NCBI RefSeq assembly: GCF_000150275.1
Contig: NW_002060948.1
Span: forward strand, 5,914,659-5,978,658
Reading direction: 5' to 3'
DNA length: 64,000 bases
Source: Trichoplax adhaerens
Lineage: Eukaryota > Animalia > Placozoa
In this document: positions 1 to 64,000 of the stretch, one piece after another
How positions within the stretch are numbered: the stretch's first letter is position 1
Layout of the letters: every line of letters begins with the position of its first letter
Program-made: the position numbers and the translations under genes
Notes under the pieces: model-generated
Databases searched by the model: none
The model's input: only the letters and a program-made list of their open reading frames with translations
What the model was told of the DNA's origin: nothing

Positions 1-4525
<4,525 letters not shown>

Positions 4526-5482
4526 ACTGCATTGCAGGTGGTTCTTGATGAGCTTGCTATCCGTTGAAAGATAGTATACTATCATAGACTAGAGTGTAAT
4601 TGCATAGTAAATGCCCTTTGTCCATTACGGATTTCTATACAAGTAGCCATGAGCAAGTGGGAACGGATCGCTTCCTCGATACCGTACTGGCTATCAAACT
4701 GCAACCTTTACAATTCATGACGGTATGCTATACTGTATGCTGTACAATATGACCTATATTATACACAATATAGCACACTCTTATAGGCGTAGTGTTTGTT
4801 GGTTACCGTTACTACCGAGGATCCACATAGCTCGGCTATGGCCATTCGTTGCTCGAAGCAGCCTCCGCTCGGAAAGAGGTCTAAATTAACCTATGTAGAT
4901 ATCCTGTAAACGATTTATTGACCTAGCAAAGAAGATATTAGGTAGTTGAATAAGATTATCACGTTCTGCAGCACTTTCTGTACAAGTGGTTACTTCCTCG
5001 CGATCATTTTAGACTCTAAAGTTGGCAAAATCAACGGAAATACAAGAAAAATAAATACAATAAGGTAGCTAGCTGTTGCAGCCATGCAATGTTTTGTAGT
5101 ACTATATTTGCAACGCAAACTATTCGCACATTACATATTACATTGCACATCTTATTAGAAAAGAAAGAATTGCGACGTTGCATCCTTAGACTGAGCTAAT
5201 AACGACTAAATTATAGCATAAAGTGATGTATGAATTACTGTAAAATCAATAGCAATACCTTATGTAATCGAAATCTACAGACTACAACTCAATCTAAAAA
5301 CGGATTGCTGAATTTATTTAAGATGCAAACAAAAATCAAGCTGCATTCGTCGCCATAATTGGTTTTAATCTTTGGCGTTAGCTATCGAAACTTATTTCTA
5401 TGGGGTATTGTTACGTCCTGAAAAATTAATATTGGCAAAGCTTTCATTTATATCAAAAAGGATAAAGTAGTTGACCGTAATC
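4526..5482. promoter_or_regulatory. Intergenic region between divergently transcribed IARS2 and TEDC1-like genes (putative bidirectional promoter and 5' UTRs)
   Basis: Head-to-head arrangement with under 1 kb between start codons; positional inference only. Confidence 0.45.
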
Positions 5483-8404
5483 ATGGCTCAAATTAAACAT
5501 GCCATCGAATCATTGTGTACCGTACTCAATTTTAATCGTCAATGCGCTATCCAAGCTGAATCATTCAGACAAGCAAAATTCGACCGACATGAGCAGGTTA
5601 GTGCTCTTAAGATTTTTTTACTTTATTGATAAATAGGATTCCAGTAAATTGATTAATATAAGCTATGACCGGTGTTTGCCGCCTCTCAGACAAGGACATT
5701 CTGGCTTCTACTATTTGATTCGATATGTTACAGCAAGTACCTGCAAGTTATGCCAGAAGCTCATTTATCAGATGGTATATAATACAATCGTACAACTCAT
5801 AGAACGTCCGATAATTATAATTTATCCACTTGCTTACTAATTGTAGATGTAATCAATTATAACCTACTTTTCATCAACTTCTGTATTCGCCTACACTCTA
5901 AATTTTTTAATTATCGTTTTCTAAAATCGACATTTTAATACGATATTACGAGTATTAATAAACATGACTAGTATTAACTATGTAGCTAATTAGTCTACTG
6001 TAGTTCCATATTCTATTGCTCAATGTTAGATACTATTTACAAATTTAGTTTTGAGTTGTTACAAACTCGATTTAACAGTATCATCAAATCTACTCGAATA
6101 CCCTAATACAAAGAATATAACTTTCTAGACGTAACATTAAAATATTTCTATGATTTGTAATTTTTATAGTAACTTTGAACCTTTTTGAATGTAAACACTT
6201 TTTACCCATTTCAGAACAGATTGTTGTATATGTAAAGCACTACTTATATAGCTTTGGATATGGAGTTGCAAGCTTCTATCAATTGCCAAATAATATGAGC
6301 TATGGGAGTCGGTACGTAAATAATAAATTTACATTGATACTAGTGTGACTATGTTCAGTAGGGAAATATTGTCGATCTTGTCTTAAAATATAAGCATTAT
6401 CTTATTTTTGTTATCTCTGTTACATTCTCATATGCCTACATATACTCTATTAGAGAATTGCTACTAGCCTTCTCTTGGTTACTGGCAAAACGAAATATCA
6501 TTGAGAGCTACATCCATAATATTGAGGATATTTTGTCTATTAGAGTTATCGATGAGGTATACCTAACGCGTGTAAATGACAAATAAGTGTAAATGGAGCT
6601 TCAAAAATAATTTGTAAAATTTGGACAGCAACGTATTTATCCAAGGTTACAGATATGATATTATAGATTAAAGCTATGTTTCAAAATGAGATCTATTAAT
6701 CTTAATAGAAGGGCTGCTTACAGGAGAAATCATCCGATAAAAATTCTTCAAGAGTCGAATATCCAACGCTATCAGTCGACAATGACAGCGATAATGTAAA
6801 ATAAATGTTTATTTAAAGATTCAACTCCTATTGCATTTTCTATCATGGCTCCATACTGTACGCTTAAAACTTTAAATAATCCATTTCAAGATTATCGATC
6901 GTGCAAAGAATCTGCTTTGGCAGTATGGGAGGCTAAATCATAAATTAAAGACCTTACTAAGTAGTGAGAAAGAACAAATTCGTATCATGCATAAGGTAAT
7001 TTATTAAGAGTATCTCCTATTTTCGTTGGCAATATTCACTAATCTAATATTTGGATTTATAAGGAAGGTTTGCTTTAAAACATAGCTAATACAGCATAAT
7101 TCTACAATAGCTTCACATTGGTACGTGGGATACTCAATCTGCTGTGCTGCCTGATTGTAGCCATTTATCCAGTCTAGAGTGCTATTTATTAGCAAATCCA
7201 AAGGATTTTCAAAAGGTTTGATAGTGACAAGTTACCGATCAGTTGTATTGTTAGGACCTTACAAGTTGTAACCCTCTAGGAAGTTATAAGTTTTAATTTT
7301 GGAGGATACATTTCAAAAAAATCTATTCGTTTACCTGATTTATAATTCCTCTAGTTTTAGCGTAATGCCTTTGGTCTTAAAGTCAGTTTTTAATGATATT
7401 GCGATAGTAGTATGTCTGTCTAATTCGAGATCTATCTCTATAGTTACAGGGATTACTCGATCAGAGGATAACTTATCTATCTGCATTGGCAAGTTGGATA
7501 GGGGAAAAAGATTTATTTTGGAAATGGATGGTAAGATTACCGCTCTAAAATCCTTAAACAGGATTGCTACGATTAATTTGCTTGTTTTTAATTGGTTATA
7601 GGAAAGTGTACTTGAAGAGAAATTCAAAGATTCATCAACTAATGATCTCAGTGAGGTCAAAAAGCCACAGAAAGAATCCACGTATCCTTAAATACTGTTG
7701 ATGTTTTACATAAATTAATTTATTGAATCTACTTGCATTATCTAAGTGCTCATTACGTAATGGTATAGGAAAGAATCACAATTAACAGATTCGATCGCTG
7801 TTGCATAAACCTGGCTGCTGTTATCTTTAACCAAATTTTCTATCAAAATCAGTATTACGAAAGATTTAGTAGCTATTAACAAATTATTATTGGAAAAGAT
7901 TGAAAACAATACCCAATATTTGAGTAGAATTTCCGTTTCAGACGATCCGGAAAAATCTTCTAGATACGCTCAATTACGATCAGCGATGGCATCTCGCTAC
8001 TGTCAATCAACTAATCAAATGAAAGGTAACCGAAAGCCATACTTGAATATTGTGCGATGTTAATTTCAGTAGTTGTGCGTTTATTCTCATTTGCGTGGAT
8101 TTTAATGAACTACCCTCAATATTTTATTCTACCATGAGTAGTGCATTCCGATGTAAATAAGCAAGCAAATCAATATATATTAATCAAGAAATCTCAAAAG
8201 AACGTGAACCATTTGAGTAATCCTGAGGAAACTATGAAGTATCCTATTGCTGATGTAATAGAACAATTGAATGAAGCTACTAACCAATTAAAAACGAATT
8301 TAATGATAGCTAGAGAAAAATATAAAATTTTAATGGATGACCTGTTAAGTAATTCTACTGGTATCTTACGATTAGATCAAGCTAGAAGTAAGAGAAAACT
8401 ATAA
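5483..8404 (+). CDS. TEDC1: Tubulin epsilon and delta complex protein 1-like (C14orf80/TEDC1), multi-exon
   Basis: Exon 1 reads MAQIKHAIESL...AESFRQAKFDRHEQ and later exons read VKHYLYSFGY..FYQLPNNMSYGSR/ELLLAFSWLL. These match the TEDC1 motifs I recall (E.FRRAKFDR, GSRELLLALSWLL). A coiled-coil last exon ends at TAA 8404. Internal exon boundaries are approximate. Confidence 0.8.
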
Positions 8405-8520
8405 TGTCATCATATAGCTACAAATTTTTATAATATCAAGATACTTGATGACGATAAATTTATTGAAGGAGGAATGATTATCAAGGATAAATCCACCTAC
8501 TGTNNATATGTAACTAATTT

Positions 8521-8572
8521 NANNNNNNNNNNNNNNNNNNNNNNNNNNNNNNNNNNNNNNNNNNNNNNNNNN
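8521..8572. other. Assembly gap (N run)
   Basis: Run of N, with isolated Ns at 8504-8505. Confidence 1.
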
Positions 8573-9234
8573 CATCTCTTTATTCGCGCTTTTTCACGCT
8601 ACTTTCAATGTCTAATTTCTTCCTACTCATTCTGATTCTTTACCATTTAAAGGCTAACTACTATACGATGAGATACTTTTTGGCTGATTTAGTTAGTCAG
8701 CCAGTCAATGTTGTTAGAGTTATAATATTAAAATCATTCGAAAACAGAGTCTTAAGAATAGTCTCAAAGAAGGAATCCAGTAGCGAATACAAGTCGTATA
8801 TTTTGCAAAGAATGGCCAATGAATTGAATTCTACAACATGGTGTAATTCAATGCGGGCGTATCCATCACTCCCTCAGTTTATTCTATCGAAAAAATACGC
8901 GCAATCCTTCAGTGTGTGCCACCCAAATTCGATTGGATTGGACAAGGTATAATTTCTAGCCTGGAGCATCTTATCCAATGTAGTCCATTGGATAAGATAC
9001 AGAAATGGAAAAAATTCGGATTATCCTAAAGCTTGATGAACTCCAGTGAAAATTTCTTTGACACGAAGAGAGTAAAACTGCATGTAGTGTACTGTAGACT
9101 CGTACAGTACGTTGGTACGGACAGTGAAATAAATGATAAGGTAGTCCAGTATAGAGATTTATATTGACCGTGTCCGTTAAATAGGAACTTTCTTCTTCAG
9201 TCTTGGGTGAACGAGGAGGGTACGGTACAGTACC

Positions 9235-10330
9235 CATTGGAATCGATACGCAAGATAAGGGGCTGACGCCTGACCACAAACACTTCACAACAGTCTATTA
9301 TTATCATGCAGGTCAGAGAGAAATGTCATTGACGTCCGATAGGTGACACACAACGATACGCTGACTTGGATGAGTGACCAATCCACTTCAACTCGAAAAT
9401 GTGACTCTCTATTGGACAGTACTTACAGTCTATACAGGGCGAGTATCAAGACCTTCCCATAGGCCTGACCACGAACACTTCACTACAGTCTATTATTATC
9501 ATGCAGGTCAGAGAGAAATGTCATTGACGTCCGATAGGTGTCATTGGAATCGATACGCAAGATAAGGGGCTGACACCTGACCACAAACACTTCACTACAG
9601 TCTATTATTATCATGCAGGTCAGAGAGAAATGTCATTGAGGTCCGATAGGTGACACACAACGATACGCTGACTTGGATGAGTGACCAGTCCACTTCAACT
9701 CGAAAATGTGACTCTCTATTGGACAGTACGTACAGTCTATACAGGGCGAGTATCAAGACCTTCCCATAGGCCTGACCACGAACACTTCACTACAGTCTAT
9801 TATTATCATGCAGGTCAGAGAGAAATGTCATTGATGTCCGATAGGTGACACACAACGATACGCTGACTTGGATGTGTGACCAGTCCACTTCAATTCGAAA
9901 ATGTGACTCCCTATTGGACACTGGACAGTACGTACAGTCCATACAGGGCGAGTATCAAGACCTTCCCACAGGCCTGACCACGAACACTTCACTGCAGTCT
10001 ACTATTATCATGCATAGGTAACACACAACGATACGCTGACTTGGATGAGTGACCAGTCCACTTCAACTCGAAAATGTGACTCGCTATTGGACAGTACGTA
10101 CAGTCTATACAGGGCGAGTATCAAGACCTTCCCACAGGCCTGACCACGAACACTTCACTACAGTCTATTATTATCATGCAGGTCAGAGAGAAATGTCATT
10201 GATGTCCGATAGGTGACACATAACGATACGCTGACTTGGATGTGTGACCAGTCCACTTCAACTCGAAAATGTGACTCCCTATTGGACACTGGACAGCACG
10301 TACAGTCCATACAGGGCGAGTATCAAGACC
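9235..10330 (+). repeat. Modular tandem repeat array, ~194-bp unit, about 5.5 copies with module insertions and deletions
   Basis: Module CCTGACCAC..CACTTCACTACAGTCTATTATTATCATGCAGG recurs at about 9270, 9464, 9577, 9771, 9973 and 10139. Module ACACAACGATACGCTGACTTGGATG...GAGTATCAAGACC recurs five times. Leader CATTGGAATCGATACGCAAGATAAGGGGCTGAC occurs twice. Confidence 0.95.
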
Positions 10331-10347
10331 TCACTTGGACTGGACGA

Positions 10348-10537
10348 TACTGTAATGTACTGTACAGTACAGTACTGTAATGCCGAGTCTCCTTACTGCC
10401 TTAAATGTGTACAGTACAGTATACTATATACTGTACAGTACAGTACTGTATACATGTACTGTATATGGCATACTGTACAGTACAGTATATACGTACATTG
10501 TACTGTACACTACTGTACTGTACTCCAGTACAGTGTA
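10348..10537. repeat. Low-complexity TACAG/TACTG (palindromic TACAGTACTGTA-type) simple repeat
   Basis: Dense tactgtacagta-type words; similar tracts at about 9085-9235 and 62235-62530. Confidence 0.85.
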
Positions 10538-10732
10538 TTAAGGCCGTGGATCGGTGTCAATCAGCTCAATGCTCATCGATCTTTGTTAGCCAATTGCCTG
10601 CAATTCACTGTACATTTCAAAGGCCTTTTTACCTATTTTGCTGGCTTTTACTTCATAGTGTATGTGGCAAAAGAAGTGAATTATATTAATCAGCAGATTC
10701 TAGTGATTATACGTACCATTAACGACACATTA

Positions 10733-10839
10733 ATGGCTTCCCCAAAGAAATTTACCGGTGTTTCTTCTTTGGCTCCTCCACCTATGAAATTTTTTGCAAC
10801 ATGGGAAGTCGATCGTGCTCAACCCAATTGTGTTCCAAG
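10733..10839 (+). CDS. PACS: First coding exon of phosphofurin acidic cluster sorting protein (PACS1/PACS2 family); remaining exons not found in the window
   Basis: MASPKKFTGVSSLAPPPMKFFATWEVDRAQPNCVPR followed by a phase-2 GT donor at 10840; matches the PACS motif PMxLFATWEVDRxxPxCVPR. Confidence 0.85.
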
Positions 10840-11333
10840 GTAATTACTTGCAATAACCCAGTTTCAATGGCAAATTTGTTCATTTCACTAATATGATTTA
10901 CCTATTTATTGGCCTTGACACTCTATAAACTGTAATAGGAGTGATATAGTCGTACTATCCTTCGTATTAAATTAGGACAGAAATGATTTACTACCTTCTT
11001 CAAAATGACTACAAGTAATGTGCAATCGATTGTATCAGCCATGATTTAAATGCTATAGTACAAATATTGAATTGTTGCAAAATAGCAATTTCCGAACAGA
11101 TTGCAAAAGATTTAATTAATATAGTATTGTTATTATTCAAGTTGTCTTTCACCTTGGCCTCCAATATCTTCATTATGAATCGTTAAAATGCTAATCTAGA
11201 TCACAAAATTCGTAACATAATATTATTCGATAATAATCCATCAAAGCGATTATCGTGTCTAGTGCTTACTGGATCGACATACAGTACTCGGATACTGTAA
11301 TAATAGAAAGAGAGTATTTACTCTTGCCTATGA

Positions 11334-11383
11334 NNNNNNNNNNNNNNNNNNNNNNNNNNNNNNNNNNNNNNNNNNNNNNNNNN
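11334..11383. other. Assembly gap (50 N)
   Basis: Run of N. Confidence 1.
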
Positions 11384-11385
11384 GA

Positions 11386-11857
11386 ACTATCATCGAGTTG
11401 AGGAAAGCCTACCCTTGGCAGGCTCAAGTCTGAACTTGTAGGCAACGCTTGGTTGTAGTCAATTCATCGAACCAAATGGATTGAACAACTGTAGACTGTA
11501 GAGATGATCCTTGACTAGATTCTTGTTCGAGCTCATTATTGCTCTACGATTCTGAATTCTGTAACAATAAAAAGCATTCTATTTGCTTTAGTCAATGATT
11601 TGGTAAGTATTCGATAAGATGGAATGGAACAGTTGTGAAATACATTTATTACAACAAGATTAGTCAATATCGTCATTTTTCAACTTCAGTACCAAATGAA
11701 ATCTATCCATCAAGGAATGACGCTATGATCGGCATAGGCTACAAATAACCATTGCTTCAATCCATAAATTAAACTCATAATAAGTAAGATGAATTATGAA
11801 CGAGTAAACTGCTCGGTCAATGACCGGGTGTTGGGCGTTATGAAGTGGGTGAAAATG
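11386..11857 (+). repeat. Interspersed repeat, copy 1; near-identical to 63530-64000
   Basis: ACTATCATCGAGTTGAGGAAAGCC...GGCGTTATGAAGTGGG. Only three 1-nt indels were seen relative to the copy at the window end. Confidence 0.95.
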
Positions 11858-11915
11858 CTTCGCGAAGTACGAGACTGCAAGCGAGCTGTTGGCGGTTTTC
11901 CGCTAAGTGATGGCC

Positions 11916-12066
11916 AGCTTGGCGTTCGCGATGTTGTTTTAATCTCCTATATCTTGAAGTTTGCGATGAACGACGGACAGTGAGCTTGGCGTTCGCGATG
12001 TTGTTTTAATCTCCTATATCTTGGAGTTTGCGATGAACGACGGACAGTGAGCTTTGCGTTGGCGAT
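11916..12066 (+). repeat. 67-bp tandem repeat, 2 full copies plus a partial
   Basis: AGCTTGGCGTTCGCGATGTTGTTTTAATCTCC...GACGGACAGTG begins at 11916 and 11983; a partial copy begins at 12050. Confidence 0.9.
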
Positions 12067-12469
12067 GGAATTGTTTTCTTTTCTGACCATGCCTTTTCCG
12101 TATTCTCCATCTTAATCGATAAATACAATAATAATTATGATCGATTTATTTCGACTCGACTATAACATTCAACATTATATTATCAACAACGCTGTTATGG
12201 ACTAGAATACTGTATAGTTTTGACATTACAAGTCAGTTGTATTTTCTACATTGCACGCGGGCATTGTACTGTATACGTTGGCCGTTTGGCATATACTGTC
12301 CAGCAGAAAGTCTTTTATAGTTAGTTATTTTTCCTATTACAGTAGCCTACAACGACCAGATGCCATTAAAATGCAAATAGACTATTTTTCTTATTCAGCT
12401 TCTTTTGAGCGTTAGATGTCAATGAAATTTTTCTCCATTTCCTTTTCTAATTTATGACCAGTATGGGGT

Positions 12470-14130
12470 AAGAGCTGAGACCTAAGCTACCCTTGGTTGT
12501 CTACCCTCATCTTGGGCCAAGCAAAAGTAAGAGACTGCAGCCTGCTTAAAACTATTGCTAACAGCTCCAACCCATTCACTAATAAAACCGCGATTTTTTC
12601 GCCAAGATGTAACATCCTTGACACCATTATTTCCATTAGGACAAGTGTTTTAATCTTTCAATTTACCCTTGGAATCTCTATCTCCCTATAGAATTTATTT
12701 TTTTTTACACCAAGTTTTGAGTGTAAAATATTATATTTCATGCAACTTGGATTTTTGATAATAAAATGTTGAGGATTGCGGATACTTTTACTCCTTATTA
12801 TATACTTAATTATACCTATTAAAATCAAAATTTTTAACAATTATTTTATGGAATATATCTTGGGAAATATGAAATGATCATGAGTCTGGGGCATAGAAGT
12901 GAAGTAAGCTTTATGTACAATCCAGTTGTATCAAATTCATATCCATTGCATTATTTTATCTTCCAGAACAAGTGGCATTGAAAGTAAAACAAATGTCCTT
13001 TTTAAGGTTAAGGACCTGTAGTGATTTCAGCTGATTACAGCAGTTTTTAGGCTAACAACCCGTACACTACAGGACCGTGCCTTACGTCCAATTATATAAT
13101 AGCTGGCGAGCAGCCAGCTACTAAGGATTGGTAATGAAATTACTCTACCATGTTTAAAAATGAGTTTTCGTTTGAATTTATTATGTGATGACGATTCACG
13201 ACTCAATACTCTAAACCAAGACTGCGGCAAATAATTTCATCTATACAATTGTTAGTGACGCGTGCAAGGCACTTAATTTTCACATAGAAAGGGTAGTCGC
13301 ACGATAAACTATAATTAGTTTCTTTTATACGTAATTCAATAGCTAAACAAGTTAAACATCTTAGGTTCGGTTAAAACAGTACGAGTAATCTTGCATCATC
13401 TTCATGGCTATTATACAAGGCTCAAATAAACTTGAAGAAAAATAGGAGAATAAACATAGGTCAACTGCTTACGTCCTCCAGGCACTATCAAGTGCCACAA
13501 TTAAACCGAAAAGTTGTATTAAAATTACTTTTGGCCGATCATTAGTTATAGTTCATTCCACTTATGTCTTTTAGTAATCGCTGAATAATAATCAATATAA
13601 ATATATGTTTAATTAAAATACCTCAGTACAATACTCTACTTTGTACTAGTAAAATTTACACTTGCATAAAAGAAATTCTCGCTTTGCTTAAGGGCAGGTA
13701 CACTTACCGGTCGAGTTGAAACATTGGTGTCGCAGGCTAATATCCTTATTGGTATCCTGCAATACATTATACAACTGTGCATGCAGTAATACAAGAAAAA
13801 CAGGTAAAGGGCATCAACTATGCCAGTGCCACTACAAGCAAATACCATGAAACTTTTTGTTAATTGAAAGGTGGGATGCAGTGTCAAAACTCAAACGAGT
13901 CATCCGAAGACTAAATATTTCATTCTTGCTAATGCTACGCCGTAAAGAACTAATCCAACAATAAACGTTATAGTGGTTAGAAGCGAAATCACCAGACGTG
14001 ACTTTGCCTATCACAAGCAGTATAATCAATAGTTTTAAGAATTCAAAAGCAGAAAAATAAATAGTTTTAAGAAATTCAAAAGCAAACAAATAAATACTTT
14101 CGATTTTGAGCTAGCTAAACTTAATGAGAT
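12470..14130. repeat. Older segmental duplication, paralogous to about 16950-18790
   Basis: Collinear shared words, e.g. AACATCCTTGACAC (12611/17086), AGAAAGGGTAGTC (13287/17699), CTATCAAGTG (13484/18216) and GGTACACTTACCGGTCGA (13697/18384). Confidence 0.8.
13500..14010 (-). pseudogene. Decayed MS4A-like copy (exons 3-4 only)
   Basis: Reads GTGIVDALYLFFLYYCMHSCIMYCRIP...STRP|gtaagt, paralogous to 18395-18694. The upstream part of the exon carries frameshifts and stops. Confidence 0.8.
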
Positions 14131-14379
14131 TTAATGCTATCATTGTTCAACGACCAAACGACGACCGGCTAAAAATATAAAAATTGCATATATTCAGTGA
14201 TATGTCGCCAGCGTCTAACGATCAAATGCCACTGGTCGTTCTCTTACAGGTTTTGTACAGAAAGGGCATTACTTGTAGCAGTGAAACGCCAATCACGTAA
14301 AAGTAGCTTAAATTGTAAGGTCAGTTCTAAATTTTCGTGTCAACTATTCATAATTCGCAATTCTACTGAAAGTGTCATA

Positions 14380-14900
14380 ACAAAAATCTCACAGTACTCA
14401 TATGCTTAACATAATCTATCTATGTCGCGAAGCCTTATTTAATAAAATGCCTTCTCAAAAATTGAACTAGAACTACAGTTTCTCGTCAACTTCACTTTAT
14501 TACATTAGATTAGGTTCGTCTTACACTTCTAATTAAAGCGTCACAATACAAATCTCACAGTACTAACATACTTAGGGTAATTCATTATTATCTCAGAATC
14601 TTAATTTAATAAGCATCTCAATACGATTATTGCTACAATACGTACTGTAAACATCTTCCGCAATTAGACACTTAGGCAATCTTACAATCTAGCATATAAT
14701 TTCTCTATTTACGTACAATGCTATAATCTTAATCTTATTTAGGACTGCACTACACCTTAATATAAAAATCTCAATACCATTGCCACAGTACGCAATGTAA
14801 TCATTTCTACAAGTAGACATTTATATACAATTTCACAATCTGACACATTCAATTATTTTTATTTTCGTGGAATCCTATAATTGTAATCTTAAGCTACATT
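14380..14900. repeat. Degenerate tandem repeats (about 150-170-bp period)
   Basis: AAATCTCACAGTACT at about 14384 and 14550; ATCTCAATAC...TAGACA..CAAT..CACAATCT-type blocks at about 14615 and 14768. Confidence 0.55.
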
Positions 14901-15329
14901 GAAGCTGCGTCACAATCCGCTATTAATGAGATGTAATTCAGTAAAGATTTTATAAAAATCCCAACGTAATTACAAAGAGCTATAAAAAGTTAATCATGGT
15001 AAATTACTGCGTTGCTACAGAAGAAGTTGCAATTCTAAAAGGTTCGTAAATCGTAACCTTTAATCAAGATAGAAACAGCGACTGGGGGCTATAGACAGAT
15101 ACGTCTGGTTGCCTCTTGAGAACATCGCTCCCTCGGTCAAGTTGAAATTTTCTTTACGGTACAAGGAGAACAAAACAGATAAACGAATTTTGAATAAGCT
15201 GGTATAGATTTGCCTAATAAACAATTGGGATATCCAAACGTTAGTATCTATAGTTCATTATGTGCGAATAGAACTAGACAGATCTGGCTGGAGAACCTTT
15301 ACTGTATTAGTTGTGAAACTTCAATAGTA

Positions 15330-16000
15330 GTATACCCTCATAACGGAGCGTTCTTGGTAATATCCTCTTAAGTGGAAGACATTTAAAATAAAACGAAGCA
15401 ATTATGTCAGTACCAAAGTAGGCCACAATCAGTAATCTCTTCAATCGTTTGAAGAGAGAGATATGTTGCGGAATTTCTAGTCCAAATCTAAAGACTTTGA
15501 ATATCGTGTCTGTAAATGTAGTACCATAAAGCATAAATCCAAAAATAACTGTAATAACACTTATTAGAACTGAAGGCCAGATGGGCTATTGCCTACCGCA
15601 AGCAGTATAATTATTATTTTAAGGATTCAAAATATAGAAGTAGATGCTTTTGATCTTAAATCAGCTTTGCTAAATGCTTTTGCTCTATTTAAAGTCTAAA
15701 CGTATTTAGATCTTACAATTATACTACATAATAACTCCTATCAAATCGTTTATTGTCGTGTATGCAAGTATAAATGCCATGACAATAAGGCATTAAGCGC
15801 CCTTTGAAGGATATTTCTTCGATTTTGGGCAGTACCTTAGCTCTAATTTCGTAAAGATATGACATGTATAGGATCCGGTTAATGACAAACAAATTAAAAT
15901 CATATTAAAATTATAATCTTTGACTACTTTTCTTACCGGGCGTGCCTATATTTACCTCTTTTACATACAATTCCTAAAATGCTGGTAATAATTATATATA
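15330..16000 (-). pseudogene. Second decayed MS4A-like copy (exon 2 and a degenerate exon 3)
   Basis: IITSILGIVCKRGKYRHAR with a GTAAG donor at about 15936. The next exon starts ag|GCAATAGCCCATCTG (AIAHL) at about 15593 and has a frameshift. Confidence 0.7.
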
Positions 16001-18231
16001 TAATAGTCTGTAGTTTGTAGCATCTATTAAGAGCAATAAGAAAAAATGATTTATTTTTAAGTATGTAATGTAAATTTTTAACTTTACAAGTGTAATGGAG
16101 ACATATGAATCTTGAAATTGAACAAATCAAAAGTAACCCTATCAAAAATAACGAAATGGTTGCCGCTAAACTTAGACGATATCATATAATTATGTGTAAT
16201 ATGTATTACAGATCAACTGTTCTTCCAGTCCGTTTATTTGTCGTTCAGCCAAGTTATAAATAATCAGCTGGCAATAACTGATTCTGCCTCTAATAAACTG
16301 TAAATTCGATATTAATTAAATGCAAATTAAACTTATTTGCATATGATTATAATTAACTGTCAATACGGAGTGCTTCGTAAATTACATCTCAAATCATTCC
16401 CACAATCAAATTCTCCTTTCATCCCATAAAAATAGCCTATTTCATCAAAAGTTTCACTTGCATTACTGCTTTAAAGTTTTCAAGTTTACTAAACATCGAT
16501 TACAAATTACATGCTAGTAGCTAATTAGTAAAATCAAAATTAATGAGGGCTATTTTTAAAGTAGAAGCTAAGATTATCTACGGTACTATCTTATTGCGGG
16601 AATAATGATGATCTCGCAATAAGTCGATCTAACAATAGTGAATAAAACAGTGTACTACGTAAAATTAGTTGTTGAAACACTGCAGCAAAGATTGTAATTA
16701 GACAACATAAGAAGTACGCAGCTAGGCCTCATGCTCTCGGACCGACTTCCCTCCTGCAGGAATCAATCTTATGTAATTTCCTTCCTATTACGATAGCCCA
16801 AAATGGCTAGATAGATACCTGTTAGATACCAATAAAATGTATCGACTAATTTTCTTATTTAGTTTCTACGTTCAGAATGACTTTTATGAGTGTGAGATAT
16901 CAATGCAATCCTTATCAGATTTTCTTTTCCGGCTTCTCTGTTAAGTATGGCCACGGATCGTTAGACCCAAACTAGGCTGGATTGTCATTCCTCATCCTTG
17001 ATCAATCAAACTTTGATACTTTAGCTTATTACCAGCGACTCTATCTCATCTGCTAATAAAACTTTGCCACCATTTAACCAGAAGCAACATCCTTGACACT
17101 ACTAATTCCATCCTGACTGGAGCCATCATCTTACTAATTACCCTTAGGACACTTATATCGCTACAAAATCTACTTTCCCACTCTAAGTTTTCAGTATAAA
17201 ATATTAGATCCTATTCAACTCGAATTTTTGACAATTATTTGTTGAGGATAACCGATGCTTTACATGGATAAGATTTTTCATATTTCTTTTTAATATATCT
17301 TGCAACGTTAAAAGACTATGAATTTAGATACAGATGTAAAGTAAATTTACAGATTGTTCTGCTGTATCTACTTCATCTTTAGTGCATTTACTTTATCCTT
17401 TAAAACTGGTAACATTAAACTAAAGCAAATATCCTATTTAATAAACGGTAGAGCTTTAAATCGAATCATTTACTAGCTAGTTGTTCACTAGCTACTGCTA
17501 ACAGGTAATGAAATCATTCTACCGCATTTAAAATAAGAGCTAGCTTGTGAGTGACGATGTTGAAATATGCAGCCATCGATTATATAATAGCGACTCACAG
17601 CCCATATGCTAAACAAAGACGGCAATAACAGATTTTCAAGTATGCATATAACGGTAAATACCTCATGCATGCTAGACCCCTAACGTACAAATTTCGTAAG
17701 AAAGGGTAGTCACTCATTAAACTTTAATTAATTATTTTAATTGATAATACGACGGCTGAACAAGGTAAACATCCTAGGCTCGATTGAAAGAGTAAAAGTA
17801 GCCCTTATATAATCTCCCTGGTCATGGTACAAAACACAAGCTAATTCAGAGAGCATAGGAGAATCAAGATAGACTTAAGCTCGTACAGCTCATTACACCC
17901 TACATGTAAAAAATTAAATCAGACTAGCTTGCACAACGCTACATAAAATGGAGCCATTATGAGATTTTTCAAATAGCTAGTAAAAATTTATCCAAAAATT
18001 AAGGAATCATTTTTTAGATTACTTAGTGTTTCTCATGAACTGCAGTAGTAAAGAGAAAAAACTTGCAAAACGTTACCTTTACTTTATCTGAAGTCGAAAA
18101 CACAACAAACTACTGGAGTAAATACGCATAAAAAAGATATCGCCACGTTTACAAAATAACATCTAGGACTATCAAAGTGCTGATTAATCGCTGATTAATT
18201 CCTTTATGTACTCTACTATCAAGTGGCATAT

Positions 18232-20456
18232 TTAAACTGAATAGTTATTTTGTAAATTATTATTGGCCGGTAGATAGTTATAGTTCATTCCACTAGAGTC
18301 TTGCAGCATTTGCTATGAAATAATAAAACTGGATCAATATATGTATGTACATATAAAGTAAATTCTCGCTTTACTTAGAAATAGGTACACTTACCGGTCG
18401 AATTGAAACATTAACATCGTGGGTTAACGTTTGTTTTGGCATCCTACAATACATTATAGAACTATGCATGCTGTAGTACAAGAAAAAGAGGTAAATGGCA
18501 GCAACTACGCCAGTACCACAATAACCAAAAATCAATTGAGTATTAGATGGTTTAAAGAATGGGAAAATTTGCACAATTGCAAAGAGCCATCCAAGGACTA
18601 ATTTTTTCATATTCACTAATGCTACTCCACAAAGAGCCAATCCAGCAATAACCGTAAGGATGGTAAAAATCGAAAACACCAGATGAGTTGTTGCCTGCCA
18701 GAATCAGTATAATAAAGTAGCTTTAAGGACTCAATAGCAGAAAAATAAATACTTTAAGCTTTAAGTTAGCTTAACTACATTATCATTAATGCTAGTTACT
18801 ACGGAATTTACCACATTTCCCGTTACTAATGTCTGCTAAGTGGTTTATCAGTGCGCAATGAGGTCGTAAATGCAGTAGTAATAAGGCTTTTAAATAACCT
18901 TTTGTAAACTTAACTTTATTGCTAACTTAGACGTTGTATTAGCTTTCTTTTGTTATTAATATGTAATTATTTATTAGATTTAGTAAATAATAAGACAACA
19001 TTAATCAATACAAAATTATAATCTGTTCTTACCGCGCAGTGTCTATATTCACCATTTCTGTATGCACAGATTCCTATGATGCTAGTGATAAAAAGCTGTA
19101 ACATTCGTTAATAAGAGCAATGAGAATAATCGACTCGTTTATACGAAATGTACGATCGAATTTTAAACTTTACTAGAATAATTAATTAGCGTAAATTTTT
19201 GCCTTAAAGTATACCGCATTCAGCTATGATAAGAGCAATAAAATGCATGTACACTAGTCTAATTTGATGCCACCTTATTAATTGTAAAAGTATGATAGCC
19301 ACTAGCTTTAGTTAGCCAAGAAACTATGGGCGCGCAAGCTGTATGATAACCATTTTCTTATCGGAATACTGTATAAGTATCAATTTTTCAACTTCATATT
19401 AGAAGCTAGGTCAGAAAATGAACGCTTTTACTTCTATTTACGAGTATACGCGCAAACGCCTACTGTGATACATACTAATGTATAGTAAGGCAAAAACAAT
19501 GATACATAATTCTTTGCAGCAGGAAATAGGTTTAACTGGTTAAGTACGACTTCAATAATAAATTGTAAGATGATGATACCAGCCCTTAGGAGACTAGTAG
19601 CATCAAAGATCTTGCATTCAAGCGTTTAAATAGTCGACTTTTATTAGTGAGTAAAATAGAGACGATATATGTAGCCAATGATCTACGCCTCGGTATATTT
19701 AGGTGGTTTAAAATAGTCGAGGGCTAGGGAGAATAAATTGATAAACATCTTTATCAAATGTTGTAACGACGGATATAAAAGGCTAACTCTTTATTAGGAG
19801 TGTAGTCTGAGATCTAGCTGTTTATAGATTACGTTGTTTAGGTTAGCTCCTGTAATATTCTACGATAATTTTAAGTAATCGACTATTTTTTATTTGCTAA
19901 TATTATGAGGCGATTCATTGAGTGACCTTTCTATAGTAGGGATAAAAATAGTACTTTATGAAAGTAGGCATAGTTCAAGTGATATTCAGACCTACTTATG
20001 CGGATAAATTAATATAAATGCAAAATTGTTCAAATATATATATATATTCACTGTCTTGAATTAGCCTAGTTCAGTTAACTTTCATCCCTTCAGGCTACTT
20101 TTTCTGTGTTCTAAACTTTCACTTTCAAACGTTTGTTTGGGATTTTAGTTTAACAAGGGATGTTTCTGATTCAGGTAAGTGCCATGCTAACGTAAAATAA
20201 TACTTGTAGAGTATTTAGACTGTTACAACCGACTCACCATACCAGGAACCCAAAACCAATGATAACCTTCAACCATCCCGATGGTAAAAGGACCAACTTT
20301 ATCAGGTAAGATTAATCCGGCTACTCCGACACCAGCGATAATAATAGAGAATACCAGAGAAGCAATGGATAAACTACAAATAACTTTTAACGAATTGCTC
20401 CATTCTGCATTAGCAGAGTTTTGAAATTTCATAACGGGTGCTGGTATTTGATTCAT
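18232..20456 (-). CDS. MS4A/CD20-like four-transmembrane protein, copy 1 (4 exons, 220 aa, intact)
   Basis: Phase-0 exons at 20456-20238, 19095-19033, 18694-18395 and 18312-18232, all GT-AG. There are four hydrophobic segments. GYHWFWVPGMLFITSIIGICA resembles the MS4A TM2 (GYPxWG..FI.SG), and the cytoplasmic tail is Tyr/Asn-rich. Confidence 0.75.
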
Positions 20457-23036
20457 AATTGCAATTTTTCGGTACTAACTTGACGATTGAAAGGAGAACG
20501 TGACGACCGATCTAGTTTATCTTAACTTTAAGAATAGTCTGATTCTTCTGAAATTTATGCGTACACTAACAATAGCACGCTCATAAAAATAAAATCAACT
20601 CACGTGGCTGTTAAAAGTGTTATTCATAACGCTTGTAAGCCAATCTTTTAAAAGTTCATCTTACTTTCTAGTTACAGTTGTAAACAAAAGATTTTCATTA
20701 CAATATAAAAAATAATGATATGCAATGCGGGATAGGCCTTGGAAAAATATAATTTACAAGAAGTATTTTCCATCCTTTTTATCTTTTGCTATTTGTATGA
20801 CACTTATTGACATTACTTTATAAACATTGCATTCTTCTAGAAATTATGAGTTTCTGTAAGTCACATAAGTACGGTAATAATTAAAAACATGACCCAAATT
20901 ATGGTTTGCAAGTACGTATTAACCGAGATTGCGGTACTTTTTCGCTATCAAGCCGACAGCCATAATAGAATTGATATATAATTAGGGTATTTTGGGTTTA
21001 AACACCTTACAGTGGTAACGTTGGTGAAATTTCTATCTGCTAATAAATATCGTAACTACCGCTTTCAACGGCAAACTCTTCGAGCTAGCAAAACTAAAGT
21101 ACTGTAACGCCTAACTACTGAAATTAGCTGAAATTATTACAAGTACTTATTCCTTTCATAGCTTAATCAGTGGAGCGAGTGAACCTAAGTGAGTGACTAT
21201 AATTATAATTTTAATTAAATAAAAGTACTATTACATTTCGTACCACAAACTCATGCAGCAGGTAGTATGTATCTTACCAGAAATATAATCGCACACTGTC
21301 TCGTTAGGTTTACGAACAAGGCCGTGAGCATTTGGTGCATGTTATTGTACTGACTATAAGAACTTCACAAAGTGGATTTAATATGCTTCTCTGATGTATA
21401 AGATACAATGAGTAATTTCAAGAAAGTCTTTTTAATAGCAAAACAATTGTTTAATTGAATAGGGACTGTAATAGAGTTTAAAATATCACATGATTTATTT
21501 TACACCATTTCCGCGCCGAAAAATAATACTACGAGTAGCTTTCTTGAAGTCAATTTTGGCTATTATCTCATAATCTTAAAATTTTTAAAAAGGAGGAATT
21601 TAAAGAATATAGCTGATCTACTGTATCTTTGCAGTCTCAATAGGCTTACTTCTAGACAATGTCGGCAAGCAACGATTTCTATTATTAGTTGTCTTTTGAT
21701 ATAATTTTCTTTGTCAACGTGTACGAATGGCGAATGTCTGAATAGATTCATTGACTACCAAAAGGAATTACTGGCACTCAACTATTAGTTTTATTTTTCA
21801 CGAATAGTGGTAGTAGGCTTTGATTTAATTGATTAAAACATATATACATCTAAACTAAAAGTCACAATAGTACAAAGGCTAAATCGGCATTCATTTGCTT
21901 AATTCTTTATACAAGGATTAGTCTTACCCAAAATTTTTATAAAAAGCTTGATTGGCTAACTCTTGCGGTATTTAAAGAATAAATTATACTGTACTAATTT
22001 GATTACACATCTGCTAGTTATTGACGATATAATGGTCATTTTTCGATCTCGAGCTGCAATTAAATTACTTATATTGATTTGCAGATTGCACATAGTATAC
22101 TATTCTAAAAGATAAATCCTGTAATAGTACCTATAACTATCAACAGCAGTGTTGCATTAGTTCTATAGTATTAATAGGATAAATGCAGTTCAATTACATG
22201 CTTAGAAATTTTCAAGAAAATGCAGAAGAATGTACTTATAGTATACTGTACTGTAAGCATAGAAATTGAAAGGCACCACTTGTTATTTTTGGATCGAGTT
22301 TTCAAAACTAGCGACAAGCGGAATCGTGTATAAGATCGTATGATGATAATTATGCAAGTTTTCCACCGTATTTTATGATATTTCCTTTCGAAATTGTTCG
22401 ATCAATTAAACTGATTTCTAACTGTAGTTTAGAAAAATGATTTTACTTTCGTATGTGCTTCTAAATGAAATCTCTGATAAAATAGGGCAAACAGATACTG
22501 TAGATTTCGTAATACCACTAGGGCTATACAAATATTTGGAAAATTACACGTAAACTATCTCATTCGCTATTAGACACCAATTTAAAATTTAAAAGTATTT
22601 TGAAGTCCCGAGCTATAAAATATGACTATTTACTAAATTCATGCTCCTATGTACTTTATTATTGTTAAATATGCAAAAAACTGTCCGATGTCCACTACCT
22701 ATCGTAGCCCGAGAACTTATTTCAGCTTGAACCTTCATTGAATATAATTACACAGTAAGCCCAAACTATTATATGCAGTGCGAGTACAGTTGACAGGCCT
22801 TCCTATTTGCAAGCAATGTGCCGGCATGTACATTATACAATAACTGCAGTATCTTAAAAAATATAGAATGATCTGGAACTAAGAACCAAAATTACTGGGC
22901 ATAAATACATATGGATCACTGTATCATGAAGAATTAAAATATACCAACAATCGGAGAAATCAGTGGCAGATTAGAAGTTGATTTATAGAATTTCCTTTAT
23001 TTTTTAGACCGGATAGTAGAAATACTTAATTAATAC

Positions 23037-24446
23037 TGTAATAAAGGACTAAAAGTAGAGTCCTTTATAGCTTTTAGTATGTAACTAGTATTATTTTACT
23101 ATAGAAAATACCTATAAAGTGATAGTGTCTTTATGTTTTACCCTGCCAAATCATCATGTCGCCATATTTTCTTCTTCATTATTTTACATAGTATTATATA
23201 GATTGCTATAGAAGTAGCCGTAGAGCAATTGCCTAACCTGAAGTAAGGGTGTTAGATAGTCTATTCAAAATGTAAATGAATTTGACTTAGTAACAAAACC
23301 CTATCCGTAGAGAAAGGGGATTTATAACATGACAGTCAAGTGTTGTGATGTAGTCTATAATCGTACAGTTACCGTACAACCTGACGCTAAAACATTAACT
23401 GTCAATACTAAGCGATAATAATGTCAGAAAAGTAATCGTAGTAGTCATATAAAATTTCTTGATAAGCGATTGCTGTGATCTTTATATAAAATCTGGATTT
23501 TTGGGATTCGGATTCCGGAACCGGTCGGATTTATGTCCGATATAATTTTTCTGTATTAATTTATCTATTATAATTTTTCTGTATTATTTATCTATTTTAA
23601 TTTTTCTGTTTTAATTTTTGGATTTTAGTTTATGAAAAATATCGTAAGAGTTGATTTTTGAAATTTGAACTTTTTGTTATGAATTTGAAACTTTGCAATT
23701 TTATGACGTGACATGAAAGTCACGTCAGGAAAGTTTAGTTAGGAAAGTAGAAAATAAGATGGAAATTGGCAGAGGTGGTGTTGATTGTTAAGTAGTTAGA
23801 CTGTTATTTTTATGACTAAATCTTGATGTTTAAAGGTAAATTTTTAGACTTTTATAGTGTATTAATGATAGAAATTATGTTAGAAGTGAAGTTTGATATA
23901 TTTTCATTGTTAACTTTTTGGTTTTATAGTGTTTTTTAAGGGAATCATAGGGTAAATTGTGTCTGAACTTTGAATGATTTTTGTTTTCTTAAATGGTGCA
24001 AAGTAGTTTTCTAAAATGGATCTTAAGAGCTATTGGTTATCAGTGTTTAGTTTTCAATACCTCTGACGGCTCTGCGAAGCCTATAAATGATAGTGAAATT
24101 AGAAAATTTAAGGGGAGAGTAGAAGATTCTTTTGAAGAACTTGTTGAATTTAAAAGGCCTTCGGGGTCGAATTGTCGTAAGTTAAAACGTTCTTCTTTTT
24201 GAAAGGTTGTTTGGTTGTTGAGTTTTTAAGCCTGTCACTTATTTTATTAATACTTAAAGTTAAGTATTTGTAAGGTTGTTCGGTTTATTCTTCTCTCTAT
24301 TTTTTTGTAATAAATTGTTGATCGATTATTTCCCCAAATTTTATTTGGTGTCAAAGTTTCGTTAAGTCGACCGGAGTGCAACGAAAGTAGAATCAAAGTT
24401 TATTAAAGTTTTGTAGATTGATCTCTACATTTTTCATTTCATTACA
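23037..24446. mobile_element. 1.4-kb TG...CA element (solo LTR or non-autonomous Ginger-like), copy 1
   Basis: Starts TGTAAT and ends ATTACA, with a 24-bp imperfect terminal inverted repeat. The probable TSD is ATAC (one A shared or lost at the right junction). Highly similar to 54806-56254. Confidence 0.85.
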
Positions 24447-25577
24447 TACCTACATGAAGTATGTGTAGCAGTGATAGAGTAGCTGATCCGGTATAATAGT
24501 ATGAATGTTATAATGACTACTATAAGGTAAAACCTGTCTAAAAATGTGTACCGATTGCCACAGCTTAATTTAGAGTACTATGAAGTACTATTAAATAGTG
24601 ATATTGAAGATATGGTACCGTCATCGATCTGCAAAGTACTATATATGAAAGTTAGTGTAGTTTGGTAGTCCAGTTAGGCAGTTTGTATAGAAGTCTGGAG
24701 GTGGACTAAAGAAAGGAAGGCATTTCAGCGTATTTTATATAATTTTTATAGTCTTTTCTGCTTTGTTGATGATAGACGGATTAAGACAGTAGTAACTGTT
24801 CCCCATGTATAATTTATCTTTATAGCCTATTACTTAATTATAATGTTATAATTTTCTCGCGGTATTTTTATAAATTTGAAGAATTTATTAAGATTAACAT
24901 AAAGATTGATGTTTTCGTAGCAAAAAACCTAAAATGGTTAAAGGTAGTTCTATTGCAGTAGTGTCTCAGAATTGCTTCTCGTGGTTACTGTACTGTACTC
25001 TATTAACCAAGTTCTATCTCTAAATCATATCTAAATTCGATCAGATCTATATGTTATTTAGGGATGAATATTTTATCTTAACCTCGCTTCAAGACGGGTT
25101 TTAGGATCAAAGATGCTTTTCAGCTTTCGGTAGAATTATTTTCCATTTGAAATGCTATTATTATGTTTTGACGTCATTTTATTGTAGATAATGATAGACA
25201 AGAGCTGCATATATTGCTACTGAAACACTGAGTAGTTTTTAATAAAAGGAATCAAAGAAATTATAAAATGACAGTTCCTATATGGGCTAGTTAGGTTATA
25301 ACAATTACAAGGAACAATATTAGAAAAATTAAGTAATCAGTTTACTCATAATTATTCGCCACCAAACTTCCGGGTATGTCGTCATACTCTATTATAATCG
25401 TTCTAACTTTCTACAGAGCAGTCGAGTTAGACATCGATGCTGATATTCTAGTCTATGGTCTTTTGTTAATATTTGAACGATTAGCTATTTTGATAATGAG
25501 ACGAAAACAGCATATTTTTACGCCTGTTTATCTGTAACATTTTTAAAGGAAATATTAAAATATAATAAGCAACATCA

Positions 25578-28500
25578 ATGCATTGCTTATTGATTTACTT
25601 CATTTTGGTAAGTCGATTAAGATACATTTTTAACAAAATTTGAGAAATTATAGCTACAATTCTTATTGTATTTAAGAGACCAATTAATAGCAGTAACTTC
25701 TATTACTACAATTGTAATTCTGATGCTTATTTAATATATTTTTATACCTGTCTGATAGTTGCAACTTTGACCCGTATCCTAATGTACGGGACTAAATACT
25801 GTAATAAAAATTTTATATAAAAGCTTATCGACATTATTGTACAATAATATGTTTGATTAAAGCTTATTCTATTGATATTGATTCACGATACATCATAAAT
25901 TTAATAATTATTAACAGCATAAAATACTAGTCAAAATTTTATATTACCTTCATTGCCTGTAATATACTACTAAATGTAAAATGATTCAGCATAGAAAATA
26001 AAACGGCAGGATATAAAAATGTTAAAATGAAATGCAGTAAGAATGTAGAGCAAGCTTTTAAGTAATGTGTAATATTCATAGCATTAAATAGAGTGCCTTA
26101 TCACTACGCATCAGTGAATTCATAATAGCGAAAAATTTAAAAATTATGTTACCAAATTCCACACGGTAATAATTATGAGAGGAGACGAAGTATACCTAAA
26201 ATCTTTACCAGAGTATTTCAATTATAATTGTATTATGTATAGTGTAATTGTCGAAACGCCTAAAAAATAACTTAATAGATAGTAGACAACCATTAAATAA
26301 AAGAATAAAATTGATACTGTACGAGTGAGATTCTAGATTGCCTGGAATCTTGAGATTGTGCTAAGCACACATCCGTGCTAAATGGTTACAGTAAATATTG
26401 TAGTGTTTGTTAAAAATGTCTTATGAAGGTGATTGGCAGCAGAGATTAAGCAAGTAATTTGATATTAGATAAATGAGGAATTATAGATCAAATATACTTA
26501 AATCGTAAAGCACGTTAGCAGATTTCTTCTCCTAGAGGTAGAGTTGTTCTTGGATGAAGAAGTAGTTTATGTAAAAAGATGAACTTTATAAATTATCTAA
26601 TCTTGATCATTTCTGATTTTGAGACAATTTACAGGAACTACTTAATCAAAATTTTACCCCAGTGTACAATTTTGATTGAGTAGTCCCAATAATTTATCGC
26701 ATGGCACATTTTTGTCGGACTAATTTTCCTATAAGTCTAATACCTAACAAAACTTATCGTGAAATAAATTTCGAAACAACCCAGAAACATAAAAACAGAA
26801 ATTTAGAGTTATTGAATTAAAGCAATAGTCTATAAATGTAATAACTTAGTAGAATTATAAAATTTATTGTTAGCCTCAATGAAATTCTACTCTTCTCTAG
26901 ATTGCCATATTTCAATCAACGATATTGGTCGTTGGCACATCAGGTAAATTAGTGTATTAATTTTTTACATTGCATCCTAATCCTTATGGTTCAGCAGTAA
27001 TTTCTTTGCTCATTTAAGAGTAAGAATATTATCTTCATTCCCGTACTAATTTAGATACAAACCTTGTATCAGTAGTTTTAATGACCAGCTCCGTCTGCCT
27101 TGGTACTTTTCATCTGACCAGTATAAGCGATCTAGAGATTAGAACTATTTAATACAAGACTTTTTATCACAGTTTTTGAAATTATACAATCCTATAGACT
27201 GTATAAATATAGTAGTAGGCATGCTTTATAATATTAGCTTACGTATAACAAGAAAAATTAGCGATATGCCCATCTTCAAGATCTGTACAGAAAGGACTTT
27301 TGATAAGATCCATATGTTTATGTATCAGCGTACAGTATCCCTGAGATAAATTACAATTTATCTCTCAATAGATTAATACGTAATATATAGATTTTATTAA
27401 ACTAACTACTATTATTACCTGACTAGATGATTATTGTGCATTACGCCCGTGTCAAAATAATGGTACCTGTACGTTAATTAATGGAAGAGTGCATTGCAGT
27501 TGCCGATCGAGCTATTATGGAACTCGTTGCCGAGACTGTTAGTACATTATTGCGTTATACCGTAAATAATATTACAATAGCGTGATTAGCTGCATTTTCC
27601 TCTAGAATTTTCGCTAAAATAAATTGGCAGATTAGGAACGGTTAAACTTTCTTGCTTATTTAAGCTCATTCAAGAATTCTAAAATATTTACTGTATCATT
27701 GACGTTCTATTACTTATAATTTCTCTTACCCTTAATCTAGATACGGCGAATCCAGGTAAGATTATATTTTTAAAGCTTAATTTCTAATACTTTAGAGGAC
27801 TGCTATTGCCATTCACGTTTAGTAATGATTAATTTTGAAATTACCTTATTTTTCCGATCGAATTCCAGTATTTTGATATAGCTGTATTTTGGTGATTATC
27901 TGCAATTGAATATACTTTACGGCTATTTTTGAAAGATTCTTATCTAGCCAAATCATATTTAAATGATTTCAACTGAACTCATCTATATGAGTATTGCGAT
28001 ATAGTTTAGCTAAATTAAATGCGATCTTTACTTATAACTAAATAATTTTCAAAAGGCTGCATTTTACGATTAACAGAACAGCTATGAATTTTAAAGATTA
28101 CGATTTATGAGATTATCAAAATTCGATAAAGTATATGATTCAGTTTAGATCTAGTCATTCTATTCATTTAACTTTATCAAAGGAATCAGTATGTATGCTA
28201 TGTTATTTGTATGCTGCATATATATGTATCTACTACATAATTATTTAAATTACTAAAAATAACTTGGAAGTAATTAAATTTCATTTTATGTGAACGGAAA
28301 CAGCAAAAGAAGGCCAGCTTCACTTAGCAAGTAGCACTACCGGTCGTAAGGAACGACTAGAGATTTATCACAACAATAATTGGGGTTCAATTTGTAATTC
28401 CGGTTTCAGCATTTTGAATGCAGAAGTAGCTTGTAAACAACTAGGATATTCGACAGTAAAGCATTATGGCGGCATAAAACATGATGAAATCGGATATATT

Positions 28501-29475
28501 TGGCTTAGCAACGTTAATTGCAAGGGCTACGAATCTTCTCTCTCAGATTGTGCTCATTTAGGATGGGGTGTTCATTTCGACTGCTTCGATGTTACACTAA
28601 CATGTTACAATGGTATGTAAATTTCATTTTCTCATACATTGTTAGCTCCTGTACAATAAAGAGTGCCAGTATATAATTAACCTAATATTAAGAAAGACTT
28701 AGCTTATATATAAAATGCTTGTTGTTTGATCATCATATTTTCGGGATATACTCGCAATATATTCATAATTTGCAGTATTTTTCCTCATCAAAATGATAGC
28801 ATACGAAATGAATGACTTTAAAATATTTTTCACAGATACATTAATGCTGGCTATATAGAATTTAAGTCTGAATAGTTGATTCTCTCAGTCTTTCCTTTAA
28901 ATCGATTGTACAACTCTACTCCTCTAGAACTTGTAGTAAATCTTCTTGATTTTAAAATAAGAGTGTATGAAGAATTTACCGAATATCTCATTTTACCTAC
29001 TGTTAGTGATAGTAAAATATTATCCACTACTAGTAATGGCTATTAATTTTCTTCATAAACTCTACCCACGTTTTACTTTATTATCAGGTTTACAATTGAA
29101 TTTAATCTAATTTGGTATTATGTTGCACTGACATTATTTTAATAGAAACTGAACTTGAAAGCGCTATACAAATCCGTCTTGAAAACACACATGGGTTAAA
29201 TTCAACAGGACTAGTCCAAATTCTGTACAATGGAAAGTGGGGCTCGGTATGCAGCCAGAATTTTGATTACACTGATGCAAGTGTTATCTGCCGACATCTT
29301 GGATTTTCGAAACCTATCGCATATGGTCCAGGATATGGAAAAGGGAATGGAACCATCTGGCTTAACAATATCAGATGCAATGGTTATGAATCATCAATAA
29401 CAGCATGTAATCACGATGACTGGGGAGTTCACGATTGCAAGCATGACGAAGATATCGGAATAACGTGTTTTGACA
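25578..29475 (+). CDS. Secreted/extracellular EGF-SRCR-SRCR (scavenger receptor cysteine-rich) protein; 3' end uncertain
   Basis: Exons 25578-25607 and 26901-26943 give a signal peptide (MHCLLIYFILIAIFQSTILVVGTS). Exon 27427-27537 is EGF-like (DYCALRPCQNNGTC...CSCRSSYYGTRC). A 15-nt microexon lies at 27741-27755. SRCR exons at 28304-28612 and 29146-29475 show WGSxC, VxCxxLG, IWLxNxxCxGxESSxxxC and WGxHxC. Exon phases are compatible. Confidence 0.88.
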
Positions 29476-29958
29476 GTAAGTCATAAAAAACGTTATATTT
29501 TTTTCTTCAATCCCAAGTTTGTCATTATTTGTTTATATTTGGTAGTATAGTTATATTATATCAATTTACTTTAGACATTTTGAGTATTTGTGATGTTTAA
29601 TGGCACCATTGTGATTTAATATCAACTTGACTTCTTATATTTTTATTAATGAAAGTGGATAGAAGGTTCTAAACTCAATTCGTATTAATATGTGAACATA
29701 GTCATATTATGAACATTTATTATAAGACGAATAGGTTTAGTATCCTGTAATAAAACCTGTTCTACTGACTGTAATTAAAATGTAGTTGAAACAAGTAATT
29801 TTAAGAATAGCAGATTTTATTACTGGTTCTCTATCGATTGAGATACTACGTACAAAATAGTACAACAAGCTCTGACAGACAAAGAAACTTCCTACAACAG
29901 CAGATCTTAGAAAAGAATGACTAAGAGCAACAATGACAGAAAAGCGTAGCTACTTAAA

Positions 29959-30298
29959 TGTAATGAAATGAAATGTGTAGAGATCAAGCTACGAAACTTT
30001 AACAAACTTTGATTCTACTTTCGTTGCACTCCGGTCGACTTAACGCTAATACTTTGACACCAAATAAAATTTGGGGAAATAACCGAACAACAATTTATTT
30101 CAAAACAAAAATGGAGAGAAGTATAAACCGAACAACCTTACAAATACTTAACTTTAAGTATTAATAAAATAAATGACAGACTTAAAAACTGTCAACGACC
30201 AAATAACCTTTCAAAAAGAAGAACGTTTTAACTTACGACAATTCGACCCCGAAGGCCTTTTAAATTCAACAAGTTCTTCAAATAAAATCTTCTTCTAC
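29959..30298 (-). mobile_element. Truncated, inverted copy of the 1.4-kb TG...CA element
   Basis: Reverse complement of about 55915-56254, starting TGTAATGAAATG; identity stops abruptly at 30298. Confidence 0.9.
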
Positions 30299-33200
30299 AA
30301 GTAGCGATCAAGACGATGAAAATATAATGGACGAGGGTTACTTTCAAGCCAATAACAACGTGAAAAGAATACCACTAAAGGTACGTATTTGACAGTTAAG
30401 GAAGGTTTCGATTTTAGACCAAATTAAAGACATTAAAGAATGAATGAATTTTAAAAAAGTTAGTTATTTTAGAGGCTTTTTAATATTATGCATACAGGAA
30501 TTATCCAAGAAAATGAAAGCTTTACGCCAATCAGGCAACGAAGAAGTGAAAGTTATAAACGTTTTCTTGCCCAAGAACAAGTTTGTGTCATTTTCATCTA
30601 TTGCCAATCCGTTGTGAAATTTCTAATATTTGATTCTAATGGATAGAAATGAAATAAAAATTTATTTAAGCACATTAAACTAACGCTACTATTCATACTT
30701 GTGTTCTTGAAACTCGTTCTTGTCATATCCGAATCCATCAGAGTGTAATACTTACTCAAGGAATCATAGCTTACAGTAACTGCAGCTTCAAGAAATTTAG
30801 TTAAATTGATTAAAGCGTAGACCATTTCTTGCGTTACTTTATTGGAATTTTTATTCATCGCCAAAAAATTATCTCTAAGCCGGTGGTATTTCCCTCTCTT
30901 AGGCATGAAATACTAAAAGAGGAAATCGAAATTATGGATACGTAAGTTATGAACAGTTTAGTAGTAGCTAGCGATTCGTCATAGTAGTAGTGCAGAGATT
31001 GATTTAACCGAAAGGATTATCCTATTCACTTTTAGTCCTGGTGGTAGCACTGACGATAATATCGACAGCAGTATTAAAGATCTTTATGCAGACACAGATG
31101 TCTGTGTCTATCTCCTTAATGTCAACGATACGATTGAAAAAGATGATCAGGAATTTATTAAGAAGATGCTTATGCAACATCATCAAGCCGAAATGTTTAT
31201 TTTAGTCAATTACTGTGATGAGTTAGATGATTGCTCTGAAGACGAAGCCAACGAGGTAATCAATTTAATAATAAACTATCGTAACTATCGATAGACAAGA
31301 TATGAACGTCTTGATTTTAATATGAGCTACAGAGATCTGCAATTACTAAAAACAATAGCAGTACTGAACCTTAAATTAAGCAGACCTAATGATAATGTGA
31401 TTGACTAAGTTTGCACTAACAACGAAGACTGTAAAGTAGAGGTATAGAAATATTAACTAAGAATACCTTGAAATGCTAATTTTGTGCATGAAATGTTTAA
31501 TAGGTTAAAAACCAAAATTTAATCAACTCGCAAATTGCCCTCAACGGATTAAACGATAGAGTCTTCTTTGTATCTTCCAAGGAGGTAAGCAGCTTCAAAA
31601 TAAATCGATGTCGTTATGGAATGGAACAAATTATAGAATTTTGGATTCCTTCCTAATAATTATTCCAATGCCTGAGTAATTGAGCAAAATCGAACCACGG
31701 TTCATAAATTGTGTCTATTTTAGGCTTTGGCCGCTAAAGTCAATGGACTAACATCTGAAGGTAAATAACATGGTTTCAACTTTTCTCTCAGAGTTTAAAA
31801 TATGTAGTCTTGCTTCAAAATATTCAGCTATATATAACTATTAAAGCAGCGCTTTTGCAAGGACTACGGTACTTTGAGTTAAAAGATAGAGCTATTAATT
31901 ACAAACATTAATTATTCAATCGATTTTTTCTTCTAGAATTAAGAGATGAAAATGAAAAGGAACGATTAAGAGCATTCGAAACTTTTGAAAGAGAAATTCG
32001 AGTAAGATATTTCAGAATGAAGAAGTTTGCTATTTTTTACTATATGGCTTATGCTGTGAGTGGTAACCTTTCCTTCTCTCATATAAATAGGAACGTGTCT
32101 GTATATCAACAAGAAAAGCCAAATTAGCCCAAAGTATGGATAAAGTTATAGAAGTCAACGGAGATATTCGTGAAATGATTCTACAAAATTTGTAAGTGAA
32201 AGCAAATTTTGGCCTATTCTCTCTTTCGTTATGATATGGTAATGATATTGGTGCTTGTTACAGAGAATCAGTTGAATGGCTGCTTACTAACTTTATACTC
32301 TTCGAACTATTTTTATTTCATATGATTGCAGAATTTACGATTTTAATCTAATTTTTTCAACCTTAAATTAAGGGTACACTGTAATCGAACTTACTCATGC
32401 CACTAATATTATACTATAAAGAATGATAGTAATAGTTTACGCAGCTAGTCCTCGTATAAGCTTTTAAAAGTTATCCCGGATAATATCATTACTGCGGTAT
32501 TAATTCGAGATATTTTAGTGTACTAAATCTATTCCTAATCTATTAGATTGCGATGGTCAAATGATTTGGGTACAAATTCGAAAATTAATTTGCAAGATGG
32601 CAATAATTTTTATCTTCAAATCTCTCAACAACGGTAAGAAATTGTCCTATCATTAATGTGACAATTTTCATGTTTAGCATATATCTTATAGACTCACCCA
32701 ATTACTGTCTCATGTATTTTCTAATTTTCTAGAGAAAAATACTATGAGAAATTAAGTTCTGTATCGCAGTGCTTAAATTCTAGCACACATAGATGGATGG
32801 AAAGCCAGCTAAAATCTCTTGAAGCTAAAATCTATAAAGATGTAAATATTAATTATTAATTGATTAAGTCCAGCAGTTTGGATTGTATTTAGTCTGCATA
32901 AAATAACGTTTGCAGGTGTATTATTGATAAGTGAAATCCTGTTAGAACACTACTTTTTTGATCTAATTTCTCTTCAATTAACCCCTCATTAAAAGTTATT
33001 AATTGTGTGTTATAATGAGTATCTCAGCAAATAGGAAATTGTGTACGATCGTTAGTCTTGTTAGTACAAATACTATCCTACATTGATTAGGATTAATTTT
33101 ACGACATAAAAGTGCAGTAGAGTATTATAATAGATCTCTTTAACGTCTAAAACTAAAAGAAAAAATTCTTTTAGTGTAGTTATTTCTAGGCCTTGCAATA

Positions 33201-36144
33201 TTCATGATTTTATTTTATTGTAGAATATGTCATAAGGTCAATAAAATTTGATTTAATCTTTATGCGCTAGACAATCCTACGACTGTTAGTGTCTCTGACA
33301 TTAAAGTAAATTGTAAATATTCCGAGAGCATTATACAGTCATAGTCATTGTGATACTAATTTCCTTCGATTTGTACTTATAGTATACATACAATTAAAAA
33401 TTTATTTATAATTAATAAAATCTCTAATATTGTTACATTTTATAATATTCATACTATCACGATTTTTCTCGGACTTACAGCATAATATTCTCTGCTAATA
33501 TTTTATGCATTTTTAATTAGGTGAATACAGCTATTCAGTCTCTCTGTTACGAAGTTGAAGGCATGATTCAAACATTTTTGCAATCACATCCATTAGATTT
33601 TGCGCAAGAAATGACGCAATATAAAAGGGTTAGAAATTATCTTAGCTATAATCGTATGTTATTACATTATCTAATCTTAACTGTCGACATATATGATGTG
33701 GTAGTTATTAAATATTGTAACTTACCTGTCTAAGGTGATTTTGGAAATGTTAGCCATTTATTAAACCACAAATTATCATTATAAAACGTTCCACTGCTAT
33801 GATGCCGAAACTATTAAAGTTAATCAGAGTTAACAGTAGAGTAAAATAGTGACTTTTAGAAAACTACTACCGTAATTAATCTACTATTACACTAATATTT
33901 AACATTATGTAAATTCAGCGAATGAAGCTGTAAATCGATTTATTCTTGAACTTTTAGAGACTAGGTGAATATCTTAACATAAAATTTCGTGTTGAAATGG
34001 AAGAATTATATCAGAATAACTTTGATGAAATCCGCTATCAATTAATATCAAATTTATACGGTATTATATTGTAGTGTAGTATTTTGAAATCCTTTATTGA
34101 AATAAATAGCCTTACATATTTTCGCGTACTGAAATTAACAAATACTTTCATATTTTTAGCAAGATTAACAGAACAACTAAAGCAGAATGATGATATCTTG
34201 CAAGTGATACAGGCATTGTAAGATCTCAATACCTAGACTATAAACGAAAAATTATGTAGTACCACTAGTAATATTTTATTAGGTCTCGCGACAACCCCCA
34301 TTAAAATAACCTTATCAATATTTATGCATTATCCCTTGTAAATTAGAATAATTTTCTGCAGTTGTAAAGTTGGCATGACTTGATAAGCGTAGTAAAATTA
34401 AAGTGAAAATTTTTAAGCATTTACTGTAGCAAACAAACCATTTAATTTTAGTTTTAACTTGGTCTTAAAGAAGCTTTATCGATTCTTTATAGCTATTTTC
34501 CATTTTCTAGTATTCCGATTATTAAATAAATATATATACATATGTAGACATTGCTTCGCCTACTCTATTCTATTTCTAATTAATAATGTCATAATGTTAA
34601 TAATATCTATCACTCTACCTGTTTGGATAATATTTTTCTCCTTTTGGCTAAATCAAATTCTACTCTAAAAACTTACAGAGACTTCCGAGAAGGTCTGGAT
34701 TATGGTATTATAAACTGCCATGATTATCTAGCTCGTTTTGAGGAGGACTTGAGCTTGTATTCCACAATAAAGAAAAATTTATTACCAGCTGAAATTTCAG
34801 GCCTGGTTAGGATTTAATTGTACCTCAATTTTATTCGTAATGTTGCACTAAAAATTTAATAACTGCAAGAATATTCGAGCGTAGTTACTAGTTAACAAAT
34901 TACTGTTGACACCACAGAAAATAAATAACACACCGCGAGCATATCGTAATTCTAAAGTTAACGACTTTCTTAGCCAACTACGATATAATTAATAGCTACC
35001 GGTAAACCTTAAGGTTGGTTAATCAAGCACTAGTTCTTGCTGTGCTTATAATTACTTATGAAGATATCTGTTGTTTCTCAAGATAATTTATCAAAGGTGT
35101 ATTAAAGTTAAATAGATAATTATTACACTAATCAAGGAAATTCTCTCGAATTGACAATTAAAGTTAATTTTGACAAAATAATTGGTGTTAGGTTAGAACT
35201 CAGATTTCGATTAGATAATAATTTAGAGGTTAAGGATGGGCTATGTGCACTATGAGTTTATTATCAACTAAAATTGACATTTGTTCCTCTTACATACTAG
35301 AAAGTACTCTAATTGTAATCAATTTTTTAGGCGGCATCTGCAGCTGGATTTATGGCAAAAAGAATAGCCACTGGTTTGATTTCAGCGGTAAGCATATTAG
35401 TTCCTATTTACTGACATTACTATTGCAGCCAAACATAAATTATCAATTAATTTAATTTAAATCTATATCAATTAGAGTTTATCCACTATCGGAGCTGTTG
35501 GTACTGGTGTCTATCTTGGTGCCAAACATATTGATCCCAAAGAACGAGGAAAAAATTTTAAGCAACAAGTATTATTCATTCCATACAATATACGTTGTAC
35601 ACATTTCTACTAAACTCATGCTGAGTGCCTAACTACATCCTGTTTATTTATTAGCTGGATAAATTTATCTCCAATCACCTAAAGGACAATATTACACGCT
35701 ATGTGGCAGCAATATTCAATCAAATAAGGATGTATGAATATTGTGATAAAGAAATGTGTCAAGTAAAAATCTTGCACCAATAATGATGATAAATCTTGCT
35801 GTGATTACTTTATACTACTAGATTATATTTTTCTTTCAATGGCACGGTGGAATCGAAGCTAATCCATTTTAGAGATCAATTTGAAAGGAGATGGTCTTTT
35901 CTTAACGTGGTAGAAAATAAAATTTTACCTTTTAATGCTGAAATTGATGAACTCAGGTACCAGATACTATCGTAACTTTTAAATAAACATCGCAATCTAT
36001 GTTTCATAATACTAATTGCTATTATTTAAATTTTGTGAAATCATTACAATTAGGAAGAAATTTTAGAACTAGAGATACGAACTCTCATTCAGCAGTCTAT
36101 ACATTGTATCAAAAATATCTGGATTCTGAAATAAGTACCTGCTG
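30299..36144 (+). pseudogene. Mitofusin/Fzo-like dynamin-superfamily GTPase, 5'-truncated (no G1/G2), about 19 exons, probably decaying
   Basis: Spliced exons give VFLPKNK/HEILKEEIEIMDT/PG (G3 DTPG), DVCVYLLN, FILVNYCD (G4-like), RVFFVSSKE/AL, AFETFERE, INCHDYLARFEEDL, a hydrophobic TM region, KERGKNFKQQ and a final LYQKYL. These occur in mitofusin order. There are apparent phase problems near 33920 and a frameshift in the last exon. Confidence 0.75.
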
Positions 36145-36582
36145 AAAACTGAAATTTTTATATTATTTACCATTCTGTTCTTACACTTATCACATAAAAG
36201 CTGGCTGGGATAACTTGGTGTAGATTATATGTGATTCAGCTTTTAGTATTTAAAGTAGCCTTTCTTAGTAGAGTATGGTATTTAAGGTACATGCAATAAT
36301 CATCTTTTTTCATTATGGAATATTATCTCAAAGCACTTTATCTAGATGTCTATAAAATTACTTTGGAGACATATTTATATTTTAGTCAGGGCTTAAGTTA
36401 GCATATACCTAAACGTACAACGTATTTGGCAGTTGTAATTGCTAAAATTGATATTTGAATGGTAATGGTGTAGACTACTATATTACTGATCAAGATAGGA
36501 CCTATGATTACTGCATATACTAAAATTTTCTTGTTAATTGGATATTTGTAGACTGTTTTATCTAAATTGACATGTATGTAAG

Positions 36583-37225
36583 TGTTTACGGAGCCATGCT
36601 CCGAAATATTAATTGCTATGTTAATTACAATATCTCATTTAAATTGTTGTTTGCTCCAGTAGCTTATTAGATATTAATGTTTATTAATAAGTACTTGTAA
36701 TTGCCAAGGTATCAGAAAGTTCAATTCTGTTGACGTGTCGGAGCTAACACGCTTAGTCAGTAAACATTAATTAATAACACCTTAAGTGTAAGGTGCAATT
36801 ACTTTGCAGAGCCTTTGGGGCTCTAGTTGGCGCATTAATTCATTTAATGTTAATTAGCCTTGACTTATACTGATCTATGTTAACTTCTTCTAAGTGAACT
36901 CCTATACTAGGATACACCTTCGGCGTAGGCCGAGACTATAAAAAGCCGAGCACTAGCTCAGCTGCTCAGTTCTATTTAGTCACTTGCAGGATCACTTGAC
37001 TATTATTGCTAAGAAGATTCTTACGTTTTTCTTTAGTATATTTTACGACTAAGATTAACGTAAATAAAGTGAAGTATTTAAACCTATTACTCATTAGTAG
37101 CTTATTTGTGTAGCTGAGAGTTAGTTCAACTATGTATGATAGGTCCCTAAGTTAGTTGGGAACACGAGTACTAGTAAAGATAGTGTTTAAGACCCGTTTT
37201 CTAGTTACAAAGGAGATTTGCAACA
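36583..37225 (+). mobile_element. 643-bp solo LTR (TGTT...AACA; BEL/Pao- or copia-like)
   Basis: TG...CA termini, 5-bp TSD GTAAG/GTGAG, TATAAAAAG at about 36937 and AATAAA at about 37063. The paralogous segment at about 43806-43825 shows the empty site. Confidence 0.8.
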
Positions 37226-39791
37226 GTGAGCGATACTCTATCGTTATTTTATATTTTAGTTATTGCTTTTTAACATATAAAATTATTGTATAAGCAAGAT
37301 CTAAGTATCTTGTTTAGCTTATTAGTAGTGCTCGATAAAAGTTACCGTAGTGGTATTAACAAAACGATATGAAAAACAGCACATCTTTTAAGGATCTGTA
37401 ATAATAAGTCCTATGAAAGTACCGTATAAGATTACTTTGGACTCAATTTCACTGTACAATCTTTTAGTTATGATAATCTTTAATTAACATGCAATGTAGA
37501 AAAAGATCCAACTTCAGTATGCCTGGTTGTATCTAATTACAAAATCATTTTCGATGAAGGCATTCAGTAAATGACAAGCAGAATTCTACTTTGAGCTCAC
37601 GTAATTTATAGAGGAAAATACCTTTAATTTTAATGACAAATAAACGGGTAAAAGGACTACGATAAAAGCAAGATATGAGTATAAACATTGAAATTAAAAG
37701 TATTAATACAAGAGAGCACCAATACTGCCGTGGCAAATCAAACTATCAAAAATTACAAACTCGAATCACTCACAATCACCGAAGGAAAGGAGTATTCCGT
37801 ATCATTTGAAATTCTTAATAACTTCTTGACTTCTCTCCTTCTAAACCACTAAATTGCATTCCTTTTTCATACTAATCTGCGTCATTGTATTTGTCTAACT
37901 TCGAAGTCATAATTTTATTCTACTGTTTAAGCATTTCTAGTTCTATTATTGCAACTAATCACACAAGCTTAGATAGAATTTATCTTATCATTCTCTTCTA
38001 CATGAAGCTGGAAAACTTATCATGTATTAATTTCTGTTGATACTTTTAACGTATGCGATACTATATTAACCGAATGGACACATTTCCAAACGGCTAAATT
38101 AAAAGAAACAGCTTTGAATACCAACTTAAGTTAACTTTAGCGGAAAACCCAATTTATTGTAACTGTTAATAATAATCTTACAAAATTACTTAAAAGAATT
38201 AGAGAAGGACAGAGCTACTGCCTTCATCAATCAAACTATCAAGAAAATGCGAGATTACTTATGATTTTAGGTATATCCTGACCTTTACCTTCTTCACTAC
38301 ACGTCATCGCTTTTACACTACTAAACAACGCTACCTTCCATAAGCTATACAGAATAGTTTGTGGTAACAAGCTATTAACTTATCACTCTAAAGTATTCTA
38401 AATAAAACTAGCAATTAATTACTGTAGTGATAGCCGATAAAACACTACTCTGGATTCCTGAAATTACTACATTAACTACGCCATACGGAATATATCTATA
38501 AAAATATACCAAGACAGGCCCGATAATCTTAAATATGAACGCAGATCAGAACGTTCGGGTTCTTATTGTGTTCTATCGTGAAGTAAAATAAGTTCTGCTG
38601 TATTTATAATCAAATTAGCTATATGCGTATGTTGTTGTGTATCATAACTAAAGCACTCATGAAATGCCAACTAAATAAAACTTAAATTACAATCTAACAT
38701 CGTATAATTCTTAACAAAATAATGTTACCGAATATTCTTAAATTCTTGCCAGAATGAAGTAGTCGGGTTCACAATATACTAAAAATACTAAGTAATATCT
38801 AGTGTAACCAAACAAATAAGTTAATATTTAAGCTACAGTGCTTATTACAATACAAAAACTAGAAAGAGAATCCTAAACCCAACTTTCATTACATACTATA
38901 AGATAACATTTATTGCATTAGTAAACTAAATTAGCCACAGTTATAAACGCTACCGTATGTTATAATACCTATCACTAACCGTCGATTTCGTAAAGACAAA
39001 AATTACTTGTACAATACAATTTTATGAAGAAGAATTCTAGTTATTAACTTTCATTATAATTAGACAGTGAATTAACGAGTAGCTCGATTTTCAATTAAAG
39101 ATGAAATAGAACAAGTTGCTAGCATTATCTGTATCTATAACATATAGTTAGAAAAATCTGTCCATGATTGTCAAGGAAATATCGGCCTAGAGACTTAGTG
39201 GTAAAAAGATACATAGGCACTAGCTAATTGCTAGTAGATGTGAAATCTACCATTAAAAGCGTGCATAAGACCTTGCAATTGGAAATTTAAATGCAATCCT
39301 AAAATTGGTATGGCCAATACTGTAGCTGCTATAGTCTATCAGCTATCGTTTTTTTCTTCTACATACAATTTCTACCTATAGGCGAAATGTTGTCAACTAA
39401 TAAAGTTCCGGTATCTTGCCGTCAATGAAAATAATTGCTTTCTTGTTCCATCTTCACGTAGATTATCGTAATCATTTACGAAACGCTCTTGCGTTGAAAC
39501 TCTTAATGGTTTCGTACCATGAAATAAAATACTATACGCTTATGGTTGGAATATACCATTAAGAATTGAATGCGCACGAATTAGTGAGTCTTTCAGAAGA
39601 ATTTTAAAATTTGAACATCAATAAAATTGGATAGTCCATATCTTAATGTCGCTAACTTTGCATACGAGTTCTTTAACAAATTACAGTAAGTTTTCATCAA
39701 AGAGTTATTTCGATTGATTATATTTGCAGTTATCGCTAGTGGAATATTAGACTTTCAATTATTATAAAAATGATTTGCTTCTTTTTCTTTA

Positions 39792-42700
39792 TTAAGTCGA
39801 GAAATCATTCACAATTCTATCATGACCGTTAGTTTCGTCACCTGAACCATTACTTTCCTGTCCTTCATCTATCAATTTCTTTCTTTTATTAACGATGTAA
39901 TGAAGTACATCTGTATGCACCTCTTGGGATTCCCCGGAATTTAATTTTTCCTCAACTTGATTTAGACAGTCATTTAAAGCCTGGTTTTGCTTTTTAATCT
40001 TATCAAGTTTCTTTTGTAACTCTCTCAACTGAGTTTTCTGTCGGTCCACTTTCTTCATTAATTGAGTATCACTTCTCTCTGCATCCTCTCTACTCGCTCT
40101 TGTGGTACATTGACGTTGCAATTCAATATCCGGTATTTGAAGAGACTTAAAAATTGGTATCAAATCTTCTGGTATCAAAATTCGGCTACACCTTCTTAGG
40201 AAGGCAATCATCTCTGAATTGAGTTTAGGTAGAGATGGATAAATTGCAGTATAAAAAGTCACTAAATCATGTCCTCTCATTTTTAATATTACTTTAGGAT
40301 AAGACAAGGTACTAGTAATACCATTCCCGAAAGACACATTTTCTGTTGATTTTATCAGCTCATAAACGTCGTGTGAATCCTCTCTCTTCTTGAAAAGATC
40401 ATTTCTGTTACTCCTTAATTTATCGATAGACTTGACAATTTTTCGGGCATAAACGATTAGCTCTTTTAGGACATCATTGCATTTTGTACTCTCACGGATT
40501 TTCTTCGCATATTCTACTAGCTTCCCTTTATTACAAACAACTTTACAGGTTTCCTCGAAATCTTTCATTATCAATTCTTTATTTGATACTCCTGTCTCAT
40601 TTTCAAGATCTTCATGCAGTAATACCAAGTTTTCAAGACACTCTTTAAATTTCTTTTGGATTTTGATGAATTCTTCTATCGCATCAACTAGCTTTTTGGT
40701 TATAACGTTGATAATTTCTTGCAATACTTTGGCCAAATCAGCAGTGTCTCCTTTGCCGAAAAATCCAGATAAACAATCAGGATGTTTTGTTGCAGAAAGA
40801 TTATGATTTATTTCCTTTTGGATTTCTTCTCCTTTCTTGCGGTCTCTCAAATAATAATATATATAAATTGGATCATAAAGATAGTTTTCTATACTATATC
40901 TCCTTAAGCATTGAATATTATATAATTGGGGATCTTCTTGATTGTCGTTATCAACTAGCCCAAATACAAATTCCCTTAAACTCTGATCTTCATCTTCCTC
41001 ATTGACACAACATTTCACAATATTTTCCACTAAAGCTCGACATGAATTCTCAATCATCTTACTGCCACTTTTATCTGAAGGGTCTTGCCTTTTTTTCTGC
41101 CTGCTAGCAGACATGAACAGCAACGGATAATCATTCGCGATTAAGCGTTCACTAGTTAATTTGTCTTGAATCATTTGGTAAAATATTCTATCATCAGTAG
41201 CTTCAACGAAGACGATTCGAAAAGGTAAATTGACATGGACAAATTCTGCAGTTAATAATTGTATTGCTTACCGCTTACTAGCAGCCTTTTCAATTTTGGC
41301 CTCTTTGGTTATATTATCTTCTGACAGGATATAGACACTGCCTTCGGGTGCAAGACTGACTGTTGTAGGGGAATGAGTAGTCATAATAACCTGAATACCA
41401 AGCTTGGATATCAATTTAGATTTAATCGTTTCAATGATGTCTTTAACTAAACTTGGGTGAAGATGGGCATCCGGTTCATCGAGTAAAATGATTCCGCTAA
41501 CATTGGTTTTTGCCAAATTCTTACTTCCGAATAGCCACAACAACGATAACAGTTCTAACCGTTCGGCGGGAGATAGTTGAACTTGAAAAACAGGTATGCT
41601 GAAAGGTACTCTTTTTTGGCATATTAATTCCTCATTCTCAATTATATTTATATCATACTTAAATCTATTTTTATGTAAATGTCTATTGACATCGTAAAGC
41701 GTGTTATCCATTTGCAAAAAATAGCGTATGTAGTCTTTCCATGAACCGTAGGTCTTGATTAGTTGTCCAATTTCCTCCCTTAAATACTGTGCTAGCTTTT
41801 CTTGAAGTTTACTTTCAATTTCTGCTGTATTCGTCAATCCTAATTTCATCGTAGCATCGCAGACCTTGTCTATGATTTTTCGATAAAGTTCTTCATGGTT
41901 AGAACATTCCATCTGATATCTTTCACCTAGAATACGGCGCTTTGTTATGTCCTCTAATGTTTTATTAAAATTTTGTTCAAAATCATCGGATACTCGCGTA
42001 ACTGCCTTTATAGTGGGATTCTTGTTGTCGCCTTTTTGATCATGAATGGAATTGGGAGCGAAGCTTTTCTCCTCAGAGTTAGAACTGAGGTAACAGATTT
42101 GCGAAACGTTTCTTCGGTATGACAAGGTTGGACGAACTGATGATTTATTGGATCTAATTCTTCGTCTTGATATCATGGAAATGATTCCATTTAAATGATT
42201 AAATTCTGTAAGCATTGATTGCGTACTTGCTAGCAGTGATGTATCTAAATCGGTGATGTCGAAATTTTTACTTTTTGACCCTTGTAGTATAGCTTCTAGA
42301 ATTGCTGTTTTACCGCTACCGTTTTTACCGGTAATAACAGCTAACATAGGAATATTACGCCAACAGAATGATTTACCCAGATTTTTAACTCTATAATTGT
42401 CAAACTGTATTTTAACTAAATAGCCTGGCTTTCCACATTCTGTATCTAACCCATCTTCGTATTGGATTTCTATTTCTTCTCGATGCTTACGTTCAATCTC
42501 TGCCATCAATTCCTCATTCGACATTTTTTCGGCTTCTTGCATGATAACTTTTACTGCTACTATTAACCATGTACCGAGATTTTTACCACTTTCCTGTGAT
42601 AGCTTTATTGAAAGGTTATTAACCCTCTCTAGTTCTAAATAAGATATTACGGCGCCAAGTTTATTTTTATCTCGGCCCTGTGGATCAAAAAAGAATGTTA

Positions 42701-43658
42701 TAAAATTCTCTGAAGAATCTTTCTTAACTATCCTTTTAATCAACAATATAGCTCAATGGGTCTTTTCAAATTTGATGGGTAGAATGGTAAAACGGACATT
42801 ACTTCTCTGTGATAGCGTTACTAATTTCTTCATATTGCTAGAATGATTTTCAATGGAAATATCTGAACTCGTCAAAGAGATGGAATCATCTTCAAATTGA
42901 AAATCTGCTGCGGACATTATATCTTTTAGTGCGCTATCGATGTGATCACTCGTATCTAAAGGCCTAGGATTATCTTTTATGTTAATATCCATTACTGGTA
43001 AGATATCATCTTGTTGATCATCGATATTTCATTTTGTATATAGCAAATATCCAATGTTATCAATGTCTAGCCGGTAGTTCATTTCATTTTCACTTGCCCT
43101 GTCCTCAGCTTGTATGCATTCTTCATCATGAATTTCTTCTCTGGTCGGCTCTAGTTCCTTCTTGTCATTAGCCTTACCACTTACAGTAATGGCTTTGATA
43201 CATTGTTCCATCTCCGCTGTCACATGAGTAAGTAATAATGGTGATTTCGGTGGCATATCTATGAATTTTGTACAGTCATAAACAATAATCACTGCTTCCA
43301 TAATGGCTGTTATTGATGCTGGAGTCCATGTTTGATCAGATTTTTAGTCTTCCATATTGACTGATAATCTAACCAGATTATATGAATGGAAAAGTTCGCT
43401 AAGGATACTTTGGAGAAGACCGAAATCTGTTTCTATGATGTCCTCATCACGACCTTGATCTCCTTCACGCGAGTGAATTGCATAGACATAGATCGATTCC
43501 TCTGATCCATTTTGAAGTATCGCCATTGAAATACTATCCCTTGCATTAGTAAGTAAAGGCATAATAATAAAATGTTTGCTCAAGTTTAAATTTTCTATAT
43601 GTAATCTATGGTATTTTATTCATTTCTTAAATTCTGAAGGGTTTTCAAGGTTAGAATA
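39792..43658 (-). pseudogene. Intronless ABC-type ATPase + TOPRIM (DUF4435/OLD-type) nuclease fusion with a long N-terminal extension; one reading frame with five in-frame stops
   Basis: ORFs 43344-43583, 43029-43301, 42753-42992, 41268-42746 and 39792-41174 are all in one frame. Motifs: Walker A ITGKNGSGKT, signature LSPAER, Walker B/D-loop ILLDEPDAHLHP, H-loop MTTHSP. After TAA 41268-70 come IVFVEATDD (TOPRIM Glu), GLVDND (DxD), RYSIENYL, RGHDL and a C-terminal coiled coil. Confidence 0.88.
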
Positions 43659-44655
43659 TTTTTGGCAGTTACAATTGCTAAAATTAATATTTACATGGCA
43701 ATATAGACCATTATATTACTGGCCAAGATAGGATGAATCCCTGCTGCATATATTAAAATTTTCTTGTTAATTGGATATTCGTAGACTGTTTTATCTGGAT
43801 TGATATGTATGCGAACTATACGCTATTATTGTTTTATATTTCAGTTATTGCTTTTTAACTTACAAAATTATTGTATAAGCATGATCTAAGTATCTTATTT
43901 AGCTTACTAGTGCTCAATAATAGTTACCATGGTAGTGTCACTAAAACGATAGGAAAAATAATAAGTCTTCAAGTCTTCGTCCTTTGTATCTACAATATGT
44001 CTGTAATAATCTGCCCTATGAAAGTACAGTATAGAATTACTTTGGATTCAAATTTACTTTACAATATTTTAGTCATGATTAGCTTTAATTAACATACAAG
44101 GCAGTAAATGAGCCACCCTCAACATGCCTAGATAAATAAACTACAAATTATTTCTGGTGTAGGCATCCAATAAATGACAAGCAGAATTCCAGTTCACTAC
44201 AATTGAGACCTTTATATCAGAAATATTGAGAAAATTTTTTAATTTACTACAACTGTAGCAGTACTGATTTGAACGCGCTTAATTTATTGGAGGAAATACC
44301 TTTAATCTTCATCTATAAACGGGTATATGGACTGCGATGAAAGCATGTTATAAGTATAACCATTAGAATTTAAGGTATTAATTAATACGAAGAGACTATC
44401 AAATAGTGCTGTAGCCAATCAAACTATCAAAATTACAAATTCAAATTACCCACAATCACTGAAGGAAGGAGCATTCCGTAAGAACTAAATTTCTTAACAA
44501 TTTCTTTGACTTTTCTCCAAGCTACTAAATTGCATTCCTTTATCATGCTATCAACTTATTACTCTAAAAGTATTCCAAATAAAAGTAGCAATTAATTACT
44601 ATAGTGATAGCTGATAAAATACTACTCTAGATTTCCGAAATTACTATATTAACTC
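43659..44655. repeat. Patchwork duplicate of 36424-38475 (lacks the solo LTR and about 500 bp)
   Basis: Collinear matches to 36424-36582, 37226-37870 and 38375-38475, e.g. TTGGCAGTT..AATTGCTAAAATT, AAATGACAAGCAGAATTC and GCAATTAATTACT.TAGTGATAGC. Confidence 0.85.
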
Positions 44656-44659
44656 GTAG

Positions 44660-45600
44660 CCCACCCAATAGGTCTTTTCAAGTTTAATGGTTTGAATGAT
44701 AAACGGTTACTACTTATGGATGATGGTGCCCTTAATCTCTTCTCTGTGTTAAAATGATTTTTAAAAACATCTGAACTCTTCGAAGAGCTGGAATCACCTT
44801 CATATTTAAAATCCGCTATAGATACCAAACCTTTTCTTGGATTATCGATGTGATCATTTGTGCACCTAAAGGCCTACGATTATCCTTCACGTTAACACCC
44901 ATTGCTGGTAAGATATCTTCTAACTGATTATCGACACTGCTGTATATAGCAAATATCCAATGCTATTACTATCTAGACGATAGTGCATTTCATTTTTACT
45001 TGCCGTGTTCTTAGCTTCTATGAATTCTTTGTCATGAATTTCGTCTCTACTTGACTTTTGCTCCTTCTTACTATTAGCCTCACCATTTGCATTGATGACT
45101 TTGATACATTGTTTATCTTCAATTTCATATAAAGAATTAATATTTGTGATTTTGTCGGTATTTCTACGAATTATTTGCGTCAGCTGCAATAATTACTGCT
45201 AGCGTAATAGTAGAAGCTGGCGCTGAAGTCCATATTTCATTGATTTTCTAGCTTTCATATTGACTGATAACCTAACCAGATCACACGAATGAAAGACTCT
45301 CTAAGGATAGAATGGAATCGATCGAAATCTATTTTTATGGTATCCTTATCATAATCTTGATTTTCTCTGTACAAATGAACCATATAGGCATAGATCGATT
45401 CCTGTGAGCCATTTTAAAATATCGCCATTGAAATACGATGCCTAACATTAGAATCCATTTCAAGAATCCATTTCGACTTTATTTAATCTTGACAGAGATT
45501 ACGACTTCATTTTTGTAGGCCCAACCCCTTCTTTGTTATTAATAACCGCAATTAAAATTACGTCATATAGACTTTAACATGTTAAAGCGTAAAAGTAATT
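44660..45600 (-). pseudogene. Second, decayed copy of the N-terminal region of the ATPase-TOPRIM gene
   Basis: KQCIKVINANGEANSKKE...ASKNEMHYRLDSNSIGYLLYT aligns with 43029-43301. It contains frameshifts and an internal deletion, and is truncated before the ATPase. Confidence 0.85.
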
Positions 45601-47579
45601 TATTTGATTAAACATTAACAATGCATGACTATCGAAACTAAGTGACTGGCCTACTTGTTCATTCGTTCAACAACAACGAGATAATGCGTCTTTAGATTTC
45701 AAGACATCAATTAGCTAATTTAGTAAAAATATAGAAATCAAACACGGTTTACTTGTTTATATTTCTCTCGTATAATTAAACCGCATTTGCCGCCACGTTA
45801 TACTTTAATTAGACAGTACAAGATAACTACCAGTAATTACAAAAATTGAAATAAATTACTAGCGAAGCATAACTAGCCAGTAGCCTGTTAGTGATTATGG
45901 TTAGGAAGAAATTCTATAAGATAGGGGGCGTTTTCTCGTTCATGCCTTTAACTAAGAATAGCTCGTGGCTGATCTCAGTATTCATGACAATGGGAAAATT
46001 TTATAGCTTATTACAATTTAGTTCTTACAAATCCCACGCAAGAAATTATCAGGGATAGCTTATTACCGATTATACGTGATTTATTTATGATCCGAAATAG
46101 AGTTCTTAGCGTAATATGCTACTAAAGATATATGCATCAATTTCTTGTCGTTTAGTATTGAATATGGCGGCGCTGAGATACCTCAACTATCGGACTATCT
46201 AAGATAATTGCTATAAGGAATTAAAAACTAGTTTAGTAATATTAGGTTAACTAGTCATACTGCTTTGTTCACTACCTTATAACGTATGACGCAATCAAAT
46301 ATTATGGATATCGCAATACACGTAGCTTTATGAATTCCAGATAGTCCATGAATAGCGAAAAGTAAATTATGACTTAGCTGCTATTTTGCTCGATATTTAC
46401 AATATATCATAAACTACAATAAGGATAATTATTGGAGACGAAATATCATTTACTTGAATACGTTAATTGGTGTTACTGCTCTACGTTGCTTAAACTATAG
46501 AGTTTAAGAAAATAGTCTTGCTCATAGTGTTTCAGTGTTAAGTATAGGAAATGCCATGACTTGTTGCACTTTTAACGGTAGGAATTAATGTGCTCTAGTA
46601 AATCAATATCACTCTTGTTAATTCGAAAATTAAAGCTATGAACGTTATTTGTAATGTGATTGTCACAAATTTTCTTCTTTGTGAATGGTTCACTCCTCTA
46701 GTAACTAATATCCTAATGCACTCTAACAGTGAGACAGATACTAGCCGCTAAGGCTTCGTGATAGCGTTCATAATTTAGAGAAGATTATTTTCATAAATAA
46801 TTTATCCTTACATCTAATTACTTCATTAAAATGTATCTTGTATTTCTCTATTTAGTAAAACGTTCATTTATGAGTGCATTTATTGGTTTTAATCAGTTGA
46901 TTTTGCCAGTTGATTGGTAGTGAGTGGTGAGTTCACCAAATAAAGCTGTTTTGTAGGCTGTAGTACAGCGTATCTATTGATTGTGAGCCTTTTAGAATGG
47001 CACAGTAGTTCTTAGGCGTTGTAGTAACTGTTACATATTCTTACTAGATCTTTCGACAGATTAAGGTAATAATCTGTACAAGCAACTCAAAGTAAGTGCT
47101 TTATGTTAGACGAGTGAACTTGTCAGGAAGTAGCCTGTGACACATAACCCAAAATCTGATTGGTAGAGTCTTTGAAGTAAAGATATAATTTACTTGTAGC
47201 CTTTTGCATCATTATGCACCGGCAATATAGGATACGATTATCAAAAGAATCACAGTAAGGTTAACTTTATCGATACAAACACAATTTATTTCATTATCAC
47301 CGAATCCAGAATGTAAATACTAAGTACCGATTAAGATCAGTAGTATGGAAGGAATTAGAATTAAACACTTCAAAGTTTCATTCTACCGTTACTTTATCAA
47401 AACTGCCTAGTAGAATATTCCTTAATATAAAAGTCGCCATGTAAAAATCAGCTAGGGATCTACGTGTATTAGGGCCTATTGCTTATTTTAGCAAAGATTA
47501 CACCTTCTGGACATTATTAATTCCAATTTTGTGAGTATTACCACTAGGTTAATTGTAATGACTATAGTCGGGTTAATAA

Positions 47580-50500
47580 CTAATTATAATTGACAGAAGG
47601 CACTTGCGCTGGATTTCTGACGTATCCAGTTGCTGCTACAGCATCTTCTTGCAAAGGTACCTACAAGTTAATATAATCAATTCGAATATAGTTAGAAATA
47701 GATGACTAAATATGACTGAAAGAAAGTTAGCTATAAAATTGTTGATTTACCGGCATGGTTGAAAGGTTGGTGTATCTATTGTTTAACAATTTCCTTGGCA
47801 CCTTGCAAAAGATAACCGCACCATGTATGCAATAGTAAAAGAAGAAAATGTAAACTGCAGTAGCCAAGGCAGTACCAGCATAAGCTATGGCTGTGACTGC
47901 TTGAGCAGCCTGACCAATACTTAGGCCATTTTGAAATTGATGGACGATTGTAGCAGTCATCCCAACCAATGATATGATCGTCATGACCAGTCCACCAATA
48001 GAGGCAAGTGCACTGATGATAGAAAACACTAGGTGCGCTATAGCCTATTATTAAAAACATTATAGTATCGTTTTTGATTAAGTTATTGATAGTAAAATAG
48101 ACGAATGCGAAAGGAATCATACATAGGTGTATAGTATTAATAAATGTTGACTAAAACTTGAAACAGTCGCATTTCTATTACAAACTGTTGTTCATGTTAT
48201 TTATTTTGTGACAGTATGGTACATTGAATTTATACCAAAAATTTAACAGTTTTGAATATTTAATCCAATTATCATATGTTAGAATTATACTCAATCATTG
48301 GTATGAATGTAATAGTTATTACTACTGGAAAGTTAATGAAGTAAAGCTTTAAAGAGGAAAGTTAACTGAATTTAAATAAATGTACATAAACAAAAGTTGA
48401 GAGGATAAATGGACTAAGTATTTTTCATAGATCTACGGTATACGATCAAACTTCAAAGTGAGAAATGTAACCTTTGCTATAATTTTAACTCGTTCATTTA
48501 TGTAAGATAGAGTAATCGATCTACTAAATAATTTATTTATCAGCAAATAAATGTAATTTACGTTGATTTAGCTAACAATTTAGTGCTATTTAATTTTATT
48601 AAGAAATTGACTAGTGCATAATGAAATACTTTCGTTGAGGATCTTACACTTCATGATGATGAAAAGGTGGCCAATTGAATAATTTATTCACTACACAGAT
48701 GACTGTATTTCAAATTGATTTCACTTTTTTTCTTTGGGTAATCATATTTCATTTATTTCGTAATCATTACTAGTATGTAGATAGAACATGAAATTTATAT
48801 CTTACTATATTACTACTACCGATAGATCGTTTTAGACTTTACTATAAATAAAAGAACATTGAACTTTAGAAACAAGCAATCGATTATTTAATGACAGTAA
48901 GAATTATATAAGGTGAAATTCATTTAATTTAAATTTATTCCGTGCACTTGCATAGCAAAATTTTACTGACAATAATATAAAGTATTGTCCTAAAAGGGCA
49001 AAAATAGCTTTGCTCACCACTTCATGACGATATAGTCCTTTCCTGTATGCACAGATGCCCAAGATACTGGTGATTAATATCTACATTATGTAAAGATTAA
49101 CATGATAAAATTGAGTTCTATATGATAAACTATTTTATTTCCAGTTAAGATATTTTTCAAGTTTTATTTATATTATTAAGGCTAGTCAATTTTCACTAAG
49201 TTGTAGTGAATCAAGAACAAATTGACTCATGGAGGACTACTGAAGAAAAATGTAAGGACTCAAGTCAATCATAAACTCCCCGATGTTGAAAGAATAAAAG
49301 CAGAAAACGCTTATAGAAATGAAAAATTTTTGACCACATTAACGAATAAATTGATCGTCGGGTTAGGAATATTTTAATACTAGCTATAGACCAACACGAT
49401 GTCGAGAAATTATAAATTTATAACGAACATTTCAACAAATATATTGGCGAACATAACAGTTGATCTCTTGATACTGATCGGTAAGCCTTGGACTTGATCG
49501 CTTCCAACTCAGTAAAATATTTTAAAGAAAATCTTTTCTGGCATATGTAAAGTTAAGCCTATTGAATATAGAACTATATGATGAACGAATGAATGTCAAC
49601 GAAGGTTGTTAAAATGCCAAAGAAAAAGTTCTCTCATGGTAAGATACAGATTAATATTTTATATAATTATATAATTATATAGTGATTTATCAGTCGCAAG
49701 TTGACTTTAATTCATACTGGAGCACTCGTTGTTTAAAGGCAACTTATATTTTCATATTTTAAAATGTTACAAGTAGCTGAAGCCCCTGGCTATAGAAGAA
49801 ATAACTAATTTTGTATTGACTAGAAATTGAAAGCTTGGGATATCGTTCAACCATTACTTTATTTTATGTTTTAGCACTCGCTTTGTAAGGGTAATTTTAC
49901 TTTACTTGTTTATTCATTTTGTACGTCCTAATAATTAAAATTTCAACTTGATGTAAAACAATAAAAGTTATTATTACAAAGATTATTGATTTTAGCCGTC
50001 AAGAACTATTAATTCTTTTCGAAGTATAAAAGCGAACCGGATTATTCTTCATACAACATGTGAGTCAGTAATTATGACATTAGAGTGTGCGATAGATTTA
50101 TATATTAAGAAAATAGTGAATATCTAAATGAGAAGTTTTATAACATCGCAGAAAGTATAGAGAGTGGCTGATTTAAGATCGAATGAGTAGTTGAGTACTC
50201 GATAGATGAACTCTTTTGATGGGTGTCGTAATTGATATTAAAGAAGACAATACAGTAGAGGGATCCAATTAGCGCGGTAATTTTCCTAACATCAATCAAA
50301 GTCAAATTATTTTGTTGTTTTTAATACTCAAAAAAAACATTCTTTACAAACTCATCTTTTATCCTGTTTTGATCAATCAACCAAAAATCAATTACTGTAA
50401 AAGTGTCTTCAATAATTGAGTTTAGACCGAGGACCAAAAATGGAGTGATCTATGTCTATATTTCTGCATTTTACAATGCCTCTGTCGAGATACCAACAGT

Positions 50501-51834
50501 AACTTACTACCACGAGTCACAATTTAGTCTTGTGCACACCCATACTGATCTTCTCGATTATTTGTCCGTAGCTCCACTACACCTGAAGATCTAATGTATG
50601 TTGGTACTAAACTACTTTCTGTCGCACAAAAATATGACTGTTCTACAAGACTAGTTTAGTTTATTAGTAGAGTAGGCGAGTGCCATCCTGTGCACTATCA
50701 AACAACGAACTGAGGAACGAGCAATTAATTGCTCGTCCTATTATACATTGCTATAAACTTATGCTGCAAGCATAGCAATTTACCATACGATATTTTACAT
50801 AATTAATATACTGGCTCTAGTAATAATTCGACAAAGTACAATTAAAGCTTTGTCATCTAACAATTTAGATATTAATTAATAAACCTATCTTCAATTAACA
50901 ATTATTAAATGTAATCCATTAGCAAAGTAATATTAGAAGACCTAACCAATTAGCAAAATACGTAACCTAGCATCGTAACATTGCGTTTTCTGATGGAGCC
51001 AGTAGAATTTTGATGGTGAATCACTTATTGTATAGTAGTGACAGTGAAAAATTATCATGCCGGTTCGTATGATAGCAGAAATGGATAATAAGACACTAAT
51101 ACCCTACTACAATATTACAGATCAACTGTAAGGGAAGAACTTTCAAACAGAAATTCATTTGTCAGGCACATGTAAAACGGCATTTTGAGAGACAGCACCA
51201 GTAGAAAATAAAATGGACTACGGCTTCATGTACGAGTATTACTAATTGCTAATTACAGTAACTGAAACATGGATGGAAAAGCAACAAGTATTCATAGTTC
51301 TAATGCTTGTCGTTATTAGTGAGTTATCTGTAATAGCGATGGAAAAATAATTATATCGCAGTAAAATAACATCGTCAATAATGCAATCTTTCCGACTTGG
51401 TAGCGATCCTTGGCAATTTTTCAGTAACATCATATTTATACGGAGAACACAATTTATGAATATACCAATTTTACAGATGAAAGAAGCAAACATTTAAGAA
51501 ATACGACAGTGTTCAAGATACACTATGGCAGCATTTTTATTGCTGTGATGTAATCATCTCAATATTGAGGCCTATATACTGATTGCAGACAGTTACAATA
51601 TCTTAAATGATAAAAATTCAACATACCGGTCCTGCTACCCAAAAAGCAATTAAAGTACACGATCATGCCTATACAAAATAAGGCGACATAAGGAATAAAG
51701 ATTGCCAATATTCCAAGAGTAAGAATCACGGAAGAAAATACAAGAGCAGCAATCGATAAATTGCACACTACTATTAAAGAACGCGTTGGTGCTGTATTGG
51801 CATTATTCACCATACTTTGACCGTAGCCCGCCAT
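47580..51834 (-). pseudogene. MS4A/CD20-like gene, copy 2; 1-nt insertion in exon 1 and early TAG in exon 4
   Basis: Exons at 51834-51627 (208 nt versus 207 in copy 3; extra base in the A5 run at 51641-45), 49080-49018, 48044-47751 and 47660-47580. The TAG falls where copy 3 has TAC. Confidence 0.75.
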
Positions 51835-52924
51835 TTTATGTCGCAACCAAGGTTTTTCAACTATGTCAAGATGTAGCGAAAATAGAAGTACTAAACGGCT
51901 ATCAACGCAGCCTGTAATATATACCGTTACTAGAGCAATAAGTTCTGACTTGTTCGTAATACATTATAGAAATAAAACCGGAGTTCGAGCAAAAAAACAC
52001 CTAGCAATCACTTTAACATTATCTGCCAATACAATAGCAATGGAATGCATGGAAAACAATTTTGCTATACAATACATAAGCTCTCAATTAGTAGTTGCTT
52101 TTAGCTCTGAATAATAATAGGAGTGTGTATTTAATATTCAATATGGAAATATTATTCAGCGATTGTCCGTTATGGAGGCTTAAATAAACATAAGCATAAT
52201 AGGCCAAATAGATGAGATGTTTTTAATCATTTCTACACTATCTTACGTCGTAGTTTATTCTAAGCAGAGCGTGACATCAATTCAATTTTATGAAATGTTT
52301 GTATTTAGTAATGAAACATTGACAATTATGCCAGATATCCTTGAACTAGCTGTCGTCAAAACCTGTAGGGAATATCATAATTGTGGCTGGCAACAAATAT
52401 AGTGCAACTCATATTTGATAGTATTGCACAGTAACTCTATCTGATAGAGTTAGGGTTTTTAAGAAAAGATATTAACGTGATGCTAATATTAGATGATTTA
52501 ATTAATCCCTATATTAGAAACGACTGATTACAAATAATAGCCAATTAACTGATTATGCTACAAGATTGAAGTAACTTGATTAAGAAAATGTCCAGCACCT
52601 TCCAGCGTTCGACATTAAATAGAAGTGCAGTTGTATTGTACTATAAGCACACTTCTATTTCATATCCAATTACAATTGTCCAGTAACGTATGTTAAAACT
52701 CTACATAAGTAGACTATATTTATAAATTTTTGACCGGCTTTTCATCAAGCAATTCGTTTTCACTTTATTATACGTATGGCCAAAATATAAACTAAATAGT
52801 TTGCTACTGTTCTTATCGAGTCATATTATATTCTTATTTATTATATTTCAAGTTTTATTATGGTATTTACAATTGTATTATTGATACATTACTCTTTTAA
52901 GTCCACGCATAGATAGCTAAAGAG

Positions 52925-53239
52925 GCAGATAGCTGTACAAATCCTCCTAATTAATAACCATGGGTTAAATTCAACTGGTTGAATCGAAATTCTGCATAAT
53001 GGTACATGGGTCTATATGCAACAGTTACTTTGATCTTATAGATGCTAACGTAATCTGCCGACAATTAGGATTTTCACGTAATATTAGATATGGCAATCGA
53101 TATGGAATTGGAAGGGGACCAATTTGGCTTGCTAACCTGCGTTCTTCCAGTTACAAATCTTAGTTGCATGCTCCAATGACGGTCGGGAAGTTTCATTATT
53201 GAGGATATCGCCAAGATGTTGGTGTGACATGTTATAATA
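52925..53239 (+). pseudogene. Decayed SRCR exon, paralogous to 29146-29475
   Basis: NHGLNSTG*IEILHNGTW...DANVICRQLGF...GPIWL...DVGVTCYN|gtaag, with stops and frameshifts. Confidence 0.85.
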
Positions 53240-54134
53240 GTAAGTTATTCGTAGTAGGGCCAAAATTTGTTTTGTATGCGCATTTAGTGTTGTATCTATC
53301 TTAAAACATACTTAAGTAACATATTTCAATGTTTGATATAGACTAAAACTCAAATCATTAATCCAAACATACAGTTTATATTCGTATTGTAACGAAGTCT
53401 TCGGATAGAAAGTAATTATCTTACAACATATGAGTTTTTGTAGTCTGACTAAGTTATAATAGAACTGCAAGAGTAGACAAATTATACAGATCTAGAGATA
53501 TAAGAATTAATTAAGAGAAATAACGAAGCCGCTTATATACTCTACTTGTTAACATCACGAAGTTAATAAACAATATTGCTTATTAATTATCGAAGAGGCT
53601 TTAGCACGAAAGTAGAACGCTATGATTACTATAACTTTCTGCAAAATCGAGATCAACATATTTATCTCAGAAAAACGTAATACATTCTTGCCATTATTAT
53701 CTATGCTAGGCCACATTGCCATGTTATTTTCACACTAAATTTGATACTTTTACAACTATGTTAACAGTACTATAAATATCACGTAAACGTCTAGCTTACG
53801 TAGGTTACATGTATAAAGGTATGGCCCACCGGCGCACCTTCAGTACCAAAATGCGAGGCTAGCAGAGCCTAATATTAAGCAGCTTCTCTACACGTATTTA
53901 CCATCATTTACGCTAATTATTTTATTGATTTATTAGCCATACGATTTATATCAGCGGAACATGCTGTTAATAATTATAATGTGAACTACTAGTATTAATT
54001 ATATTATTTGGCCATGTAATGTTAGAACATACACGTAATTGTCCTTTATTTGGAAATCACTCTATCACAATAATTTCCATACAAATATGAAGAAGATATT
54101 TTGTTAACTTTTTCTTGAATTTTGGCTTTATGAT

Positions 54135-54230
54135 AACTACGGTACTTGATCATATGAAATGGTACCGGAAGTACTCATACATACCATTGTAAATGCAGTT
54201 GTGGGTATTATGGAAATCGTTGTCAATATC
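54135..54230 (+). pseudogene. Decayed EGF-like exon
   Basis: ...YHCKCSCGYYGNRCQY followed by a phase-1 GTATGT donor; a stop and frameshift lie upstream. Confidence 0.65.
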
Positions 54231-54805
54231 GTATGTATTCCCATATTTTTAATTTGCAATATTCTTACCATCTAAAAACATCCTAATTTATAAGCGTGAG
54301 AGCAATATCGAAGAATTGGTGTGAGATCCAGCAAAAAAATCCAGCAGCGACAGTACAGCCACTTTTGGCAGTAAATCAACAGTTTTAAAAGCGTGAAACG
54401 ATGGATATTCTGAAGTAGTCTAGCTTAAGTTATGAAATTAGCATGTATTATTAATACTCACAGCTTTTTATTCTTAATCTCAATAAGCATTTTTCCAATA
54501 CTAAAGTAGAATTAAGCAACTTTTAAAAATTAATATTTACCGCTATAAATGAACTTACAGTATAAGTAATGTGACTTGTTGCGAAACATTTTAATATTGA
54601 GTTTATTACGAATAATGTGAAGCAGTAATGGTCCCTTGCATTCTAATCTTCTAATTCTATACTTTCCTACTGCAATAAGAAACTGTAAGATGTTAGAATT
54701 CTGGATCGGTATAATCATAATAAAATGAAATAGTTCCACATAAGGTCATTAATCCAACAAACATTAAAATATCACATATGATGGTCTGTACAGTTTGAAT
54801 CCTAT

Positions 54806-56254
54806 TGTAGTAAAAGGACTAAAAGTAGAGTCCTTTGTAGTTTTTAGTATGTAATTAGTATTATTTTACTATAGAAAATACCTAGAAAGTGATAGTGTCT
54901 TTAAGTTTTACCCTGCCAAATCATCATGTCGCCATCTTTTCTTCTTCATTATTTTACAAGGTATTATATAGATTACTATAGAAGTAGCCCAATAGAGCAA
55001 ATGCCTAATCTAAAGAAAGGGCGTTTCATCGTCTATTCAAATTGTAAAGAAATTTGACTTAGTAGCAAAACCCTATCCTTAGAGAAAGGGGATTTATAAC
55101 ATGACGATAAAGTACTGTAATGTAGTCTATACTCGTACAGTTACAGTACAATCTGACGCTAAAACATCAACTGTCAATACTCGCGAATACTAAGCGATAC
55201 TAATGTCAGAAAAGTAGTCGTAGTAGTCATATAAATTTTTTTGATAAGCGATTACTGTGATCTTCATAAAAACCGAATTTTTCCGGATTTGTGTCCGATA
55301 TAGTTTTCGGATTCTGGGACTGGTCGGGTTTGTGTCCGATATAATTTTCCTGTTTTGGAACCGGTCGGGTTTATTTTTAATTTATGTCTGAATTATAATT
55401 TTCTGTTTTAATTTTTGGATTTTTGTTCATGAAAAATATCGTAAGAGTTGATTTTTGAGATTTGAACTTTTTGTTATGAATTTGAAACTTTGGAATTTTA
55501 TGACGTGACTTGAAGTCACATTAGGAGATTTAGTGAGGAAAATAGAAAATAAGATGGAAATTGGCAGAGGTTGTGTTGATTGTTAGGTAGTTAGAATGCT
55601 GTTTTTATGACTAAATCTTGATATTTAAAGGTTGATTTTTAGACTTTTATAGTGTATTAATGATAGAAATTATGTTAGAAATGAAGTTTGATGTATTTTT
55701 ATAGTTAGCTTGTTACTTTTATAGTGTTTTGTAAGGGAATCGTAGGGTAAATTGTGTCTGAACTTTGAATGATTTTTGTTTTCTTAAATGGTGCAAAGTA
55801 GTTTTCTAAAGCGGATCTTAAGAGCGATTGGTTAGCAAATGTTTAGTTTTAAATACCTCTGACGGCTCTACGAAGCCTATAAATGATAGTGCAATTAGAA
55901 AATTTAGAGAGAGAGTAGAAGAAGATTTTATTTGAAGAACTTGTTGAATTTAAAAGGCCTTCGGGGTCGAATTGTCGTAAGTTAAAACGTTCTTCTTTTT
56001 GAAAGGTTATTTGGTCGTTGACAGTTTTTAAGTCTGTCATTTATTTTAATAATACTTAAAGCTAAGTATTTGTAAGGTTGTTCGGTTTATACTTCTCTCC
56101 ATTTTTGTTTTGAAATAAATTGTTGTTCGGTTATTTCCCCAAATTTTATTTGGTGTGAAAGTATTAGCGTTAAGTCGACCGGAGTGCAACGAAAGTAGAA
56201 TCAAAGTTTGTTAAAGTTTCGTAGCTTGATCTCTACACTTTTCATTTCATTACA
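54806..56254. mobile_element. 1.45-kb TG...CA element, copy 2, with perfect 4-bp TSD
   Basis: CTAT|TGTAGT...ATTACA|CTAT; similar to 23037-24446 over its full length. Confidence 0.9.
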
Positions 56255-56565
56255 CTATGGAGATTGCTGTCAATATTGTACTTACTCACATTGTTTTTGC
56301 AAATATTTTAATATTCTGATTCCAGTAAGAAGAATACGCGTATAACTAGAAGTTTATGTTTATAATGACTCATACGAATGAAGCATATGTAAATTACAGT
56401 TTTAATATAATGCTCCTAATAATGCACTATGTTAAATGAATAAAATTTGATTAAATTGTAACCCATAAGCTTCTATTAAGAAGTTATTTTATATCGTTTG
56501 TCATATAATGATACTATGCAAATGACTTTAATATTACATTCATTTCGCTCTCAAAATTGTATTAG

Positions 56566-56676
56566 ATGATTATTGTTTACCGAATCCTTACTATCATAAT
56601 CAGACCTGTGCTAACGTCAATGAAAGATCCTATTGGGACTGTTTGCAAGATTATTATGCTGGTTTCTGCCGAGAAA
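56566..56676 (+). pseudogene. EGF-like exon paralogous to 27427-27537, with lost cysteines
   Basis: Same 111-nt length and splice sites; reads DYCLPNPYYHNQTC...YWDCLQDYYAGFCRE (two Cys replaced). Confidence 0.75.
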
Positions 56677-57049
56677 GTTAGTGTAAAATAGCTTGCTTAA
56701 CTACGAAGATATTTCCTGACTTTGTTTTTATTCAATATTTCTCTTTATGCTATGGAATATTTCATAATTACAGCAAAACAGCATGTGAAACTGTGCATGT
56801 ACAGTATTCGTTCGTTAGCCAGAGATGATACACTTAATTATTCTTGTTTCATGAAATGTGCTCATATTGGTAAGTGCAGGAACTAAAAATATATTTTCTT
56901 TATATCTATCTAGCTGCCACGAAACCGCGTAATGTTATTTATTTAACAAATTAATTGTTTATTCTCTCCACAAAGGAAAGTAAATTTATTATGCTGCGAT
57001 TTTTAGGTCATATTTAGGCCCCAGTCATTCTGGAGTTAGTTCCTTGAGC

Positions 57050-57920
57050 CGAATTCAGATCCAGATCACTTGAATGGAAGAACTCTGTAAGGATACGTTG
57101 GAGACGATCGAAATCTGTTTTTATGATATCGTCATCACGATCTTGATTTCCTTTACGCGAATAAATCGTACATGCATAGATCGATTCTTGTGAACTATTT
57201 CGAAACATTGCCATTGAAATACGATTCCTTGCATTAGTACGTACAGACAAAATAATGAAATATTTATTCAGGTTTGAAGTTTCTATACGTAATTTATAGC
57301 ATTTTGTTCGTTTCTTCAATAACAAAGCATTTTTAAGGTCAGTAGTTGGCAAGATTCTGTTCGTGTTTTATTCTTCATAATTTGAAAAAAATTGTAATTC
57401 TTAATTGATGAGCTAGGAGAGAATTGACAAACTCTCTCTCATTGTTGCGCTTTCGAGGTCATCTTGATTATTCATCATGCTTATTTAGATTCATTCATTT
57501 ATACTGTCTCTATAATTTTCTCGTCTCAATACAGATGTAACTAGCATGGCTTGAATGGAATCTGTTATCCATGTTTCACAAGTGCCGGAGTACTTGGTTG
57601 TAAATGAATGGATTTCCTTGAATTGAAGTAAATAAACCCCAATTTTCCCCCTTTCAACGCTGTGATTGATTCTTTTATTTTACTAAATAAATTTTTGCAC
57701 TGCTGATCATTGTAGAGGTCGAATACTTGAGCGGGATAAGCATGATCTATTTTATCACGAAAATGTTTACTGTTCAATCGGGATAATATTTTATCTCTTC
57801 AAGAATCCATTTCGACCTGATTTAATCTTGACAGAGTTTACGAGTTCATTCTTATAGGCCCTACCCCTTCTTTATTATTAATAATTCCAACTGAAATTAC
57901 CTCATATAGACTTCAACATA
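57050..57920 (-). pseudogene. Third decayed copy of the ATPase-TOPRIM gene N-terminus, extending further 5'
   Basis: KYFIILSVRTNARNRISMAMFRNSSQESIY...DDDIIKTDF aligns with 43344-43583. The upstream 57790-57920 matches 45460-45580. Confidence 0.85.
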
Positions 57921-60900
57921 TTAAAACGTAAAAGTAGTTAATTAGATTGAACATAATGATGGATGACTATCGAAACTAAGTGGCCTGCCTACTCGTTCAA
58001 TTGTTCGATAATAACGAGATAATAGGCTTCAAGACATCAATCAACTAATTTAGTGAAAATGTAAAAATTAAACACAGTTTACTTGTTAATGTTTCTCTGG
58101 CGTAATTAAGCAGAATTTTTGTTGTCATATCATGTTATAATTATAGGAGTACAGTAGCTATGTAACAGAAAATTAATTAATTATTAACCGTGTGTCGGAG
58201 TATAGAGGCTAGATTGCTGAGTTTCTAAATTGTATCAATAAATAAAGCTGTGCGATAATTGGTGTAATGCTAGCGCGGCATCAAGAACTAATATACAAAT
58301 TTCACTGAATAAAGTGCAAGATAACTACCAGCACTTACGAAAATAAAAGTAAATCACCAGCGAAGCATAACTAGCTGATAGTCAGTTAGTGATTACAGTT
58401 AGAAAGAGATTCTATAAGATAGGGGCGTTTTCTCGTTCATGCCTATAATTTAGAATATCTCGTGTTGATCTCAGTATCCTTGAAAATTGGAAAATTTTAT
58501 AAATTGTACCGATTTAGTCCTTGCAAATCCCATGTAAAACTTACCAGGGATAGCTTAATGCAGGTTATACGTGATTTATTTATGATCCGATATAGTGTTC
58601 TTAGCGGAACAAGCTATTAAAGATACAGTATATGCATCAACTTCTTGCCGTTTAGTATTGAATATGACGGCGTAGAGATACCTTACAAGGTACTTAAACT
58701 ATCAGATTGTCTGAGATAGTTGCTGTGAATATTTATAACCAGTTTAGCAGGCTTAGATTAACTAGTCATTTTACTTTATTCACTACCATATAACACTTGA
58801 TGCAATTAAATACTACGAATATAGCGGTATACGCGAACCCTTTATGAATTCCTGATAGTCCAGAACGCGCGGTCAGTATATCACAACTTAGCTGCTGTTA
58901 ACGCTCGACATTCGCAATAGATCATCAATGACAATAAGGATAATTTATTGAGACGGAATGTCATTTACTTGAGTATTTTGATTATAGATATCGCATAACT
59001 TAAAATCTAATTGGCAGAGTTTTTGAAGCAAAGACATAATTTGCTTGTCACCTTTATTATTTGCATTGGCAATACGATTATCATAAGAATCATAGTAAGG
59101 TTAACATTCCCGATTTAGAACACAATTTATTTCACTATTACCTAACCCGAAATCCAAATACTAAGTAAAAGTCAGTATTATGAAAGAAATTACTAGAATG
59201 AATTACTTCAAGGTTTCAATGTACCATTACTGTATATCTTCTTGAGCAAAATGGACTTGTCTTATATATATAATCTGCACGCATACACCACCAATAATTG
59301 CATATCTAAACTGCTGAGTAGTATATCTCTTGATATAAGAGTCACAATGTATCAATTGGACAGACCACTACGCTTTTTTATTTCAGCAAAGTTTACACTT
59401 TCTGAATATTACTACTAGGTTGATAGTAATTACTATAATCGGGTTGGTAATTGTAATTGGCTGTAGACACTGTCGCTGGATTTCCGACGTATCCAGTTAC
59501 TACAGCATCTTGTTGCAAAGGTACCTACAAGTTAGTATAATAAATTCGAATATAGTTAGAAATAGATAACTAAATATGACTAAAAGAAAGTTAGCAATAA
59601 AATTGTTGATTTACCGGCATGGTTGAAAGATTGGTAGCATTACTGATAAAAGCTTTCCTTGGCACTTTGCGAAATATAACCGCACCATGTATGCAATAGT
59701 AAAAGAAGAAAATGTAAATCGCAACGGTGATGCTAGTACCAACATAAGCTATTACTGTAGGCGCTTGAGCAACCTGACCAATAGTTTGGCCATTTTGAAC
59801 TTGATTGGCGATTGAAACAGTCATTACAGCCAATGTTATGATTGTAAAAACCAGCCCTCCAACAGTGGTAATTGCACTGATGATCGAAAAGACGAGATGT
59901 GCTATAGCCTATCATCGACAGCATTATAGTTGTTGATGGTAAAATAGAAGAATGCGAAAGGAATCATAGGTATATAGTATTACTATATGTTGATTAAAAC
60001 TTGAAACAGTCACATTTTTATTGAATACTGTTGTTCACATTATTTATATTGCAACGGTATGGTAAGTTTAATTTATACCTAAAATTTAATAGTTTGAATA
60101 TGTAATCCAATTTAACCATTATTCTTATGCTACAATTATACTCCCATCATTGCTATGGATTAGTCGTTATTACGAGTGGAAAATTATTAATCCAGCAACA
60201 ACTTTAAAAGGTGGAAGTTGGGTAAATGAAAATTTTGTACAAAGATATGAAAATTGGGCGGAGAAATGGACTAGAAGTATTTTTCGTAGATCTACTGTGA
60301 ATGATGACATTTCAAAGTGAGTAATGTAAACGTAAAACCTTTGCTATAACTTTAGCCCCTTCATTTATGTAAGACGGAGTAATGGGTCTACTAAGTCATT
60401 TGTTTACCAAGCAAATAAACGTATTTATACTTGATTTCGCTTACAACTTAGGGCTGTTTAATTTTAGTCGGAAACTGACTGGTACTAATGAAATTCTTTC
60501 GTTAAGGATCGTACACTACATGATCATGAAATGATAGTCCAGTAAATCATTTATTCACGGCATAGACGACTGTTTTTAAAATTGGTTTCACATTTCTCTT
60601 TAGGCAAATCACATTGCACTTATTTCATAACTATTAACAGTATGCAAATAATACATGAAATTAATATGTTACTATATTACTACTGCTTCAGTTAAATAGT
60701 TGTAGACTTTACTATTAGTAAATAACATTGAACTTTAAAAATAAGCAGTCGATTATTTAATGACAGTAAGAATTGTATAAAGAAAAATTCATTTAATATA
60801 TAATTATTCCGTGCGTTTGTATAGCAAAAATTTAACTGACAAGAACATATATTAGTAGCCTAAAAGGGCAAAAATAGCCTTGCTTACCACATTATGACGA

Positions 60901-62170
60901 TATTGGCCTTTCCTGTATCCGCAGATGCCCAAGATACTGGTGATTAATATCTACATTATATCAAAATTAAAACGACAAAATTGAGTTCTATATGATAAAC
61001 TACTTTTATTTCCAGTTCAAATACATTTCAAGTTTTCCTTGTATGTAATACAGTCTACAGAATAACTTGAGATACGATTGCAAGATCGAGTAAGAATAGT
61101 TTAATTTCTGTGTAAGTACTGTAAGTTATGCTATAGTGCTATACGCATTGATAATGTACGCAAGCCTTCTTTACAGGCAACGAGATGTAAAGAGATTAGT
61201 GGACAACTTGAATTACTGCAAAACCGTCTTAAAATCGATGGCAAGCTAGAAAAGGATGTAAAGCGACTTTATTTTTCCTATTAAGGCTGGTTGATTTTCA
61301 CTAAGTGCTAGTGAATGATGACCAAGTTGATTGGTCAGGGACTACTGAAGAAAAATGTAAGGATTCAAGCCAATCGTAAACTCTCGGATATTTCCAGAAT
61401 AAAAAGCAGAAAATGCTGACAGAAATGTAAGCGTTTTAACTACATTAACGAATCAATTGATTGTCAGCGTTCGGAATATTTTAATACTAGCTATAGACTA
61501 ATATGATGTAGAGTTCTAACGAACATTTTCACAAACGCATTGACGAACATAATAGTTCCTGACTGAATACTGTTTGGTAAGTCTTTGACTTGATCGCTTC
61601 CGACTGGGCAAAAACTTGAAAGAAAATGTTTTATTGGAATATGTAAGGTTAAACTCATTGAATGTAGAATTGTTTAATGGACGAGTCGTAAGACACAGAC
61701 TATGAAGCAATTTATCAGTCGCTACTTTACTTTCATTGGTAGTGGAAGACTCGTTGTTTCAAGATATGCTACGGTGTTTATTTTATTCTTTGGTGTAATC
61801 ATCTCAATGTTGAGGCTTGTATACTGCTTGTGGACAAGTAGAACATGTTGCAAAAAAAAATTCAACATACCGGAACGGTTACCCAATAGCAATTCAAGGC
61901 GGCGAGCAAGCCAATCGCGAAGATGGTGACATATGGAACAAACAATCCCATTATTCCAACAACCAGAAGAACGGAAGAAAGTACAAGAGAAGCAATGGAT
62001 AAATTGCTCACTACCATCAAGGTACGCATTAGTCCCGTATTGGCACTATTCAGCATATTGGGATCGAAATTGGCCATTTTGTGGCGTAAATAAGATTTTC
62101 CTTTTTCCTGTCTTCTCAACTCTATCAAGATGAAGATGAAAGTAATTAAGAAGAGTACTTAATCAATATC
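57060..62170. repeat. Segmental duplication paralogous to about 45260-51900 (ATPase-TOPRIM N-terminus plus MS4A-like gene)
   Basis: Collinear intronic and intergenic similarity with indels: 45810-46460 to 58312-58975, 47155-49160 to 59010-61035, and 49172-49740 to 61278-61760. Confidence 0.9.
59393..62077 (-). CDS. MS4A/CD20-like four-transmembrane protein, copy 3 (4 exons, 231 aa, intact)
   Basis: Phase-0 exons at 62077-61871, 60950-60888, 59908-59615 and 59524-59393. There are four hydrophobic segments and a Tyr-rich tail (NYNYQPDYSNYYQP). Confidence 0.78.
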
Positions 62171-62640
62171 AAAGCGACGGGAGTTTGCACTAGTTTATTT
62201 ATAATAATGCCAAGTGTGTCTTCAACGTTCAATTGTACTGTACTATAACAATACAGTACAATGAACCAATTGTCCAACGACCGATGACGTCAGTGAAGAG
62301 AAAGGCCATGCCTATGCGCATGTCCATATTCAGTTCTACACCGTGGTGTGCCGTAGTTGACGGTAGGCTAATAAGCACAGTATGGTATCCATTCCATGGT
62401 ATAAAATACAGTAGTCCTCTTAACTACGGCCCCAGTATGTACTGTAGACTGTACGGTACTGTATACTGTACAGTATACAGTAGAATAGCATAATACTGTA
62501 CTGTATGCATGTACTGTACATTGTACAGTACCTATGACTGACCTATGACAATATAGTGCGCACACCTAGGTGTGCGCACTAGGCTAGGCTCTATTTTAAA
62601 CTTAACGGCAAATCGAAGATTAACTTCCGCTCCCATGAGC

Positions 62641-63397
62641 GGGTATATGCTAGCTTTTATTATTAATAATAATATTATTAGTAACATACCTAGTAGTCCT
62701 ATTGAGTAATGAATGATGGCCAATCATGGCAGATATCCTTGCACGAGCTGGCATCAGCAATATCAACGTTGTGCATGGCAACCAATAGCACCTTATAGTT
62801 GAGAGTCTGATGATCATTGCCGTCGATTGGATAGCGTTCGCTTTCTAACCAAAGATGATGAGCGCCATGCTAATATTAGAGGATTCATGAATGGGTATAT
62901 GCTAGTTTTTATTATTAATTAATAATACTATTAGTAACATACCTAGTAGTCCTATTGAGTAATGAATGATGGCCAATCATGGCAGATATCCTTGTACGAG
63001 TTGGCATCAGCAATATCAACGTTGTGCATGGCAACCAATAGCACCTTATAGTTGAGAGTCTGATGATCATTGCCGTCGATTGGATAGCGTTCGCTTTCTA
63101 ACCAAAGATGATGAGCGCCATGCTAATATTAGAGGATTCATGAATGGGTATATGCTAGTTTTTATTATTAATTAATAATATTATTAGTAACATACCTAGT
63201 AGTCCTATTGAGTAATGAATGATGGCCAATCATGGCAGATATCCTTGTACGAGCTGGCATCAGCAATATCAACGTCGTGCATGGCAACCAATAGCACCTT
63301 ATAGTTGAGAGTCTGATGATCATTGCCGTCGATTGGATAGCGTTCGCTTTCTAACCAAAGATGATGAGCGCCATGCTAATATTAGAGGATTCATGAA
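62641..63397 (+). repeat. About 253-bp tandem repeat, three near-identical copies
   Basis: GGGTATATGCTAG begins units at 62641, 62893 and 63146. Confidence 0.95.
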
Positions 63398-63529
63398 TTC
63401 CTCTATTTGAAACGGCCGATGACAAGATCGATGTGACTGGATTAGCAACATGTCCAACACGTTACAGTGTTGGAAATGGAATACAAGTGTAGTAATATTT
63501 GAAGCAGATTGGTTGGAACGGTAAAAGAC

Positions 63530-64000
63530 ACTATCATCGAGTTGAGGAAAAGCCTACCCTTGGCAGGCTCAAGTCTGAACTTGTAGGCAACGCTTGGTTG
63601 TAGTCAATTCATCGAACCAAATGGATTGAACAACTGTAGACTGTAGAGATGATCCTTGACTAGATTCTTGTTCGAGCTCATTATTGCTCTACGATTCTGA
63701 ATTCTGTAACAATAAAAAGCATTCTATTTGCTTTAGTCAATGATTTGGTAAGTATTCGATAAGATGGAATGGAACAGTTGTGAAATACATTTATTACAAC
63801 AAGATTAGTCAATATCGTCATTTTTCAACTTCAGTACCAAATGAAATCTATCCATCAAGGAATGACGCTATGATCGGCATAGGCTACAAATAACCATTGC
63901 TTCAATCCATAAATTAAACTCATAATAAGTAAGATGAATTATGAACGAGTAAACTGCTCGGTCAATGACCGGGTTTGGGCGTTATGAAGTGGGGAAAATG
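63530..64000 (+). repeat. Interspersed repeat, copy 2 (matches 11386-11857); runs off the window
   Basis: Near-identical direct repeat of 11386-11857. Confidence 0.95.

Follow-up and report, generated by a model that had tools for sequence, protein, structure and literature searches.

The window analysed here is a 64-kb stretch of Trichoplax adhaerens DNA which carries the locus TRIADDRAFT_57780 on its minus strand. Translation of positions 39700-44300 places eight motifs, an ABC ATPase set followed by a Glu motif, VDND, YSIENYL and RGHDL, in one single minus-strand frame, as the initial annotation had described. It had also noted that the Glu motif is missed by the ORF list, and this motif does lie past the TAA at 41268-70 but ahead of the first ATG of the downstream ORF (41174). 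The gene is longer than the 39792-42746 first assigned to it: the frame extends upstream as far as 43583, across three further stops (TGA, TGA and TAA), and the RNA contigs define a terminal exon running from ~39674 to 43538. The features are listed below, beginning with those furthest upstream on the minus strand.

57061-57846, minus strand: diverged (76-79%) copy of the N-terminal unit, within a ~12-kb duplicated block (blastn of contig C1235, repeats; ORF 57014-57352)
44664-45451, minus strand: further N-terminal unit of the family, diverged (74%) (blastn with C1235 as query; direct repeats D3 and D6)
43694-44831, minus strand: spliced 5′ leader (CT..AC joint ends in RNA runs X7, X8 and X12)
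43694-43743, 43908-44014, 44097-44207, 44298-44331, 44450-44563 and 44665-44743, minus strand: leader exons; another starts at 44831
39674-43538, minus strand: large terminal exon with protease-unit remnant, ABC ATPase, TOPRIM, coiled-coil tail and ~120 nt of 3′ UTR (RNA-seq contigs)
43344-43346, minus strand: in-frame TAA; Trp at the equivalent site of C1235
43029-43031, minus strand: in-frame TGA; Cys at the equivalent site of C1235, and TGC in X7 (43029 T>G)
42753-42755, minus strand: in-frame TGA at a conserved Trp codon; TGG in C1235 and in the X7 and X12 RNA contigs (42753 T>C)
42552-43061, minus strand: remnant of a CE-clan (Ulp1/RickCE-like) protease unit (aligned by eye with the intact paralog's units)
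41271-42749, minus strand: ABC ATPase piece, AriA-like (Pfam and PADLOC matches, motif set)
42306-42329, minus strand: GKNGSGKT, Walker A (this and the following motifs from the translation)
41559-41576, minus strand: LSPAER, signature
41454-41486, minus strand: LLDEPD(AHLHP), Walker B and D-loop
41367-41381, minus strand: TTHSP, H-loop
41268-41270, minus strand: in-frame TAA separating the ATPase from the Glu motif of the TOPRIM (contigs of four RNA-seq runs all identical here)
40107-41267, minus strand: predicted AriB-like (DUF4435-type) TOPRIM nuclease domain, 387 aa (AF2 model, Foldseek, VIA, hhalign, PADLOC AriAB)
41190-41216, minus strand: IVFVEATDD, Glu motif
40941-40961, minus strand: (GL)VDND(N)
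40869-40901, minus strand: (R)YSIENYL, in full RYSIENYLYDP
40263-40280, minus strand: (M)RGHDL
41202-04, 41190-92, 40950-52, 40944-46 and 40887-89, minus strand: codons of the acidic TOPRIM residues E22, D26, D106, D108 and E127
39795-40106, minus strand: coiled-coil, low-complexity C-terminal tail (translation)
39792-94, minus strand: TAA closing the frame after the tail (translation)

The motif-bearing frame is more than chance, because the ATPase piece matches AAA_21 at E 1.8e-19 and PADLOC AriA at 9.5e-21, and because long ORFs occur at this locus only in the otherwise ORF-poor 64-kb window. The other profile matches of the ATPase, for which a comparison with AAA_15 and AAA_21 had been suggested, were to AAA_15 (1e-14), a second AriA model (2e-16) and AriAB (8.7e-19), and among PDB sequences the AriA chains 8ux9_B and 8v45_A were matched at ~6e-13. 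All elements of an AriA-type ABC ATPase are present, namely Walker A, signature, Walker B, D-loop, H-loop and a long helical insertion between Walker A and the signature (~residues 106-230 in a modelled 784-aa paralog module). PtuA models match the ATPase motifs only. The match to AriAB positions 331-454 (E 2e-16) extends through the TAA as far as the Glu motif, and positions 485-625 of the model match the window at 40536-40982 (E 0.006).

The expectation that the C-terminal half would match a TOPRIM or DUF4435 profile or fold failed for single sequences but stood for the family profile and for the predicted fold. With the C-terminal piece as a single query, hmmscan of Pfam, NCBIfam and PADLOC returned coiled-coil noise only, Pfam scans of the window pieces and paralogs found neither DUF4435 nor PF20469, and the HMMs PF14491 (DUF4435) and PF20469 (OLD-like_TOPRIM) had no match in the six-frame genome even at E 10. 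Profiles A1 and A3 retrieved neither AriB nor OLD from the PDB sequences, their best match being a non-significant one of 23 residues to PH0156. In contrast, a family profile with the window piece as its first row was aligned by hhalign with five genuine DUF4435 proteins at 96.3% (E 1.5e-9) across the catalytic core, pairing VFVE, DxD and YSIENY. The five were collected after comparison with one DUF4435 protein alone had given 3%; DUF4435 was found in 1 of 151 cyanobacterial and 4 of 401 Bacteroidota genomes. Since a Trichoplax-only profile reached 21%, the link to DUF4435 needs the bacterial intermediates and the fold. The bacterial kin (~580 aa) score 25-27 bits against Pfam DUF4435, for which the cut-off is 27.

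With the AF2 model of the C-terminal piece (pLDDT 87.8), Foldseek gave the AriB chains 8ux9_A (rank 1, E 0.013, probability 0.98) and 8v46_D as top matches. These were also the sole high-scoring VIA rows spanning the whole nuclease domain, with Z 10.0 for 8ux9_A (rmsd 5.0 over 206 residues, model 12-377 against chain 16-308) and 9.7 for 8v46_D, so that in the comparison with AriA/AriB, OLD and GajA suggested at the outset the domain is best fitted by AriB. A helical bundle of ~125 residues is inserted in the modelled domain at ~175-300. The two-metal TOPRIM site of AriB has the acidic residues E26, D30, D88, E90 and E122 (PMC11464382). E22, D26, D106, D108 and E127 of the placozoan domain, invariant or nearly so across the family, run parallel to them in a register taken from the structural alignment offset and hhalign. 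A coiled-coil tail similar to that of the window copy occurs in the copy on contig C1414 and in P0006, P0007 and P0009, the closest kin among bacteria.

The family could instead be an OLD/GajA-type DNA nuclease that nicks or degrades DNA, and not an RNA nuclease of the PARIS type. The 784-aa paralog module was matched in Foldseek by OLD 6P74 first (4.6e-9), then by retron Eco8, GajA complexes and PtuA, the VIA alignments with the OLD C-terminal regions extend across the whole nuclease domain (Z 6.1 and 5.6), and one chlamydial relative has a faint OLD-like_TOPRIM match (E 0.008). A 2026 preprint groups the eukaryotic OLD-like genes with class 1 OLD and GajA, preferring an archaeal origin for those of Metazoa (10.64898/2026.08.18.745644). 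However, AriB clearly exceeds OLD for the nuclease domain, PADLOC ranks the AriA and AriAB models above GajA, the bacterial kin carry DUF4435 matches rather than OLD-TOPRIM ones, and PF20469 has no match in the genome. We regard a nuclease of the OLD/GajA type as unlikely; judged from the models, the overall OLD fold shows membership of the wider superfamily and not of class 1 or class 2 OLD. The combination of ABC ATPase and TOPRIM, PARIS- or OLD-like, that had been read from the motifs is supported by the profiles and predicted structures as an architecture of the OLD/PARIS superfamily closest to AriA/AriB.

Upstream of the ATPase lies the remnant of a protease unit, with a recognisable His (KTH) and Asp (FFFDPQ), a Trp codon after the His that is now TGA, and Leu at the catalytic Cys site (GKNLGTW). 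Its counterpart is found in the intact paralog TRIADDRAFT_54103, an ORF of 1484 aa on another scaffold, with four N-terminal Ulp1/RickCE-like units that match Peptidase_C48 (1.4e-21, three stretches) and RickCE_cat (1.5e-10). By eye, and from the sequence only, units 3 and 4 of the paralog retain H, D and C while units 1 and 2 do not. The duplications in the window, which the initial annotation took to be shared with spliced host genes, are, where examined, copies of the protease-like unit at the N-terminus of the gene itself, now diverged. A search for bacterial proteins that share the N-terminal repeats yielded nothing beyond Trichoplax itself and a weak 866-aa match, and the repeats are absent from all sampled bacterial kin.

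TRIADDRAFT_54103 was the one intact member recovered by the search for paralogs. The family comprises at least five loci and two fragment contigs, with broken copies also on contigs C1412 and C1414, and shows tandem duplication and decay. Orthologs are present in the separate assembly of T. sp. H2, in which TrispH2_011415 is the counterpart of TRIADDRAFT_54103. Between paralogs dN/dS is 0.25-0.45.

The terminal exon of ~3.9 kb stands behind spliced leader exons, to which it is connected in RNA contigs by the joint 43538|43694. The contigs reach from 39674 to 44214 in X12 and from 39672 to 43440 in X8; coverage ends ~120 nt beyond the stop codon, and depth is 0 below ~39600 in both runs. The leader introns are GT..AG on the minus strand. 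The leader exons are non-coding, and three of the six, each translated singly, have stops in all three frames.

The window locus holds no intact gene: the frame contains four in-frame stops, while the intact member resides on another scaffold. An alternative genetic code was considered and rejected, the stops being a mixture of TAA and TGA. In both T. adhaerens and T. sp. H2 the gene model omits the TAA at 41268-70. The deposited models of the locus in the two Trichoplax assemblies are artefacts in which the stops are spliced around and the catalytic glutamate is thereby deleted. Since the annotated models skip the stops, the window copy is most likely a pseudogene, a reading based on contigs, which drop rare variants, so that an allele lacking the TAA may exist. 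The absence of any frameshift in ~3.8 kb in spite of four stops, together with steady transcription, leaves some room for a residual role.

A functional window copy would require that the stops are assembly errors, are read through, or split the gene into separate ATPase and nuclease products as in two-gene AriA/AriB. In addition to the unshifted frame and the transcription in three RNA-seq runs, such a reading can draw on the polymorphism of the upstream stops, two of which are replaced by sense codons in other haplotypes or strains (contig C1235; X7 and X12), and on the dN/dS of 0.45 between the C-terminal half and the C1414 paralog. But the TAA at 41268-70 is constant in four runs and skipped in the H2 model, and is therefore not a one-off error, and the mixed stops rule out a simple code change. 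A separate nuclease product would lack its catalytic Glu (41202-04), as the first ATG past the TAA (41174) is downstream of this codon. Furthermore, the Cys of the protease unit is lost, recent changes are mainly nonsynonymous (13 against 2 synonymous between the window and C1235), and the X7 contig has a 1-nt insertion behind 43233. We consider a functional window copy improbable and retain the pseudogene.

The horizontal, bacterial origin proposed for the gene was borne out by the tree, in which the five placozoan rows form one clade (support 100) inside a 28-row bacterial subfamily (support 100). The nearest rows come from bacterial contigs; the kin are named Protochlamydia, Parachlamydia and Gammaproteobacteria (MAGs), the nearest being 36-46% identical. 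Many bacterial kin have N-terminal eukaryote-type domains (F-box, LRR), and one is named OTU by its source. Because the placozoan copies are a single clade within the bacterial subfamily, their phylogeny agrees with a single horizontal transfer, after which copies were duplicated and decayed. Vertical descent from an early eukaryotic or archaeal ancestor, with loss nearly everywhere else, would agree with a related gene in the rotifer Adineta steineri (P0042) and with the preprint's grouping of 'all examined Metazoa' with Promethearchaeota homologs (10.64898/2026.08.18.745644). We hold it to be very improbable, in view of the well-supported bacterial subfamily around the placozoan clade, the intronless coding part and the lack of any other animal sequence among the 28 rows, several of which are metagenomic and of unchecked origin. 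It is scarcely credible that symbiont or contaminant DNA was mis-joined into the assembly, even though the relatives are bacterial, many of them from intracellular bacteria, the GC content resembles that of such bacteria and the genome project includes DNA of a rickettsial endosymbiont that lives in Trichoplax (PMC3641634): copies lie within scaffolds of 6.0, 9.7 and 13.3 Mb, a separate T. sp. H2 assembly has orthologs, RNA contigs link the ORF to upstream exons through GT-AG introns, with coverage ceasing ~120 nt after the stop codon, the copies have duplicated in tandem and decayed, identity to the nearest bacterial protein is no higher than 36-44%, and 20 runs belonging to 5 studies contain the stretch. 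The gene is a genuine part of the animal genome, as the initial annotation had argued. In the passages searched of a 2013 survey of the project for bacterial genes the family is not named, 'Ulp1' and 'ATPase' are absent from the main text, and the 12 candidate transfers on large scaffolds are other genes (PMC3641634).

We conclude, with a probability of about three in four, that the locus is a transcribed pseudogene of a small placozoan family derived from one bacterial gene, and that its ancestor was a single-chain PARIS-like module of the AriAB type. In the ancestral protein, an ABC ATPase containing a helical insertion would have been joined to a TOPRIM nuclease of the DUF4435 type, itself interrupted by a helical bundle; some copies also have a coiled-coil tail. 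The placozoan module follows Ulp1/RickCE-like CE-clan protease units, four of them in the intact paralog. To our knowledge, few bacterial anti-phage modules acquired and retained by animals are known. The family would be a clear case of such a module in an animal: a fused AriA/AriB-type ATPase-nuclease that passed to the placozoan lineage from a bacterial donor whose closest sampled kin inhabit eukaryotic cells, gained spliced leader exons and a protease-repeat N-terminus, expanded, and is now decaying in part.

By analogy with PARIS (PMC11464382), the ATPase of the intact paralog might keep the nuclease inactive until a foreign protein is sensed, whereupon the two-metal TOPRIM site would cut RNA (tRNA) or DNA and the cell would be shut down; substrate and trigger of the eukaryotic members are pure analogy. 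The protease-like units may be sensing or targeting modules. The window copy would be incapable of such action, as translation should halt upstream and in any case before the TOPRIM glutamate. More tentatively, and with the odds somewhat against it, the intact paralog (TRIADDRAFT_54103/TrispH2_011415) could be a working PARIS-type sensor-nuclease of animal innate immunity acquired from an intracellular bacterium, the ATPase sensing a viral or bacterial protein and unleashing a TOPRIM tRNase, with the Ulp1/RickCE-like repeats as decoys or sensors of pathogen effectors that have ubiquitin- or SUMO-manipulating activity. If so, the window copy and the other broken copies would be relics of the birth-and-death evolution typical of immune gene clusters. 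As a candidate effector of abortive-infection-like immunity in one of the simplest animals, the paralog can be tested directly. The F-box and LRR fusions in the chlamydial and gammaproteobacterial relatives raise the possibility that the subfamily targets eukaryotic hosts instead of, or besides, phages.

Among known systems, PARIS shares with the placozoan family the AAA_15/AAA_21-type ATPase with a helical insertion, the best full-length structural match of the nuclease domain (AriB, Z 10.0), five equivalent acidic TOPRIM residues and the top PADLOC matches (AriA and AriAB); a single-polypeptide arrangement occurs in some bacterial PARIS systems (PMC11464382). Unlike PARIS, the placozoan gene is in an animal genome behind spliced leader exons, its nuclease has the inserted bundle and in some copies the coiled-coil tail, the intact paralog starts with four CE-clan protease-like units, the Pfam DUF4435 model does not directly recognise the domain, and the window copy is broken. 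OLD (Thermus scotoductus 6P74; Burkholderia pseudomallei C-terminal region 6NK8) and GajA likewise have an ATPase followed by a TOPRIM in one chain, 6P74 tops the whole-module Foldseek search and the OLD C-terminal regions align over the nuclease domain (Z ~6), but similarity in structure and profile is weaker than to AriB and PF20469 has no match. PtuA of Septu and retrons differs in being paired with the HNH nuclease PtuB and having no TOPRIM, whereas the placozoan C-terminal domain is TOPRIM-like and not HNH. The nearest relatives are the bacterial subfamily of Ca. Protochlamydia, Parachlamydia and gammaproteobacterial MAGs, on sister or neighbouring tree branches, with which the core and often the coiled-coil tail are common; the sampled kin are without the Ulp1/RickCE-like repeats of Trichoplax.

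Contrary to what had first been suspected, the family is not wholly undescribed. UniRef names TRIADDRAFT_54102 'Endonuclease GajA/Old nuclease/RecF-like AAA domain-containing protein', and OLD-like ATPase-TOPRIM genes without introns are described in the preprint from Placozoa, Rotifera and other aquatic eukaryotes (10.64898/2026.08.18.745644). Its placozoan genes are probably the same Trichoplax family as ours, because PF20469 finds no other candidate in the genome. It differs from the present account in making no mention of PARIS, DUF4435, a protease fusion or pseudogene copies. Apparently new are the assignment to the PARIS type, the subfamily of the donor and the fusion with protease units.

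At the locus that carries the 1014-aa gene model TRIADDRAFT_57780, whose ortholog in Trichoplax sp. H2 is TrispH2_011645, translation of the minus strand shows a single reading frame with a complete ABC-ATPase motif set, followed by motifs of the C-terminal half. The motifs and coordinates of the initial annotation were all recovered in this one frame.

Reading frame and motifs of the window copy
43583-39792, minus strand, single reading frame ending in TAA 39792-94
42306-42329, minus strand, Walker A, GKNGSGKT
41559-41576, minus strand, ABC signature, LSPAER
41454-41486, minus strand, Walker B and D-loop, LLDEPDAHLHP
41367-41381, minus strand, H-loop, TTHSP
41190-41216, minus strand, same frame past the ATPase motifs, IVFVEATDD
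40941-40961, minus strand, same frame, GLVDNDN
40869-40901, minus strand, same frame, RYSIENYLYDP
40263-40280, minus strand, same frame, MRGHDL

The frame is broken by TAA 41268-70, as the initial annotation had recognized and translation confirmed, and by three more in-frame stops upstream of the interval considered there (TGA 42753-55, TGA 43029-31 and TAA 43344-46). Since both TAA and TGA occur among the stops, a simple variant genetic code is ruled out. The window is the terminal part of a 5,978,658-nt scaffold and is nearly devoid of long ORFs outside this locus; GC ranges from 0.27 to 0.44 across it (mostly 0.28-0.36) and from 0.33 to 0.36 in the gene.

The central TAA 41268-70 was unchanged in all four runs whose contigs were aligned. 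TGA 42753-55 is read as TGG in the RNA-seq runs X7 and X12 and TGA 43029-31 as TGC in X7. The upstream disabling changes are thus polymorphic and the central TAA is shared. Run X7 has sense codons at both of these upstream positions and yet carries a 1-nt insertion (an extra A) behind 43233, which points to differing disabling changes among strains or haplotypes. A dN/dS of 0.25-0.45 between paralogs indicates that the family evolved under constraint; between the window copy and the copy on the small contig C1235 there are 13 nonsynonymous and 2 synonymous changes, both small numbers. On the simplest reading the window copy is a pseudogene, inactivated recently and still transcribed, in a family undergoing birth-and-death turnover. 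With four in-frame stops it is most likely not an intact gene, although contigs lose rare variants and an intact allele may have gone unseen; the nuclease product of this copy cannot be made.

Both deposited models, compared here with window 39795-43526, exist only because gene predictors bridged the stops with small introns. That of H2 runs '...IEKAATTDDRIFYQ...', skipping both TAA 41268-70 and the TOPRIM glutamate motif. No splice was seen at the predicted introns in RNA contigs aligned to window 39201-45100; the introns are thus unsupported and the glutamate motif is removed from both models by them.

The stretch is present in 20 public runs from five studies, three of which are RNA-seq on record. 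Logan contigs from these runs were aligned to window 39201-45100, and RNA contigs run without gaps from 39672/39674 to 43440/44214. In two runs depth falls to zero below ~39600, placing a 3′ end ~120 nt beyond the stop codon, which argues against plain DNA carry-over. Upstream, the RNA contigs contain seven joints.

Upstream joints in RNA contigs, all on the minus strand
43538|43694
43743|43908
44014|44097
44207|44298
44331|44450
44563|44665
44743|44831

All seven have CT..AC ends, i.e. GT..AG on the minus strand, indicating that the transcript has spliced 5′ exons. Three of the six small exons, each translated singly, contain stops in all frames, so that the spliced 5′ exons resemble a non-coding leader. 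Depth is higher in unspliced than in spliced contigs, bearing in mind that contigs give neither strand nor expression level. Symbiont or contaminant DNA is for practical purposes excluded by the spliced joints, the 3′ end of coverage, the multi-megabase size of the scaffolds and the independently assembled H2 genome.

Six-frame searches of the same genome revealed further copies of the family.

Family copies outside the window
C1412:844466-848920, intact ORF of 1484 aa, TRIADDRAFT_54103 (TrispH2_011415 in H2)
C1412, ~4 kb from the intact ORF, second copy, TRIADDRAFT_54102, with a TAA between the N-terminal part of the ATPase and the remainder
C1412:833.8-836.2 kb, third copy, heavily decayed
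C1414, TRIADDRAFT_51463, lacking the Walker A region, 65-71% identical to the window copy
C1235 and C919, small contigs, N-terminal parts only

The three copies at C1412:833800-848920 form a tandem cluster in different states, the TAA-split copy lacking protease repeats and the decayed one having many stops; a 240-nt TOPRIM fragment (L021 9158-9397) lies between them. TRIADDRAFT_54102 already bears the UniRef name of a 'GajA/Old nuclease/RecF-like AAA domain' protein. In the intact paralog four N-terminal protease-like units, matching Peptidase_C48 (Ulp1; 1.4e-21) and RickCE_cat (1.5e-10), precede AAA_21 and the C-terminal domain, and by eye the His-Asp-Cys triad is kept in two of the four. 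One such unit remains in the window copy (42552-43061), with Leu at the catalytic Cys position. The C1235 copy is 97.9% identical to window 42464-43654, diverges past 43654, and encodes Trp, Cys and Trp at the positions of the three upstream stops. Diverged copies of the N-terminal unit also occur at window 44664-45451 and 57061-57846 and account for part of the duplications that the initial annotation had described around the gene. Several other features of the window were observed. A block of ~4 kb containing fragments of the N-terminal unit together with other sequence is duplicated ~12 kb apart (45291-49588 and 57077-61684; 74-87% identity), and a 253-nt unit is repeated three times in tandem near the scaffold end (62667-63425; 91-99% identical). 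An open exon-like stretch on the plus strand (29112-29486) appears by eye to encode an SRCR-like (scavenger receptor cysteine-rich) sequence, in agreement with host immune-type genes nearby.

Outside placozoans the closest proteins are P0006 and P0007 (816 aa, 34-46% identity), encoded on ordinary bacterial contigs with hfq, hflKC, glyQS and genes for flagella and thiamine among their neighbours; one of the two adjoins a large ankyrin-repeat protein. Three further relatives likewise have bacterial neighbours. A pattern scan of genomes from 185,579 species found the family in Bacteroidota, Verrucomicrobiota, Cyanobacteriota and Pseudomonadota, the best match being a gammaproteobacterial MAG (44%). 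Named members of the closest subfamily belong to Candidatus Protochlamydia, Parachlamydia and Gammaproteobacteria. At the N terminus, several of them (P0029, P0159, P0026, P0160 and P0161 are relatives of this kind) have F-box-like domains, as in Ca. Protochlamydia, or LRRs, and UniRef names one an OTU-domain protein. Such eukaryote-type domains are typical of the effectors that intracellular bacteria produce; here they are joined to a defence-type ATPase-nuclease. In a maximum-likelihood tree of 106 rows (quick search, SH-aLRT support only) a single clade (100) unites the five placozoan rows within a 28-row bacterial subfamily (100), with P0006 as its sister (88). This nesting, together with the bacterial contigs of the relatives, bears out the foreign origin proposed initially and fits a single transfer from a bacterium, plausibly an intracellular one, with later duplication in placozoans. 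No counterpart of the protease repeats was detected among the sampled bacterial kin. A protein of the bdelloid rotifer Adineta steineri (P0042; 465 aa, 90.6-kb contig) belongs to the same broad family (profile E 8e-16) and probably represents a separate transfer.

The nuclease identity of the C-terminal half emerges from indirect and structural comparisons. The C-terminal piece alone had no nuclease match in Pfam, NCBIfam or PADLOC, HMMs PF14491 (DUF4435) and PF20469 (OLD-like TOPRIM) had zero matches across the whole genome, and sequence profiles against the PDB retrieved no AriB or OLD chain. A profile built from four Trichoplax C-terminal domains and searched against 1.84 billion proteins gave 384 relatives, almost all with the domain immediately behind an AAA_21 ATPase. 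Many bacterial relatives of ~580 aa show borderline DUF4435 matches at the same place (25-27 bits; cut-off 27), and a relative with only the C-terminal part aligns to the AriB half of the PADLOC AriAB model at 2e-12. On the genome, that model runs across the window TAA into the Glu motif (model 331-454, E 2e-16), and its positions 485-625 match the DxD and YSIENY region of the window copy (E 0.006). The family alignment, with the window piece as first row, matched a profile of five proteins passing Pfam's DUF4435 cut-off with 96.3% probability (E 1.5e-9), in the register VFVE with F-EG-DD, GLVDxD with IDRD and RYSIENY with YSIEN; the four Trichoplax rows alone matched weakly. On the Anabaena azotica chromosome (L112:1357-3609) a 447-aa AriA-like ATPase is directly followed by a 302-aa DUF4435 protein (176 bits), a textbook two-gene PARIS-like arrangement; this DUF4435 protein is one of the five reference proteins.

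An AlphaFold model of the window C-terminal piece (pLDDT 87.8, pTM 0.88) had as its top two Foldseek matches the AriB chains of two PARIS cryo-EM entries (E 0.013, probability 0.98). VIA-align gave Z 10.0 against AriB (206 residues; model 12-377, chain 16-308) and Z 9.7, as against 6.1 and 5.6 for the C-terminal regions of Burkholderia and Xanthomonas OLD; all other high rows cover only the inserted helical bundle (residues ~194-299). The match to a DUF4435 or TOPRIM profile or fold sought by the initial annotation was not obtained by direct HMM searches but was by profile-profile comparison of the family alignment and by the AriB fold. The proposed architecture, an ABC ATPase with a TOPRIM nuclease, is supported by the AriAB match, the AriB structure and the profile comparison with DUF4435.

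Part of this was known. The examined text of a 2013 survey on bacterial genes from the Trichoplax project (PMC3641634) does not name the family, and the 12 candidate transfers that it reports for large scaffolds concern different genes. An August 2026 preprint (10.64898/2026.08.18.745644) describes OLD-like genes without introns from aquatic eukaryotes, Placozoa and Rotifera among them, modelled on GajA and with archaeal ancestry favoured for the metazoan ones. Its placozoan entry is probably the present family, since a whole-genome PF20469 search finds no other OLD-type gene. The initial suggestion of an undescribed animal family is partly right, the family having probably been reported among these OLD-like genes. 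As far as checked, what is new is the AriB/DUF4435 assignment, the placement within a subfamily of proteins from intracellular bacteria, the protease-repeat fusion, the spliced leader, and the broken state of the window locus and its deposited models.

Interest lies mainly in the intact paralog TRIADDRAFT_54103. By analogy with PARIS (PMC11464382), its ATPase with a helical insertion would hold the TOPRIM nuclease inactive until binding of a foreign protein released or activated it; a two-metal site might then cut tRNA, possibly DNA as in OLD and GajA, leading to cell arrest. The protease-like units of the CE clan may act as sensors or mimics for targets of pathogen effectors that work on ubiquitin-like modifiers. 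Residues E22, D26, D106, D108 and E127 of the C-terminal piece, invariant or nearly so across the family, parallel E26, D30, D88, E90 and E122 of AriB (PMC11464382). With the model of the intact paralog's ATPase-TOPRIM module (784 aa, L019:4469-6820 on the minus strand; pLDDT 85.9), Foldseek ranks the Thermus OLD nuclease 6P74 first, followed by retron Eco8, GajA and PtuA. The family protein is a fused ATPase-TOPRIM of the OLD/PARIS superfamily, with a nuclease nearer to AriB than to OLD.
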